From: Acidimicrobiales bacterium
Lineage (GTDB): Bacteria; Actinomycetota; Acidimicrobiia; Acidimicrobiales; Bin134
Length of the DNA: 64,000 nt
Assembly (NCBI GenBank): GCA_965116535.1
Contig: OZ220703.1
Coordinates: forward strand, 1,153,545-1,217,544
Direction: 5' to 3'
Numbering within the stretch: position 1 is the stretch's first letter; each line of letters opens with the position of its first letter. The notes under the pieces were generated by a model. That model saw only the letters and a list, made by a program, of their open reading frames with translations. It searched no databases and was not told the origin of the DNA. This document shows, in pieces, positions 1 to 64,000 of this stretch. The translations under genes and the position numbers were made by a program.

Positions 1-1462
1 TGATGACGGCGGGGTAGATGCCGAACAGGAGGGTGGCCGCCGCGGTGAGGCCGAGGGCGGCTATCAGGGAGGGGGGCACCCGAAGAGAGGTGGTGTCGGC
101 TTCTTCGGGGGTGTCCTCGAACCACATCATGCGGGCCACCTTGGCGTAGTAGAAGAGCGCGATCACCGAGTTGATTGCGGCGATGGCGGCCAAGGAGTAG
201 CCCCAACCGGTGTCGGCTTCCACCACGGCCCGGAACACGGCGAACTTGGCGAACCATCCGCCCAGCGGGGGAATGCCGGCCAGGGAGAACAGGAAGATGG
301 TCATGAGGATGGTCATGCCGGGGGCGTACTTGAACAGTCCGGCGTACGAACGGATCTCACCGGAGGCGGTGCGGCGGGCCACGGCGATGATCACCGCGAA
401 CGCTCCCAAGTTCATGGCCGCGTAAATCAGCACATAGGTGATGACCGCGGAGAGGGCCTCGCCGCCGATGTCCCCGGCCACGGCCAGAGGGGCCAGCATG
501 AAGCCGGCTTGCGACACCCCGGAGTAGGCCATGAGGCGCACGATGTTCTCTTGGCGCAGGGCGATGAGGTTGCCGGCGGTCATAGAGCCCACGGCCAGGA
601 TCCACAACAGCGGCTGATAGACGTCTTGGGCGTCGGGGAAGCCGACATGCACCAACTGCATGAGGGCCACGAACCCGGCCGCTTTGGAGGCCACGGCCAG
701 AAAAGCGGTCACCGGAGTGGGCGCACCCTCATAAGTGTCGGGGGCCCAGGTGTGGAATGGGAAACCCGACACCTTGAAGGCGAACCCGACGATCACGAAG
801 ATTATGCCCAGAACCACCACCGGATTGGAGCCTTCTTCGGCCACCGCGGTTGAAATTGCGGCCAAGCGGGTGTCGCCGGCCAGCCCGAACAGCAGCGACA
901 TGCCGTACAGCATGATGGCCGAGGCGAACACCCCCATCAGGTAGTATTTCAGCCCGGCCTCGTTGCTCCTGGGATCGGCCTTGCGCCACGCGGCCATCAA
1001 GTAAGCGGGAATGGACAGCAGCTCCAGAGCCACAAAGATGGTCACCAGGTCGCGCGCCGAGGCCATCAGCACCATGCCCATCACCGACGCCAACAGCAGG
1101 CCGTAATACTCGTTCTCCCAATAGTCGCCCTCGGCGATGTAGTTGGTGGACAACAGCACCACGATGTAGGCGACCACGATGAACATGGCCTTCAAAATGA
1201 GCGCGAAGTCGTCCACCACGAAAGCCCCGCCGAACATCACTCGGGTCGTCCCGTCGGCGGCCAAAGTCACGATGGGTATCAGCGCCACCAGCAGCCCAAT
1301 GCCCGCTAGGGCCGAGGTGTAGGCCCGGCCCCGTTCCAACAGCACAATGTCGAGCAGGGTGACCACCGCACCCACCCCCAGGAGGGTGAGTTCGGGCGCG
1401 ACGGCGTGCCAGTCGATGTCCGGTCGAACGAAACCGACGATCGATGGCAGGGACGACAACAT
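1..1462 (-). CDS. nuoN: NADH-quinone oxidoreductase subunit N (C-terminus runs off the left edge)
   Basis: Absent from the ORF track because it has no stop in the window. My translation of the minus strand from ATG 1462 gives MLSSLPSIVGFVRPDIDWHAV...FKVSGFPFHTWAPDTYEGAPTPVTAFLAV..., the antiporter-like NuoN/ND2 pattern. Last gene of the nuo cluster. Confidence 0.85.
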   Translation of the reverse strand, partial: MLSSLPSIVGFVRPDIDWHAVAPELTLLGVGAVVTLLDIVLLERGRAYTSALAGIGLLVALIPIVTLAADGTTRVMFGGAFVVDDFALILKAMFIVVAYIVVLLSTNYIAEGDYWENEYYGLLLASVMGMVLMASARDLVTIFVALELLSIPAYLMAAWRKADPRSNEAGLKYYLMGVFASAIMLYGMSLLFGLAGDTRLAAISTAVAEEGSNPVVVLGIIFVIVGFAFKVSGFPFHTWAPDTYEGAPTPVTAFLAVASKAAGFVALMQLVHVGFPDAQDVYQPLLWILAVGSMTAGNLIALRQENIVRLMAYSGVSQAGFMLAPLAVAGDIGGEALSAVITYVLIYAAMNLGAFAVIIAVARRTASGEIRSYAGLFKYAPGMTILMTIFLFSLAGIPPLGGWFAKFAVFRAVVEADTGWGYSLAAIAAINSVIALFYYAKVARMMWFEDTPEEADTTSLRVPPSLIAALGLTAAATLLFGIYPAVI

Positions 1463-1471
1463 CAGCAGGTG

Positions 1472-3043
1472 CTACTTCCCGGCCGCCGCGTCGAAGCAGG
1501 TTCCGCTGGTGACGGAGTCCAAGCACTCGCTAAGCGAGTTGACCACCGCGGGGTCGGTGGCCCCGAACAGCAGGTGGGGGTACACCCCCAGCACCAGGAT
1601 CAGGATGAGCAGCGGAGCCCAGGCCAAATACTCGGAGACAGTGGCGTCGTGTACATGAGGATCGTTGGCGAACTCCTCACGAGGAGTGCCGAAGGCCGTC
1701 TTCTGGAGCATCCACAGCAGGTAGCCCGCGGCCAGCACCGTGCCCAGCGCAGCGATCACCATGTAAGACCGGAAGGTCTCCTCGGCCAGCACCGCGGCGG
1801 GGTTGTAGGAGGCCAATATGGCGGGGAACTCGCCCCAGAACCCGGCTAGGCCGGGCAGGCCCAGCGAGGCCATGGCGCAGAACCCGAGGATCCAGCCCAT
1901 GCGGGGGGCCTGCACCAGCAAACCGCCCAGCCGGGACATGTCCAGGGTGTGGTAGCGCTCCTTCACCGAGCCGGCCAAGAAGAACAGCATCCCGGTGATG
2001 AGCCCGTGGGCCACCATGCCGAACACCGCGGCGTTGATGCCGAAGTCGGTGAGGGTGGCGATGCCCAGCATCACGAAGCCCATGTGGGCCACCGACGAGA
2101 ACGCCACCAGCCGTTTCAAGTCGCGCTGGGCCAGACAGCCCAAGGCGCCGTAGATGATTCCGATCACCGCTAACAGCCCGATGAACGGGGCCCACTCGGC
2201 GGCCGCCTCGGGCAAGATGGGGATGGCGATGCGGACAAACCCGTAGGTGCCCAGCTTCAACAGCACGGCGGCCAGGATCACCGAGCCCACCGTGGGGGCC
2301 TCGGTGTGGGCGTCGGGCAGCCAGGTGTGGAACGGGAACATGGGCACCTTGATTCCGAAGCCCAGGAACATGCCGCCGAACACCCAGACCTGCGACGACT
2401 TGGCGATGCCAGCGGCGGCCTCGGGCAGCAGTCTCATGTCGAAGGTGCTGGCGTCGGCCAGGAAGTAAAGGGCCAAGAAGCTCACCAGCATCAGCGCGGA
2501 GCCGAACAGGGTGAACAAGAAGAACTTGATGGCCGCGTAGCGCCGGTTCTCGCCGCCCCACACCCCGATCATGAAGTACATGGGCAGCAGCACGACCTCG
2601 AAGAACACGAAGAACAGGATCAGGTCTTGGGCGGCGAAGGTGCCGATCATCCCCGTCTCCAGGATGAGCAGCAGCATCAAAAAGGCCTTGGGGTTGTGCG
2701 GCTCGGGGAAGTGGTTCCAGGAGTAGATCACGCACAACGGCACGATCAGCATGGTGAGCAGCATCAGCGGCAGGGAGATGCCGTCGATGCCCATGATGTA
2801 GCGGGAGTCGATTACGTCGATCCAGCCCTTGTCCACCACGAAGTTGAGGGCTCCGTAGTTGTCGTTGTCGATGAACTGGATCAACAGCAGCAAGCCGAAG
2901 ACGGCCACGGCCACGGTGGTGGCCAAGGCGATCAGCTTGTGCAGCTGCTCTCGGTCCTTGGGGATGAGCAGCATGACGGCCGCGCCGATGATCGGCAGGA
3001 ACGTCGGGATACTGAGCCCCCAGTCGTTGAGAAAATCACCCAT
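1472..3043 (-). CDS. nuoM: NADH-quinone oxidoreductase subunit M
   Basis: ORF 1472..3100 with a NuoM/ND4 body (FPFHTWLPDAHTEAPTVGSVILAAVLLKLGTYG). Start trimmed to ATG 3043 (MGDFLNDWGLSIPTF), where the first TM helix begins. GTG 3100 is the alternative. Confidence 0.88.
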   Translation of the reverse strand: MGDFLNDWGLSIPTFLPIIGAAVMLLIPKDREQLHKLIALATTVAVAVFGLLLLIQFIDNDNYGALNFVVDKGWIDVIDSRYIMGIDGISLPLMLLTMLIVPLCVIYSWNHFPEPHNPKAFLMLLLILETGMIGTFAAQDLILFFVFFEVVLLPMYFMIGVWGGENRRYAAIKFFLFTLFGSALMLVSFLALYFLADASTFDMRLLPEAAAGIAKSSQVWVFGGMFLGFGIKVPMFPFHTWLPDAHTEAPTVGSVILAAVLLKLGTYGFVRIAIPILPEAAAEWAPFIGLLAVIGIIYGALGCLAQRDLKRLVAFSSVAHMGFVMLGIATLTDFGINAAVFGMVAHGLITGMLFFLAGSVKERYHTLDMSRLGGLLVQAPRMGWILGFCAMASLGLPGLAGFWGEFPAILASYNPAAVLAEETFRSYMVIAALGTVLAAGYLLWMLQKTAFGTPREEFANDPHVHDATVSEYLAWAPLLILILVLGVYPHLLFGATDPAVVNSLSECLDSVTSGTCFDAAAGK

Positions 3044-3119
3044 GTGTACGCGTGCTCCCTCCGTGCCTGCCCGAAGCGGTCGAGTTGGTCGACATTTCAC
3101 CCATGTGTACGTGTGCTCC

Positions 3120-5321
3120 CTAGATGACGATGATGAAGATCCCGGCCAGGATGGTGGCGGCGGCGAACATGATGGCGGCGTACTGCTGCACCTTGCCGGT
3201 TTGGATGCGCCGCAGCTCCTCCCCCGAGCTGTCGGAGATCTTGCCGGTGGCGTTGACGATGCCGTCTACCACCAGCTGGTCAACCTTGTGGTAGACGATG
3301 TTCCCGGCCTGCACCGAGCGGGTACCGGCCTCGTTGACCACCCGGTCGATCACGTTCTGGTTGGTCCAGTAGGCCGCTTTGGCCAGGGGTCCCTTGACGA
3401 AGCCGACGATCACGGTGGTGTACAGCCAGTCGAGGTAGTACTTGTTGACCAGGATCCGGTGGCCGAGACGGGCCACGGCCGATCTCGAAGTGGGGCCGTC
3501 GGGCAGCTCGGTGGCGACCGGGCTGACCGCCCGAACCTTGACGAAATAGTAGTAGTAAGCGGCGCCGATACCGATCAGGGCCACGATCACCGACACGATG
3601 GCCAGCGTCCACGACGGGGTGGCGTGGGCGATGGACGGGAAGTAGCTCACCCCCACAGGCTCCACCCACTGGAGGAACTTCTCCTCCCATGACGCGGGAA
3701 CCAGCTGGAACCCGGCCGGGAAGTTGATGAACCCGGCGACAACCGCCAATACGCCCAGGATCCACAGCGGCACGGTGATCCGGGGGCCGGACTCGTGGGG
3801 GGTGCCGTGGCCCCGGAACTCCCCGAAGAAGGTGAGGTACACCACCCGGGTCATGTAGGCGCCGGTTAGCGCGGCGGTGATCATGCCCATGGCCAACATC
3901 ACGGTGTAGGCCCCGTTGCCGCCGGTGCCCCCGAACAGGCCCCAGCCCCCGGTGCCCACCAGGATCTCGTCTTTCGACCAGAATCCCGACAGTATGGGCA
4001 AACCGGCCAGCGCCACCGTGCCGATCATGAACGTCCGGTAGGTGTGGGGCATGGCCTTGCGCAGCCCGCCCATGTCCTTCTTCATATCGAAGGAGTGGAC
4101 GGCGTGGCTGACCGAGCCCGAGCCCAGGAACAGGCAGGCCTTGAAGAAGGCGTGGGTGAACAGGTGGAACAGGGCTGCGGTCCACGCTCCTACGCCCAGG
4201 GCCAGCACCATGTAGCCCAACTGGGAGACGGTGGAGTAGGCCAGCACCCGCTTGATGTCGTTCTGGACGAAGGCCAGGGTGGCCCCCACCAGGGTGGTCA
4301 GTCCGCCGATCAGGGCCAGCGTGTTGATGCTGGAGCCGCCGATGGCGTAGCCCTCGAAGAACACACCGTAGAGCCGGGCCACCATGAAGATGCCGGCCAC
4401 CACCATGGTGGCGGCGTGGATGAGGGCCGACACCGGGGTGGGCCCGGCCATGGCGTCGGGCAGCCAGGTGTGGAGGAAGAATTGCCCCGACTTGGACATG
4501 ACCGCAGCGGTCAAACACAGCGCGGCGGCCAGGGTGACGGTGTGGCTCATGCTGCCGTTGATGGCGGCCTCGTTCACCCCGATCACGTCGAAGGTGCCTG
4601 CGCCGAAGAACAGGATAGACACCCCGATGATGATGCCCATGTCGCCCACCCGGTTGGTGAAGAAGGCTTTGAGGGCAGCGTCGGAGTTGTCCTTCTCCTC
4701 CCACCAGTGGCCGATAAGCACGAACGAGCACACTCCGACCAGCTCCCAGCCCACCAGCATCTGGAGGGTGGTGGAGGCGGTGACGAAGAAGAGCATCGAC
4801 GCGGTGAACAGGCTCAAGAAGGCGAAGAAGTGGGTGTAGCGGCGGTCGCCGGCCACGTAGTCGGTGGAGTAGATGTGCACCAGCAGCGACACCACGGTGA
4901 CCACGAAGATCATCATCACGGCCAAGCCGTCGATCATGATGCCTGCGCCGATGGCTTCGGCCCCGTTGGTGAGCCAGGTGATCGACCGGGTTAGCGCGCT
5001 AACCCCACCGGAGGCCTCACCCTCCGCAGCAGCGGCCAGCCCGCCTGCTCCCAGGGCGTATTCGCCCTCGGCGCCCCTCCCGCCGGCTCCTTCCACCTCG
5101 CTGATCCACTGGATGGCGGTGATCAGGCCGAACACGAAGGAGGCCCCCACCGCGGCGATGCCGATCTCGGAGCCCCCTCGGGGAAATCGCTTGCCGAACA
5201 ACAGGATCAGCAGGAACGACACCGCGGGGAACAGCCAGATCAGCCAGGCGTTCTCCAAGAACCAGCCCGAGGCGGCGACGGCCTTTCCGGTGGCTTCGGC
5301 AGCGATGATTGAACTCAGCAC
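3120..5321 (-). CDS. nuoL: NADH-quinone oxidoreductase subunit L
   Basis: 733-aa ORF with NuoL/ND5 motifs (WELVGVCSFVLIGHWW, LIHAATMVVAGIFMVARL) and the long C-terminal extension typical of subunit L. Sits between nuoK and nuoM. Confidence 0.9.
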   Translation of the reverse strand: MLSSIIAAEATGKAVAASGWFLENAWLIWLFPAVSFLLILLFGKRFPRGGSEIGIAAVGASFVFGLITAIQWISEVEGAGGRGAEGEYALGAGGLAAAAEGEASGGVSALTRSITWLTNGAEAIGAGIMIDGLAVMMIFVVTVVSLLVHIYSTDYVAGDRRYTHFFAFLSLFTASMLFFVTASTTLQMLVGWELVGVCSFVLIGHWWEEKDNSDAALKAFFTNRVGDMGIIIGVSILFFGAGTFDVIGVNEAAINGSMSHTVTLAAALCLTAAVMSKSGQFFLHTWLPDAMAGPTPVSALIHAATMVVAGIFMVARLYGVFFEGYAIGGSSINTLALIGGLTTLVGATLAFVQNDIKRVLAYSTVSQLGYMVLALGVGAWTAALFHLFTHAFFKACLFLGSGSVSHAVHSFDMKKDMGGLRKAMPHTYRTFMIGTVALAGLPILSGFWSKDEILVGTGGWGLFGGTGGNGAYTVMLAMGMITAALTGAYMTRVVYLTFFGEFRGHGTPHESGPRITVPLWILGVLAVVAGFINFPAGFQLVPASWEEKFLQWVEPVGVSYFPSIAHATPSWTLAIVSVIVALIGIGAAYYYYFVKVRAVSPVATELPDGPTSRSAVARLGHRILVNKYYLDWLYTTVIVGFVKGPLAKAAYWTNQNVIDRVVNEAGTRSVQAGNIVYHKVDQLVVDGIVNATGKISDSSGEELRRIQTGKVQQYAAIMFAAATILAGIFIIVI

Positions 5322-5328
5322 CGGCCCA

Positions 5329-5628
5329 TCACCCCTTCATCAGGTCGACTTGGTCCAAGTCGATGGATCGCCGGTTCCGGTACAGCAGCAGGACGATGGC
5401 CAAGCCGATTCCCACCTCGGCGGCGGCCACCGTGATCACGAATAGGGCGAAGATCTGGCCCATCACGGTGTCGTGGAACGCCCCGAAGGCGATCAGGTTG
5501 ATGTTCACCGCATTGAGGATGAGCTCGATGGACATGAGCACCAGCACGCCGTTGCGGCGGGCCAGCACGCCGTAGACCCCGATGCAGAACAGCACTGCTC
5601 CCAACAGGAGCATCTCGTTTAAGAGCAT
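5329..5628 (-). CDS. nuoK: NADH-quinone oxidoreductase subunit K
   Basis: 99 aa with three TM helices ([29 protein letters not shown]), the NuoK/ND4L pattern, at the expected operon position. Confidence 0.9.
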
Positions 5629-6143
5629 CAGCCGCCCTCCTCTCGGCGGGCGATCACGATGGCGCCGATGAGGGCGGCCAACAGCAGCACCGACACCGCT
5701 TCGAAGGGCACTATGTACTGGGAGAACAGCTCGTCAGAGACCTGCGCGGTGGTCTGCGGGGATTGGCCACCGGGCAGGTTGGCATCCAACTTCACATCTT
5801 CGAAACGGTCCACCAGTGCACCGATCATGACGGCCAGCAGCAAAAGGGCGGTGAGTATGGCGGGGAACTTGCGCTTGTGGTCGGTCTCCTCATCCTGGTC
5901 GAAGTCGGAGCGGGTGAGCATGATGCCGAACAAGAACAGCACGATCACCGCGCCGATGTAGATGAGTACCTGGGTGATGCCGGTGAACTCAGCACCAACC
6001 AGCAGGAACAGAGCGGCCACTCCGGCCAGCACGATCACCAGGTACAGGGCGGCATGCACGATGTCGCGGGTGGTTACCACCCGCAGGGCAGAGGCCACCA
6101 TCACCGCGGCGATGATCCCGAAGGCGACGTGCTCGGCAATCAC
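5628..6143 (-). CDS. nuoJ: NADH-quinone oxidoreductase subunit J
   Basis: ORF 5628..6215. The hydrophobic NuoJ/ND6-like body starts at [19 protein letters not shown] 6143 overlaps the nuoI stop as GTGA, so the start was trimmed there. ATG 6215 is the alternative. Confidence 0.8.
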
Positions 6144-6673
6144 CGTGGAACCTTCAGCACCTTCTGCTCTGATCCGGCCTCGTAGGGCTCGAAGTCGGGA
6201 ACGGTATCCATCCACTCGCTGAGGCGCTCCTTGTCGTGGAGCAAATCGGCGATGCGAGGCTCGGAGTATTCGTATTCGGGGGTCCAGAACAGGGCCTCAA
6301 ACGGGCATACCTCTACACAGATACCGCAGTACATACACAGCGCGTAGTCGATGTCGAAGCGGTCGAGAGCGTTCTTCTGGCGGGGCTTTCCGCCCTCCCG
6401 GCGGGGCGGAGCCAGGTACTTGTGGCCCTCGATGTATATGCACCAGTCGGGGCACTCACGGGCGCAAAGCATGCAGGCAGTGCAATTCTCCTCGTGGAGG
6501 GCGATCACCCCTCGGGCCCGGTCGGCGGGCATCTCCTTGACATGGGGGTACTGCACGGTGTGGGAGTGCTTGGAGGGGGCGGGCACTACTGGCACACCGT
6601 TGCCGAACAGGGTGCGAAACAGGGTGCGGGCGGTGACCTTGAGCCCCGTTATCAGTCCTGGTACTAGTGCCAT
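6140..6673 (-). CDS. nuoI: NADH-quinone oxidoreductase subunit I (2x[4Fe-4S] ferredoxin-type)
   Basis: Two CxxCxxCxxxCP motifs ([12 protein letters not shown] and [12 protein letters not shown]), 177 aa, expected operon position. Confidence 0.9.
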
Positions 6674-6682
6674 GGCAAGCTC

Positions 6683-7735
6683 CTACAAAACAACCTTGAA
6701 TATTCCGGTGACAACGATGTTGACCAGCGATAGCGGAATCAAGAATTTCCACGCAAGGCGCTGAAGCTGGTCCTCTCTCAGCCGGGGATAAGTGAAGCGG
6801 AACCAGAAGATCAGCGCCGATACGGCCAAGACCTTCACCAGCATGATGACCGGTCCGGCGATGTTGAACCCCCAGTGGGTGAGGTCGCCCCAGGGCAACG
6901 CCCAACCGCCGAGGAACAGCACCGCAGCCAGCGCGGCGAAGGCGAAGGCGGTGCCGAACTCGCCCATGAAGAAGAACAGGAACCGGAAGCCGGTGTACTC
7001 CACCTGGTAGCCGCCCACGATCTCCGACTCGGCCACCGGCATGTCGAAGGGGGGCTGGGTAGTCTCGGCCTGGACTGCCACCAGGAAGATGAAGAAGCCC
7101 ACAAACTGGGTGAGAATGAACGGGTTGCCGATGCCCCCCCAGCCGAAGATCTCCCCGTTGGCTTGAGCGGCTACGATCTTTTGGAGGTCGAGGGTGCCGG
7201 CCTGGATGACAACGCCCATCACCGCCAACACCAGAGGCAACTCGTAGGCGATGAGCTGGCCGGCGGCCCGCAAGCCACCCATGAGGGCGTATTTGTTGGC
7301 CGAGGCCCAGCCGGCCATCAAGATGCCCACCACCGACAGCGAAGACACCGCCAGGGCGTAGAAGATGCCCACGTCCAACTGCGCAACTACCGCGTCGGGA
7401 CCGGTGGGGATCACCACATAGATCAAGAAAGTGGAGACCAGCACCACCAGCGGGGCCAGGGCGAACACCGTCCGGTCGGCCTTTTCAGGGAATATGTCCT
7501 CTTTCTGGATGAACTTCAGCCCGTCGGCCAGCAGTTGCAAGGTGCCGTAAGGGCCGGCTTCCATGGGACCGAGCCGGCTCTGCATGAAGCTCATCATCTT
7601 CAGCAAGAAGACATAGCCCAGCACCAGCGCGGCGGTGGGGACGACCAGGGCGACAACTCCCAACTTGATGATGGCCGAGGCCCAATAGGGCACCTCCACG
7701 GCCAGCAGGCCCGAGATAACCGTGGCCGCGCTCAC
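6683..7735 (-). CDS. nuoH: NADH-quinone oxidoreductase subunit H
   Basis: ORF 6683..7816 with a NuoH/ND1 body (MQSRLGPMEAGPYGTLQLLADGLKF, VAESEIVGGYQVEYTG). Start trimmed to GTG 7735, which overlaps the nuoD stop as GTGA. Confidence 0.88.
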   Translation of the reverse strand: MSAATVISGLLAVEVPYWASAIIKLGVVALVVPTAALVLGYVFLLKMMSFMQSRLGPMEAGPYGTLQLLADGLKFIQKEDIFPEKADRTVFALAPLVVLVSTFLIYVVIPTGPDAVVAQLDVGIFYALAVSSLSVVGILMAGWASANKYALMGGLRAAGQLIAYELPLVLAVMGVVIQAGTLDLQKIVAAQANGEIFGWGGIGNPFILTQFVGFFIFLVAVQAETTQPPFDMPVAESEIVGGYQVEYTGFRFLFFFMGEFGTAFAFAALAAVLFLGGWALPWGDLTHWGFNIAGPVIMLVKVLAVSALIFWFRFTYPRLREDQLQRLAWKFLIPLSLVNIVVTGIFKVVL

Positions 7736-8910
7736 CGGTCGATATCTCCGAGGATGAAGTACAAGCTGGCCAAGATCGTGATGATGTCGGGCACGTACAC
7801 GCCTTTTAGCAACCAAGGCGTGATGGAGATGTTGGAGAAGCTGGCCGACCGAATCTTGACCCGGAACGGTACCAAGTCGCCCTTGCTAACGATGTAGTAA
7901 CCCATCTCGCCCAGCGGATTCTCGGTGGCGGCGTAGGCCTCCCCCGCGGGCACCTTGATGATGCGGGGCACCTTGGCCATGATCGGCCCCGAGGGGAGCC
8001 CGTCCAGAAGCTGATCCACGATGTGGGTGGCCTCGCGGGTCTCTTGGAGCCTCACCCAGTAGCGAGCGAATGAGTCGCCGTCGGGATGGGTCCAAACCTT
8101 CCAATCGACCTGGTCGTAGGCCAACGCCTCATGGCCGTCGCGGCGCAGATCCCAGTCCACCCCGCTGGCCCGGATGTTGGCGCCTGAGAGCCCGTAGGAC
8201 AGTCCGACTGCGGGAGGCACGATGCCGATTCCCCGGCTGCGGGCCTGGAAGATCTCATTGCCCAACACCAGTTCCTCGAACTCGTCGCAGAAGTCACGGA
8301 TCTTCTCCATGGCCTGCTTGGTGTCGTCGATCCAGCCTTGGGGCAGGTCGTCTTTGACGCCGCCGATGCGGTCGAAGTTGGGGTGGAAGCGCCCGCCGGT
8401 AACCGCCTCGATCTGGTTCAGCACGAACTCCCGATCTCGGAAGGCCATGAACACCGGGGTGAGGGCGCCGAGCTGAACGGCCATGTCGCCCAAGAACAGG
8501 GTGATGTTGGCGATCCTGCTCAGTTCGAACAGCGCCGTGCGGATCCACTGAGCCCGGGGAGGCGCCTCCACCTCCATCAGCTTCTCGGCGGCCAGGATGA
8601 AGGGCACTTCGTTGGCGAAGCTGCCCAGCCAGTCGATGCGGTTGATAAGGGTGGTGACCTGGGGGTAGGTGCGTACCTCGGCCAGCTTCTCGTAGCCCCG
8701 GTGCATGTAGCCCATAATGGGCTCGGCCTCCACCACCTGCTCACCGTCGAGGCGGGCCACCAGTCGAAGCGTTCCGTGGGTGGCCGGGTGCTGGGGTCCG
8801 ATGTTGAGGGTCATGCCCTCGGTCTCGATCTCCACGTTCAGCCGGGCGTCGGCAGCCTGGGTGGCCACGTAGGCCAACTGCTGGCGCTGGTCGGCGCTCA
8901 CCGCGGTCAC
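7732..8910 (-). CDS. nuoD: NADH-quinone oxidoreductase subunit D
   Basis: The C-terminal 393 aa of ORF 7732..9420 carry the NuoD/49-kDa pattern (GPQHPATHGTLRLVARLDGE, GYMHRGYEKL). The N-terminal 170 aa of the track ORF are a shadow frame across nuoC. GTG 8910 overlaps the nuoC stop as GTGA. Confidence 0.88.
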   Translation of the reverse strand: MTAVSADQRQQLAYVATQAADARLNVEIETEGMTLNIGPQHPATHGTLRLVARLDGEQVVEAEPIMGYMHRGYEKLAEVRTYPQVTTLINRIDWLGSFANEVPFILAAEKLMEVEAPPRAQWIRTALFELSRIANITLFLGDMAVQLGALTPVFMAFRDREFVLNQIEAVTGGRFHPNFDRIGGVKDDLPQGWIDDTKQAMEKIRDFCDEFEELVLGNEIFQARSRGIGIVPPAVGLSYGLSGANIRASGVDWDLRRDGHEALAYDQVDWKVWTHPDGDSFARYWVRLQETREATHIVDQLLDGLPSGPIMAKVPRIIKVPAGEAYAATENPLGEMGYYIVSKGDLVPFRVKIRSASFSNISITPWLLKGVYVPDIITILASLYFILGDIDR

Positions 8911-9566
8911 GGTCCCTCCTCGCCCGGAAACAGCTCCACGTCCACGATGCCGGGCCAGGGCTTCACCCGGCGGGCCAGCAGCGGGAAGTCCTTGCGAAGG
9001 GGGTTCCCCTCGAATTCGCCGGGCAGGTAGATGTTGCGGAGATCGGGGTGGCTGTTGAAGTGGATCCCGAACATCTCCCAGGCTTCCCGCTCGTGCCAGT
9101 TGGCTCCGGCGAACACCGGAATGAGGGTGTCGATGCTCAGATCGTCGTCGGGCAGGTCGGCCTTTATGGTGAGGCCCATGTGCTCGGTGATCGAATAGAG
9201 GCGCGTCACCATTTGGAATCGAGTCTGGCCGCCGGCGTGGCCCGGTTCCATGGGATCGGCGGCCTTGGGCTCGGGGTTGTCCTCTTGGGCATCCATATCC
9301 CGCCCGTAGGGGGAGGGCAGCCAGTCGATGGCCGACAGCCAATCGAAGAACTGGCAGCCGAGTTGGTCGCGGGCGGCAGTGGCCGCGTCGACCCACGAGT
9401 CGCGGGTCACCCGCACCCACAGGTCGCTGCCACCGATGATGTGGTGTTCGACGAAGCCATCGCCCAGCGCGTCAGCCAGCTGAGCCGCCCAGGCCTCCCG
9501 GCGTTCGTCGGGCTGCGGTTCGGCTTCGGCGCTGGTATCGGTGTCAGTCGACGACAATTGGGTCAC
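8907..9566 (-). CDS. nuoC: NADH-quinone oxidoreductase subunit C
   Basis: 219 aa with the NuoC/30-kDa pattern ([29 protein letters not shown]). Lies between nuoB and nuoD. Confidence 0.85.
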
Positions 9567-10044
9567 CTCGCCACCGCACAGCCGGATCTTCGTTCATAAT
9601 GCGCTCTTGAAGCAGCACGATGCCTTCCAGCAAAGCCTCGGGCCGGGGCGGACAGCCGGGCACGTAGACATCCACTGGAATGATCTGGTCAACGCCTTTG
9701 GTCACTGAGTAGGAGTCCCAGTACGGGCCTCCGCAGTTGGCGCACGAGCCCATGGAGATGACGTACTTCGGGTCGGGCATCTGCTGGTAGAGCCGGAGAA
9801 TCGAGGGCACCATCTTGTCGGTGACCGTGCCCGAGATCACTACCAAGTCGGCTTGCCGGGGGCTGGCGGGAAACGGAATAACGCCCAGGCGCATGACGTC
9901 GTAGCGGGGCGACCCGATCACCGCGCCCATCTCGATGGCGCAGCAGGCCAGGCCCCACTGGTACATCCAAATGGAGTACTTCCGGCCCAGATTGAGCAGC
10001 ATGGTCAGGGGTTTTGGAGCTTTGCCGCTGGCAACCAGTCCCAC
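9544..10044 (-). CDS. nuoB: NADH-quinone oxidoreductase subunit B
   Basis: 166 aa with the N2-cluster cysteines ([32 protein letters not shown]). Confidence 0.9.
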
Positions 10045-10052
10045 TGCCTACC

Positions 10053-10418
10053 TCAGATCCACCGAAGGACGCCCTTTCGCCAGGCGTATACCAAGCCCAG
10101 CGCAAGGATGAAGATGAAGATGGCCATCTCGACCAAGCCAAACGTTCCGTAGGCCTCCAGCCGGGTGGCCCAGGGGAAGATGAACACCGCCTCCACGTCG
10201 AACATCACGAACAAGAGGGCGAACACGTAGTAGCGGATGTTGCTCTGTGACCAACCCAGGCCCACGGGGTCGACGCCGCTCTCATAAGTGATGTATTTCT
10301 GGGGTTGCGAGCGGGTGGGACGAAGCAGGCTTCCGAGCCCCAGCATCCCGAATACCAACGCGCCGGCCAGCACGAGGAACAAGACGACGAGAAGGTAGTC
10401 GCGGAGGAACTCCGACAC
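10053..10418 (-). CDS. nuoA: NADH-quinone oxidoreductase subunit A
   Basis: 121 aa with three TM helices (YESGVDPVG, RYYVFALLFVMFDVEAVFIFPWA). First gene of the operon. Confidence 0.85.
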   Translation of the reverse strand: MSEFLRDYLLVVLFLVLAGALVFGMLGLGSLLRPTRSQPQKYITYESGVDPVGLGWSQSNIRYYVFALLFVMFDVEAVFIFPWATRLEAYGTFGLVEMAIFIFILALGLVYAWRKGVLRWI

Positions 10419-10462
10419 GGCTCGAAGGTTACCGATGGCGTTTTCTGCGGGCCAAGACGTAC

Positions 10463-11302
10463 TTAGGGGGCGGGTATAAAGGCAGCGGCAATAACCCCAG
10501 GTCCGGCGTGGGTGCCCACGACGGGGCCGATGAGTGTCACCGACAAGGGGCTGCGGGCGGGACCGTCGCCCAGGCTGGCTGTGAATGCGTCGATGTCGTC
10601 AGCCGCCCCGTGGGCCAAGGCCAATTGCTCCAATTCTCCGGCTTCGGCCACTTTCTTGCTCAGCCAAGTGCGGGCTTTACCTCGGGTCCGCTGCTTGCCT
10701 GCTTCCTCTACGACGCCCGAAGTTAGATCCAAACAGGGTATGATCGACAGGGCGCTGCCCAAAAGGGCCTGCGCGGTGCCGATGCGCCCGCCCTTTTTGA
10801 GATTGTCCAGGGTGTCCAGCACCGCAAAGATGAAGACCCGGTCTTTCAGCTGGGCCAGTTGGGCTTCGATCTCATCAGCACTGTGACCGGCTTCGGCAGC
10901 CTCGGCCGCGGCCTTCACCATGAGGCCCAGGCCTACCGACACCTTGCCGGAGTCCACCACCCGGACGTCGACCTCGCCCTCCAATGCACGAGACGCATTC
11001 TGAGCCGATTCCCCGGTGGCCGACAGGGCGAACGACAAGTTGACGCATACCACCGCGTCGGCCCCCCCGGCGGCCAGTTGCCGGAACACAGCCTCAAACG
11101 CACCCGGTGCCGGGGCGGCGGTGGACGGCAGTTCGCCGCTGGCTGCCATCTTCTCGTAAAAGCCATCAGCCGATAGATCTTGGCCGTCGGTGAACTCCTC
11201 GTCGCCAAATCGGATGGTAAGAGGAACCACGGTGATCTGGTAGCGCTCGATATCGGCGGCGCTGAGATCGCAGGAGCTGTCGGTCACGATGCGAACTGCC
11301 AT
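10463..11302 (-). CDS. DegV-family fatty-acid-binding protein
   Basis: 279 aa. The N-terminus MAVRIVTDSSCDLSAADIERYQITVVPLTIRFGDEEF is the typical DegV start. Confidence 0.8.
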   Translation of the reverse strand: MAVRIVTDSSCDLSAADIERYQITVVPLTIRFGDEEFTDGQDLSADGFYEKMAASGELPSTAAPAPGAFEAVFRQLAAGGADAVVCVNLSFALSATGESAQNASRALEGEVDVRVVDSGKVSVGLGLMVKAAAEAAEAGHSADEIEAQLAQLKDRVFIFAVLDTLDNLKKGGRIGTAQALLGSALSIIPCLDLTSGVVEEAGKQRTRGKARTWLSKKVAEAGELEQLALAHGAADDIDAFTASLGDGPARSPLSVTLIGPVVGTHAGPGVIAAAFIPAP

Positions 11303-11311
11303 GGCCAGACC

Positions 11312-13402
11312 CTACTCCGCAGGCTGAGTTTTGGGGCGATGACGAGACCACCAGTTGCGGGCCCACCACACCATCAGGATGGCCAGTGCGGCGGCCGCGA
11401 TTCCCACTCCGGCGCCCGACAAAGAGGTTGCCCGCACCGTCAGCTGGGATTCGCCCAGAGCCAGCAGGCCGGTGGGCGAGTTGACGCTGATCTCCAACAC
11501 GGCGTCGCCTGAAGTCTTGGCTCGCACCTCTACTTGCACTTGGTTGACCCCGGGGGACAGTCGCCAGAGCAAAGAATCCCCGTCGGGGAAGTCCAGCTTG
11601 TCGCTATTGAGATCCAAACGGACGATGACATCGTGGCTGAGGCTGTTGCGAATGAGCATCGGAATGCTGCCCGATCGGCTGGTCAGGGTGATCCGCTGCT
11701 GGCTCGGGGGCTCGATGGCGGCCACAGTGTCCCGCACGGTCTGGGCGACTACGGCCAAATAGGAGTCTCGCTGGGTCTCGGTGAGGCCATAGGTCCCCGA
11801 CAGGAGCAGAGCCCGTTCCAAGGTTTCGATCAACTGTCGCTCGGGGGTGCCCACGGTGGCGATCGGGTCCACCATGTTCTGGTACGACCGGGCGATTTGC
11901 TGGCCGACGGTCAAGGCAGCCTTGTAGTCCTCCCCGAAACCATTTTCCTCGGCGGGGCGCACCTCCCGGAGGGTGTCCGGCTCGAGCCTCTCGACAATCG
12001 TGGCGGGATCGACGGACGAAAGGATGGGGCTGGCGCTGATCTCGTCCAGCAGCACCCCCAGCCCAGTGGAATCCGGCAGTGAAGCCATGGGCGGTGCCAG
12101 CACGATCCCCCGGAGTCTCTGGGGGTCTTCAAACCAGCGCACGGCCAGATCAGCCAGCACCAGGTAAGGAGCGGTTTCGGGGCTGTTGGATCTGGTGAAG
12201 TGGGCGGTAACGCTGCTGTCGACAGCAACCGCTGGAGCCGGTTGGCCGAATGCGGGAAGCAGGAACGACGTCTTGGCCAACGTGCCGACCAGTTCATCAG
12301 CCGGATTGAGCAGAGCATCGGGAACCAGCACCAGCTCCACCTGTTCTCGCTGAAGCCGCTCGAGCAACTCGGGGGAGGCCGAAGTGGTCAGCAACATGAT
12401 GGTGCGATCGGGTTGCGAACCGAGGTATTCGTCCAGCACCGCAGCCCCCGCCTCGATCTGCCAGCCGATTTGAAGGCTTAGGTCTTGGTCGATCCATGCA
12501 TCGCTGTCCAAGGGGACGTAGGTGTTGCTCGCGATCTGGCGGTTGATCGTGGCCTGTTGGAGTCGGGTAAGCAGCTGGGCGTCCTCAGGCCGATCGCTGA
12601 TGGCCAGGGCGTCGATCAGATGAGGGTCGAGCGAGACCGTGGCCAGAATCTGGGGGCGAACCCGGGGGTCCAGCACGTCGGCCAGCGCTTGCAAGCTCTG
12701 GCCGGTGGGTCCCAGATCCACGTCGCCTTCTTGGTTTACCGCCGGGGGCCCGCTCACCGACAACACGGTGCTCACCAGCAGCGGCGGTTGGTTGGAGGCC
12801 GCCGGGGGGATGCGAACCAGGAAGGTATGGAGGGTGTCGAGTCGAATGCCATCGGAGTCCCGAAGAACGAGGCTTACCGGATACACCCCTTCGGCGGGCA
12901 GCGGGAGAAACAACTGATCCGAAGTTCCTGCCTCAAGAGCCGGGTCGGCGGTGGTGGTGATTTGCAGCGATACAACCCCGTCGGCATCGCGCTCGGGGAG
13001 GGCAAGTCGAGAAAACCGGTGCAGAACTGGTCCGGTTGACAGCCCGGCCAATCGATCCAAGAAAGCGGAGCGAGACCGGATGGGTCCCCCGATGTTGAAG
13101 TCAACGGTGGAATCGACGGTGGCGCCAATGATCCGAAAGGAAATCTGGAAGACGTCCTCTTCGGCGATCCACATGCTCTGGCTGACCAACTCGATGGAGG
13201 GTGCATATGTCTCGGAGACATCGTTGTTGTTCTGGCCGGTCGCGGCCGGGGTCGCGATGGCAGTCGCGGCCGAAAAGACAAAAGCCGCCACCAGCGCTAG
13301 CCGCTTGCTTCCCCGGCGGGGTCTCTGGCAACTATGGCCCACTGATCTCCAACTCCAGAACTTGCAGGCCGGGAGGAATCGGTTCGAAACCCAGTCGCTC
13401 AT
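11312..13402 (-). CDS. Large secreted, C-terminally membrane-anchored hypothetical protein (possibly DUF6049-like)
   Basis: 696-aa ORF with an N-terminal signal-like segment (RLALVAAFVFSAATAIATPAATG) and a C-terminal TM plus basic tail (GIAAAALAILMVWWARNWWSRHR). The family guess rests only on size, topology and proximity to cca, as in mycobacterial loci. The start is uncertain and overlaps the GNAT stop. Confidence 0.55.
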   Translation of the reverse strand: MSDWVSNRFLPACKFWSWRSVGHSCQRPRRGSKRLALVAAFVFSAATAIATPAATGQNNNDVSETYAPSIELVSQSMWIAEEDVFQISFRIIGATVDSTVDFNIGGPIRSRSAFLDRLAGLSTGPVLHRFSRLALPERDADGVVSLQITTTADPALEAGTSDQLFLPLPAEGVYPVSLVLRDSDGIRLDTLHTFLVRIPPAASNQPPLLVSTVLSVSGPPAVNQEGDVDLGPTGQSLQALADVLDPRVRPQILATVSLDPHLIDALAISDRPEDAQLLTRLQQATINRQIASNTYVPLDSDAWIDQDLSLQIGWQIEAGAAVLDEYLGSQPDRTIMLLTTSASPELLERLQREQVELVLVPDALLNPADELVGTLAKTSFLLPAFGQPAPAVAVDSSVTAHFTRSNSPETAPYLVLADLAVRWFEDPQRLRGIVLAPPMASLPDSTGLGVLLDEISASPILSSVDPATIVERLEPDTLREVRPAEENGFGEDYKAALTVGQQIARSYQNMVDPIATVGTPERQLIETLERALLLSGTYGLTETQRDSYLAVVAQTVRDTVAAIEPPSQQRITLTSRSGSIPMLIRNSLSHDVIVRLDLNSDKLDFPDGDSLLWRLSPGVNQVQVEVRAKTSGDAVLEISVNSPTGLLALGESQLTVRATSLSGAGVGIAAAALAILMVWWARNWWSRHRPKTQPAE

Positions 13403-14072
13403 AGAGGCGCAGGGCAGCAGTGTTGTGCTGAGGTGTGTTGACCCAAGCTTGGGTGGCGCCCCAACGGGCCATCCACATCAATCCGTCGATCACTAGGGCG
13501 GTGCCGGCCCCTTGGCCTTGCTGGCTGGGTGAGATTGCCAATCGCTGGAGATAGCCGGTCGGGCCGCTGCGCCCGGATATGGCGTAACCGGCTAGCGCGT
13601 TGTCAGAGTTTTGACGGGCCACACGAAACCGTCGGAAGGGTGTTGCTCGGAGCGCTTCGTGCAATCCGACCAGGTCGAGCTGCCAGATGGGCTCGAAGGC
13701 GGCATGGTCCACGGCCAACACTGAGGTGTGATCGCGGCGGCGGGCCTTTCGGAGGGCAATGTCTCCATTTCGTTCCGGTAGCTCGGGTTGAGTCGGGCGG
13801 GATAGCAAGGCCAACTGTTGGGCGGACTGGAATCCGGCTCGCAGGAACGGCTGGGCCTCGACATGCGAAAGGGCCGAAGTTCGGATTCGGAGATAGCCCT
13901 GGGCAGCCGCAGATTCGATCGAGTTGGTGACAGCGGCATCTGAGACTGCCGAACCGGAAGTCAGCAGGATGAGCAGGCCGGTTCCCGTTTCGCTGGCCCA
14001 GGGTCTGAGCCGCAGACGGTCGTGACCCAGTCGGAGCGTCACAGACTTCTGCCCCGACCGTCGGCCCAACAT
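13332..14072 (-). CDS. GNAT-family N-acetyltransferase
   Basis: The C-terminal 246 aa of track ORF 13332..14906 carry a GNAT core (GYLQRLAISPSQQGQGAGTALVIDGLMWMARWG, NTAALRLYERLGFE). The upstream 278 aa are a shadow frame antisense to the deacetylase gene. Start set at ATG 14072. Confidence 0.7.
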   Translation of the reverse strand: MLGRRSGQKSVTLRLGHDRLRLRPWASETGTGLLILLTSGSAVSDAAVTNSIESAAAQGYLRIRTSALSHVEAQPFLRAGFQSAQQLALLSRPTQPELPERNGDIALRKARRRDHTSVLAVDHAAFEPIWQLDLVGLHEALRATPFRRFRVARQNSDNALAGYAISGRSGPTGYLQRLAISPSQQGQGAGTALVIDGLMWMARWGATQAWVNTPQHNTAALRLYERLGFEPIPPGLQVLELEISGP

Positions 14073-14159
14073 GCCACCGAGGCTAGTGGTCAGGTTTTGA
14101 AGGGGCTGTGCGGGGATATTGGCGGATGTGGGGTGCGGAGGCGGGGGTACCGTGGGGAT

Positions 14160-15158
14160 GTGTCGGTTGTGTGGATCACCGATGATCGCTTTCTCGATCA
14201 CGACACCGGGCGCTCCCACCCGGAACGGCCGGCCCGACTCCGCGCTGTGATTGACGGGGTGCGGCAGGCCGACCTCGGTGACGCCCTTGTTCCCACCGAA
14301 CCCCGATTGGCCACCGATGCCGAACTCCTGTCGGTTCACGATGCGGCGGTGCTCGAGTCTGTACGCCGGGTAGCCCAAGCCGGGGGAGGTCGATTGGACC
14401 CCGACACGGCTATGGCCCCCGAGTCGGAGGCCGCGGCTCGGCTGGCCGCGGGGGCTGGGTTGGCGGCCATCGATGCACTGGACGCCGGAACCGCCGATGC
14501 CGCATTCTGCGCGGTGCGCCCACCGGGTCACCACGCCACACCGGTGCGCTCGATGGGGTTTTGCCTGTTCAACAGTGCCGCGGTCTGTGCCCGGACGCTG
14601 GCCGATCGGGGTGAGCGGGTTCTGGTGGTGGACTACGACGCCCACCACGGAAACGGCACCCAGGATGTGTTCTGGGAAGACAGCCAGGTGATGTACGTGT
14701 CGTGGCACCAATACCCCTTCTATCCCGGGACCGGCGGGCTCTTGGAGCGGGGCGAGGGGGCGGGTTTGGGCACCACCATCAACCTGCCCATGCCTATGGG
14801 GGCGACCGGCGATGTGTACCGCCAGGGCTGGGACGAGGCAGTGCTGCCCGCGGTGGAGGCGTTCGACCCTGATTGGCTGGTGCTGTCGGCTGGGTTCGAT
14901 GCTCACCGGGCCGACCCGCTGACCAACCTGGGGTTGGCCGCCGGAGACTTTGCCGATCTGACCGAAGCGGCGATCAGTGTGGTGCCCCCAGGTCGGCGAA
15001 TCGCCTTTTTGGAGGGCGGCTACGACTTGGATGCCCTGGCCGACTGTGCTGCTGCGGCGGTGGCTGTCCTAGCCGGCACAGCCTGGCGACCGGAGCCGGC
15101 CACGGGGGGAGGCCCGGGGGCGGAGGTAGCGGCCGCTGCGGCCGCGTTGTTGCCATGA
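14160..15158 (+). CDS. Histone-deacetylase-family (acetoin utilisation/acetylpolyamine-type) amidohydrolase
   Basis: Motifs AVRPPGHHA, VVDYDAHHGNGTQDVF and SAGFDAHRADPL. Start trimmed to GTG 14160, just before the conserved WITDDRFLDHDTG. Confidence 0.8.
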   Translation: MSVVWITDDRFLDHDTGRSHPERPARLRAVIDGVRQADLGDALVPTEPRLATDAELLSVHDAAVLESVRRVAQAGGGRLDPDTAMAPESEAAARLAAGAGLAAIDALDAGTADAAFCAVRPPGHHATPVRSMGFCLFNSAAVCARTLADRGERVLVVDYDAHHGNGTQDVFWEDSQVMYVSWHQYPFYPGTGGLLERGEGAGLGTTINLPMPMGATGDVYRQGWDEAVLPAVEAFDPDWLVLSAGFDAHRADPLTNLGLAAGDFADLTEAAISVVPPGRRIAFLEGGYDLDALADCAAAAVAVLAGTAWRPEPATGGGPGAEVAAAAAALLP

Positions 15159-16381
15159 GCTTGGAAAGCCTGGCGGCCGTTCGCGAGGAAGCTCGCGAGT
15201 TGGCCGACCGGTTTGCCGCCGATGGCTACCGGGTCTATCTGGTGGGCGGAATCGTGCGCGACGCCATGCTGGGTTTGCCCCTGGACGCAGCCTTAGATCT
15301 GGATCTCACCGCCGATGCTCAGCCGCCCGCGGTGAAATCGATCTTGGAAGATTGGGCCGACACCTTGTGGACTCAAGGCGAGCGATTTGGAACCATCGGC
15401 GCCCGCCGTGGCAATCGCCGGGTTGAGATCACCACCCACCGTACTGAGCGGTACCAACCGGGCTCCCGCAAGCCCGACGTGGATTTCGCCGACGCCATCG
15501 AGGCCGATCTCTCCCGCCGTGACTTCACCATCAATGCCATGGCCGTCGAATTGCCCGACGGCGATCTGGTTGATCCTTTTGGCGGAGCAGCCGACCTGGC
15601 TGCTGGCCGCCTCCGCACCCCACTGGACCCGGAGGCGACGTTCAGCGACGACCCCTTGCGCATGCTGCGGGCGGCGCGGTTCTTGGCCCAATTTGAGCTC
15701 ATTGCCGAACCGCAGTTGGTAGCGGCCATGGCTGCGATGGGCGATCGGCTGAGTATCGTGGCCGACGAGCGGATCCGCGATGAGCTCGATCGACTGCTGG
15801 TGCTGCCCAATCCCATACCGGGATTCGCGTTGATGTTTGAGACCGGTTTGGCGGAACGGGTGCTGGGGATTTCTGGGGACGGCTCTTCGGCCCTAGACCG
15901 TGTGAGTCGTGCGGGCCAAGATCCAATAACCCGTTTGGCGCTGTTGCTGGCCGATACGGGAACGCCCGCCGACGCGCAGGCAGCGTTGTCGGAGCGGCGA
16001 GCGCCCACTGCGGTCAGCCGGGCGGTTTTTGCCGTACTGGCTGCGGCCAGACGAGCCGTCGAACGGCCGTATTGGGCTCTGCCCGAGTTGCGGCGATGGG
16101 TGGTCGATGCCGGTGACTTTGTGGATCAGTCGGTGGCGGTGGCGTCAGTTCTGGGCGCAGCGAGCTCGCTAGCCGCCGATGTAGAGGCGCTGATGGAGGC
16201 CGAGCCCGATCTCTGCGGCCCCCCGGTGCTCGACGGCGACGAGATCATGGCCCTGCTGGGGTTAGAACCCGGTCCCGACGTTGGCAAGGCCGTAGAGGAA
16301 CTCCGTCGCCACCGCCTCGAATCCGGCCCCCTCACCCCTGAAGAGGCTCGGGAGCATTTGCTGGGTTGGCTCGCTAGATGA
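15155..16381 (+). CDS. cca: CCA tRNA nucleotidyltransferase / poly(A) polymerase family protein
   Basis: Motifs [28 protein letters not shown] and [14 protein letters not shown] 15155 overlaps the upstream stop as ATGA. The track ORF from 14873 is over-extended. Confidence 0.8.
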
Positions 16382-17453
16382 CTTCGCCTCGGGCGTAGGC
16401 CTCGACCATCTCTCGGGCGACCTCGTCGCGGTATTGGATGGGCGGGCTCTTCATGAAGTAGGCCGACGGGCCGAGCAGAGGTCCGCCGATGCCGTGGTCC
16501 AAGCCGAGCTTGGCGCAGCGCAGGGCGTCGATAATGACGCCGGCGGAGTTGGGGGAGTCCACCACCTCCAGCTTGAGGTCGATATTGAGGGGCACGTCGC
16601 CGAAACCCCGGCCTTCGAGACGGATGTGGGCCCACTTCCGGTCGTTCAGCCAAGGGACGTGGTCGCTGGGGCCGATGTGCACGTCATCGGCGGCGATGCC
16701 CTTGTCTAGCTGGCTGGTGACCGACTGCGTCTTGGATATCTTCTTGGACACCAGCCGGGACCGCTCCAGCATGTTCATGAAGTCCATGTTCCCGCCGAAG
16801 TTGAGCTGATAGGTGCGGTCGAGTTCCACCCCGCGGTCCTCGTAGAGCCGGGCCAGGGTGCGGTGCACGATGGTGGCGCCAACCTGGCTCTTAATGTCGT
16901 CGCCCACCACCGGCACACCGGCGTCGGTGAAGCGCTGGCCCCACTCCGGATCCGAGGCGATGAACACCGGGATGGCGTTAACAAAGGCCACACCGGCCTC
17001 CAGGCAGCACTCGGCGTAGTAGCGCTGGGCCTGCTCGGAGCCCACCGGCAGGTAGGAGATGAGCACGTCGGCACCGGCTTCCCGCAGCGCCTCGGCAACG
17101 TCGATCGGTTCAGCCGGCGACTCCTCGCACTGGGTGCGGTAGTACTCGCCGAATCCGTCCAAAGTGGGTGCCCGCTGCACCCTCACCCCCAGCTCGGGCA
17201 CGTCGCAGAACTGCACCGTGTTGTTGGGTTCGGCCCCGATGGCCTTGCCCAGATCCAGGCCGACCTTGGAGGCGTCCACATCGAAGGCCGCCACCGGTTC
17301 GACATCGTTGATGTGGTAGCCCCCGAGCACCACGTGCATGAGACCGGGGACGTGGTCGTCGGGTTCGGCGTCGGCGTAGTAGTGCAGGCCCTGCACCAAG
17401 GAGCTGGCGCAGTTGCCGACACCGGCGATGGCGATGCGAATGGGATTGCTCAT
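16374..17453 (-). CDS. ino1: myo-inositol-1-phosphate synthase
   Basis: [26 protein letters not shown]... with the bacterial Ino1 pattern throughout. Start at ATG 17453. Adjacent PadR gene, as in mycobacteria. Confidence 0.85.
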
Positions 17454-17496
17454 AGTTGCTGCCCTCCCTGGGCGCGGTGGGATCGATTGGTGTCGA

Positions 17497-18084
17497 TCAC
17501 CGGTCATTCGGTTCTTGTGGTCGGTTGGCCCGTTCGTCGGCGATCAGGCGGTCGAGCCAAACCAAGTCGTGCTCGAGGCGCTCCTGGTCTCTTTCGAACA
17601 GGGAGCGCACGTAGGGATCGGTGGTCTGTACGGGATCTCGGCGGGCCATGGCTTGCAGGCTCACCAAGTGAGCCCGGCGCAATTCAAAGAGCGCCAGCCT
17701 CCGGTCGGGCGGCAAGAAGCGGCAAAAGGCCAACTGCAATCGGAAGCGGCGCTCGTTGTTGGCGTCTTCCTGGAGCAGCTCCAGCAGGTACGACTCGCCG
17801 GCTTCGGTGATGTGGTACACCTTGCGGGTCCGGCCTGATTTGGACTTGGTGCTGCGCTTTCGGTTGCGACGAGCCTGGCCCTCGGGGGTCTCCTCATCGG
17901 CGATGAGCTCGGGAGCTACGGCGGCGGAGCTCACCCAGCCGCGGCGTTCCAAGCGGGCCAGCGCCGGGTACAGCGCCCCGAAGGATGTGGAGTATCCGCC
18001 GACCAGCGACTTGAGACGCTTGTTCAGCTCATAGCCGTGAAGATCGCCCTCTTTGAGCAATCCGAGCACCGCGAGGTCCAACAT
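17497..18084 (-). CDS. PadR-family transcriptional regulator
   Basis: [51 protein letters not shown] is a canonical PadR wHTH. Confidence 0.8.
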
Positions 18085-18151
18085 TGGATCGCGATTATAT
18101 CGAAACGCTATATCTGATCAACTTGTCGGCGCGCGATAGGCCGTTCAGCGG

Positions 18152-18673
18152 TCAGTGGAATAAGCCGACGGAAATGTCCTCGGGGCCGCGGATGGATCGG
18201 GGGTCATGGGGGGCTGGGTCGGAGTTGGGCACGGTCACGGTGTGGTCGGTTATGTAGTTGCGGTGGTTAATGGCCCATCGGCCGTCACGGTAGGACCACC
18301 GGTCGACATAACGGCCGCGGCTGTAAATGTCGGCGACATCGGCACTGTCGCCGAATGGCAGGGTCCGCAATGCCACCGTTACGTAGGCCTCGCTGACGGC
18401 TTCATCCCCGTACACCTGGATCAACACGTTGGTGATCTGGTGGCTATGGGTGGACATCGCGGCATGAGCCGTCCACACCCAGTCCACGAACCCCCAACCG
18501 GTCCCCTGGTAGATGTCCTCGCCGTAGTCGGCGGTGCCGTCAGGGTGCCATATCTTGTAGGCCGCATCCTTGTCCATCCGATCGAGCGCTCGGCAGTAGC
18601 CGTAGATCACCTCGGTAATGGCCTGTTTGGCCATCATTGATTGAAGTGCGTCGCCGCTGAGAGGGTCAGTCAT
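18152..18673 (-). CDS. SnoaL-like / NTF2-fold protein
   Basis: 173 aa. The pattern ITEVIYGYCRALDRMDKDAAYKIWHPDGTADYG is typical of SnoaL_4-type proteins. Confidence 0.6.
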   Translation of the reverse strand: MTDPLSGDALQSMMAKQAITEVIYGYCRALDRMDKDAAYKIWHPDGTADYGEDIYQGTGWGFVDWVWTAHAAMSTHSHQITNVLIQVYGDEAVSEAYVTVALRTLPFGDSADVADIYSRGRYVDRWSYRDGRWAINHRNYITDHTVTVPNSDPAPHDPRSIRGPEDISVGLFH

Positions 18674-18747
18674 AACTCCATTTTCTATCGCGGAATGGGC
18701 CTTGTGCGATGGGGTTGGCTCTAGTTCTTTTGTTTATCGTTTGAGCC

Positions 18748-20448
18748 ATGTCTGACCTGATCATTCGCGGTGGCAATCTGATTGATGGCACTGGGGCCCG
18801 GGCCCGAAGCGCCGATGTGCGCATCAACGGTGGCGTTGTCACCGAGGTTGGTCCGAATTTGGCCCCTGATGGCGAGGCTGAGCTGGATGCCGGCGGCTGC
18901 TACGTGACCCCTGGGTTCATCGACTCCCACACCCATCTGGATCCGTCGATGTTCTGGGACCGGGGCTGCGACCCAATGCCCCAGCACGGGGTGACCACCG
19001 CATTGATCGGCAATTGCTCGCTGTCGCTGGCGCCGGCCAAGCCCGAGCATCTCGATGAGCTCATCGATGTGTTCTGCTACATCGAGGACATGCCGGTGGC
19101 TGACTTTGAGTCGGGAATTCCCTGGACCTGGGGGTCGTGGCGTCAATACCGCGACGCCATGAACCAAGGGGGCATCGCCTTGAACATGGCCTCTTTGATC
19201 GGCCATTCCATGCTGCGGATCTACGTCATGGGCGACGACGCCTGGACCCGAGAGGCCACCGCCGACGAGATCGCCGGTATGGCTGCCGAGATGGCCGATG
19301 CCATGGAGGCGGGCTGCTACGGCTTCAGCACCTCGTTCTTCGACTTGGACAGGCGCAGCCGCCCGGTGCCGAGTCGGCTGGCCTGCGATGGGGAGCTGAG
19401 CGCTCTGGCCGACGTGCTGGCTGCCGCGGGCCACGGCTTGGTGGAGTTCATTCCCAACCTCACTGGCGAGGATCCCGAAGCCGACATCCGTCGTATGGCC
19501 CAGGTGCTTGGGCCTCGAGGGGTGACTTCAATCTGGAACGGGGTTTCCCACAGCGACATGGCTCCTCACCGCCCGGAGGAATACATGGCGTTCACCCAGT
19601 CGATCCGAGACGAGGGCTGCGACATGTGGCCAATCTCTTCGCCCCGCACCGTGGACCTCAACGTGAGCTGGGAGCAGACCATGGTGTTCATGATGCTCCC
19701 CAAGGGTTGGAACCAGATCATGGGGGTGACTGGTGAGGCCCGCCGGGAGATGCTGGCCGACCCCGGCTGGAGAGAGATCGCCCGTAACGAATGGGATGCC
19801 ACCGAGAAGTCGCTGTTCCCCATCAATCGGCCCGACTTCGCGCGGTTCACCTCGGTAACCAGGCCCGACAACGAGGCTTGGCTGGGCCGCTCACTGGCCG
19901 AATTGACCGAGGCTCGAGGCGGCCATCCCTCCGATGTGTTCGCCGACTGGATTCTGGAGAACGACTTGGAGCCTGGGGTGGTGGCCATGGGGGTGAGCAA
20001 CAGCAACATCGACGGCGTGGCCCAGATGATCTCCGACGACCGCTGTCTCATCAGCGCCTCCGACGCCGGTGCGCACGTGCAGATGATGTGCGCGGCGGGC
20101 GACACCACCTTGCTTCTGACCCGCCATGTGCGCGACCGGGGCGATCTCGAGTTGGAGGAGGCGGTATATGAGGTAACCGGCCGCCAAGCCGAGATTTTGG
20201 GGTTCAACGATAGAGGCCGTCTGCGGCCCGGCTACGCCGGCGATGTGACGGTGTTCGACTTGGACGAGTTGTCGTGGGACACCGACAGGTTTGTATCCGA
20301 CCTGCCCTCAGGGGCTCCCCGCCTGCGCCGTCCGGCTGGCGGCTACCGGGCTACTGCGGTCAACGGAGTGCTGACCCAGGTAGAGGGGAAGCTCACTGGA
20401 GCGAATCCCGGAGAGGTGCTCGACGCCAACACGCCGGTTCCTAGCTAG
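18748..20448 (+). CDS. Amidohydrolase, N-acyl-D-amino-acid deacylase (D-aminoacylase) family
   Basis: 566 aa. N-terminus LIIRGGNLIDGTG...VTPGFIDSHTHLD and the C-terminal beta-barrel pattern DVTVFDLDEL. Confidence 0.75.
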   Translation: MSDLIIRGGNLIDGTGARARSADVRINGGVVTEVGPNLAPDGEAELDAGGCYVTPGFIDSHTHLDPSMFWDRGCDPMPQHGVTTALIGNCSLSLAPAKPEHLDELIDVFCYIEDMPVADFESGIPWTWGSWRQYRDAMNQGGIALNMASLIGHSMLRIYVMGDDAWTREATADEIAGMAAEMADAMEAGCYGFSTSFFDLDRRSRPVPSRLACDGELSALADVLAAAGHGLVEFIPNLTGEDPEADIRRMAQVLGPRGVTSIWNGVSHSDMAPHRPEEYMAFTQSIRDEGCDMWPISSPRTVDLNVSWEQTMVFMMLPKGWNQIMGVTGEARREMLADPGWREIARNEWDATEKSLFPINRPDFARFTSVTRPDNEAWLGRSLAELTEARGGHPSDVFADWILENDLEPGVVAMGVSNSNIDGVAQMISDDRCLISASDAGAHVQMMCAAGDTTLLLTRHVRDRGDLELEEAVYEVTGRQAEILGFNDRGRLRPGYAGDVTVFDLDELSWDTDRFVSDLPSGAPRLRRPAGGYRATAVNGVLTQVEGKLTGANPGEVLDANTPVPS

Positions 20449-20849
20449 GTCACCGCGGCAATCTTGAGGGGGAACAGCTCGGCTACTCGGTGAAAGTCCT
20501 GGTCGGCGGTCAGAATCTCCGATCCAGTTCGCATGGCGATGTTGGCGATCATGCAAACGATGTAGCCCGGAGGGGTGACGCCGTTGGCCCGGCAGACCCG
20601 GCTGATTCGGGCCGCGCCCTCGAAGTCGGCCACGTGATCTACCGAGACCCAGGACACCGAATTCAGCAGGTTGTAGAGCAGTTGGTGGCCTTGGGTGTCT
20701 TTGGCCCCTCCTAGCACTTCCATCATCACCGGCTCGGTGACGGCCACATTGTGACCTCTCTCGGCGATGAGCTCGACCAGCTTTAGGTGAGCAGGGGAGT
20801 CGGTGCCCCGGTCGAACTCCATCCACGCTGAGGTATCGGCGAGGATCAC
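20445..20849 (-). CDS. vapC: PIN-domain toxin VapC
   Basis: 134 aa. ILADTSAWMEF carries the N-terminal acidic residue, and LTADQDFHRV is in the C-terminus. The GTG start overlaps the vapB stop as GTGA. Confidence 0.8.
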   Translation of the reverse strand: MILADTSAWMEFDRGTDSPAHLKLVELIAERGHNVAVTEPVMMEVLGGAKDTQGHQLLYNLLNSVSWVSVDHVADFEGAARISRVCRANGVTPPGYIVCMIANIAMRTGSEILTADQDFHRVAELFPLKIAAVT

Positions 20850-21070
20850 CCGCTTGAGCCGATGTGTTGGAGGCCGGTGTCGGCCGGGATTTCACCGATG
20901 AGCTGCGCCCCTTGCATGGAGAGCATCTCGTTGGTGGACAGGGGTTGGCCGGCGGTGTGGCGAAGGGCGAGATGCACGGCCTCGGTCTTGGTGCGCACCC
21001 CGTAGCGGCGCATCACGATGTCGATGAGGCGGTCGTCGATCTCGATATTGGTACGGGAGCGGTCGTCCAT
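20846..21070 (-). CDS. vapB: VapB-type antitoxin
   Basis: A small ORF directly upstream of and overlapping vapC. RTNIEIDDRLIDIVMRRYGVRTKTEAVHLALR is the DUF2191/VapB-like pattern. ATG 21070 is preferred over the track start 21085. Confidence 0.7.
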   Translation of the reverse strand: MDDRSRTNIEIDDRLIDIVMRRYGVRTKTEAVHLALRHTAGQPLSTNEMLSMQGAQLIGEIPADTGLQHIGSSG

Positions 21071-21081
21071 GACGCCAGAAT

Positions 21082-21111
21082 ACACCTATTAGGTGTGGTG
21101 CATGTATTATA
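21082..21111 (-). promoter_or_regulatory. Putative vapBC promoter and operator
   Basis: Perfect dyad ACACCTA-T-TAGGTGT at 21082-21096, 12 nt upstream of the vapB ATG. A perfect TATAAT on the minus strand lies at 21111-21106. Confidence 0.4.
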
Positions 21112-21123
21112 TATGTATGCGGC

Positions 21124-21600
21124 CTAATAGTCCTGGCCACGGGAGGCGTTGTGATCGCCCCAGCCACCGGGGATGTAGCCGTCCATGGTCACCGACCGCT
21201 CGGTGAACAGCCATCGTCTGTCCACAAGGCCGTAGCGGTCGATATAGCGGCCCCAGTGGTCGAGGCCGTGCTCCATGATCACGTGGTAGTAACAGCGGCC
21301 TCTGGCCTCGGTGTCCGAGAGCAGGTCGATCTGATGGGTGGCGGTGTGGTGGCGGATGTACTTGGGAGTGCCGCCGCCGATCTCGGACAGGGTGTCTTTG
21401 GCGCCGGTGAAAATGGTGCGGATCTCGTCGATGCCGTACTTGTCGGGCTGCGTCGGCGTTCGCATGATGGCGTCGGGGGCGAACAGGTCCATCACTTGGT
21501 CGAAGCGGCCCGAGTCTCCATTTGAGTTGTACCGGGCCACCAGGTCCCGGATCGATTCCCGAGCGATCAATTCCCATTGCTCCATAGGCCGACCGTACAT
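21124..21600 (-). CDS. SnoaL-like / NTF2-fold protein
   Basis: 158 aa. IRDLVARYNSNGDSGRFDQVMDLFAPDAIM is typical of the NTF2-like fold. Confidence 0.6.
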   Translation of the reverse strand: MYGRPMEQWELIARESIRDLVARYNSNGDSGRFDQVMDLFAPDAIMRTPTQPDKYGIDEIRTIFTGAKDTLSEIGGGTPKYIRHHTATHQIDLLSDTEARGRCYYHVIMEHGLDHWGRYIDRYGLVDRRWLFTERSVTMDGYIPGGWGDHNASRGQDY

Positions 21601-21635
21601 CGTCTCGGTGCTTTGGGGGCCGTTAGGGTGCGGGC

Positions 21636-23114
21636 GTGGCGATTGATGACAGAACTCCGGTGCTGGTGGGGGTGGGGACGGCGGCCCAGCGGTTTGACGA
21701 TCCCGCCGACGCCAAAGAGGCAGTGGGCCTGATGGCCGATGCGCTGGCGGCGGCGGCCGATGACGCCGGTGCCAGTGGGCTATTGGGCCGGTTGGATCAG
21801 GTCAGGGTCACCAAGGGCACCTGGGGCTATACCGATCCGGCCCGCTGGGTGGCTGACGCGGCCGGGGCGCCCCAAGCCCGCAGCTTCTTGGCCGATGTCG
21901 GCATCTTGCAGACCGCGGTAATGGGCGATGCGGCCGCGGCCATCGCGTCAGGATCAGCCGATGTGATCGCCGTGGTAGGCGGAGAGGCCAAATACCGGGG
22001 CCTGCGGGCGTCGATCACTGGCGTTGATGCCCCCGACACCGACCAGGGAGGGGCCGAGCCCGACGACTTCGTCACCCCCCACGGCATGATCATCAGCCGA
22101 GCGGAGATCGACACCGGGTTGGTTATGGCCACCCACCACTACGCCATGATCGAGAACGCCCGCCGGTTCGCCGACGGCCAGTCGCTAGAAGAGCACCGCG
22201 ACGAAGTGGCCGGGCTGTGGGCCCGTTTCGCCCAGGTTGCCGCGGCCAACCCCGATGCCTGGTTCCGCGACGGGCTGGACGCCGCGGCCATCGCCACTCC
22301 CGAAAACGGCAATCGGATGCTGGCTTGGCCCTACACCAAGTGGCACAACTCCCAGTGGAACGTGGACCAGGCCGCCGCGCTGATCTTCTGCTCAGCAGGC
22401 ACCGCCCGGGCCTTGGGCATCGCCTCGGATCGGTGGGTGTTCCCGTGGGCCGCGGCCGAGTCCAACCACATGGTGCCGGTGACCGAGCGGCCCGAACTCC
22501 ACCGCAGCCCGGGCTTCGCCCACGCGGGCCGGGCGGTGGCCAATCACACGGGCATGGCCCCCAGCGAGGCCGATCACGTGGATCTGTACTCCTGCTTCCC
22601 CATCGCGGTGCGCACCCAGGCGCTGGAGTTGGGCATCGACTTGGACCGGGACCTGACCGTGACCGGGGGCATGACCTGGGCGGGCGGTCCGCTCAACAAC
22701 TATGTGATCCAAGCCGCGGTGAAGCTGGCTCAAGTGCTGCGGGCCAATCCTGGAACCACCGGCCTGCTCACCTCCATCAGCGGAATGATCACCAAGCAGG
22801 GGGCCAGCTTGTGGTCGGCCCAACCCCCCTCGCAGGCGTTTGCCAACATCGATGTGACCGATGCGGTGGCGTCGGGGCTTCAGCCCAAGCCCTATCGCAC
22901 GGGCGACGGCGAGCAGGCCGAGGTGGTGTCCTACACCGTGATTTGGGGCCGGGAAGGCCCCGAGCGGGCCGTGGCTATCGGCGAATTCGCCGACGGGGCC
23001 CGAACGCTACTCGTCTCCGCCGTTCCCGCCGTCATGGCCGCCGCCGTCGCCGGGGAGTTCTGCGGGCGCTACGTCATCGCCAGAGCCGATGGCTCGTTCA
23101 CGCCCGCCGACTGA
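21636..23114 (+). CDS. Thiolase-like (acetyl-CoA acetyltransferase family) protein
   Basis: 492 aa with a GTG start. Thiolase-like pattern (PVLVGVGTAAQR, VDLYSCFPIAV, GGPLNNY). The last 108 nt overlap the convergent MscS gene. Confidence 0.6.
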   Translation: MAIDDRTPVLVGVGTAAQRFDDPADAKEAVGLMADALAAAADDAGASGLLGRLDQVRVTKGTWGYTDPARWVADAAGAPQARSFLADVGILQTAVMGDAAAAIASGSADVIAVVGGEAKYRGLRASITGVDAPDTDQGGAEPDDFVTPHGMIISRAEIDTGLVMATHHYAMIENARRFADGQSLEEHRDEVAGLWARFAQVAAANPDAWFRDGLDAAAIATPENGNRMLAWPYTKWHNSQWNVDQAAALIFCSAGTARALGIASDRWVFPWAAAESNHMVPVTERPELHRSPGFAHAGRAVANHTGMAPSEADHVDLYSCFPIAVRTQALELGIDLDRDLTVTGGMTWAGGPLNNYVIQAAVKLAQVLRANPGTTGLLTSISGMITKQGASLWSAQPPSQAFANIDVTDAVASGLQPKPYRTGDGEQAEVVSYTVIWGREGPERAVAIGEFADGARTLLVSAVPAVMAAAVAGEFCGRYVIARADGSFTPAD

Positions 23115-24152
23115 GCGCGGCTCGGCGTTGTCGTCGGCATCGTCCTCGTTGCGGATCCACACGGTGCGCTGGGGGAAGGGGATCTCTATGCCCGCCTCGT
23201 CGAAGGCCTTCTTGATTCGGGCCCGCAGTACGCGTCCGACTGCCCACTGCTCGCTGGGGTCGGTCTTGACCACCAGGCGGATGACCACGGCGTCGTTGCC
23301 CAGCTCCTGAACCCCCCACACCGAGGGCTCCTCCAGGATGGTGAGGTCGGGGTCGTTCTCGTGCCACAGCTCGTCGGCCACCGCCTTCATGATCTCGCTG
23401 GCCTCGTCGATGTCGGTGTCGTAGCTGACCCCGATGTCCAGGATGGCCCGAGACCAAAGCTGTGAGTGGTTGGCCGTTCGATGGATTTCTCCATTGGGCA
23501 CGGTCCATACCACGCCGCTCACGTCTCGCAGGGTGGTGGTTCGCAGGCTGACCTTCTCGATGGTGCCGGAGGTATCGCCCACGTCCACCACGTCGCCCAC
23601 GCCGAATTGGTCCTCGATCAGGATGAACATGCCGGCCAGAAAGTCCCTTACTAGCGACTGTGCTCCGAAGCCCACCGCCAAACCGGCGATACCGGCACCG
23701 GCGATCAGCGGGGCCAGGTCGATGTTGAGCTCGCTCAGGCACAACAGCGCGGCCACGGCCATGATGAGCGCGGTGGCCAGGCTCTTCATCACCGCGGCGA
23801 TGGTCTCGATGCGCTGAGAGCTGCGCGCCTGGCGCTCTTGGATCCGATTGATGGCCTTGGCCGCACGGGCGCCGAAGTCCAGTTTGTCGGCGCTCTCCAG
23901 TTGCTCCTCGGTCTCGGTCTGGCTCTGGCGCACCAGTCGGGCCACAGCCCGCTCGATCACCTTGTGGACGACCTTTTTGACGATCCACGCCACCAGCAGA
24001 ATGAGGATGATCCGCAGGGGCCGCTCCACAACCCAGCCGATGATCTCGGCCAGCCGCTCGTTCTCGGTGTTGTCGAAGACCAGCTCGCAGAAGAACCCAG
24101 GATCGGGGCCGCAGGCATCGGTAACGGTTTGCGCGGGTACCCCGAGAGCCAT
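23007..24152 (-). CDS. Mechanosensitive ion channel (MscS family)
   Basis: 381 aa with TM helices and then the MscS core (LVRDFLAGMFILIEDQFGVGDVVDVGDTSGTIEKVSLRTTTLRD). Confidence 0.8.
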   Translation of the reverse strand: MALGVPAQTVTDACGPDPGFFCELVFDNTENERLAEIIGWVVERPLRIILILLVAWIVKKVVHKVIERAVARLVRQSQTETEEQLESADKLDFGARAAKAINRIQERQARSSQRIETIAAVMKSLATALIMAVAALLCLSELNIDLAPLIAGAGIAGLAVGFGAQSLVRDFLAGMFILIEDQFGVGDVVDVGDTSGTIEKVSLRTTTLRDVSGVVWTVPNGEIHRTANHSQLWSRAILDIGVSYDTDIDEASEIMKAVADELWHENDPDLTILEEPSVWGVQELGNDAVVIRLVVKTDPSEQWAVGRVLRARIKKAFDEAGIEIPFPQRTVWIRNEDDADDNAEPRSVGGRERAIGSGDDVAPAELPGDGGGHDGGNGGDE

Positions 24153-24185
24153 CGGCTCAGCGTACCGGCGCGCTCGTGCTTTGGG

Positions 24186-25355
24186 TCAGTCCAGGCGGTA
24201 GACCCGGGCGGCGTTGTCGTGGAGGACCTTGGCCAAGAGCTCGTCGCTCAGACCGCCGAGCGCGCCCTGGGCGTAGTCGCGGGGGTACTGAGCGGGAGTG
24301 GCCGGGCCGGGGTGCTGGCAGGTGGGGTGGGGGTAGTCGGTCTCGTACAGGATGTTGTTGGGGAACCGCTCGATGGCGGCCACGGCGCCGGCCTGTTCGA
24401 ACCAGAAGCAGCCGTAGATCTGGCGCTCGAAATACTCGCTGGGCAACAGGTCGTATTCGGGGTGCTCCAGGTGTACGCCACCGTTGCGCCACTGCCAATC
24501 GAAGGCCTCGAGTGCAGGGGGAATCCAACCCGCCCCGCTCTCCACCGACACCAGTTGCAGGTTGGGGAACCGGTGGCACACCCCGCCGAAGATGAGGTCG
24601 GCGATGCAGCGCATGTTGTCCAAGAAGATGAGCGACGAGATCTTGGCGAAGTTGGTCATCCATCCCATCTCGGCCTCGTCGGCCATGAGGGTGCCCATGT
24701 TGCCGCCGCCCACATGGAAGCTGACAGCTAGCCCGGCCTCTTGGGCCAGCGCCCAGATGGGGTCCCAGTGCTGATGGCCCAGTGGGGGTTGGCCGTAGTC
24801 CTGGGGCTGATTGCAGAAGTTGATAGCCCGGTGCCCCAGCCCGGCGCACCGCTCGATCTCGGCTAACGACAGGTCGATGTCCCAGAACGGCACCGCGGTG
24901 ATGGGGATGAGCCGGTCGGCATCCGCCGCGGTCCAGTCGCAGAGGAAGTCGTTGTAGGCGGCCACGCATTGGGCCACCACCTCCCGATCGCCGAGGCGCA
25001 GAAAGTAGCCGTTGCCGAACCCGCCCACGTTGGGATACAGGATCTGGGCCCAGATGCCCTGGCTGTCCATGAACTCCAGGCGGGCACCGGCGTCGTACAT
25101 GGAGGGGGCGATCTCCTCGTAGGTTTCCGGGATCTTCAGCGGCATGAGCCCGTCGAACCCGGCCATGGAGTAATAGCCGGGAGTGCCCAAGCTCTCCCCG
25201 TTCACCATCCAGGTGTCCCGCCCGTCGACTCGCTCGATGTGGGGCACCTTGTCGTGCAAGCTGGCCGGCATCCGCGCCGTCCACACATCCGGCGGCTCGG
25301 TCAGGTGCGTATCCACGTCGATCACCTTGAACCGCTCAAACAGATCTGTGCTCAT
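24186..25355 (-). CDS. Amidohydrolase-2 (ACMSD-like metal-dependent hydrolase/decarboxylase) family protein
   Basis: 389 aa. VIDVDTHLTEPPDVW and the C-terminal ETDYPH pattern. Confidence 0.72.
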   Translation of the reverse strand: MSTDLFERFKVIDVDTHLTEPPDVWTARMPASLHDKVPHIERVDGRDTWMVNGESLGTPGYYSMAGFDGLMPLKIPETYEEIAPSMYDAGARLEFMDSQGIWAQILYPNVGGFGNGYFLRLGDREVVAQCVAAYNDFLCDWTAADADRLIPITAVPFWDIDLSLAEIERCAGLGHRAINFCNQPQDYGQPPLGHQHWDPIWALAQEAGLAVSFHVGGGNMGTLMADEAEMGWMTNFAKISSLIFLDNMRCIADLIFGGVCHRFPNLQLVSVESGAGWIPPALEAFDWQWRNGGVHLEHPEYDLLPSEYFERQIYGCFWFEQAGAVAAIERFPNNILYETDYPHPTCQHPGPATPAQYPRDYAQGALGGLSDELLAKVLHDNAARVYRLD

Positions 25356-25370
25356 GGAAATTCAGTCTTT

Positions 25371-26507
25371 CTAGGCGTCTAGGGGGTTGTCGGGGGCGGC
25401 GGCGAGGAGGGCTTGGCCCAGTTCGAGGGTGGGGCCGGCACCGGCAAAGTAGTGCTGGGTGCCGGCGTGGATGTCTCGGAAGGCCCGCTGGAGGCCGCCG
25501 GAGCGCAGGGCGTCGGTGCCGGCCAGCAGATAGGCCCGGCGCAGGATGTCGGCCCCCTCTTGGGTGATGTACGCAGTGGCCTGGCGGGTGAGGAGCGCTT
25601 CCATCGGATCGACCACGCCGGTCTCAATCACCGTGTGCTCGGCAGAGGCGAACGTGTCGTGAAGCCAACAGCAGGCCGCACGGAAGCGGGACTCCAGCTC
25701 TCCGATCTCGTGTATGAATCGCTCATTCTGGGCCAAGGGAGCGGCGTCGCCCATGCGGTGCTTGGAGCGTGCCACCGCGAGCAACTCGTCGAGTCCCCGT
25801 CGCACCACTCCGATGGCGAACCCGGCGTGTCCGGCAGCGGTGAGCGGCAGCACCCCCAGCTTGTAGAGGGGGCCGCCCCGGTACACGGTGAGGTCGAACA
25901 TGTCGAAGGTGGCGGTACCAGGCACGTACACGTCATCGAGGGTGTAATCGAAGCTGGCGGTGGCCTGGAGCCCCATCACGTCCCAGTTGCCGGTGATCTG
26001 GGCCTTTTCCACCGGGTAGATGGCGAACAAAAAGCGGGGGTCGGTTCCCTCGGGCTCTTCGGTGAACACTCCAGCACCGGCCCACTGGGCGTGGTTGATG
26101 CCGCTGCCAAAGGAGTAGCGGCCGCTGATCCGGAAACCGTCGCCATCGGGGATGGCGGTGCCGTTGGGGGCGAATTGTCCGGCCGACAGGGGCACCCCAT
26201 CGGCGAACATGCGGTCGATGTGCTCTTCGGGGCACCAGGCTGCGAAGTAGGCCGTGGCCGCCCCGCTGGCCATCAGGCACCAGCCCACAGATCCGTCGGC
26301 CCGGGAGATCTCAGCCCAGATGTCGATGCACTCGTTGATGGGGAGCTCAACCCCGCCCACCGCATCCGGCACCATGACCTTGTGAAGTTCGGCGTCCACC
26401 AAGGCGTTGACTGTCTCCTGGGGGATGGGGAGCCCGTCGGTCTTGGCCGCGTTTTCGTCGATCAGCGATCGCAGCTCCCGAGCTCGGTCAAGGTATTCGC
26501 TGGCCAT
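25371..26507 (-). CDS. Acyl-CoA dehydrogenase-family flavoprotein
   Basis: 378 aa. The three-domain ACAD-like pattern runs from N-terminal DENAAKTD...VMVP to C-terminal RAFRDIHAGTQH. Confidence 0.7.
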   Translation of the reverse strand: MASEYLDRARELRSLIDENAAKTDGLPIPQETVNALVDAELHKVMVPDAVGGVELPINECIDIWAEISRADGSVGWCLMASGAATAYFAAWCPEEHIDRMFADGVPLSAGQFAPNGTAIPDGDGFRISGRYSFGSGINHAQWAGAGVFTEEPEGTDPRFLFAIYPVEKAQITGNWDVMGLQATASFDYTLDDVYVPGTATFDMFDLTVYRGGPLYKLGVLPLTAAGHAGFAIGVVRRGLDELLAVARSKHRMGDAAPLAQNERFIHEIGELESRFRAACCWLHDTFASAEHTVIETGVVDPMEALLTRQATAYITQEGADILRRAYLLAGTDALRSGGLQRAFRDIHAGTQHYFAGAGPTLELGQALLAAAPDNPLDA

Positions 26508-26562
26508 GACTCAAACCCTAGAAGCCAGCACTCACTGAGGGGAACCCGTCGCGAGAGGGGCA

Positions 26563-27480
26563 TTAGACCCCCGCGGTTTGGCGGGCGGGGAGGCCGAGGA
26601 TCTCGACGGCTTGGGCGGCGGTGGCTGCGGGACGGCCCATGTCGGTGGCCAGGGCCGCCACTTCGGCCACCAGCTCGTGGTTGGGCCGGGGTCGGTCGCC
26701 GGCGTAGTCCTCGTGGCCCACTCGAAGGTGGCCGCCCCGCTCCAGGGTGAGCTGGGGAATCGGGGACTCGATGAGGTCGCCGCCTACCACTGCGGCGAAC
26801 CATGGCAGGTCGCAACCGGCCAGCTCCAGCATTTCCAGATAGGCGTCCAGCGCCTTTTGGGTAGGGGGCAGGCCGAAGCTCACGCTGTCGCCTATGGCGA
26901 AATAGCCACCCGGACCGCCGAGGTAGAACTTCACGAACGAACCGGGGGTGAGTTGGCCGTAGCGCCAGTAGGAGAGCACGTTGCGCAGGAAGCCGGGCTC
27001 GAAGATGGCGAAGTGCATGCCCAGGCCCAGCCGATTGCACTGCTCGATGGCCACCTCCATGTCGGCGTAGGTGTTGATGTACACATGGCTGTTGGGATCG
27101 GGCAGGCCGTTGGCCCCGGCCTTGCCCAAGATCATGGTGCCGGGGTCGATGAACCCCAGCCGCTGCAATCCGCCCTCGGCCAGATACTCCAGATGGCCGA
27201 GCTTCTCGGTCATGTCCTGGCCCCATCCCAAGGTAGGCAGCACCAGCACATCAGGGTCGGCGGCCACCCACGGCTCGAAAGTGGCCCGATACTCGGCGGC
27301 GGCCTCTGCGGCCGGCACCCGCATATTGGCGATGTGGCAGTGGATGATGGTGGCCCCCGCTTCAATGCAGGCCAGGCCCTCTTCGATGAGCTCCTCCCGG
27401 CTGAGGGGCACGTGGGGATTGCGCTCTCGAGTGGTGGTGCCGTTGAGGGCGACTTCGATGATGACCGGCGTGGTGTTCAT
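26563..27480 (-). CDS. 3-keto-5-aminohexanoate cleavage enzyme (BKACE/DUF849) family
   Basis: 305 aa. VIIEVALNGTTTRERNPHVPLSREELIEEGLACIEAGATIIHCHI is the characteristic BKACE N-terminus. Confidence 0.72.
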   Translation of the reverse strand: MNTTPVIIEVALNGTTTRERNPHVPLSREELIEEGLACIEAGATIIHCHIANMRVPAAEAAAEYRATFEPWVAADPDVLVLPTLGWGQDMTEKLGHLEYLAEGGLQRLGFIDPGTMILGKAGANGLPDPNSHVYINTYADMEVAIEQCNRLGLGMHFAIFEPGFLRNVLSYWRYGQLTPGSFVKFYLGGPGGYFAIGDSVSFGLPPTQKALDAYLEMLELAGCDLPWFAAVVGGDLIESPIPQLTLERGGHLRVGHEDYAGDRPRPNHELVAEVAALATDMGRPAATAAQAVEILGLPARQTAGV

Positions 27481-27565
27481 GGCCTGAGAGTACCGTCAGG
27501 AGTCGTGGGGGAGTCCAGCAACGCCGACGGGACCGGCGCGGCCATCGGGTAAGGGGCACAGAATC

Positions 27566-28912
27566 GTGAGTCGGGAGTGGAAGGCGTTGTGGTTGGTGTC
27601 GCTGGCCTCGGCAGCCAGCTCTCTGGACGTGACGCTGATGTTCGTGGCCTACCCCGAGATCATCGACACCTTCAGCAACACCCCGGCCACCCAGGTGTCG
27701 TGGGTGATAAGCGGCTACAACATCATGGTGGCGGCCTTGCTCATTCCGGCAGGGCGCCTGGCCGACCGCATCGGCCACCGGCGGGTGTTCCTGTGGGCCA
27801 TCGCCATCTTCGTCACCGGCTCTGCCGCGGTGGGGCTGGCCCCCAATGCGCCGGCCATGATCGCGGCCCGCTGCTACCAGGCCTTTGGCGGCTCCAGCCT
27901 CATCACCTCCGGCTTGGCCCTGGTTATGTCCACCCTCGGCCCCCAGCGGCGGGCCATCGCCGTGGGAGTGTGGTCCACCGTGGCCGGGGTGGTGGCTTCT
28001 CTCGCCCCCACGCTGGGGGCTCTGGCCATCGAGTTCGCCTCGTGGCGGGCAGGGTTCTTCCTGGTTGCGCCAGTGGGAGTGGCGGTGCTGGCCCGCCGGA
28101 GCCTCATCCCTGAATCGACGGCCGATAAGGATGCCGAGCTGCCTGACATGGTTGGGGTGGTGCTGGCCGGGCTCAGCACGGCCGCGCTGGTGTTGGGCAT
28201 CGTGCAATTCAATGAGTGGGGATCGGACGACCCCCGGGTCATCGGGGCATTTGCGGCGGCGGTGGTGGGGATGGCGGCATTTCTGATTCGCTGCGGGCGG
28301 CATCCCTCGCCGGTGATCGACCTTGCCTTGTTCCGCCACCGGGTGTTTGCCTCCACCGCGGTGGTGGCGGTGTTGGTGGGGGTGGCCTTCTTCGGCATCT
28401 TTCTGGCACTGGTGCAGTTCCTCCGGGGGCCGTGGGGGTATTCCACGCTGGCCGCTGGATTGCTGCTAACCCCCCTCACCGCGGCATCCAGCACGGTGGG
28501 CTACGCCACCGGCCGGATCATGGAGCGCTTCGGACACCGGGTGGTGATGGTGCCCGCGGCCGGGTGCATCGCCTTGGGGTGCCTGTGGATAGCGGCATTC
28601 GCCGGTCCGGAGAGGGAATGGGCGGCAGTGTGGTTCCCGGCTGCACTGTTGATGGGTTTCGGGGTGGGCACCGCATTTCCCGGAGTCAATAGCGCCATCG
28701 CCTTTGGCGTGCCCCCTGGCCAATTGGGGCTGGCCGCGGGCACCGTGCAGACCGTGATCCGCATCGGGGGCGCGGTGGGGGTAGCGGCCGGAGTGGCCAT
28801 GCTGGGGGGCGATTTGAGGGACTACGACCTGTTTTTCATCGTGTTGGCCATCGTTTGCGGGGTGGCGGCGGTGGCCTCTTTGGGCATGGTCACCCACAAG
28901 AAAGAAAATTGA
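27566..28912 (+). CDS. MFS transporter (drug:H+ antiporter-like)
   Basis: 448 aa, multi-TM, with the MFS loop motif [12 protein letters not shown] between TM2 and TM3. Confidence 0.8.
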
Positions 28913-28928
28913 GTGGAATACCCTCAAC
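28908..28928 (+). promoter_or_regulatory. HAIR-like (HspR-associated) inverted repeat upstream of clpB
   Basis: ATTGAGT-ggaatac-CCTCAAC compared with the consensus CTTGAGT-N7-ACTCAAG. Lies 58-78 nt upstream of the clpB ATG. Confidence 0.45.
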
Positions 28929-28985
28929 TTTTGGCGGTTATCCATAGAGGAAACGAAGAACTGCCCGAAAACGAGGTGCACGCTG

Positions 28986-31463
<2,478 letters not shown>

Positions 31464-31487
31464 AAGCGGAAGCCGCCACACCGAGGA

Positions 31488-32834
31488 TTGGCGGGTTGGC
31501 AGCCCGGTTTATACCGTCTCGCGGTGACCGCTGCTGGACGATTCGCCCGCGTTTTGTCTCAATTCTGCTGGGCAGCGGCAGCGAGTCTGCTGGTGTTGGC
31601 TCTCGGCGCTCCGATTGCCAGTGCGCAGAATGCACCTAGCGGCGGATTCACACGCGAAGACATCCAATTGCGCGACAACCTGATTGCCGCCCAGGAAACG
31701 CTGCTCAACATTTACCGATGCCAATTCGGCATCGACGTGGAGGCAGTGCCCGGTGGCTGCACCAACGGCTACCCCACCCAGGGCTTTTCCCAGCCGGCGG
31801 AGTTTTACGGGATTCCCACCGCCGAAGACATTGCGGTTCGAGACCAACTGGTCTCAGTCCAAGAGGTGCTGCTGAACACCTACCGCTGCCGATTCGACTT
31901 CGAAATCGACACTCACATCACCCCCGAGGGTTGCCCCGGCCAGACCCTTTCAAATCCCTCTCTGCATCTCGCCATCGACGAACTTGTGCGGCCCGAGGAC
32001 CTCGAGGGCGATCCCCCGCCAGGGCTGATCACGCCGACCGGGGTGTCGGTTGCCGTATTGGGGGTGAGCGAGGGGAAATTTGTGGTGACCACGCCGTGCG
32101 GCTCGATTTCGACGGTCAGTGCTGGACTGCCCCTCCAAGGGGTGCGAGTGGTGGTGGATCCCGGCCATGGAGGCTCCTATGACGTCGGGGCAGTGGGACC
32201 CAACGGCTTGGCCGAGCGCGACTTGAACCTGACACTCAGCTATGCGGTGTTGAACGAGCTCTCGAGTCGGGATATTCCGGCTGCCTCCACTCGGAATGGC
32301 CACTACGGATCGCTGTTGTCGGTTCGAGCCGCCTTTGCCGACGCCGTGGGAGCCGAAGCTCTGGTCTCGATCCATCACAACGGACCTACCTACAGCATCG
32401 GCAGCCAACCGGGCACAGAGGTGTACGTACAGTCGGTTTCGGCTCAACAGGCCCGTGCCGATTCCGCCCGGCTTGGCGGGCTGCTGTATCAGGAGATCAC
32501 CAACGCTTTGTCGGGCTTCGACAACGTGGCGTGGAGCCGTGTGCCCGATGCGGGAGTATTGCGGGTTTTGTTGCCTGGCGGACGCGACGCCTACGGAATG
32601 ATCAGACGGCCGACTGTTCCCGCGGTCCTGGTTGAATACGGCTACTTGTCAAACCGTTCCGAGGCCGCTCTTTTCGCCACCGACGAGTACATACGCGTGG
32701 CCGCCAAGGCCACCGTCAACGCCATCGAGGCTTACCTGAACACCAACCGTTCGGGCACGGATTCAATCCCACGGCCTCGGGTGTTCGACCCGGCTCGGGC
32801 GCCCTCTTCCTGCAACGAGGTGGCGTTGGAGTAG
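31488..32834 (+). CDS. N-acetylmuramoyl-L-alanine amidase (Amidase_3) with duplicated N-terminal Cys motif
   Basis: Signal-like N-terminus. Amidase_3 core (VVVDPGHGG...ERDLNL...LVSIHHNG...EYGYLSN). The start could be TTG 31488 or GTG 31524. Confidence 0.75.
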   Translation: MAGWQPGLYRLAVTAAGRFARVLSQFCWAAAASLLVLALGAPIASAQNAPSGGFTREDIQLRDNLIAAQETLLNIYRCQFGIDVEAVPGGCTNGYPTQGFSQPAEFYGIPTAEDIAVRDQLVSVQEVLLNTYRCRFDFEIDTHITPEGCPGQTLSNPSLHLAIDELVRPEDLEGDPPPGLITPTGVSVAVLGVSEGKFVVTTPCGSISTVSAGLPLQGVRVVVDPGHGGSYDVGAVGPNGLAERDLNLTLSYAVLNELSSRDIPAASTRNGHYGSLLSVRAAFADAVGAEALVSIHHNGPTYSIGSQPGTEVYVQSVSAQQARADSARLGGLLYQEITNALSGFDNVAWSRVPDAGVLRVLLPGGRDAYGMIRRPTVPAVLVEYGYLSNRSEAALFATDEYIRVAAKATVNAIEAYLNTNRSGTDSIPRPRVFDPARAPSSCNEVALE

Positions 32835-32856
32835 GGCGGGGCGGCGGCGAGTTCGC

Positions 32857-33222
32857 TCAGTCGTCGTCTTCGAATTCAAGGCCGAGTTCGGCGGCAACCG
32901 TGCGCAGGGTGGTGTAGGCCTGGGCACTGGCCGGCCATCCGGCGTAATGGGCGATGTGGACCACCCACTCCACCAGTTCGTCGGGGGTGAGGTCCCCCGA
33001 TTCCAATGCCGGTTTCATGTGAAAGGGCAAGATGGCGGCGTTTCCGCTGGCGACGATGCAGGTCAGGGTGGTGAGCCTCCGCTCTTTGACTCCCAGGTTC
33101 GGGCGCGACCACATGTCGGTGAACACCCGCTTGGTGAACTTGATGTACGGGTCATCGCTGTCGGGGGGATCGAACAGCATTATGTTTTTCCAGGCGACGC
33201 GATCTGCTTCTTTGTTGTCCAT
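32857..33222 (-). CDS. Carboxymuconolactone decarboxylase (CMD/AhpD-like) family protein
   Basis: The C-terminal 121 aa of track ORF 32857..33528 (LGVKERRLTTLTCIVASGN...ELVEWVVHIAHYAGWP). The upstream part is a shadow frame. ATG at 33222. Confidence 0.68.
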   Translation of the reverse strand: MDNKEADRVAWKNIMLFDPPDSDDPYIKFTKRVFTDMWSRPNLGVKERRLTTLTCIVASGNAAILPFHMKPALESGDLTPDELVEWVVHIAHYAGWPASAQAYTTLRTVAAELGLEFEDDD

Positions 33223-33244
33223 CTGCGCAGCGTAGGCTGTAGCG

Positions 33245-33892
33245 GTGCAGATCGCCTTCATTCGCCACGGCCAGCCCGAACGGGAGTGGAACACCGACAA
33301 AGTGGCCGATCCCGGGCTCAGCGAATTGGGCAAATGGCAGGCGGAGCGCCTGGCCGACTGGCTGGAGCACGAGCCCTTCGACCACATCATTTCCAGCACT
33401 AAGCGGCGGGCCATCGAGACCATCGAGCCGCTGGCCGCCCGATTGGGCATGGACATCGAGCTCGAAGAGGACTTCACCGAGATCGACCGCAACTCCAAGG
33501 TGTACCTCCCCACCGAGCTGCTGGCCACTGAGGGCGGGGAGTACTACGAGGCCATTCGGGCCCAGGACTATGCCGCCATCGGCTGGGACACTCCCGAGGA
33601 GTTCCACAAGCGGGTGATGGCCGCTTTCGAGCGGCTGTGCGAAGTCCAGCCTGGCCAGCACATTGCGGTGGCCTGTCACGGCGGGGTGATCAATCGAGTG
33701 GTGTCGGAGCTGGTGATGGCTTCGGAGCGAATCCACCTCCAGGTGTCCTATTCCGGCATTTGCCGGGTTTGGGTGGACGACAATCGCCGGTTGCTGATGA
33801 GCATGAACGAAACCGGCCACTGTTGCGCCACCCGCACCGAGGTCACCGGCCACATGCGCGACGGGATCGTGGTCGCCCCTTATCGCTATTAG
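33245..33892 (+). CDS. Histidine phosphatase (phosphoglycerate-mutase-like) family protein
   Basis: The N-terminus IAFIRHGQPE is the RHG catalytic motif. 215 aa, GTG start. Confidence 0.75.
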   Translation: MQIAFIRHGQPEREWNTDKVADPGLSELGKWQAERLADWLEHEPFDHIISSTKRRAIETIEPLAARLGMDIELEEDFTEIDRNSKVYLPTELLATEGGEYYEAIRAQDYAAIGWDTPEEFHKRVMAAFERLCEVQPGQHIAVACHGGVINRVVSELVMASERIHLQVSYSGICRVWVDDNRRLLMSMNETGHCCATRTEVTGHMRDGIVVAPYRY

Positions 33893-33942
33893 CGGGGTGG
33901 TGCCGGCGAGGCGCCCTAACTTTTGCCCCTAAAGTCATTGGC

Positions 33943-35184
33943 ATGCGCCGCTTGCAGAGGAAGCTAGCTTCGTCGGTTTTCGTGTCTGTCCCATTGGCTC
34001 TAGGCCTGATAGGCGCGCTGCTGGTGGGATGCGGCGGGGCGGGCGACAGCGCTCCGAGCGTCGAGCAGGCCACCGCAACGTCGGCTCCTGCCGCGATTCC
34101 AACCGCCCCTCCCACCCCAGCTCCCACTCCGACCCAGGCCGCAACTCCCAAGGCCACTCAGGAAAATGGTGCGGAGCCGGAGCCTCCCGAGCAAACACCC
34201 GTAGTCACCCCTACCGTGCCGCCGACGACAAGCACACCGATGCCAACCGTGGCCGCCCTTCCGCCGGTCCCGACTCCGGCGGCAAGCACGGTGCGGGAAC
34301 TGTTGGCGCTGGGGCGGCCGCTGGTGATCGGCCATGCCGGGGGCGACCGGTCGTGGCCACACTCCACCATGTACGCCTTCTCCCAGGCGGCTTTTGCCGG
34401 TGTGGACGTGTTGGAGATGGACTTGCAGATGACCGCCGACCGGGTGCTGGTGGTGCACCACGACGACACGGTCGACCGCACCACCAACGCCACTGGGCGA
34501 GTGCGGGATATGACCTACGAGGAGCTTCAAGCGCTTGACAACGCCTACTGGTGGTCGGAGGAATGGCCCAGTCACGACCTGGCCTCCGATGCCTACACCT
34601 ATCGGGGAATCCGCACTGGTGAAGTCGCTCCCCCGGAGGGGTACGGTCCGGACGACTTCCGGGTGGAGACGTTTCGGTCGGTGGCCCAGGCGTTTCCCGA
34701 GTATGTGCTGGATGTGGAGATCAAGACCCCTGCGGGCGATGACGGCGAAGACGACATCGACTTCATCCTCGAGATGGCCGCGGTACTGGCCGCCGAGATC
34801 GAGGAGTTGGGCCGCACCGATTCGGTGGTGGTGGTTTCATTCCGAGATGAGGCGTTGGTCGGATTCCGGGAGCTGGCACCCGAGGTGGTTACCAGCCCTG
34901 GTCAGGACTCCCTGCCGGCGTGGGCTTTCGCTTCGGTCCCATTGCACCCCAACGACCTCATCTTGCAGGTGCCGCCCACCTTCAGCGGCCTCGACGTGCT
35001 GACTCCCGACCTACTGGGCAAAGCGGCCGACGAGGGGTTGGCGGTGTGGGTGTGGCCCAACGAGGACTGGCAGGAAGCCGCCGACTACTACGCCGAACTC
35101 ATCGACTTGCCGGTGGACGGGGTCATTGCCGGCCGGCCCGCCGAAGCCGTGGAGCGATTCCGAGCCGACGGCGATATCCCCTGA
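33943..35184 (+). CDS. Glycerophosphodiester phosphodiesterase lipoprotein
   Basis: ATG 33943 gives MRRLQRKLASSVFVSVPLALGLIGALLVGC, a lipobox. A Pro/Thr-rich linker is followed by the GDPD core (VIGHAGG, EMDLQMTADRVLVVHHD). The track ORF from 33637 is over-extended. Confidence 0.8.
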   Translation: MRRLQRKLASSVFVSVPLALGLIGALLVGCGGAGDSAPSVEQATATSAPAAIPTAPPTPAPTPTQAATPKATQENGAEPEPPEQTPVVTPTVPPTTSTPMPTVAALPPVPTPAASTVRELLALGRPLVIGHAGGDRSWPHSTMYAFSQAAFAGVDVLEMDLQMTADRVLVVHHDDTVDRTTNATGRVRDMTYEELQALDNAYWWSEEWPSHDLASDAYTYRGIRTGEVAPPEGYGPDDFRVETFRSVAQAFPEYVLDVEIKTPAGDDGEDDIDFILEMAAVLAAEIEELGRTDSVVVVSFRDEALVGFRELAPEVVTSPGQDSLPAWAFASVPLHPNDLILQVPPTFSGLDVLTPDLLGKAADEGLAVWVWPNEDWQEAADYYAELIDLPVDGVIAGRPAEAVERFRADGDIP

Positions 35185-35217
35185 TTCAACTTGTGAGCGA
35201 CAGGCCTGCCACCCAAC

Positions 35218-36243
35218 TCAAGCGTCAGTCCTGCCTTGGCTCCCGCTGCGGGTGATCTTGGATTCGAGGGTTGCTCGGTCGGCTTGCCAGCATCCCATCA
35301 GATGTGACGGTTGGAAACCCATCTCGGTGTTGATGGCCAGCATGGCGGCGTTGCTCTCGGCGTTGCCGGTGCGCAGTGTGGCCACTTCGGGGGCCTCGTG
35401 GCGCAGTCGCTGCCACATCGCCGCCTTCATCCAGCGTCCGAGGCCCCGGCCCCGGTGGGCGGGCAGCACGACTGTGTTCCACTGCCATGCGAAGGCCGGT
35501 CGGAAGCGGTTGACGAACACCTCGGTGGCGCCCGCGGCCGACCCATCGGTGCCCACGGCCAGAATGCCCAGGTAGTCGATGCCACAGGCGTCGCGGGCGT
35601 CGAAGTCGGCTCGCAGGATGGCCGCGTCGACAGTCATATCTTCTATGTCGAGGTCGTCGGTGGGAGCGTCGTTCATGGCGTTGGCGGTGGCGACAAGCGC
35701 GTCGATGTGCTCATCAGGGCAGCGGCCCGCCCAGTGCACCAGATCGATGTCGTTCGGAGCAGCGTCGATCCACCGACTCATCAGCGCGGCGTCCACCAAG
35801 GCCAGGTCCAAATCCGACTCCTGCTCGGTGAAGCGCAACTCGGCGCCCAGCCCGGTCCAGAATGCATCGGCTTCGGGTGTGCAGTCGCCAAAGGCGATGA
35901 CCGAAGTTCGGCCATCGGCTTGTGCCATCCTCAGCAGCTCGCTCAGCACTGCTGTTGATGCGTCGCTGGGGACTGGAGTTATCTCCACGATTGCCAGCGT
36001 GGCGTTGGCGAGGTCGCGGGTCAGTTCCAAATGGCCAATGGCGACGGCTTGTCCGTCGTCGAACGCCACAATCCGCTCATGACGGGCGTTATCGCTGGCG
36101 TCGTCATCAAACGTGGCCTGCAATTCGCCAGCCGGGGTGACAGGAAGCTCTGGATCGCGGGCGCGGTCCAGATGTTGCTGAAGTACCAGGGCGGCCTCGA
36201 GCTGAGACTGGTCAAGCTCCCGAGCACTGAGGAACTGCATCAT
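35218..36243 (-). CDS. GNAT-family N-acetyltransferase (two-domain)
   Basis: 341 aa. C-terminal GNAT core VVLPAHRGRGLGRWMKAAM...NAAMLAINTEMGF. Confidence 0.62.
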   Translation of the reverse strand: MMQFLSARELDQSQLEAALVLQQHLDRARDPELPVTPAGELQATFDDDASDNARHERIVAFDDGQAVAIGHLELTRDLANATLAIVEITPVPSDASTAVLSELLRMAQADGRTSVIAFGDCTPEADAFWTGLGAELRFTEQESDLDLALVDAALMSRWIDAAPNDIDLVHWAGRCPDEHIDALVATANAMNDAPTDDLDIEDMTVDAAILRADFDARDACGIDYLGILAVGTDGSAAGATEVFVNRFRPAFAWQWNTVVLPAHRGRGLGRWMKAAMWQRLRHEAPEVATLRTGNAESNAAMLAINTEMGFQPSHLMGCWQADRATLESKITRSGSQGRTDA

Positions 36244-36280
36244 CGGAGCCTACGGGCGGGAATGGAGATCTTCTCCGAGG

Positions 36281-37195
36281 TCAGCGGAGTCCGAGGGATT
36301 CCCAACTGTGGGCGAGATCGTCGAACCAACCTTGGGCTCGGTCCATGCGCCAGCAGAACAACGACATCACCACGTTGATGGTGGTGGCGCCGGCGTCGAT
36401 CCACTGGGGAGTGGCCTCCATGCTGGCTTGGATCGAGGGGCGACCGTCGCTGTCGGCCACCGCGTCGATGTCGCCTTGGATGCCGAAGCCGTCCAGGCTC
36501 CGACCAGCGGCGGCGAGAGCTTCCTTTAGCTGTCCCACCCCATCAGCCACTTCGCGGAGCGTGCCGTAGGGAGGTGGGATCCATCCGTCGGCGTGCTCGA
36601 CAAGGCGGGCCAGGTTGTTGCGGTGGAGTGCTCCGGCTACCCAGACAGGGGTGCCGTCGGGCTGGGCTGGCTTGGGTTCGCACCAGATGTCGTCGAAGTT
36701 GATGGTGGCCGAGTGGAACGAGGCCGGGGAGTCCCTCCACAGCGTCTTGCAGGCGGCGATGGCGTCGGTGAGACGCTGGCCTCGCTCCGTCCAGGGAACT
36801 CCCGCGGCTTCATACTCCTCGCGTTGCCAGCCGGTGCCCACCCCAATTTCCAGGCGGCCTTGGGACAGCACGTCCATGGTGGCCAGCGTCTTGGCCAGCA
36901 CCGCGGCAGGACGAAGGGGGGCAATCAGGATCTTGGTGCTGAATCTCACTCGCTCGGTAACGGCGGCCATGTGGGCAATGGAGGCCAGCGGTTCCAGCCA
37001 CGCGGTCTCGGGAGGGAAGGGGAAGGGGCCGTAGGGGTACTTGTCGGTGTTGGCGCCCATGACCACGTGGTCGGTGAGCATGACGCGGTCGACGCCCGCT
37101 TGTTCGGCCATCTGAGCCAGGTCGCCGATCTGGTGAAAGTTGCCGTCTCGAAAGATCGGGCCGAACGACGGCAGCGTGACTGACAGGGTGGTCAT
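36281..37195 (-). CDS. LLM-class (probably F420-dependent) oxidoreductase
   Basis: ATG 37195 gives MTTLSVTLPSFGP...VDRVMLTDHVV...GRLEIGVGTGWQREEYEA, the luciferase-like monooxygenase pattern. The upstream part of the track ORF is rejected. Confidence 0.75.
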   Translation of the reverse strand: MTTLSVTLPSFGPIFRDGNFHQIGDLAQMAEQAGVDRVMLTDHVVMGANTDKYPYGPFPFPPETAWLEPLASIAHMAAVTERVRFSTKILIAPLRPAAVLAKTLATMDVLSQGRLEIGVGTGWQREEYEAAGVPWTERGQRLTDAIAACKTLWRDSPASFHSATINFDDIWCEPKPAQPDGTPVWVAGALHRNNLARLVEHADGWIPPPYGTLREVADGVGQLKEALAAAGRSLDGFGIQGDIDAVADSDGRPSIQASMEATPQWIDAGATTINVVMSLFCWRMDRAQGWFDDLAHSWESLGLR

Positions 37196-37400
37196 GTGTC
37201 TTAGTTTGGCTGTTTTCCATTCGGCGGGGCGGCGGGCTGTACTGGTGGGGCCGGGGTGGCGGGTCCTGTCCCGGCCCAGCCCGCCGTCCTCGCAGAGCTC
37301 CGGGTGGCGGGCACCCTGAGCCGGGCCACCCCCCACCACGGCCCAATTTTGTGGCCCGCCGCCCCGCCTACCGGGGAGACCGCATGCCTAAGGTTTTGGT

Positions 37401-38930
37401 GTGTTGAGCGGCGGGACGTTTTGGGGGATGGTGGAGCGGCGGGCGGAGTTGACGCCGGATGCTGTGATGATCATTGATGATCGGGATCGGGTGCTCTCGT
37501 TTGCTGAGTATCGGGATGCGGCGTTGCGGGCGGCGGCGGGGTTGGCGGATTTAGGTGTAGGGCCGGGGGCGTCGGTTTCGTGGCAGCTGCCCACGTGGCC
37601 GTCCACGCTGGTGTTGCAGGCGGCGCTGGCCCGGTTGGGGGCGGTGCAGAATCCGATCATTCCGGTGTATCGGGAGCGGGAGGTGGGGTTCTGCATCCGC
37701 CAGACCGGGGCCCGGCTGTTCTTGGTGCCGTCGGTGTGGCGGGGATTCGGCTTTCAGGCCATGGCCGAGGGGATCGCCGCTGAAGTCGACGCGGTTGACG
37801 TCGTGGCGTGCGACGGGGAATTGCCGGAAGGCGATCCATCAGTGCTGACCGGTATTCCTGTTCCCGAGGATCCCGAGGAGATCCGGTGGGTGTACTACAC
37901 GTCGGGCACCACCTCTGATCCCAAGGGCGCCCGCCACTGCGACACGTCGGTGATGGCATCGGGAATCGCCATGGTGGAGCGCCAGCACGTTTCCGCCGAC
38001 GACAAGTTCGGACTGGCCTTTCCATTCGCCCACATTGGCGGGGTATCCAACCTGTCGGTGTCGTTGAGCTCGGGCTGCACATTGGTGATCGCCGAGGCGT
38101 TCGATCCCACCGAGACCACTGCGCTGTTCGCCCGCCACGATGTCACCCTGGTGGGCGGGGGTCCGGCCTTCTTCATGGCGTTTGTGGCTGAGCAGCGCAA
38201 GCAGCCTGGGCAGCCGATCCTGCCCCGGCTCCGGCTCTTCTCCGGCGGGGGCGCACCCATGCCGGCGTCGCAGCACTACGAGGTGCAGGCCGAGCTCGGC
38301 GGGCGGGGGTGCGGCCACGCCTGGGGGACGACCGAGGCGCCGATCATCGCCCAGAACACTCCCGACGATCCCGATGAAAAGCTGGCTGAGACCGAGGGTC
38401 GGCCGCTGGCCGGAGCAGAGATCAAGGTGGTGGGCTTCGACGGCGAACCGGCCGATGTCGGTGTGGAGGGAGAGCTGTGGATCCGGGGGCCGATGGTGTG
38501 CCGGGGCTACATGGACGAAGCGCTCACTGCGTCTGCGTTCGATAACGGGTGGTTCCACACCGGTGATGTGGGTTACCTGGATGCCGACGGGTATGTGACC
38601 CTCACCGGGCGGGTGAAGGACATCATCATCCGCAAGGGGGAGAACATTTCGGCCACCGAGATCGAGGACCTGCTGTTCGCCCACCCCAAGGTGCTCGACG
38701 CCGGAGTGATCGGTTTGCCCGACGAGGAGCGGGGCGAGCGGGTGTGCGCGGTGGTGGAGCTGGCTGCCGGAGCTGAGGGGCTTACCTTGGCCGAGGTGGG
38801 GGACTACTTCCGGGCGTCGGGGATCATGCCGCAGAAAATTCCAGAGCAGATTGAAATCGTGGACTCGCTGCCCCGGAATGCGACCGGAAAGGTATTGAAG
38901 CACGAGCTTCGAGCCCGGTTTAGCGACTAG
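37401..38930 (+). CDS. AMP-dependent synthetase/ligase (acyl-CoA synthetase)
   Basis: Motifs YYTSGTTSDPKGA, GWFHTGDVGYLDADGY and IIRKGENIS. Confidence 0.82.
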   Translation: MLSGGTFWGMVERRAELTPDAVMIIDDRDRVLSFAEYRDAALRAAAGLADLGVGPGASVSWQLPTWPSTLVLQAALARLGAVQNPIIPVYREREVGFCIRQTGARLFLVPSVWRGFGFQAMAEGIAAEVDAVDVVACDGELPEGDPSVLTGIPVPEDPEEIRWVYYTSGTTSDPKGARHCDTSVMASGIAMVERQHVSADDKFGLAFPFAHIGGVSNLSVSLSSGCTLVIAEAFDPTETTALFARHDVTLVGGGPAFFMAFVAEQRKQPGQPILPRLRLFSGGGAPMPASQHYEVQAELGGRGCGHAWGTTEAPIIAQNTPDDPDEKLAETEGRPLAGAEIKVVGFDGEPADVGVEGELWIRGPMVCRGYMDEALTASAFDNGWFHTGDVGYLDADGYVTLTGRVKDIIIRKGENISATEIEDLLFAHPKVLDAGVIGLPDEERGERVCAVVELAAGAEGLTLAEVGDYFRASGIMPQKIPEQIEIVDSLPRNATGKVLKHELRARFSD

Positions 38931-40003
38931 AGGATCTGTTTCATTCCGTGGATGGCAAGACCGGCGAGGGCGCCGATGAGGGTGCCGTTGATGCGGATGA
39001 ACTGGAGGTCGCGGCCGACACGGCGCTCGATGCGGGCGCTGGTGTCGTCGGCGTCCCAGCGAGCCACGGTGGTGCCGATCACATTGGCCACTTCGGCTTG
39101 AGCATGGCGGGCCAACAGGCCCACGGCGGTAACCAGCCAGCCATCTACCCGGTTTTGGAGGTTGGCGTCGCTTTGCAGTGACTCTCCGGCTCGGGCCAGA
39201 ACTGCTTCCACCCGGGTGGCCAGCCGCTGATTGGTTTGGAGGCGCTGAGCGTAGCTCCGCAGCCCAGCGTCGATGCGCAGTCGCAACTCGTGATCGGGGT
39301 CGTCGGCCATATCAGCCAGTACCCCCCGCACGCCACGGTGGAGGCGGGTGAAGATGTGGTGGTCGAGCACCTTGGGGGTGTAGATGGGCGCTTCCTCCAC
39401 GATGCGGTCTCTCAGCACTTCGAAGTTGTCCACCAGGAAGCGATCGGCCCGCTCGACGGCGGCGTCCACCATGGAGCGGTGGTGCCCGCCGTCGACCATC
39501 GACTCCACCAGCCGGCCCAGCGCGGGACCCGACACCAGCCCGGCATCGCCTTCGGCGGCCAGCCATCGGCCCAGGGCTTCGGCGGGGGCCCGATCGGCCA
39601 CCCATTGGGCCAGGTCGTCGGGCTCGAAGAAGTTGTCCTGCACGAACTCGCCCAGGCTGGCGCCGATGGCGTCTTTGCGGCGGGGGATGATGGCGGTGTG
39701 GGGGATGGGGATGCCCAGCGGGTGTTTGAACAGGGCGGTCACCGCGAACCAATCGGCCAGACCGCCGATCATGGCCGCCTCGGCGGCAGCCTCCACATAG
39801 CCGGCCCAGCCGCCGCCGTCGGTGAGCAGCCGCATCACCACGAACAAGGCAGCGGAGGCCAAAAGCAGGCCAGTGGCCCGCCGCTTGGCGCGACGGAGCG
39901 AGGCCGGGTCGCCGGTAATCCGCCGCTTGGCCCGCCGGAGCGAGGCCGGGTCGCTCAGGCGACCGTTTGGGGCATCCATGACCCGCGGATCTGCTCGGCC
40001 CAC
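38927..40003 (-). CDS. DUF445-family membrane protein
   Basis: LADWFAVTALFKHPLGIPIPHTAIIPRRKD is the DUF445 hallmark. The N-terminus carries a 14-aa tandem duplication. The start is uncertain. Confidence 0.68.
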   Translation of the reverse strand: MGRADPRVMDAPNGRLSDPASLRRAKRRITGDPASLRRAKRRATGLLLASAALFVVMRLLTDGGGWAGYVEAAAEAAMIGGLADWFAVTALFKHPLGIPIPHTAIIPRRKDAIGASLGEFVQDNFFEPDDLAQWVADRAPAEALGRWLAAEGDAGLVSGPALGRLVESMVDGGHHRSMVDAAVERADRFLVDNFEVLRDRIVEEAPIYTPKVLDHHIFTRLHRGVRGVLADMADDPDHELRLRIDAGLRSYAQRLQTNQRLATRVEAVLARAGESLQSDANLQNRVDGWLVTAVGLLARHAQAEVANVIGTTVARWDADDTSARIERRVGRDLQFIRINGTLIGALAGLAIHGMKQIL

Positions 40004-40686
40004 GGGTAGCGCAGCGGCTCGATGAGCTGGAACGGCCCGTCCATCCCGACGCGGGTGGTGACGGGCCGGGAGGGAGTGGCGGCCCGCAGCGCGGGGACAA
40101 CCTCGGCGGGGTCGCCCTCGATCATGTGCAGATCGATGGCGGTGTCGGGGGCGAACCGGGAGGTGAACGACGCCACTGCGTGTACGCCCTCTGTGGCCAC
40201 TGCGGCGGGGGCGTAGATGGCCCGGTGCCAGTCTTGGTCGCCCAGACCTCGGCGCAGAACCACATGAATGTCGGTGTGGGACATGTGGGGGATGTCGCCG
40301 GGATCGGCCTTCAGCGCCGGGTCGGCCACCGCCCAGTCGAGGGCCAAGGCGTCGCCCAATCGCACGATCTTCTTCTCATCGGGGAACATTCGGTCGGCCG
40401 CCACCAGCACCTCCCGGTACTCGGTCATGGTGGCCATCACCCCGTCCACGTCGCCGCACAGCCAATAGATGGTGAGAAAGGCGCTGCGCCCGCCGGAGAA
40501 CGCCTCGTCGCAGCCGTCGGGCCGCAGCTCTTGGTGGCTGGGCGGGGCGACGTAGCGGCGGCCGTGCATCACGTCTTGAAGGGCGATGTTGGGGGGCAGG
40601 TGCTCAAGGTCGTACCAGCGGTTCCAATCCTCGATGGCGTCGGCGTCGCAGTCGAGTCCGGCGAAGATGATTCCGGTTGTCTTCAT
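39955..40686 (-). CDS. Hypothetical protein
   Basis: Coding-like composition. ATG 40686 (MKTTGIIFAGLDCDADAIEDWNRWYDLEHLPPN) is preferred over the track start 40752. No family recognised. Confidence 0.5.
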   Translation of the reverse strand: MKTTGIIFAGLDCDADAIEDWNRWYDLEHLPPNIALQDVMHGRRYVAPPSHQELRPDGCDEAFSGGRSAFLTIYWLCGDVDGVMATMTEYREVLVAADRMFPDEKKIVRLGDALALDWAVADPALKADPGDIPHMSHTDIHVVLRRGLGDQDWHRAIYAPAAVATEGVHAVASFTSRFAPDTAIDLHMIEGDPAEVVPALRAATPSRPVTTRVGMDGPFQLIEPLRYPWAEQIRGSWMPQTVA

Positions 40687-41590
40687 GGATTCATGGTATG
40701 ACCCTGCGGTGGAATTTGTTGCGCTGGCCGGCGGGTCGTTCCTCATGGGCACCGACGAAGTGTGGTTCGAGGGCGACGGCGAGGGGCCGGTGCGGGAGGT
40801 GGTGCTGAGTCCCTACCAGATCGCGGCCACCGCGGTGACCAACGACGAATTCGCGGCCTTTGCGGAGGCCACCGGGCATGTGACCATCGCCGAGCGGGAG
40901 GGCTGGACGTTCGTGTTCGGCGGGCTGCTGCCCGACGACTTCCAGCCCACGCGGGGGGTGGTGGGCGCCGAGTGGTGGCGGCAGGTGGAGGGGGCGTGCT
41001 GGTCTCGCCCCGAGGGCCCGCAGTCGTCGGTGGATGACCGGGGCAACCATCCGGTGGTGCATGTGTCGTGGTTCGACGCCGCGGCCTGCGCGGCCTGGTA
41101 CGGGGCCCGATTGCCCACCGAGGCCGAGTGGGAGCACGCCGCTCGGGGCGGGCTGGTTCAGGCCCGGTTGCCGTGGGGCGACGAGATGAGCCCCGACGGC
41201 AACCCTCGCCTGAACATCTGGGAGGGGGAGTTCCCCAGCCACAACACCGCCGAGGACGGCTATGTGGGCACCGCCCCGGTGGACGAGTACGAGCCCAACG
41301 GGCTCGGGCTCTACAACTGCTCGGGCAACGTGTGGGAGTGGTGCGCCGACTGGTTCGACAACCGGTTCCCCCCGGAGCGGCCCCTGGTCGATCCGGCGGG
41401 GCCGCCAGAGGGTCGGGTAAAGGCCATCCGTGGCGGGTCGTACTTGTGCCACGATTCCTACTGCAACCGCTACCGGGTGGCGGCCCGCCACGCCAACGAC
41501 CCCACCTCCACCACCGGGAACATGGGATTCCGGCTGGCCGCCGAAACTGAGGCTGAAGTGGGTCCCGGAGCCGGCTCCAAGATGCGCTGA
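40685..41590 (+). CDS. Formylglycine-generating enzyme (SUMF1/FGE) family protein
   Basis: Motifs HPVVHVSWFDAAACAAWYGARLPTEAEWEHAARGG, GNVWEWCADWF, RGGSYLC and GFRLA. The start could be ATG 40685 or GTG 40709. Confidence 0.8.
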   Translation: MDSWYDPAVEFVALAGGSFLMGTDEVWFEGDGEGPVREVVLSPYQIAATAVTNDEFAAFAEATGHVTIAEREGWTFVFGGLLPDDFQPTRGVVGAEWWRQVEGACWSRPEGPQSSVDDRGNHPVVHVSWFDAAACAAWYGARLPTEAEWEHAARGGLVQARLPWGDEMSPDGNPRLNIWEGEFPSHNTAEDGYVGTAPVDEYEPNGLGLYNCSGNVWEWCADWFDNRFPPERPLVDPAGPPEGRVKAIRGGSYLCHDSYCNRYRVAARHANDPTSTTGNMGFRLAAETEAEVGPGAGSKMR

Positions 41591-41618
41591 GCGAAGGCGG
41601 CTCGGTAACGTCACCGCC

Positions 41619-42752
41619 ATGAAGTTGGACTTGTTGTACGAAGTGGACGCCCCCAAGCCGTGGGGAAAGCCCCATCCCTGGGGCCAAAGGGAGCGGGAGC
41701 AGAAGGCCTACAAGGATGCCGTTGAGCAGATCAAGCTGGCCGACACGTTTGGGTTCAACACCATCTGGGCGGTGGAGCACCACTTCCGGGAGGGACGCTC
41801 GCACTGCCCCGCATCCGAGGTGTTTCTCGGCGCGCTGTCGATGGTGACCGAGAACATCAAGATGGGCTTCGGGGTGACCTTGACCCCATTCGGGTTCATC
41901 CCGCCCCAGCGGATCGCCGAGAAGGTGGCCACCGTCGACATCCTGTCCAACGGACGGGCGGTGTGGGGCACCGGCCGGTCCACCCCGATGGAGCAGATCG
42001 CCTTCGGCGTCGACCGGGAGCGGTCCCGCGACGACTGGCAAGAGGCCATCGAGATCGTGTGCGGCATGTGGCGGGAGGAGTACTTCGAGTACGACTCGCC
42101 CCGCTTCAAGTTCCCCAAGCGGATGGTGACTCCCAAGCCGATGCAGTACCCCCACCCGCCGGCGTGGATGGCGTGCGCCTCGGAGAACTCCGCCGCGGTG
42201 GCCGGCAAGGCGGGCATGGGCATGCTGTCGTTCTCGATCATGCAGCCGCTGGAGGCCATGGGTCGGCACATCCGCAACTATCGGGCCGCGGCGGAAAACC
42301 CTGAGCCCATCACCGATGTGACCACCAACGCCACCGCGGCCTACACCCTGGTGCACTGTGCCGACACCCCCCAGCAGGTGCAGGACAACGAGGTTTGGAA
42401 GTCGGTGGAGTGGTGGTATACCAACCTGGCCCAGTTCACGTTGGACTGGGAGCTGCCCGAGCTGTCACAAGAGGAGCGGGATGCCACCTTCCCGCTGCTC
42501 AAGCCGCTCATGGAGGATGGGATCGACGATCTGATCCATGAGTTCGACGACGCCGACATGATCGTGGTGGGCGATGTGGACACCTGCTACGAGAAGATGA
42601 AGCACTACGCCGACCTCGGCGTCGACCAGCTCATCTGCTACGTGCAGTTCGGCTACCACTCCCATGAGTCGATCATGCGCACCATCGAGCTGATCGGCAA
42701 AGAGATCATCCCCGAACTAGAGAACTACACCCCCACCCTCAAAGACTCCTGA
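41619..42752 (+). CDS. LLM-class flavin-dependent oxidoreductase
   Basis: ATG 41619 gives MKLDLLYEVDAPKPW...FGFNTIWAVEHHF. The track ORF from 41430 is over-extended. Confidence 0.8.
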   Translation: MKLDLLYEVDAPKPWGKPHPWGQREREQKAYKDAVEQIKLADTFGFNTIWAVEHHFREGRSHCPASEVFLGALSMVTENIKMGFGVTLTPFGFIPPQRIAEKVATVDILSNGRAVWGTGRSTPMEQIAFGVDRERSRDDWQEAIEIVCGMWREEYFEYDSPRFKFPKRMVTPKPMQYPHPPAWMACASENSAAVAGKAGMGMLSFSIMQPLEAMGRHIRNYRAAAENPEPITDVTTNATAAYTLVHCADTPQQVQDNEVWKSVEWWYTNLAQFTLDWELPELSQEERDATFPLLKPLMEDGIDDLIHEFDDADMIVVGDVDTCYEKMKHYADLGVDQLICYVQFGYHSHESIMRTIELIGKEIIPELENYTPTLKDS

Positions 42753-42770
42753 GTTCGGGCTAGCCGTTGC

Positions 42771-42831
42771 GGAAGAAAAAGAAAATAGTGAAGCAAGTGA
42801 AAACAGGGAAGAAAAAGAAAATAGTGAAGCA
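42771..42831 (+). repeat. Two perfect 25-bp purine-rich direct repeats (GGAAGAAAAAGAAAATAGTGAAGCA)
   Basis: Copies at 42771-42795 and 42807-42831, separated by 11 bp. They sit at the left island border, upstream of the ATPase gene. Confidence 0.85.
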
Positions 42832-42849
42832 TTGAGATAGGCTGCGGGG

Positions 42850-44088
42850 GTGGAAGGAGAACGACCCCGCTACTTTCCCGATGAGGGAGATGTCCCGGAT
42901 TCACAGCCATTCACTCCAGGGTTTGGTAGTACGCCTCCATGTTTGGTGGGGAGAGATGAGCTGATCCGAGACGTATGTGCCCTGCTGGCAGGCGATCCCG
43001 CTAGCGAGGGAGGGGCCAATGTACTGCTGGCGCCGCGGGGTTTGGGCAAGACGGTTGTGTTGAACGAGATCGAGGACGCTGCCCAAAAGGAGCGGGGCTG
43101 GCTGGTTCTGTCAGTCTCAGGCACCGACGGCGACCCGATTGCTGAAACGCATAAGGCAGTTCTTCGAGCGCACGACCTGTTCGCGCAAGCTCACGGTGAA
43201 CCCGCCAAACGACAGGTGTCTGGAATGAACCTGGGAGCAGGAGGCTTGTCGGCCGGAGTCTCATTCGAGGAAGAGGCCGATCTGAGGCGAACGGGATATG
43301 GAGACGACCTTCGACGCGACCTTGGGGAGCTTGCGGGCGCAGCTGCCCGATTCGGTGTCCGGGTACTGCTCACCATGGATGAGATGCATGCGATACCGCT
43401 GGCTAAAGCCCGACAGCTTGGCTCGTACATTCAGCACATCGCCAAGCGGGAACGGCAGGCACTGGTGTTCGTGGGGGCGGCACTGCCGTATATCACCGAA
43501 ACGCTACTGGCCGACCGGAAGTCGACATTCTTGCAGCGCCTTGCTGTCCACAGAGTCGACCCCCTGCCTGAACCCGAGACAAGACGCGGACTTCGAGAGC
43601 CGATTGAGACGCACGGGGGCCTCATCGGCGAAGATGCTCTGGACATTGCCACCTCAGCTGTGGCTGGCCATCCGTACATGCTTCAGTTGGTGGGAGACAG
43701 GATGTGGCGCGCGGCAGGCGGTGCGGGCAACCCAATCTCTCTCAACCATGCCAAAAAGGCAGTGGCCGAGGCTAGAGAGTCGCTGGAAGATCACTTGTTT
43801 GCCCCGACATGGGAGAGCCTGTCGGACACCGACAAGCGTTTCCTGGCTGCCTTGGCAGTTCTTGCCAAAAAAGGCAATTCGCCTCGGGTCGCTGCAATAT
43901 GCGAAGAGGCTGGAATAGGTGAATCCAGCGCCAGTGCCTATCGCAGACGGCTGTTGCTGTCGGGAATGGTCAGCCCCGGCGGGCGAGGCCGGCTGAAGCT
44001 GGCCCACCCGTCTATCGGTCCCTGGCTGCGCCGATCAATCGCAACAGGTTCAGTGCGCGTCCCCGAATCTCCCTTACCTGGGATCTGA
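42850..44088 (+). CDS. AAA+ (ORC/Cdc6- or archaeal-ATPase-like) ATP-binding protein with C-terminal wHTH
   Basis: 412 aa. PFTPGFG...LVGRDELI lead-in, Walker A APRGLGKT, Walker B LLTMDEMH. C-terminal DKRFLAALAVL...RVAAICEEAGIGESSASAYRRRLLLSGMV resembles a winged helix. Confidence 0.7.
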   Translation: MEGERPRYFPDEGDVPDSQPFTPGFGSTPPCLVGRDELIRDVCALLAGDPASEGGANVLLAPRGLGKTVVLNEIEDAAQKERGWLVLSVSGTDGDPIAETHKAVLRAHDLFAQAHGEPAKRQVSGMNLGAGGLSAGVSFEEEADLRRTGYGDDLRRDLGELAGAAARFGVRVLLTMDEMHAIPLAKARQLGSYIQHIAKRERQALVFVGAALPYITETLLADRKSTFLQRLAVHRVDPLPEPETRRGLREPIETHGGLIGEDALDIATSAVAGHPYMLQLVGDRMWRAAGGAGNPISLNHAKKAVAEARESLEDHLFAPTWESLSDTDKRFLAALAVLAKKGNSPRVAAICEEAGIGESSASAYRRRLLLSGMVSPGGRGRLKLAHPSIGPWLRRSIATGSVRVPESPLPGI

Positions 44089-44200
44089 CATGTCAGCCGG
44101 TCAGGTATTCCGGACAACATCCCGCAACATTCAAACTCCCAGAACCCGACGTACCAGCTACGACGCGTAGAGCCGAAAAGGCAGGCCCCGATCACAATCT

Positions 44201-44231
44201 CGTTGCGCTGCACAATACGCAACGTGTTTTC
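44201..44231 (+). terminator. Weak hairpin plus T-run downstream of the ATPase gene
   Basis: CGTTGCG-ctgcacaata-CGCAACG followed by TGTTTTC. The stem is only 7 bp. Confidence 0.25.
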
Positions 44232-45029
44232 GACGGCCAGCGCTCTACCAGGGCGATGGCCGGATGCAACCAGGCAGAAACTGTCACTGACCCCGGATAG
44301 GGTTCCCCGACATGGACATTTTCTACATAGCAAAGGCAGTCATGACTGGCATCGCGGTAGGCATAGGGGCCATGGGTTGGTGGCTCCTAGTTCCCGTCCT
44401 GTCCTTTCTCGGCATAGCGATTCTCAGAAACAGGTGACCCCAGTCGGCGGGAAATTCCCTCCCCAATTCGGTCTACAGCATCCTATATTCACATATAGAG
44501 AAGACCCCCCGGAGCTTCGTGCTCAGCACTCCACTCCAAGATCCTAGTGCCCCAAGCGTCAAGATCCCGAGTAAGTCACCTTGCCTCTGCAAGGCCCTCC
44601 CGTCTGCTGCCAGCTCGGGGCGCACATTTTCTAGCAGGGCCGTGAATCGGATTTCAAGCGCCTCTGATACAGTGCGCCCGATGTCAAGAGAACTGAATAT
44701 CACGCGGGCCAAAGCACATCTCGTGACTGCTGTTTACCGGGGTGTTGGCAACAACGTGGTAGCAGCAAGAACAGTGCTGAGCGACGCCAAAGTCAGACCT
44801 CCCGGCGACGCGGAGCAATGGCACGATTACGCCATGGCCAGGGCTGTCCAGCAGCACCAGGACTGGGAAGACAGAGAACTGGGTTTCAGAGCAGACCGAA
44901 TTTGACTTCTCGTAACTTGGCTCAGTCAGTAGCGGGGCCGCGCCACTCTCCCATATAAGTCCCACTGATTTAGTTCCAAAATGGCCAATACAAGGGGGCC
45001 AATTATCTGTAAGTAGAGAGACGCTTGAC

Positions 45030-46463
45030 CTAGGCGGTAATATTTCCAGTATAGGTAGACCAAGGTACATCCTCCACTCCATTGGTAGTCCGATTGTGGT
45101 ATTTTCCACTAAAGTTAAACATATTCAATAGAAGAAGCTCCAAATACCATAGCGCGGTACAGTAGGCCCCGTAAGTCACCTCAAACTCAGGTGGGTCCTC
45201 TTTTGGATGGACAATTCTATTTCTAACCCAGCTGACCATTTGCTGACACCCATTTACGTCAGATAGCTGTGTTTCTTTATCTTCCATATCCTTATACTCT
45301 GTAGGGAAATCTAAAGGAACTCTTGCGGTTGTCAAGATTTCTTCAATCTTGTCACCAGCAGAGACATCTTTGAACGATCTATTGCTCATTTTGCCAGTCG
45401 TTACAAGAGCCAGCCACGCCAGTGTCTCAAGAGCCGAATGAGCGACAACTAGACCGCTGTCTATGTACCCATTATTTGCATGCGAATATCTACCTATCAG
45501 AGTAGATATGGTATCTTTCATGTCTGGTTTAGTCCATTCAGAATGGAATCCATCAAACAGTTCAGATAAAGATTTAAATTGAAAATTGTCGTACCATGTC
45601 GGTCTATATATTGCTGGGTCAGTGTGAGTGAGGTCGTAATATATGATTGTCTTGGTGCCGTCATGAGATGTAGCAATTGGCAAGATTAATCCGACTCTCT
45701 GAGACCGAACAAATGTAAAAAACCAATATAAACAGTCCAACATGTCCTTGACTTCGTTGTAATCAAAGCTGGCACAATCCTTACGTCTGATCAGACCCAA
45801 GTGCGTGACTGTATACGAGCCGTCTTCCTTGGCGTGTTCCCATTCGATGTCATAGTTTTTTCTGTTGTCTATATATATTTCCCATCCATCTTGGGTATGG
45901 AGTTCAATACGCTTGGCGCAAATTTCGTTTCCTGTGTAGGTAATATTCGTATCTCCAATACTCAAAGGAAGATTCACCAGACTGAATTGAATCTCAATCA
46001 AGTCTTCAAGGTCTCTGAATTTTGCTGCGTTTGAATAAACTACTTCGAATTCAAATCTGTAGGGATTTGAAGTCGCAAAGAGAACTCGCTTGCTTTGAAT
46101 GACGTCTATGGGAAACCTATAGTCAGGTAACTGAAGTGTAAAGTCGTATGAGGAATTGATCTCAATCTGATATGTCTTGCTGTCATGAGTCGTGAATATT
46201 GCTTTTCGAAATGGCTTTGGTTTTAGATGAAGCTGTATCTTAACTTCACCCTCAATCTTAATCTCGTGTTTTGCTGACGAGTCTTGACCGCCAGAACTTA
46301 TGGCGCTGGCGACAAGAGTGGCGCGCCCTTCGTAGAGAATCGTGGGTTCGGTTGGAGTGGCAAATGGAAGAATCGGTTCATTTGCGCGGGGGAGATTATC
46401 GATTGCATCCACAGCAAATAGAATATCAATGAGACGGAGCGGAGTAACAAGCAGAGGATTCAA
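45030..46463 (-). CDS. HEPN-domain protein, ApeA-like (candidate abortive-infection RNase)
   Basis: The strongly AT-rich part of track ORF 45030..47216. It has a beta-rich N-terminal region and a helical C-terminus carrying WVRNRIVHP, an Rx4H HEPN motif of the RNxxxH type. There is no in-frame ATG in the first half. The candidate starts are TTG 46463 or GTG 46412, and a TAA lies just upstream in the pre-IS sequence. Confidence 0.6.
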   Translation of the reverse strand: MNPLLVTPLRLIDILFAVDAIDNLPRANEPILPFATPTEPTILYEGRATLVASAISSGGQDSSAKHEIKIEGEVKIQLHLKPKPFRKAIFTTHDSKTYQIEINSSYDFTLQLPDYRFPIDVIQSKRVLFATSNPYRFEFEVVYSNAAKFRDLEDLIEIQFSLVNLPLSIGDTNITYTGNEICAKRIELHTQDGWEIYIDNRKNYDIEWEHAKEDGSYTVTHLGLIRRKDCASFDYNEVKDMLDCLYWFFTFVRSQRVGLILPIATSHDGTKTIIYYDLTHTDPAIYRPTWYDNFQFKSLSELFDGFHSEWTKPDMKDTISTLIGRYSHANNGYIDSGLVVAHSALETLAWLALVTTGKMSNRSFKDVSAGDKIEEILTTARVPLDFPTEYKDMEDKETQLSDVNGCQQMVSWVRNRIVHPKEDPPEFEVTYGAYCTALWYLELLLLNMFNFSGKYHNRTTNGVEDVPWSTYTGNITA

Positions 46464-46486
46464 TCTTGTGAGTGGGGTAGGGTGCG

Positions 46487-47446
46487 CTAGTTGTAGGACC
46501 CATAGAGGTTGTGTACGCGTGATGCGGGTGTGCCGTTGATGGCGGTGTGGTGGCGGTGGAGATTGTAGTGGTGGACCCAGGTTTGGAGTCGGCGCCGGCG
46601 GTCGGGCTCTGATCTGAACTTGTAGGCGTATAGGAACTCGTCTGCGAGGGTGCGGTTGAAGCGCTCTGCTTTGCCGTTGGTCTGGGGCCGGTACGGCCTG
46701 GTGAAGGTGTGGGCTATGGCGTGCCGGGCGAGCTGGGCGGCGAATTTGCGGGATCTGAAGTTGGCCCCGTTGTCGGAGATGACTTCGTCGACGGCGATCC
46801 CGATGGAGCGGAACCAGCAGCGGGCCCGCTCGAAGAACCCGCACAGGGTTTCGGCGGTCTCGTCGTCGAGGGCCTCGACGTAGGCCAGGCGGCTGTGGTC
46901 GTCTACGGCGACGTGCAGGTAGCTGTAGCCCACCCTGGGACGGCGCTTGGTCCCCCGAGAAGCCGTGTCGGCGCGCCCGTGGGCCCTCCACCCGCCGCCG
47001 GGCGGGATCTTGCCCGCCTTCTTGACGTCCAAATGGACCAGATCGCCCGGCTCGGGCCGCTCGTAGCGGCGTATCACCCTCCCGGTGGGCCGGTCCAGCC
47101 AGCTGAGCCGGTTCAGCCCGTTTCGCACCAGGATCCGGTGCACCGTGGACGCCGGCACCCCCAACCGGGCCGCGATGCGCGCCGGCCCCAGCCGGGAGGC
47201 GCGCCGCAACCGGCACACCCGCTCCTCAGTCTTGGAGTCGGTGCGGCGCGGCGACCGGTGCGGCCTCGACGACCGGTCCACCAAACCAGCCTCGCCGTGG
47301 GCCTGGAAGCGGTGCCACCACTTCGCCACCGTGGACCGCGACAAACCCATCTGCGCGGCCACATGGGCCTGGGGCATCCCGCCCTGGATCCGCTGGACAA
47401 CCAACAACCTCCCCAAAGGGGTCAGGCGTGCATTAGCGTGCGACAT
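46487..47446 (-). CDS. IS481-family transposase (HTH plus DDE/rve)
   Basis: MSHANARLTPLGRLLVVQRI... (HTH), HLDVKK, VAVDDHSRLAY, SDNGANFRS, RPYRPQTNGKAERFNRTL. The GGGAGG RBS lies 5 nt before the ATG. The stop TAG lies in the target duplication. Confidence 0.9.
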   Translation of the reverse strand: MSHANARLTPLGRLLVVQRIQGGMPQAHVAAQMGLSRSTVAKWWHRFQAHGEAGLVDRSSRPHRSPRRTDSKTEERVCRLRRASRLGPARIAARLGVPASTVHRILVRNGLNRLSWLDRPTGRVIRRYERPEPGDLVHLDVKKAGKIPPGGGWRAHGRADTASRGTKRRPRVGYSYLHVAVDDHSRLAYVEALDDETAETLCGFFERARCWFRSIGIAVDEVISDNGANFRSRKFAAQLARHAIAHTFTRPYRPQTNGKAERFNRTLADEFLYAYKFRSEPDRRRRLQTWVHHYNLHRHHTAINGTPASRVHNLYGSYN

Positions 47447-47554
47447 CGAGCCTCCCTTGCCTCGTGCGGTAGTTCGCAACCACCACACTGGCACCGGAGG
47501 CTCACCTCATAGAGGAACTACCCGCCCGAGCTAACAACCTCTATGGACAGAACA
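46492..47554 (-). mobile_element. IS481-family insertion sequence, copy 1 (1063 bp)
   Basis: Identical to copy 2. Imperfect terminal IRs TGTTCTGTCCATAGAGGTTGT and TGTAGGACCCATAGAGGTTGT. Flanked by the 6-bp direct repeat GCTAGT at 46486-46491 and 47555-47560. Confidence 0.9.
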
Positions 47555-47561
47555 GCTAGTT

Positions 47562-47581
47562 CTTAGGCCCTGTTGACAAAC
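47562..47581 (-). repeat. 20-bp motif, copy 1 (inverted orientation)
   Basis: The plus strand reads CTTAGGCCCTGTTGACAAAC, the reverse complement of GTTTGTCAACAGGGCCTAAG. It abuts the IS copy 1 target duplication. Confidence 0.8.
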
Positions 47582-47584
47582 AGG

Positions 47585-47863
47585 TCAGGACGCATCTTTG
47601 ATGCTCGATCTGTTCAGTATCCATTCCGTAGCGGTCTCTACAGCATCGTCAATGGACTTGTATCCGGCCATCTGATGGATGATGACATCGAATTGCTGTC
47701 CACGGGGCTTGCCCCGCTGCTCGGTGAAGTTGTGGACCTTGAACCCGTACCAAGTCTTCCCCATGTTGTGCCCCATATCGCATATCCATATGGCGATGCC
47801 GTAAGTGATCCCGCCATGCTCGATGTGCCTGTAGTCCAAGAATTGGTCAAACAACTGTCCCAC
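47585..47863 (-). CDS. Hypothetical protein (92 aa)
   Basis: GTG start. GC-rich third codon positions on the minus strand, compared with roughly even on the overlapping plus ORF 47573..47974. No family recognised. Confidence 0.5.
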   Translation of the reverse strand: MGQLFDQFLDYRHIEHGGITYGIAIWICDMGHNMGKTWYGFKVHNFTEQRGKPRGQQFDVIIHQMAGYKSIDDAVETATEWILNRSSIKDAS

Positions 47864-47900
47864 TACGTCTCCAAACTCGTAACAGAGCCTATAGCGCTAA

Positions 47901-48287
47901 CTAAATGGCCTGTTCTGGCTGGTCAGAACGCCGCTCTCGTGCCGCCGCGAGTGCCTCTTCACGCTCGCGCCTGAAACGGTTTCTGCGATCTCGAAGCAGT
48001 CCATTGAGATCGAATCCGTCGATTTGAGCACCGACCTTCAGGTTCAGCCACCACACCTGGCGTATCAGGATTTCCAACAGGCATTCGGTACACCGATTCC
48101 CGCCGTCCGTGTCAGGGCAGTCGTGGAGGTGCTGGCCACCGCCGCGGTCATAGTCCCCGCGGCTGCGTGACTCTATGTTGAAGCGCAGTAACTCTTCGAA
48201 TTCTTCATCGCAATCTTCGTAGTTCATTGCCCCTGATTTTACCGCCTGTCTGCGACAACGGAGGACCGTAACCCTGTGGTATTGCAC
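47901..48287 (-). CDS. Hypothetical protein (108-128 aa; HxC...CxxC cluster)
   Basis: Coding-like. The start is GTG 48287 (AGGAGG sits immediately upstream, but the spacing is very short) or ATG 48227 (MNYEDCDEEFEELL). Contains HLHDCPDTDGGNRCTEC and a basic C-terminal helix. Confidence 0.5.
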   Translation of the reverse strand: MQYHRVTVLRCRRQAVKSGAMNYEDCDEEFEELLRFNIESRSRGDYDRGGGQHLHDCPDTDGGNRCTECLLEILIRQVWWLNLKVGAQIDGFDLNGLLRDRRNRFRREREEALAAARERRSDQPEQAI

Positions 48288-48457
48288 TCCTCCTGTCAGA
48301 TGTCTCTTGCAATAGAAGTGCCATCAGACGACCTATGAGGTTCAAAGCCCCTGGACCTCTGCTGCAAGAGAAACCCCAGGTAGGAGTGTCACGGAGGTCC
48401 AGGGACCGAGGTCTATGTCTCTAAAGGCAGCCTGATGGCGTGCCTGTGATTACTAGC

Positions 48458-48485
48458 TTGTAATTTGTTCCCCATAGGGTAGAAT
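48458..48485 (+). promoter_or_regulatory. Putative sigma-70-type promoter for the 73-aa gene
   Basis: TTGTAA (48458-48463), a 16-nt spacer, then TAGAAT (48480-48485). Confidence 0.35.
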
Positions 48486-48553
48486 CAGCGCGGGCCCCGG
48501 CTGTCAGGACCGGGGCCCGCTGTACACGGCACCCAATAGTAAGGAGTGATGCC

Positions 48554-48775
48554 ATGCAAAAATCCGATGTGACGACGCGCCCTCCGGAGCACGGGTTCAG
48601 CGACCCGAGCATCCCGTACTTCGAGGACATAGTCGAGGAGTTCCTGAAAGACGCACTCAGCCATCACAGAGTGCGCGAAAACCATCCGAGGCAGACCAGG
48701 GGCTTGGACAGGGAGCACTTGGACGTGTTCATCTGGCTCGGAGCACCTGACTACCTGAGAGGACGCGGCCTGTAG
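48554..48775 (+). CDS. Hypothetical protein (73 aa)
   Basis: ATG preceded by AAGGAG (48541-48546) at 7-nt spacing. Acidic and helical sequence (IPYFEDIVEEFLKDALSHH). No family recognised. Confidence 0.55.
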   Translation: MQKSDVTTRPPEHGFSDPSIPYFEDIVEEFLKDALSHHRVRENHPRQTRGLDREHLDVFIWLGAPDYLRGRGL

Positions 48776-48780
48776 ACAGA

Positions 48781-48800
48781 GGTTTGTCAACAGGCCCTAG
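48781..48800 (+). repeat. 20-bp motif, copy 2
   Basis: GGTTTGTCAACAGGCCCTAG, 5 nt after the stop of the 73-aa gene. Followed by the related GGATTGTTGACCAG. Confidence 0.8.
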
Positions 48801-48990
48801 GGATTGTTGACCAGTTGGCGACGGATACCCGCTAACGCTGCTGCGTCAGGTCGCAAGAGGCCGACCCCGGCGAGCGCTTCGTCGAGGCCAGGTGGAGGTA
48901 GAAGCCTGGCGCGTGAACTGACTTGCCGGTTTCGTAGCGGAAGTGCATCGCAGCCTGGGTCTTGTGGGCGACTTGTCCTTACGAGAACTC
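48801..48990 (-). pseudogene. Degraded fragment A of a DUF2461-family paralogue
   Basis: The minus strand, read across three frames, gives RKDKSP / KTQAAMHFRYETGKSVHAPGFYLHLA / LDEALAGVGLLRPDAAALAGIRRQLVNN. This parallels SKDKSPYKTQAAVHFRHEAGKSAHAPGFYLHLAPDEVFAGVGLWRPDSAALAGIRQQIVDD in the intact gene at 54226-54915. Confidence 0.55.
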
Positions 48991-49009
48991 GGAGGTTGAT
49001 ATGGGCCGG

Positions 49010-49297
49010 TTAGAGCGCCACATCCAAGTCCATGTCGCCGATCATGGCCTCGAGCACTTGGCGGAATAGGTCGCGCTGTGACCAGCGGCAGAAACGTTGA
49101 CAGACCGAGTTTCACTTGCCATAGAGCTCGGGCAGTCCAAGCGAAGGGGCTCCGGTGCGGGCCATCCACAAAATGACCTCGACTGCCGTGCGGCGGTCTG
49201 ATGTGTAGGGGCGTCCGTGTTAGCCCGATTGGGCAGGGAGACGGGCGCTGATCTGTTCCTATTGTTCATCAGTAAGCTTCGTGCGGGACGTTTGCCC
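49010..49297 (-). pseudogene. IS5-family (DUF4096-type orfA) transposase remnant
   Basis: One minus-strand frame reads KLTDEQ*EQISARLPAQSG*HGRPYTSDRRTAVEVILWMARTGAPSLGLPELYGK*NSVCQRFCRWSQRDLFRQVLEAM. This is the N-terminal pattern of IS5/IS427-group transposases, with three in-frame stops. Confidence 0.6.
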
Positions 49298-49624
49298 CTC
49301 CTAGCGGATGTGCCCTTGTCTAGGTGAGGGACATCGATCTGATGTCCGAAACCATCATGAGCACGCTCGAAACTAGAAGTGGCGGATGCCCCATAAAATG
49401 CCTGGTTCCCGGTCTGCTCGGACACCGGGGACCAGGGCTAAGACTCAGATTCATCCAAGTCTGGACACCCTAGCCATAGCAGGTCCGCCACATCGCTGCT
49501 ACCGTTAAGCATGGCCTGCACTCCATTTTGGAGGAAGGTTCAGGGTTGCCGAGGCGGGAGGCCGGAAAGGCCCAAGGGCCGAGTTTCCTCCCGCCTCGGC
49601 CCCGCTATTTTAGGAGCAGCCCCC

Positions 49625-49716
49625 TGTGGACCGTAAGGAGGACAAGGGGGATTCCCTGTGCATTTGTGGATAATTTCCTGTGGAAAACCCCCTATCGACA
49701 AGCGGAGTTTGCCACA
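49625..49716. promoter_or_regulatory. Cluster of DnaA-box-like 9-mers
   Basis: TGTGGACCG (49625-49633), TGTGGATAA (49665-49673, a perfect complement of TTATCCACA), TGTGGAAAA (49679-49687, which fits TTWTNCACA) and TTTGCCACA (49708-49716). Confidence 0.3.
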
Positions 49717-49736
49717 GGTTTGTCAACAGCCCTTAG
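49717..49736 (+). repeat. 20-bp motif, copy 3
   Basis: GGTTTGTCAACAGCCCTTAG. The related GGATTGTCAACCGG lies 22 nt downstream. Confidence 0.75.
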
Positions 49737-49850
49737 CCCGATGACCTGGATTGTCAACCGGTCGCGCGAGAACGGCTCTGATGGGTCTCTGGAACCCCAC
49801 GGTGGAATGCCGAGCGCACCTCTGGTCCGCTTCATCGACCCCTAGTACAG
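49737..49850 (-). pseudogene. Degraded fragment B of a DUF2461-family paralogue
   Basis: The minus-strand frame GVDEADQRCARHSTVGFQRPIRAVLARPVDNPGHRAKG aligns by eye to PDEVFAGVGLWRPDSAALAGIRQQIVDDTQGWYRAV of the intact gene. Confidence 0.4.
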
Positions 49851-49933
49851 GCCTGCGGCCTATTTGTCACTCACGTCTGTTAGCGTGCGGCTACACGCCG
49901 TGAACAACAGCCTTACACGCTGTGTAGGAGAGG

Positions 49934-51961
49934 ATGGTAGGAATGGTCGATGCCCAGGAACCCGTAAGGAGTGCAGTTAACCGCACACTGAGCGAGGTAA
50001 GGGAAGCGCTACACAGAAGGGGCAGATTGTCTTCGCGCGACCAAGCCCTAGACGAAGTCGCGAAATTGATGTTCGCTGAAGTTATGGGGGCTATTCGCGG
50101 CAACGACGGCATTTCCCGGAAGGCAGTGCCAGGAGGTCCGCCTGCCGTAGCTCTGCGCCACTTCGTTCACGGTTCCTTTACCACGTATCTCCCTGATTCG
50201 TTGGCCCACGAGATGCAGGCTTCAGACTTCGATCTGACGCTGCGCGACAGCGAGGACGACCTCGCAGACGAGCTGATTGACATTTTTGACCGGTTTGGGC
50301 CGGCGATGGCGATCAAGGAGATGGGAAGGGCATTCGATGTTGATCTGCTGAACGAGGTCTTCGGCAAATTCATCGCCGATTCCTTCGTCAGCGAGAAGGA
50401 ATTAGGCCAATACCTCACGCCTCCCGAGGTTGTTGATCTGATGGTTGACGTCGCAATCGCTGAGCTCGGTGATTTCGGCCACCAGCTGAGAGATCCAGAC
50501 GCTTGCACTGACGTGGGCTTGATACTCGACCCTTCATGTGGCGTTGCGTCGTTTCTGTCGGCAATGGTCCGGAGACTTGACAATGAGGTCGCCGAGGGCC
50601 ACAGCGAAGCGGCTACCCGCCGGTGGATGTCAAATATGGTGAACCGGGTTCTCGTTGGTGTGGACAAGAGTGAGCGAATGATCCGGCTTGCGTTAACGAG
50701 TCTGGCGATGTTCGGCCTCCCTGCGGCTAATCTTCACCTCGCTAATGCTCTCGCTCTCGCCGGTCGAAGCGGAGATCTGATGAAAGGGTTTGAGGCAAGA
50801 GCTCGGCTGATCCTCACAAATCCGCCGTTCGGAGCAACGTTCTATGGGAACGATTTGCGAGGCTTCAAAATCGCCAACGGGTGGGCGACACGACCAGCCC
50901 AAGCAGTCGACTCTGAATTGCTCTTCATTGAGAGATACATCGACTGGCTGGCGCCAGGTGGCCATTGCCTGGCGATCGTGCCGGACTCGATTCTGACGAA
51001 CAAAGGCATCTACAGGGACCTTCGTCATGGGCTCGCCGACCTCGTTGAGATTCGAAACGTGATCTCGCTGCCACCCGTCACGTTCGGTGAGGCAGGGACG
51101 AACACAAAGACATCAGTCCTCCACATTCGGCGTATCGCTCCGGGAGACTCGGTTCGCTCACGGACGTATTTCGCAATCTGCGATGACATCGGATTCTCTG
51201 TCGCGACAAGAGGATCGCAGAGGACCAAACAGAGAACCGGCGAGGGTCAACTCCACCAAATTGCTGATGAAGTTGCGAGAGGAGCAGTTGTGAAGACTGG
51301 GCGATACGTCGACGCCGTCCAGTCAGCCGATCGGTGGGATGCAACGTTTCACGCGTCTCTTCCCGAGTGGGTTCGGGCAGGTTTGGCGGCGATCGGTGAT
51401 CGGGCCGTCCGGATCAGCGACGTCTCGCAGCTCATCGATACTCGCTCCAACCCTGGCCACTGGGACGTTGATTCATTCACCTACATTGAGATTTCTGATA
51501 TCGATTCAGCGACGCACCGGATTCGAGCGAAAGCAGTGGCAACCAGCGAAGCGCCAAGTCGTGCGCGCAAGCTCACCCAGTCGGGCGACGTACTCGTCTC
51601 AACCGTGCGTCCCGAACGTCGAACAATCGGCGTGGTTGATCAGCAGCTCGACGGGTCAATATGTACGACGGGGCTAGCCGTCCTGCGGCCACAAGGGATT
51701 CATTCGCTTCTGCTTGCGCGCATTCTGAGTTCGGACTTCGTGACTGCGCAGATCCTCCGCAACAACATCGGGATCGCCTATCCAGCCATCGACGAGGCGA
51801 GCCTGCTTGGGATTGTTCTGCCGCTGAAGTCCGATGACTGGGAGTCGCTTGGGCAGTATTCCGAAGAAGTCATGGCAGCCGAAGCGTCATTAGCAGATCT
51901 TAGGAGTCAGCTTGATACAGTGGTAGCGAAGGCGATGGAACGTTGGGAAACAGACCTCTAG
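49934..51961 (+). CDS. N6-adenine DNA methyltransferase fused to an HsdS-like target-recognition domain (M-S fusion)
   Basis: Motif I ILDPSCGVASFL and motif IV LILTNPPFG. The C-terminal ~230 aa resemble a single type I S-subunit TRD plus a conserved helix (VLVSTVRPERR, ICTTGLAVLRP, GIAYPAIDEASLLGIVLPL). The start may be the second ATG at 49943. Confidence 0.85.
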   Translation: MVGMVDAQEPVRSAVNRTLSEVREALHRRGRLSSRDQALDEVAKLMFAEVMGAIRGNDGISRKAVPGGPPAVALRHFVHGSFTTYLPDSLAHEMQASDFDLTLRDSEDDLADELIDIFDRFGPAMAIKEMGRAFDVDLLNEVFGKFIADSFVSEKELGQYLTPPEVVDLMVDVAIAELGDFGHQLRDPDACTDVGLILDPSCGVASFLSAMVRRLDNEVAEGHSEAATRRWMSNMVNRVLVGVDKSERMIRLALTSLAMFGLPAANLHLANALALAGRSGDLMKGFEARARLILTNPPFGATFYGNDLRGFKIANGWATRPAQAVDSELLFIERYIDWLAPGGHCLAIVPDSILTNKGIYRDLRHGLADLVEIRNVISLPPVTFGEAGTNTKTSVLHIRRIAPGDSVRSRTYFAICDDIGFSVATRGSQRTKQRTGEGQLHQIADEVARGAVVKTGRYVDAVQSADRWDATFHASLPEWVRAGLAAIGDRAVRISDVSQLIDTRSNPGHWDVDSFTYIEISDIDSATHRIRAKAVATSEAPSRARKLTQSGDVLVSTVRPERRTIGVVDQQLDGSICTTGLAVLRPQGIHSLLLARILSSDFVTAQILRNNIGIAYPAIDEASLLGIVLPLKSDDWESLGQYSEEVMAAEASLADLRSQLDTVVAKAMERWETDL

Positions 51962-52860
51962 GACAGGTCCCAAACATCCTGAATCGAGTCGAACCAGACC
52001 CCGGCCCCGATCTCGCACAGCGGATTCTGATTGACATGCTCTGGGTATTCGGATGAGCGAGGCAAGCCGTGGGATTGCTCATCGTCAGGAACTGAGCGCG
52101 CAAATCCGAAGTCATTGATATTACCCGTTCGAAGGAACAGACTCACAGCGAATATGTCCTGTGTCTCGAACTTGCAGCTGCTGGTCGGATAACGCTTTCC
52201 CAGGCTGTGAATTAGCCGCGCGTATCGGGTATTGGTTCCCCAAAGCGACTTGACTTCAATTTTACGAACGTCGGTCCCGCTGCGTACTTCAAAATCGAAG
52301 TCGTGGAATTGGCCGATATGCTTTGCGACGTCTTCCGGCATCCTCGTCACCGTATAGCCCTCTGACTCTAACCGCAGCGCCAATGTGCATTCGGTTAGGC
52401 CACTAAGGAACTTCGCGGCGGTACCATATTGATCGACTTCCAGGTAGTCATCGGTAGTCAGGTTCTTGACCGCTGCCTCCAGGTCACGTTTAGGGCCGCC
52501 GGTGTATATCTCGCCCTCAGCCTTTCCTGTGTCCGCATCAAGCGACAGGATGCGCCCCTTCGCCAGCTCCTGCCAGACGCCGCCGTCGACGTATGAGCGA
52601 GGGACGAATTTCCCGGTCATCCCCGGTACGACATAGCGACGGTTATCGGGGGTCAGGGCGATCTTGAAGCTCGCTCGGTAGTGGTTCTGTCCTGGATGCT
52701 TAAAGATGTGAGAATCCATGTCGTCGATCGCTATCAACGTGGGTCTCAGTACCTGAAGCATGGCTTCAGCTAACACTCCCCCGTATCTCTGTGAGATCGA
52801 GGCAAGAGTCTCTTCGGCACTCGGCACAGCTCCTCCATCATATAGTTGGCGCCCAGCCAC
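51958..52860 (-). CDS. Putative type II restriction endonuclease (PD-(D/E)xK)
   Basis: Convergent with the methyltransferase, overlapping it by 4 nt. FHDFDFEVRSGTDVRKIEVKSLWG fits D...ExK. GTG start at 52860; an internal ATG is the alternative. Confidence 0.55.
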   Translation of the reverse strand: MAGRQLYDGGAVPSAEETLASISQRYGGVLAEAMLQVLRPTLIAIDDMDSHIFKHPGQNHYRASFKIALTPDNRRYVVPGMTGKFVPRSYVDGGVWQELAKGRILSLDADTGKAEGEIYTGGPKRDLEAAVKNLTTDDYLEVDQYGTAAKFLSGLTECTLALRLESEGYTVTRMPEDVAKHIGQFHDFDFEVRSGTDVRKIEVKSLWGTNTRYARLIHSLGKRYPTSSCKFETQDIFAVSLFLRTGNINDFGFARSVPDDEQSHGLPRSSEYPEHVNQNPLCEIGAGVWFDSIQDVWDLS

Positions 52861-52951
52861 GTCCCGAGTTTCCCAGACAGACTGCTCATCGCGACGTAAG
52901 TCCGAAGATGGCCGGTCTACATTTCCGATGGAGGGGACTGGCGCAACTAGG

Positions 52952-54014
52952 TGTTCTGTCCATAGAGGTTGTTAGCTCGGGCGGGTAGTTCCTCTATGAG
53001 GTGAGCCTCCGGTGCCAGTGTGGTGGTTGCGAACTACCGCACGAGGCAAGGGAGGCTCGATGTCGCACGCTAATGCACGCCTGACCCCTTTGGGGAGGTT
53101 GTTGGTTGTCCAGCGGATCCAGGGCGGGATGCCCCAGGCCCATGTGGCCGCGCAGATGGGTTTGTCGCGGTCCACGGTGGCGAAGTGGTGGCACCGCTTC
53201 CAGGCCCACGGCGAGGCTGGTTTGGTGGACCGGTCGTCGAGGCCGCACCGGTCGCCGCGCCGCACCGACTCCAAGACTGAGGAGCGGGTGTGCCGGTTGC
53301 GGCGCGCCTCCCGGCTGGGGCCGGCGCGCATCGCGGCCCGGTTGGGGGTGCCGGCGTCCACGGTGCACCGGATCCTGGTGCGAAACGGGCTGAACCGGCT
53401 CAGCTGGCTGGACCGGCCCACCGGGAGGGTGATACGCCGCTACGAGCGGCCCGAGCCGGGCGATCTGGTCCATTTGGACGTCAAGAAGGCGGGCAAGATC
53501 CCGCCCGGCGGCGGGTGGAGGGCCCACGGGCGCGCCGACACGGCTTCTCGGGGGACCAAGCGCCGTCCCAGGGTGGGCTACAGCTACCTGCACGTCGCCG
53601 TAGACGACCACAGCCGCCTGGCCTACGTCGAGGCCCTCGACGACGAGACCGCCGAAACCCTGTGCGGGTTCTTCGAGCGGGCCCGCTGCTGGTTCCGCTC
53701 CATCGGGATCGCCGTCGACGAAGTCATCTCCGACAACGGGGCCAACTTCAGATCCCGCAAATTCGCCGCCCAGCTCGCCCGGCACGCCATAGCCCACACC
53801 TTCACCAGGCCGTACCGGCCCCAGACCAACGGCAAAGCAGAGCGCTTCAACCGCACCCTCGCAGACGAGTTCCTATACGCCTACAAGTTCAGATCAGAGC
53901 CCGACCGCCGGCGCCGACTCCAAACCTGGGTCCACCACTACAATCTCCACCGCCACCACACCGCCATCAACGGCACACCCGCATCACGCGTACACAACCT
54001 CTATGGGTCCTACA
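52952..54014 (+). mobile_element. IS481-family insertion sequence, copy 2 (1063 bp)
   Basis: Sequence identical to copy 1, in inverted orientation. Flanked by the 6-bp direct repeat ACTAGG at 52946-52951 and 54015-54020. Confidence 0.9.
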
Positions 54015-54019
54015 ACTAG
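53060..54019 (+). CDS. IS481-family transposase (HTH plus DDE/rve)
   Basis: The protein is identical to the copy 1 transposase. ATG 53060 follows a GGGAGG RBS. Confidence 0.9.
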   Translation: MSHANARLTPLGRLLVVQRIQGGMPQAHVAAQMGLSRSTVAKWWHRFQAHGEAGLVDRSSRPHRSPRRTDSKTEERVCRLRRASRLGPARIAARLGVPASTVHRILVRNGLNRLSWLDRPTGRVIRRYERPEPGDLVHLDVKKAGKIPPGGGWRAHGRADTASRGTKRRPRVGYSYLHVAVDDHSRLAYVEALDDETAETLCGFFERARCWFRSIGIAVDEVISDNGANFRSRKFAAQLARHAIAHTFTRPYRPQTNGKAERFNRTLADEFLYAYKFRSEPDRRRRLQTWVHHYNLHRHHTAINGTPASRVHNLYGSYN

Positions 54020-54225
54020 GAGTTGCGACCTCGATCTTGTGAAGCGGCCGGAGGTATGAGGCGTTTACTTCAGGACCAGTCTGTCACTCCTCACCAAGAA
54101 AGACTTCACCACGATGCTGGCCGCGCTTGTGGACTGCCTGTCAGCCCATCTGGAGTGCATTGCAGAAGTTCGAGGGAGGGCTTCGTCCGACCGCAGGAGC
54201 GGTGTAGACAGCGTTGGATGATGGA

Positions 54226-54915
54226 TCAGTACGGGAGGCCGACGGCTGTCGTCAGGAATTCCGTATATGGCGAGGCTTTGCGGCAGGCGTCGGCGAACGA
54301 TTCGATGAAGCCCTTGGCTGTGACCTCTTCTTGGGAGAACGGAACCGTGGCGACGTGATCTTTGCGCTTGAGGTCTTCGATGTTCGGGTGATCGGGATCA
54401 AATCCCTTTGGGGGTCGCTTCAGCGAGTCTCCGGTCAGCTCGAACGCTTCGGCGAACCCGGGGGCTTGAACAGCGCGGTACCAGCCTTGGGTATCGTCGA
54501 CGATCTGCTGACGGATTCCTGCCAACGCAGCTGAGTCCGGTCGCCACAGGCCGACTCCGGCGAACACCTCGTCGGGGGCCAGATGGAGGTAGAAGCCCGG
54601 TGCGTGGGCCGACTTGCCGGCCTCGTGGCGGAAGTGGACCGCGGCTTGGGTCTTGTAGGGGGACTTGTCCTTGGAGAAGCGGACGTCGCGATAGATCCGG
54701 AACATGGACCCGCCGTTGGCTCGGGCATCGGCAACGAAGTGCTTGCTGATCGAGTGCAGGTACGGCTCGAAGTCTTCGATGAAGTCCAGCAGAGGCTGCT
54801 TGACATGCCGCTCGTATCGCTCCTTGTGCTCTGCGAACCACCCTCGGTTGTTATTTGCCTGCAACTCAACGAGGAAGTCGAACAACTCGTTGTCGAAGTG
54901 GGATTGCATTGCCAC
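54226..54915 (-). CDS. DUF2461 (TIGR02453) family protein
   Basis: 229 aa. FDFLVELQANNNRGWFAEHKERYE and FRIYRDVRFSKDKSPYKT are the family hallmarks. Confidence 0.75.
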   Translation of the reverse strand: MAMQSHFDNELFDFLVELQANNNRGWFAEHKERYERHVKQPLLDFIEDFEPYLHSISKHFVADARANGGSMFRIYRDVRFSKDKSPYKTQAAVHFRHEAGKSAHAPGFYLHLAPDEVFAGVGLWRPDSAALAGIRQQIVDDTQGWYRAVQAPGFAEAFELTGDSLKRPPKGFDPDHPNIEDLKRKDHVATVPFSQEEVTAKGFIESFADACRKASPYTEFLTTAVGLPY

Positions 54916-54950
54916 GTTTCTAGACTTACCGAGGTTCCCCGTGCATGTTT

Positions 54951-55281
54951 TCAGGGGCGAACTTCGACGAATCCGGCGGCGGTAAAGTCGCCGTCGAATG
55001 CCAGGGCCTCAGTTATCCGCTCTCGTCGCATGATCTCGAAGCTGACCGCATCCACATAGGAGTAGGGCCGCTCATCGTGTCGGCGAACGTCACTGGAAGT
55101 AGATGACCGCGTCGATGTCGTCGATGGGGTCGATGTCAACAGAACCGATCAGGGCGTCGACTGGGTCAGGACACTCTGTGGAGGCATTGTTGAGATCGTT
55201 GTTCGCATGTGGCTGTATACGCCGCACAAAGGCAAGGTACACCACACTGTTGAGAGCAGAGCTAGACATTGGCGGTTTCAT
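54951..55281 (-). pseudogene. PIN-domain (VapC-like) toxin gene, frameshifted
   Basis: The C-terminal frame SYVDAVSFEIMRRERITEALAFDGDFTAAGF is PIN-like. The N-terminal part lies in another frame (ORF 55090..55281), with the frames joining near 55090. There is no room for an antitoxin upstream. Confidence 0.45.
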
Positions 55282-55360
55282 CTCCCCACTGGGTTCAACG
55301 CTGGAAGAACGCAGAAGAAAGTGGAGACGGTGGGGAAGGACGAATCGGTTTGTGGTGGCT

Positions 55361-56542
55361 TCAGCTCACCAGGCGGAGGCCGTTGTCGCGCATGATTTTG
55401 CGCTGGTCTTCGGCGGGGAGGGTCTCCAGTTGGTGGATGAAGTCTGCGGGCTGGGGGAGGCCCTCGGCGTGGGGCCAGTCGGAGCCCAGAACGATGGAAT
55501 CGGGGCCCATGTCCCGCACGATGGCGGCCACGTCGTCCTCGGGGTAGGGGGTAACCAGCACGTGCTGGGCGAAGATCTCGGTGGGACGGGCCGGTAGCCG
55601 CCCGCCGATCCACGGGCCGTTGCGGCCCATGCCCCGCATCTTGTTCATGAGCCGCACCAGGTAGGGAGCCCACTCGGCGCCGTTCTCCACCGACACTGCG
55701 GTGATATTGGGGAACCGGCCGAAGAAGTTCTCGAACACCAGGGCCGACAGCGTCTCCATGATGGGGCGGTCGCCGTAGCAGTTGGTCCACTGCCAGGCCG
55801 ACATGGTGAAGTTCGACGGGTTGGGCTCATAGCCCCAATGGGGGGAGACCATCTCGTTGTAACCCGACTCGGTGAGGTGGAAGGCCACCGAGCCCCCGGC
55901 CTCGTTCAATCGGGCCCAGAACGGGTCGAAGTAGGGATCCGACGGCGACCGCCCGTACTGGGGGCCGGGGCGCAGGGCGATAACTCTGGCCCCCTCGCTC
56001 AGCACCCACTCCAACTCGGCCACCGCGGCGTCGAGGTCCCACAGCGACATCATGGGCGGGGCAAAGATGCGGTTCTGGTAGGCGAAGCCCCAGTCGTCTT
56101 GGATCCAGCGGTTGAAGGCGTGGAAGTTGGCGTAGCACTGCTCGGGGGTGGCCATGAAGTGCTCCACGGTGACCCCCACCGACGGGAACATCAGGCAGGC
56201 CTCCACGTTCTGGGCGTCCATGACGTCGAGGCGCAGATCCCGGTCCAGATACTCGGGGCGCACCGGCTCGAAGATGGAGAACTCCTCGGCCTCCCCGGTC
56301 TTCTTCATGCGGCGCAGTTTCTCTTTGAGCGAGCCGGGCTTGCCCACGTTGTCGTACAGGTCGTGGCCGGGCAGGAAGGTGAGCGGCTGCTCGCCGATCA
56401 TGATCCACTCTTTGCCGTCATCGCGGATCTCCTGGTGCACGGCCTGATCGCGGAAGGCGGGGTCGATGTAGCGGGTGAAGGAGTCCCGAGGCTCGAAACA
56501 GTGGTTGTCGGCGTCGATGAGCCGATAGTCGAGCGCGGTCAT
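55361..56542 (-). CDS. Amidohydrolase-2 family protein
   Basis: 393 aa. LIDADNHCFEP and the C-terminal LGSDWPHAEG. Confidence 0.75.
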   Translation of the reverse strand: MTALDYRLIDADNHCFEPRDSFTRYIDPAFRDQAVHQEIRDDGKEWIMIGEQPLTFLPGHDLYDNVGKPGSLKEKLRRMKKTGEAEEFSIFEPVRPEYLDRDLRLDVMDAQNVEACLMFPSVGVTVEHFMATPEQCYANFHAFNRWIQDDWGFAYQNRIFAPPMMSLWDLDAAVAELEWVLSEGARVIALRPGPQYGRSPSDPYFDPFWARLNEAGGSVAFHLTESGYNEMVSPHWGYEPNPSNFTMSAWQWTNCYGDRPIMETLSALVFENFFGRFPNITAVSVENGAEWAPYLVRLMNKMRGMGRNGPWIGGRLPARPTEIFAQHVLVTPYPEDDVAAIVRDMGPDSIVLGSDWPHAEGLPQPADFIHQLETLPAEDQRKIMRDNGLRLVS

Positions 56543-56592
56543 GGATACGAGGGTACCTTTCCTTTTTCTAAGGGAACAGGCGGAGACTCCGT

Positions 56593-56961
56593 TCAGCGGG
56601 CCTGGCGGCCGGCCCGCAGAGCAGCCCGCTGCAAGTGGGCGGCCTCGGCCAGGGCGGCCCGCAGCCGGCGGCGGGCATCGGCATCATCAGTGGTGGCCAT
56701 GGTTTGCTCGGCCAGTTCCAGCAGACGGTGGTTCTTGGCTAGGGGGTCGCCGCTTTCGGGTTCTACTCCTAAGGCGTCGGCCAGGATCTCGTTCTCTCGG
56801 CCCAGGGCGGCAAACAGGTGGGGCCAGGCACCGCCGATGCGCTCCAGCATTTGGGCGACGCGTTGGGCGTGGAACCGATCCACGTCGTCGCCTTGGGCGT
56901 TCTGGGTGGCCACCGGCTCGGCCGCCGTCTTCAACAGCGCCCCCATTAGCTCATAGAACAC
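56593..56961 (-). CDS. Hypothetical protein (122 aa, helical)
   Basis: Coding-like composition, positioned between two minus-strand genes. No family recognised. Confidence 0.45.
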   Translation of the reverse strand: MFYELMGALLKTAAEPVATQNAQGDDVDRFHAQRVAQMLERIGGAWPHLFAALGRENEILADALGVEPESGDPLAKNHRLLELAEQTMATTDDADARRRLRAALAEAAHLQRAALRAGRQAR

Positions 56962-56973
56962 AACTCGCTCCCA

Positions 56974-58218
56974 TCATCGGGGCACATCTTTCCAGGCCAA
57001 GCCCTTGTAAGGGTCGGGTTCGCGGGGCAGTCCCAGGGCCCGCTCGCCCACGATGTTGCGCTGCACCTCGGTGGTGCCTCCGGCGATGGTCTCGGCCCGG
57101 CTGTGCAGGAAGTTGAGCACCACATAGTTGGCGATGTGGCCCTCGTCCCAGGCCATGGCCGGGGCGCCCAGCAGTTCGACTCCAGTGGCCTGCACCCGCT
57201 GGTTTAGCTGGCTGTACATGAGCTTGCCCACCGACGCCTCCGGCCCCGGTGGACGGCCTGCTCGCAGGGTGTCGCGCACCCGGGCATTGGTCCAGCCCAC
57301 GATCTGCTCTTCCGACCACAGCCGCATGAGCTGCTGGCGCACCACCCGGTCGCCCCATCGCCCCGATTCCCGAGCCCGCTCGATGAGGCGCTCGGTGCCC
57401 GACCCGATGCGGCTCTGGCCCCCCGATCCCGGCCCCGACACCGCCAGGCGCTCACCGCTCAAGGTGGCGTTGGCCAACCGCCAGCCGTCGTTTACCTCCC
57501 CCAGCACATCGCGGCCGGACACCCGGGCACCGTCGATGAACGTCTCGGCGAACTCCTCCTCGCCGCTGATGGTGCGCAGCGGGCGCACATCGATACCGGG
57601 CTGGCGCATGTTCAACAGGAAATAGGTAACGCCAGCCCGCTTGGGAGCGTCGGGGTCGGTGCGGGCCAGACAGATGGAGTAGTCGGCGACCATGGCCTGG
57701 GTGGACCACACCTTTTGGCCGGTGAGCACCCACTCGTCGCCGTCGCGCACCGCCCGAGTGGCCAGCGAGGCCAGATCGGATCCGGCGTCGGGCTCGCTGA
57801 AGAACTGGCACCAGATCTGTTCGGCGGTGACGATGGGCGGAATGAGCCGGGCCTTCTGCTCGTCGGTTCCGAAGGTCAAGATGGTGGGACCGGCCAAGGT
57901 GAGGCCGAGCTGGTTGCGCCGCACCAGGTTGTACGGGGCCAGCCGGCCCTCAATGGTCCGGGACACTCGGTTGCCCACTCCCAGGCCGCCGAATTGGCGG
58001 GGCCAGGTGGGAACCACCAGCCCGCTGCGGGCGAACTGCGGATACCAGGCGTCGTAGTCCGCAGGAGTGCGGACCTTGTGCAGCCCGGCCCTGCCACCGG
58101 TACGGGCCGCTTCTCGCCATTCGACCGGCACCGTTTGGGCCACCCATTCGTCGACGATCTGTTCCGCCTCATCGGCGGTGGTTTCCCGGTCAATGGGCAG
58201 CAGGTCGAAATCGGTCAT
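56974..58218 (-). CDS. Acyl-CoA dehydrogenase
   Basis: ATG 58218 (MTDFDLLPIDRETT). Motifs QFFSEPDAGSDLASL, GQKVWST and GGTTEVQRNIVGE. The start overlaps the upstream stop as ATGA. Confidence 0.8.
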   Translation of the reverse strand: MTDFDLLPIDRETTADEAEQIVDEWVAQTVPVEWREAARTGGRAGLHKVRTPADYDAWYPQFARSGLVVPTWPRQFGGLGVGNRVSRTIEGRLAPYNLVRRNQLGLTLAGPTILTFGTDEQKARLIPPIVTAEQIWCQFFSEPDAGSDLASLATRAVRDGDEWVLTGQKVWSTQAMVADYSICLARTDPDAPKRAGVTYFLLNMRQPGIDVRPLRTISGEEEFAETFIDGARVSGRDVLGEVNDGWRLANATLSGERLAVSGPGSGGQSRIGSGTERLIERARESGRWGDRVVRQQLMRLWSEEQIVGWTNARVRDTLRAGRPPGPEASVGKLMYSQLNQRVQATGVELLGAPAMAWDEGHIANYVVLNFLHSRAETIAGGTTEVQRNIVGERALGLPREPDPYKGLAWKDVPR

Positions 58219-59702
58219 GGGCCGTCTGGTGCAGCGGCGGCCTGATCGACCAACACCCGGCGCAACACCTTGCCCACCTCGCTTCGGGGCAGCGCATCGA
58301 GGGCCTCGAACGCCACCGGCACCTTGAACGGGGCCAAGTGCAAGCGGCACAACTGCTCCAAATCGTCGGCGCTCGGCGGTTTGCCTCCATCAGCGGGCAC
58401 CACGAAGGCGTGGGGCACCTCGCCCAGCCGTGGATCGGGCACCCCCACCACCGCGGCGTCGGACACCGTGTCCGACAGCAGCAGCACCTCTTCCACTTCG
58501 GCGGGGAACACCTTGAGCCCGCCCCGGTTGATCATGTCCGACTCCCGGCCCTCGATCCACAAGAAGCCGTCCTCGTCGAGGCGGGCGATGTCGCCGGTGC
58601 GGAAGAATCCGTCTCCGTCGAGCCGGTCGCCGAGCCGTCCCGCCGGATCCAGGGAAGCGGTGTAGGCGGTGCGCACCCACAGCACGTCTTTGTCGCCGAA
58701 TCGCAGCTCCACCCCCTCATAAGGGCGGCCCACCGCCCCCAGCTTGTCGGTGTGCTCCCGGAAGTCGCGGGCGGTCCAGCCAACGATCTCGCCGCCCACC
58801 TCGGTTTGTCCGTAACCGTTGAGCACCATCACCCCGAACCGCTCATAGAAGCGACGGGCCTGCAACGGCGAGAGCGGAGCGGTTATCGAGCGGACGATCT
58901 TCAGCGGGTCAAGGCTCTCTATGGCTGGTTCGTCGTTGAGCATGGTGATGGCGGCCGGGGGGATCACGGTGGAGGCGATCTGGTACTTGCGAACCACGCG
59001 GGCGTACTCCAAGGCGTCGAACTTGGGCATTAGCAGCGCGGGGCTGCCGGTGCGCACCGCGAAGATCACGTTGTAGATCCCGGCCCACAGCGAGGTGGAC
59101 ACCGGGATGACGTGGGGCATGGGCGGGCGCTCGGTGATCTCCCGGCCCTTGCGCACCGTGGAGATGATGGTGTCCATGAGCCGGATCACCGCGCTGGATT
59201 GGAGCTCGATGGGCTTGGGCCGACCGGTAGTGCCCGATGTGAACGACACGATGGCGATGCCCGGATCGTGGGAATTGGCCTCGACAGTCCGAGTCTGGGC
59301 CACCGACCAACCCAGTTTGCCGTCAGCAGCAATCAGGGCCACCGGAGCCCTAACCCGCTCGAGCTGTTCGGGCAGTGCGACCACCGCGGCGGGGTTCACA
59401 TCCTCGAGGATGTATTCGATCTCGGTGTCAGAGAGGCGGGGGTTTACCGGCACGTACACCCCGTCGGCCGCCCATGTCCCGAAGAAGGCGGCCACCACGC
59501 CGGCACTTGGGGGCAGCAGGCAGGCCACTGGCGTGCGGGGGGGCACTCCGGCGTCGGCCAAGGTGGTGGCCACCTGCTTGGCCGCGTCGACCAGATCGAA
59601 GTAGGAGGTGACCTCATCGCCATCGGGCCGGGCGACGATCACTCCCGGGGTATCGGGTCCGGCGGGAAGCTCGGGATCCAGCAGGAGCGAGGCGAAGCTC
59701 AT
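58215..59702 (-). CDS. AMP-dependent synthetase/ligase
   Basis: ATG 59702 (MSFASLLLDPEL). Motifs FTSGTTGRPKP, GYGQTE, FRTGDIARLDEDGF and INRGGLKV. Confidence 0.8.
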   Translation of the reverse strand: MSFASLLLDPELPAGPDTPGVIVARPDGDEVTSYFDLVDAAKQVATTLADAGVPPRTPVACLLPPSAGVVAAFFGTWAADGVYVPVNPRLSDTEIEYILEDVNPAAVVALPEQLERVRAPVALIAADGKLGWSVAQTRTVEANSHDPGIAIVSFTSGTTGRPKPIELQSSAVIRLMDTIISTVRKGREITERPPMPHVIPVSTSLWAGIYNVIFAVRTGSPALLMPKFDALEYARVVRKYQIASTVIPPAAITMLNDEPAIESLDPLKIVRSITAPLSPLQARRFYERFGVMVLNGYGQTEVGGEIVGWTARDFREHTDKLGAVGRPYEGVELRFGDKDVLWVRTAYTASLDPAGRLGDRLDGDGFFRTGDIARLDEDGFLWIEGRESDMINRGGLKVFPAEVEEVLLLSDTVSDAAVVGVPDPRLGEVPHAFVVPADGGKPPSADDLEQLCRLHLAPFKVPVAFEALDALPRSEVGKVLRRVLVDQAAAAPDGP

Positions 59703-59763
59703 AGCGCTCCGACGATAACCCACCTCGAAGCGGCTATGACCAGAGCCGTTAGCCTGTGGGGTC

Positions 59764-60210
59764 ATGCGCATGGACCACCTCATCCACGTCAATCTCTGTG
59801 TGAGCGACCTGGACCGCTCGCTGGAGTTCTACCGGGACCTGCTCGGTGGCGTGGTGGTGGACGAGTCGGCCAAAGACCGCAGCGAGTTCATGGAGAGCCA
59901 GGGTGAGACCGGCGATACCGGCCACCGGGCCGCGTTCTTGGCTTTCGGCGACAACCTCCGAGGCCCCTACATCGATCTGCTGGAGTGGAACACCCCCGAT
60001 CCGGGTCGGCCCCTTACCTGGAAGAGCATCGGCATTCCCCGCATCGCGGTGGGAGTAGACGATGTGGATGCGCTCCACGAGCGCCTGTCGGCGGCGGGAG
60101 TCGACATTCTCGGCCCGCCGGGATCGCTGACGGTGGGCCGGTCGTCGATTCGGGCGTTCGCGGTGCGCGACCCCGACGGCATCCTGATCGAGTTCGTCAC
60201 CCGCCAGTGA
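59764..60210 (+). CDS. VOC (glyoxalase/bleomycin-resistance/dioxygenase) family protein
   Basis: 148 aa. HVNLCVSDLDRSLEFYRDLLG and IRAFAVRDPDGILIEF. Confidence 0.8.
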   Translation: MRMDHLIHVNLCVSDLDRSLEFYRDLLGGVVVDESAKDRSEFMESQGETGDTGHRAAFLAFGDNLRGPYIDLLEWNTPDPGRPLTWKSIGIPRIAVGVDDVDALHERLSAAGVDILGPPGSLTVGRSSIRAFAVRDPDGILIEFVTRQ

Positions 60211-61253
60211 CCGCGCTCGCCCCCGCCCAAGTGGCGAACCTGTCCGACTGGTTCGGCCGCGGCGTGATCGGGGTGGAGGCCCGCACCGGCGGCCTCTCCT
60301 GGGATGTATTCACCGTTGCCTTCGACGACGGCGAGCGGGCGGTGGTCAAGCGGGCGCCTCCCTTTGGCACCATCGATCCCTACGACGTGCACAAAGAGGT
60401 GGCGGTGCACCAGGCCGCGGCCACTGCCGGCATCCCGGTGCCCGACGTGCTGGGGGCGTACGACGATCCTGATCTGATCGGTCAGCCGTTTTACGCCATG
60501 GCCCATGTGGATGCCGACTTTCCCCATCTCGCCCTACTCGACGACTGGCCCCTCTGGCAGACCGAGGCCGGTCGCCGCCGGGCAACCGAGCAGATCGTGG
60601 ATGTGATGGCCAAGCTCCACCGGCTCGACTGGGCGTCGGCGGGACTGCCCGAACTGGTCACCGGCATACCGGGCGCCTCAGGGGCCGACCTGATGGCCGG
60701 GCTGGTCAACCGGTGGATGGGCAACGTGGAGCGCGACGTGTACTCCAAGTGGGCGCCGGTGCCCATCCTTCGGGACGCAGCCCGGTTCCTGCTCGACCAT
60801 GCCCCCGAAATGCCCGACGCCGCGCCAGCGCTCAGCCACGGCGACTTTCGGATCGGCAACTTGGCTTTTCGAGGCGACGAGCTGGTGGCGGTGCTCGACT
60901 GGGAGCGGTCCGCGGTGGGACCGCCGCTCTTGGACTTGGGCTTCTTCTGCCATCCGCTGTCGCGCCGCCGACAACCCGAGCTGATGGGCATGCTGGTGAC
61001 CTGGGACGAACTGGCCGCCATGTACGCCGCAGCCACCGGCACCGACCCCGACCCCAAATGGGTCCACTACTGCGTCATCTACTGGATCTTCGTGGAATCC
61101 GCAGTGGTGCCCCGAGGGCTGGCGCTGACCGTGGAGGGCAAAATGCGCTCTTGGCCAGCATTCACGCAGATCCCCCTCAACACCGAGACCCTGGCCCACC
61201 ACCTCGATGCTTGGGAGGTGGGCGACACCAGTTGGATCGAACAGGCGCTGTAG
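60207..61253 (+). CDS. Phosphotransferase (APH/choline-kinase-like) family protein
   Basis: GTG 60207 overlaps the upstream stop as GTGA. LSHGDFRIGNLAF (Brenner-type HGD) and VLDWE are present. The track ORF from 59985 is over-extended. Confidence 0.72.
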   Translation: MTALAPAQVANLSDWFGRGVIGVEARTGGLSWDVFTVAFDDGERAVVKRAPPFGTIDPYDVHKEVAVHQAAATAGIPVPDVLGAYDDPDLIGQPFYAMAHVDADFPHLALLDDWPLWQTEAGRRRATEQIVDVMAKLHRLDWASAGLPELVTGIPGASGADLMAGLVNRWMGNVERDVYSKWAPVPILRDAARFLLDHAPEMPDAAPALSHGDFRIGNLAFRGDELVAVLDWERSAVGPPLLDLGFFCHPLSRRRQPELMGMLVTWDELAAMYAAATGTDPDPKWVHYCVIYWIFVESAVVPRGLALTVEGKMRSWPAFTQIPLNTETLAHHLDAWEVGDTSWIEQAL

Positions 61254-61280
61254 CTGCCCTGGGCCAATGGCCCGGCTCAC

Positions 61281-62456
61281 TCACTGCTGTTGGTGTTTGG
61301 CTTCCATTTCGGCCTCGTGGCGCTCACGGGCCTGTTGGCCGGCCACTGCGGCCCGGCCCAGGAACTCTTCCCGGTTGGCCGCAGTCCAGGCGTGCGAGCT
61401 GGTGCGCCGCCGGATAGACCCCTGGTAGCGGGGAGCCACCTCCTCTATCAGCAACTCGAAGGACCGCCGGGTGGCGGCCGGTTTGGCCCAGTCGTTGCCG
61501 AACACCAAGAGCGCCCCGAACCCTCCTGAGCGTTCCCACAGTCGGTCTACCAGTGCCGCGGCGTCATCGGGGGTGCCGATCACCGCGAAGCCGCCGTCCA
61601 CCATGGACCGGACGAACTCGTCCCGGTCGTCGGTGTCGGGGGCGCCGGGGAGGGCCACCACCTCCCGGAAATAGCGCACCCACGGCTCGATGCCGTGCTC
61701 CACATCCTTGAACGCCTGTTCAGTGGTCTCGGCGATGTGAACAGGGGCCACGATGCGCCATTTGGACCGGTCGGCGGTGTGGCCGTGCTCGGTGGCCTTC
61801 ATGTTCCAAATGTCCCAGTGGGTGCCAAGCGCTTGGAACCCGGCATCGGTGGTGGCGCTCATCGACAGCACCGCCCCGCCGAATCGCCCGGCGCTGCGGG
61901 GGCCGTTGGGCGAGACCGTGGTGGCCATGCAGATGTCGAACAGCGGGTCGGAATAGGGCGAAAGCTGGAGGCGGGCCTCGCGGAGCTTGAACCAGTCGGT
62001 CTCCATGGTCAGCGGCTCGTCGGAGCGGAGCAGATGACAGATGGCCTCCAGGGCCTGTTCCATGCGGGGCCGGGTCTCGGTGGGGTCGATGCCCATCATG
62101 TAGGCGTCGGAGGGCAGCGCTCCCGGCCCCACGCCGAACATGACCCGGCCCTTGGTCAGGTGGTCGAGCAGCACCATGCGCTCCGCCACCTGGAACGGGG
62201 TGTGGTAGGGCACCGACACCACGCCGGTGCCCAGCTTGATTCGGCTGGTGCGCTGGGAGGCAGCGGCGATCATCAGATCGGGGGAGGTGATGATCTCCCA
62301 ACCGCCGGAGTGGTGCTCGCCAAACCAGTATTCGTCGAAACCGAGATGGTCGAGCCACTCGCACAGGTCTAGATCTCGCTGGAGCTGGACCGTCGGATTC
62401 TTCCAGTGGGCGTGAAATGGCGCCTGGAATATGCCGAACCGCAGACCTCCGTGCAT
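61281..62456 (-). CDS. LLM-class flavin-dependent oxidoreductase
   Basis: ATG 62456 (MHGGLRFGIFQAPFH), then GFDEYWFGEHH and RVMFGVGPGA. Confidence 0.8.
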   Translation of the reverse strand: MHGGLRFGIFQAPFHAHWKNPTVQLQRDLDLCEWLDHLGFDEYWFGEHHSGGWEIITSPDLMIAAASQRTSRIKLGTGVVSVPYHTPFQVAERMVLLDHLTKGRVMFGVGPGALPSDAYMMGIDPTETRPRMEQALEAICHLLRSDEPLTMETDWFKLREARLQLSPYSDPLFDICMATTVSPNGPRSAGRFGGAVLSMSATTDAGFQALGTHWDIWNMKATEHGHTADRSKWRIVAPVHIAETTEQAFKDVEHGIEPWVRYFREVVALPGAPDTDDRDEFVRSMVDGGFAVIGTPDDAAALVDRLWERSGGFGALLVFGNDWAKPAATRRSFELLIEEVAPRYQGSIRRRTSSHAWTAANREEFLGRAAVAGQQARERHEAEMEAKHQQQ

Positions 62457-62482
62457 GGGGCGAGAGGATAACGTGCCCACCG

Positions 62483-64000
62483 ATGGTGAAACCCATGGAG
62501 GCATCAGCTCAAGCCGAATACGACGCCGCGCTGGCCGCCGACCTGCTGGTCAACACTCAATTGTCCACCTGGGAGATGCTGTGGCGGACCGCCCAGCGGG
62601 TGCCCCACAACACCGCCATCATCACCGGCGACACCCACATCAGCTATCGGAAGCTGGCCCAACAGGCGCTGCGAGCCGCCGCCGCGCTGGCCGAGTTGGG
62701 CGTGGACAACGGCAGCCGGGTGGCGTTTGTGTTCCACCCGAGCCCCGACTGGGCGGTGCTGCACTACGCGCTGGGTCGGTTGGGCGCCGTTGGGGTGCCC
62801 ATCAACACCTCGTACATGGCTGCTGAGCTGGAGCACCTGTTCACCCTGGCCCAACCCGAGCTGTTGATCACCGTGGACCAGTTCCGGGACGTGGACATGG
62901 CCGCTCGGTTGTCGCCGGTGGCAGCGCGGTTCGGCTCCATAGCCGAGATGGTGGTGCTGCCGTTGAGCTACGACGGGTGGGTGGCCTCATCGACTGAGCG
63001 CGATCGGGTGTTCGGTCCTGCTGGTGGGGATGAGCTAGAGCCGGCCAGCCCGGTGGGGGGCGATGATCCGGCCTACGTCATCTTCACGTCGGGCTCCACC
63101 GCTGCCCCCAAGCCTGCGCTCATCGCCCATCGGGGCATGGTGGGGGCGGCCACCGGATTGCAGCACGCCCTCGGCCTGGTGCCCGAAGACCGGTTTGTGG
63201 CCTCTAACCCGGTGTTTCACACCGGTGGCATCGTGTGGAACCTGACCATGCCCCATCTGGTGGGAATGACCTCGTGTCTGGTGGGGGTGTACGAGACCGG
63301 CAAGGTGCTGCGGGAGATGGAGCGGTCGAAGATCACCGTGATGGGGGCGTTCGACACCAAGCTGACCATGATGCGCAATGCCCCCGAATACCACACGGTG
63401 GACCGCAGCTCGGTGCGCAAGTGCAACGTGGGGGCCACCGGCAGTTTCCTGCGCAGCGTGTTGCCCGATTGGAACTGGGAGACGGTGGCCCAGGTGTACG
63501 GCTCTACCGAGTCGGGCGGGCTGGGATCGATCACCCCCCGGTACGAAGCCGACCCCAAAGTGCGCTACGACGCCAACGGCCGGCCCATGCCGGGTATGGA
63601 GTTCGTGATCAAAGACCCCGACACCGGCCAGCGGTGTGCCCCTAACGAGCCGGGTGAGATTTGCTTTCGGGGGTGGGGCACGTTCATCGAGTATGTGGGG
63701 ATGCCCGAGGCCACTGCTGAGGCGTTCGACGACGAGGGGTTCTTCCATTCCGGCGACTACGGCTTCATAGACGAGGCCGGGAACCTGTATTTCCGGGGCC
63801 GTTACAAGCTGATGATCAAAACTGGCGGGGAGAACGTGTCGGAGCGGGAGGTTGAGATCTTCTGCGAGGACAACCTGGAGGCGGTGAAGTTCGCCATCGT
63901 GGTGGGGGTGTCCGACCCGCTGTGGGGAGAGGCGGTGGTGGCCTTCGTGGAGTTGCACGAGGGGGCGACCGAAACCTCCGACGATTTGGTGGAAGCGTGC
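62483..64000 (+). CDS. AMP-dependent synthetase/ligase (runs off the right edge)
   Basis: Absent from the ORF track because it has no stop in the window. My translation gives MVKPMEASAQ...VIFTSGSTAAPKPA...VYGSTESGG...FHSGDYGFIDEAGNLYFRGRYKLMIKTGGENV. The start is ATG 62483 or 62495. Confidence 0.8.
   Translation, partial: MVKPMEASAQAEYDAALAADLLVNTQLSTWEMLWRTAQRVPHNTAIITGDTHISYRKLAQQALRAAAALAELGVDNGSRVAFVFHPSPDWAVLHYALGRLGAVGVPINTSYMAAELEHLFTLAQPELLITVDQFRDVDMAARLSPVAARFGSIAEMVVLPLSYDGWVASSTERDRVFGPAGGDELEPASPVGGDDPAYVIFTSGSTAAPKPALIAHRGMVGAATGLQHALGLVPEDRFVASNPVFHTGGIVWNLTMPHLVGMTSCLVGVYETGKVLREMERSKITVMGAFDTKLTMMRNAPEYHTVDRSSVRKCNVGATGSFLRSVLPDWNWETVAQVYGSTESGGLGSITPRYEADPKVRYDANGRPMPGMEFVIKDPDTGQRCAPNEPGEICFRGWGTFIEYVGMPEATAEAFDDEGFFHSGDYGFIDEAGNLYFRGRYKLMIKTGGENVSEREVEIFCEDNLEAVKFAIVVGVSDPLWGEAVVAFVELHEGATETSDDLVEAC

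Follow-up and report, generated by a model that had tools for sequence, protein, structure and literature searches.

Within the window, that is, the whole stretch of 64 kb of DNA analysed here, a single AT-rich reading frame stands out from its surroundings, and it raises the question of whether a frame so unlike its host in composition is a gene at all and, if so, what its product does. The initial annotation had picked it out as a compositional outlier, and the measured values bear this out. The GC content of the frame is 0.422 in a window of 64% GC, and its GC3 is 0.42 against 0.82-0.91 in core genes. Across the 64 kb, windows of 1380 nt have a mean GC of 0.637 (sd 0.042); the lowest of them all (0.416) falls on this locus and the next lowest elsewhere reaches 0.558. 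The frame lies on the minus strand at 45030..46412, where it comprises 460 codons from a GTG start and a TAG stop (45030-45032), and it stays open to this stop with neither frameshift nor internal stop codon. It had also been said to lack an ATG in its first part and to offer TTG 46463 or GTG 46412 as starts. Both codons are present, and within the first ~220 residues neither an ATG in frame nor a Met occurs. When the window protein is left out of the family profile, profile position 5 falls on the fifth residue past GTG 46412; the GTG start (460 aa) thus fits the family N-terminus better, and TTG 46463 is on sequence grounds the less likely start, since the possible 17-codon extension that it would add (46413..46463, minus strand) is in open frame but outside the family profile. 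The listing of open reading frames fuses the gene into a 728-aa ORF (45030..47216) solely because the frame remains open through a GC-rich insertion sequence (IS) upstream. The gene caller applied to an identical assembly (L008) left the ORF uncalled because its composition is so unlike that of the host, and callers may systematically overlook such genes in high-GC genomes.

A spurious ORF is ruled out by the match to a protein family. An HMM built from 101 family members, the window protein excluded, matched it end to end, from position 5 to position 449 of a 451-position profile, with 311 bits and E 5e-97, and tblastn against yopA of Bacillus phage SPbeta (NP_046623) gave E 1e-24 with 28.8% identity over residues 157-470. 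By its sequence the gene is thereby shown to be an intact member of the YopA family, which takes its name from this phage gene. The nearest homologues (P0001 and P0002) are among the proteins annotated with PF26308 YopA_M and PF27216 YopA_C, domains which the precomputed annotation assigns to all six homologues found, and the copies in E. coli carry the PGAP label 'YopA family protein'. The window protein itself has no match in Pfam, PADLOC or NCBIfam at E <= 10; neither it nor SPbeta YopA matches any PHROG, and a sequence search of the PDB, whether started from the protein alone or from the profile of the family, returned nothing meaningful. A word-index search for homologues gave two and then four relatives, and it was the exhaustive profile search that revealed how large the family is. 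This search returned 3510 representative proteins at E <= 1e-3, of which 1720 have E <= 1e-30; their length is mostly 430-460 aa, and the clusters formed at 50% identity number at least 3,500. Members occur in bacteria of several phyla, on plasmids and in one prophage, and are usually lower in GC than their surroundings. The family is thus large and already named; it is recognised here and was not in the initial annotation.

The residues that the family conserves are all retained in the window protein (N147, T203, H204, S233, F234, W273, E329, R397, N398 and H402, and likewise L429 and V449-P450-W451). The frame is therefore a real, intact and recently imported gene, acquired horizontally. The suggestion of a decaying cassette finds no support, as the gene is full length and has kept every conserved residue.

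The AF2 model of the full protein (pLDDT 91.3, pTM 0.92) depicts a single chain of ~450 residues in which the N-terminal and middle part, rich in beta strands, is packed onto a helical domain at the C-terminus. The beta-rich part covers residues 1-275 (45588..46412, minus strand), delimited from the model and from alignments A3-A5, in which N147, T203-H204, S233-F234 and W273 are near-invariant. Pfam has nothing for the N-terminal part even when the family consensus is used as query, and Foldseek found no significant match for the full-length model in the PDB or BFVD. This region is presumed to be the sensor or regulatory part of the protein. Faint full-length Foldseek matches concern sliding clamps and the beta-barrels of phage head-tail adaptors, and are not relied on.

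The C-terminal domain is a probable HEPN fold, a reading that draws on sequence conservation and on the structural model. It spans residues 276-460 (45033..45587, minus strand) and combines an all-helical domain with a beta-hairpin; modelled alone, these 185 residues are all-helical with a pLDDT of 94.9. The motif WVRNRIVHP, pointed out earlier as of the RNxxxH type, is indeed present. Its core R397-N-R-I-V-H402 (45207..45224, minus strand) is an Rx4H motif and a predicted catalytic dyad, with R397 and H402 invariant and N398 at least 90% conserved in 140 homologues. In the AF2 model it sits at the end of helix 389-401, which is followed by a long helix 410-431. Besides, E329 of an S-A-L-E motif (45426..45428, minus strand), located in helix 317-337, is conserved in at least 90% of the sequences in alignments A4 and A5.

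The sole recurrent Pfam signal of this domain is HEPN_Apea, and it stays below threshold: the family consensus matched profile positions 43-131 of 136 with E 0.0012 and 19.7 bits, under the cut-off of 24.4, and sub-threshold matches were obtained for 12 of the 102 family members (best E 0.011). Known and candidate defence models of PADLOC do not match the window protein, and among the 102 members at E <= 1 they left two isolated traces, one weak match each to two HEPN-containing models. Searched against the PDB with Foldseek, the C-terminal model had HepT, AbiV, sacsin and other HEPN proteins as its best matches (2hsb, 5yep_C, 4nqf, 7bxo_F, 3o10, 9bj7 and 1ufb), all at E >= 1, with query-normalised TM scores of 0.36-0.47; for 7bxo_F the target-normalised TM was 0.62 (rmsd 4.7). 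The HEPN domain proposed in the initial annotation thus remains the best reading of the C-terminus, though no HMM passes its threshold and every fold match has E >= 1. Two of the checks it had proposed bear on this reading: the HMM search against HEPN and ApeA models yielded sub-threshold HEPN_Apea matches and none above cut-off, and prediction of both halves gave a helical C-terminus closest to HEPN structures and a beta-rich N-terminus that matched nothing.

Upstream of the gene lies an insertion sequence of 1063 bp (copy A, 46492..47554, minus strand) with Pfam matches to rve, rve_3 and LZ_Tnp_IS481. By its sequence features it belongs to the IS481 family, with which it shares the DDE transposase, the LZ_Tnp_IS481 leucine zipper, TGT/ACA ends and a 6-bp duplication of the NCTAGN type; it differs from IS481 of Bordetella. 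The ends read TGT...ACA and carry imperfect terminal inverted repeats matching at 17 of 26 positions. The target-site duplication ACTAGC is found on the gene-proximal side at 46486..46491, where it also provides the stop codon of the transposase, and on the distal side at 47555..47560. Copy A and a second copy, B (52952-54014), are 100% identical, and each has its own 6-bp duplication, from which the insertion is judged to be recent. Since each copy is flanked by its own matching duplication, a composite transposon formed by the two was rejected. The arrangement noted earlier, with the transposase co-oriented with the gene and the element ending 28 nt before TTG 46463, was confirmed; the distance to the GTG start is 79 nt. 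When the sequence before insertion is reconstructed, a TAA in the same frame likewise lies two codons ahead of where the frame opens. The insertion parted the gene from two small co-oriented upstream ORFs, and transcription could now start in the short stretch that remains upstream or arrive through read-through of the transposase gene. Read-through is possible because no terminator is predicted in the interval from the transposase stop to the gene's start codon.

The gene lies within a strain-variable island of ~10.8 kb (44115-54950), which also encodes an N6-adenine DNA methyltransferase (49943..51961, plus strand; Pfam N6_Mtase 4e-19, Eco57I 3e-5; called in L008). Convergent with the latter is an ORF of 289 aa (51958-52827; gene call from L008), and the two are likely a restriction-modification (R-M) pair. 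The methyltransferase is ~3.5 kb away from our gene now and was ~2.5 kb away before the IS insertion. At the same chromosomal spot, a sister genome has SNF2, DUF1156 and DUF499 genes and a Schlafen-like ATPase, and other genomes have a PIN-RHH pair only; megablast of the island against plasmids gave no match. Before the IS inserted, 103 nt separated the GTG start from the end of a 92-aa ORF upstream (47585..47863, minus strand; called in L008). This ORF has homologues with 83% and 67% identity; in L019 and L020 the genes that come after the homologue are unrelated, which makes a role as dedicated partner or antitoxin improbable, and no small partner gene is conserved across the YopA loci examined. 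We also rejected an RNA antitoxin of the type III toxin-antitoxin or AbiF-like kind, as the upstream sequence has no tandem repeats or Rfam match.

Across the loci examined, R-M-type genes, taken as methyltransferases, MmeI-type enzymes and ResIII/DEAD helicases, adjoin the yopA-like gene or lie within ~3.5 kb of it in 8 of 11. These neighbours are an MmeI-type enzyme (L007), type I M and S genes (L005, L016 and L017), a large methyltransferase (L004), ResIII/DEAD helicases (L002 and L006) and the N6_Mtase of the window. The remaining three have toxin-antitoxin genes (L001), a RES-domain gene (SPbeta) and a Uma2 endonuclease gene (L018). It has been described that HEPN families reside within R-M loci (PMC3710099), and the proximity seen here is suggestive of a suicide-type defence that forms a second line and is linked to R-M.

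The explanation that best accounts for the locus as a whole, to which we assign a probability of about 0.6, is that of a foreign YopA member encoding a HEPN RNase that would abort infection, with a recent IS insertion upstream. Weighing the sequence, model and neighbourhood together, the window protein is most likely a single-protein HEPN RNase defence toxin. For YopA we infer RNase activity, RNA target, trigger and anti-phage effect alike, in the following steps. Two HEPN domains would dimerise to form a metal-independent RNase site, which may be kept inactive until the N-terminal and middle region, or the neighbouring R-M system, registers phage infection. The activated enzyme would then cut host or phage RNA, for which tRNA anticodon loops are the precedent, and this cleavage would stop translation and so abort the infection. 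A broader version of this explanation is conceivable, and we advance it tentatively: the YopA family as a whole might be a widespread single-gene anti-phage system in which a beta-rich sensor region, previously undescribed and bearing a near-invariant N/T-H site of its own, governs a HEPN RNase that is distantly Apea-like, often as a back-up to R-M by the logic of PrrC with an unrelated sensor, and the window copy might be a working and freshly imported one.

Three other explanations were weighed against abortion of infection by a YopA-type HEPN RNase. The gene could be intact and yet non-functional, a very young pseudogene in the making, in which IS481 severed a toxic cargo gene from its promoter or operon and so shut it down. 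The closeness of the element to the start codon and the separation from the two co-oriented ORFs speak for such silencing. Moreover, no sigma-70-like promoter was found on the coding strand in the stretch remaining upstream, no Shine-Dalgarno sequence is obvious before either the GTG or the TTG start, and the identity of the IS copies implies an insertion too young for decay to be visible. Against these stand the undamaged frame with all its conserved residues, the possible read-through, and the fact that the 92-aa ORF upstream does not accompany the family as a conserved partner. The promoter result also has to be read in the light of leaderless or -10-only promoters, which are frequent in high-GC Gram-positive bacteria, should the host be one, and are not modelled by the scan. 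We therefore regard silencing as unlikely, though it is the most credible of the three. Somewhat less credible is that the protein serves mobile elements in another way, for instance through prophage superinfection exclusion, counter-defence against R-M or island addiction, the helical domain then binding a ligand or nucleic acid and not being a nuclease. SPbeta yopA is located in a prophage accessory region beside yopB (HTH), yopC (RES domain) and a superinfection-exclusion gene, gammaproteobacterial copies come first among the cargo genes of an element that carries an integrase, and the near-invariant N147 and T203-H204 hint at a second functional site in the middle region; some HEPN families are moreover non-catalytic (PMC3710099). 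However, the Rx4H arginine and histidine are invariant in 140 diverse members, as expected of a catalytic domain and unusual for an inactive one. The family is also rare in phages (SPBc2 only, among 50,697 phage records, and no PHROG match), and carriage by prophages and islands is itself typical of defence genes. The founding member being prophage-encoded, a phage-serving role is possible.

A true but diverged ApeA system as defined by Gao et al. 2020, with HEPN_Apea joined to the ApeA N-terminal region, is closest to what the initial annotation had in mind when it called the gene ApeA-like. HEPN_Apea does give the best Pfam signal of the family, and one of the 102 members matches ApeA_NTD1 (PF18862) with E 0.04. 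The architecture recalls that of YopA as well, as ApeA-NTD1 is a domain of ~300 aa made mostly of beta strands and fused to an Apea HEPN (Anantharaman et al. 2013, PMC3710099). Nevertheless, none of the 102 members attains the HEPN_Apea gathering score, the N-terminal half of the consensus is unmatched, and the PADLOC models for ApeA match no member at E <= 1. The window protein lacks any Pfam, PADLOC or NCBIfam match, Pfam places its homologues in the separate families YopA_M and YopA_C, and the solved ApeA structure is built otherwise, being mainly alpha-helical, with a catenin-like N domain, a PafA-like Mid domain and ~580 aa. The ApeA-like label is accordingly not upheld, and a genuine ApeA is very improbable.

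Taken by itself, the locus is an ordinary case, in which a gene came horizontally into a variable defence hotspot and an IS inserted afterwards. What it points to is a very large, named family with the traits of a HEPN abortive-infection system made of a single protein, namely an invariant Rx4H motif, R-M neighbours, carriage by islands and plasmids, and GC usually below that of the surroundings. Neither PADLOC v2 nor the searchable literature includes the YopA family as a defence system, and in that literature we found no functional study of SPbeta yopA or of the family. If validated, it would represent a new sensor architecture among HEPN defence nucleases and would provide a function for a gene of the model prophage SPbeta.

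Among known proteins, YopA of SPbeta resembles the window protein over its full length, is of similar size (438 vs 460 aa) and has the same conserved residues (THxG, SALE, RNxxVHP and the C-terminal VPW). The window copy is nevertheless a distant member, its nearest known relative being just 33% identical, and it resides in a chromosome of 64% GC whereas SPbeta YopA belongs to a low-GC phage. ApeA (Ec1ApeA, WP_000706972; PF18739) is likewise a single polypeptide with a C-terminal HEPN domain containing Rx4H. In both ApeA and YopA a large region without detectable homology precedes the HEPN domain, HEPN_Apea is the Pfam model nearest to the C-terminal domain of YopA, and HepT is among the closest solved HEPN structures for both. 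ApeA acts as a single-protein HEPN tRNA anticodon nuclease activated by a ligand that binds at a distance from the active site (10.64898/2026.01.26.701840). Unlike ApeA, YopA has beta-rich N-terminal and middle regions and ~450 aa; the decameric doughnut, the tRNA target and the deoxydinucleotide activator are features described for ApeA. DARNA/PD-T7-3 was rejected as a counterpart, as HEPN is N-terminal there and the C-terminal domain is helical, an architecture that differs from YopA. With PrrC and RloC, the YopA proteins have in common a predicted HEPN RNase encoded near R-M genes in most loci examined. PrrC and RloC carry an N-terminal ABC-type ATPase, which the YopA proteins lack: Pfam finds no ATPase domain and the beta-rich model has no P-loop signal. 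The embedding in type I R-M loci seen for PrrC and RloC is absent in the window, where the methyltransferase is ~3.5 kb off and not of type I, but the relatives L005, L016 and L017 do adjoin type I M and S genes, as in loci of the PrrC/RloC type.

The AT-rich minus-strand gene is the strongest compositional outlier of the window, as the initial annotation had held, with the GC minimum of 0.416 among all gene-length (1380-nt) windows across the 64 kb falling at its locus (mean 0.637, sd 0.042; lowest elsewhere 0.558). Its own GC is 0.422 and its GC3 0.42, while the GC3 of nearby core genes ranges from 0.82 to 0.91. The AT-rich frame was confirmed as real, along with the motif WVRNRIVHP (R397 to H402, nt 45224-45207), the lack of any methionine within the first ~220 residues and the two candidate starts TTG 46463 and GTG 46412. 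A TAG stop at 45030-45032 closes the frame. The 728-aa ORF reaching 47216, which automatic ORF listing gave for the same frame, is an artefact, because the frame stays open by chance across the GC-rich insertion sequence (IS). Position 5 of the family HMM described below lies five residues past GTG 46412, and the gene was therefore delimited to 45030-46412, with a GTG start and a product of 460 aa.

The protein on its own gave no match at E <= 10 in Pfam (a copy without PF26308 and PF27216), PADLOC or NCBIfam, and none among PDB sequences. A word-index search recovered two homologues, P0001 (33% identity) and P0002, whose precomputed Pfam domains are PF26308 (YopA_M) and PF27216 (YopA_C), and tblastn matched yopA of Bacillus phage SPBc2/SPbeta (E 1e-24) among phage genomes as well as cyanobacterial, Methylophaga and E. 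coli plasmids. E. coli copies are now labelled 'YopA family protein' by PGAP. An exhaustive profile search over representatives of 50% identity clusters returned 3510 proteins at E <= 1e-3, of which 1720 also passed E <= 1e-30; almost all have a length of 430-460 aa. The family HMM, built from 101 members with the query left out, matched the window protein at 311 bits (E 5e-97, profile positions 5-449 of 451). On the basis of these sequence matches, the gene is assigned as a new, divergent member of the known and already named YopA family. The protein is full-length, with all the conserved residues of the family still in place, namely N147, T203-H204, S233-F234, W273, E329, R397-N398-x3-H402, L429 and V449-P450-W451, which speaks against the suggestion of a decaying cassette. 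The exact product was absent from a collection of 15 billion proteins, and in the identical metagenome assembly L008 (11239-13638, corresponding to 44088-46487 of the window) the gene caller skipped the ORF; gene callers may systematically overlook AT-rich genes of foreign origin in high-GC genomes.

The AlphaFold2 model, computed from a 140-sequence alignment (pLDDT 91.3, pTM 0.92), comprises a beta-rich region (residues ~20-125), an alpha/beta middle region (~135-260) and an all-helical C-terminal domain (282-431) followed by a beta-hairpin. Foldseek searches of PDB and BFVD with the full-length model found nothing significant. About 110 aa of the N-terminal beta region faintly resembled phage head-tail adaptor/connector beta-barrels, though non-significantly (PDB 9lbn_J, probability 0.91; BFVD, up to 0.94; all E > 0.05). 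The proposal of a HEPN C-terminus was supported as probable. The C-terminal domain modelled alone (pLDDT 94.9) had no statistically significant PDB match, and its best, non-significant ones were overwhelmingly HEPN domains: AF_0298 (2hsb), the HepT toxins 5yep_C and 7bxo_F (target-normalised TM 0.62, rmsd 4.7 Å for the latter), 4nqf, sacsin HEPN (3o10), AbiV (9bj7, 9bj5) and TT1696 (1ufb). HEPN_Apea was the only Pfam family matched by more than two of 102 YopA members, with 12 matches, all below threshold (best E 0.011), and the C-terminal family consensus reached it at E 0.0012 and 19.7 bits (cut-off 24.4; profile positions 43-131 of 136). The only PADLOC traces among the 102 members were to two HEPN-containing models. 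In the model the Rx4H motif sits at the end of a helix, with a long last helix after it, a placement that matches the one described for ApeA and HepT. A distant relative of the Apea-type HEPN domains is the probable, though unproven, identity of the C-terminus, and the N-terminal 260 residues matched nothing, ApeA_NTD1 included. The near-invariant T203-H204 (45801-45806) and N147 lie in the middle region, outside the HEPN domain, and could mark a further functional site, for example a pocket for a ligand.

An IS481 upstream of the gene had been noted earlier, and this was borne out. The element (46492-47554, minus strand, 1063 bp) is of the IS481 family: its transposase carries rve, rve_3 and LZ_Tnp_IS481 domains (Pfam), its ends are TGT...ACA with imperfect inverted repeats, and it is flanked by a 6-bp NCTAGN-type duplication, ACTAGC, that doubles as the source of the transposase stop codon. 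A second 1063-bp copy (52952-54014, plus strand) is 100% identical in inverted relative orientation and has its own 6-bp duplication, ACTAGG; with such identity and separate duplications, both copies are recent, simple insertions, and a composite transposon is ruled out. The identical pair points to very recent transposition activity, and the IS-bearing sequence is the same in the two further assemblies L008 and L009. Removal of the IS in silico reproduced the in-frame TAA that the initial annotation had placed two codons ahead of the open frame. On the coding strand, neither a promoter-like site nor a terminator was predicted in the stretch from the IS end to the GTG start, so that read-through from the transposase into the gene is possible, as the initial annotation suggested; expression might also come from a short native promoter of a type outside the promoter-scan model, or the IS may have silenced the gene.

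Before the IS arrived, two co-oriented minus-strand ORFs of no known family, of 92 aa (47585-47863) and 108 aa (47901-48227), stood just upstream, the former ending 103 nt from the GTG. Homology of the window to the compared locus L019 ends at the insertion point, and the junction of the two modules therefore falls at the IS target site. Elsewhere, as in L019 and L020, the 92-aa ORF has homologues with unrelated genes next downstream, and no small partner gene was conserved across the inspected YopA loci. An RNA antitoxin partner is disfavoured, since neither tandem repeats nor Rfam matches were found upstream of the gene. The YopA gene and these ORFs lie in a strain-variable island (about 44115-54950), bounded on one side by a conserved AAA_16 ATPase gene (42850-44088) and on the other by what remains of a PIN/RHH toxin-antitoxin pair (54951-55180). 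At the same spot the related genomes L011-L015 hold only PIN-RHH, and L010 holds SNF2, a DUF1156 methyltransferase and DUF499 together with a Schlafen-like ATPase, which marks the spot as a variable defence hotspot. The window locus itself is an ordinary case of horizontal transfer, after which an IS hopped in. The island also encodes an N6-adenine methyltransferase (N6_Mtase/Eco57I-like, 672 aa; 49943-51961, plus strand), convergent with a 289-aa ORF without Pfam match (51958-52827, minus strand), and the two may constitute a type II restriction-modification pair with an unrecognised nuclease.

Restriction-modification-type genes were found beside or near the YopA gene at 8 of the 11 loci inspected, the window with its methyltransferase included. 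The others were type I M and S genes (L005, L016, L017), a 1152-aa methyltransferase with an SNF2 protein (L004), ResIII/DEAD helicases of 945-1009 aa (L002, L006) and, in the Nitrospirales MAG L007 (4828-8996), a 938-aa MmeI-family enzyme whose stop codon overlaps the start of the YopA-family gene, which suggests translational coupling of restriction-modification with the predicted HEPN protein. Toxin-antitoxin genes (L001), a RES-domain gene (SPbeta) and a Uma2 endonuclease gene (L018) neighbour the remaining three. A conserved element adjoining ssb was observed in the gammaproteobacterial L016 and L017 and on the E. coli IncY plasmid NZ_CP061756 (L005), in the order integrase, integrase-like, 669-aa, 158-aa, YopA-family, HTH and type I M and S genes, continuing with the defence-like AAA_21, Schlafen-like and DUF262 genes. 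YopA genes were below their flanks in GC at 8 of 10 loci, as is typical of mobile defence cargo.

A literature search retrieved no functional study of YopA-family proteins, and the family can reasonably be regarded as a candidate, as yet unvalidated, defence system of a single gene. If it acts like ApeA, PrrC/RloC, AbiJ and their kin, the YopA protein would be a latent, metal-independent RNase whose active site forms upon dimerisation of two HEPN domains. The beta-rich N-terminal and middle regions, with the near-invariant N147 and T203-H204, would sense an infection cue or keep the nuclease shut, and activation would lead through RNA cleavage to a stop in translation and an aborted infection.

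The ApeA-like architecture proposed in the initial annotation did not hold as membership: none of the 102 members reached the HEPN_Apea threshold, ApeA_NTD1 was matched once (E 0.04), and PADLOC ApeA models had no match at E <= 1 in any of them. The beta-rich N-terminus ascribed to ApeA can be traced to the ApeA-NTD1 entry of Anantharaman et al. 2013 (PMC3710099), listed there as 'mostly beta strands'; the YopA N-terminal region, though beta-rich, does not match the ApeA_NTD1 model. By cryo-EM, ApeA monomers are predominantly alpha-helical, of ~580 aa, with a catenin-like N, a PafA-like Mid and a split HEPN domain, and they assemble into decameric or dodecameric doughnuts, which cleave the anticodon loops of tRNAs once 5'-phosphorylated deoxydinucleotides bind the N/HEPN pocket (2026; 10.64898/2026.01.26.701840), whereas the YopA proteins are beta-rich in their N-terminal region and nearly all of 430-460 aa. 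As a guide to how the YopA protein might act, ApeA remains the best functional analogy.
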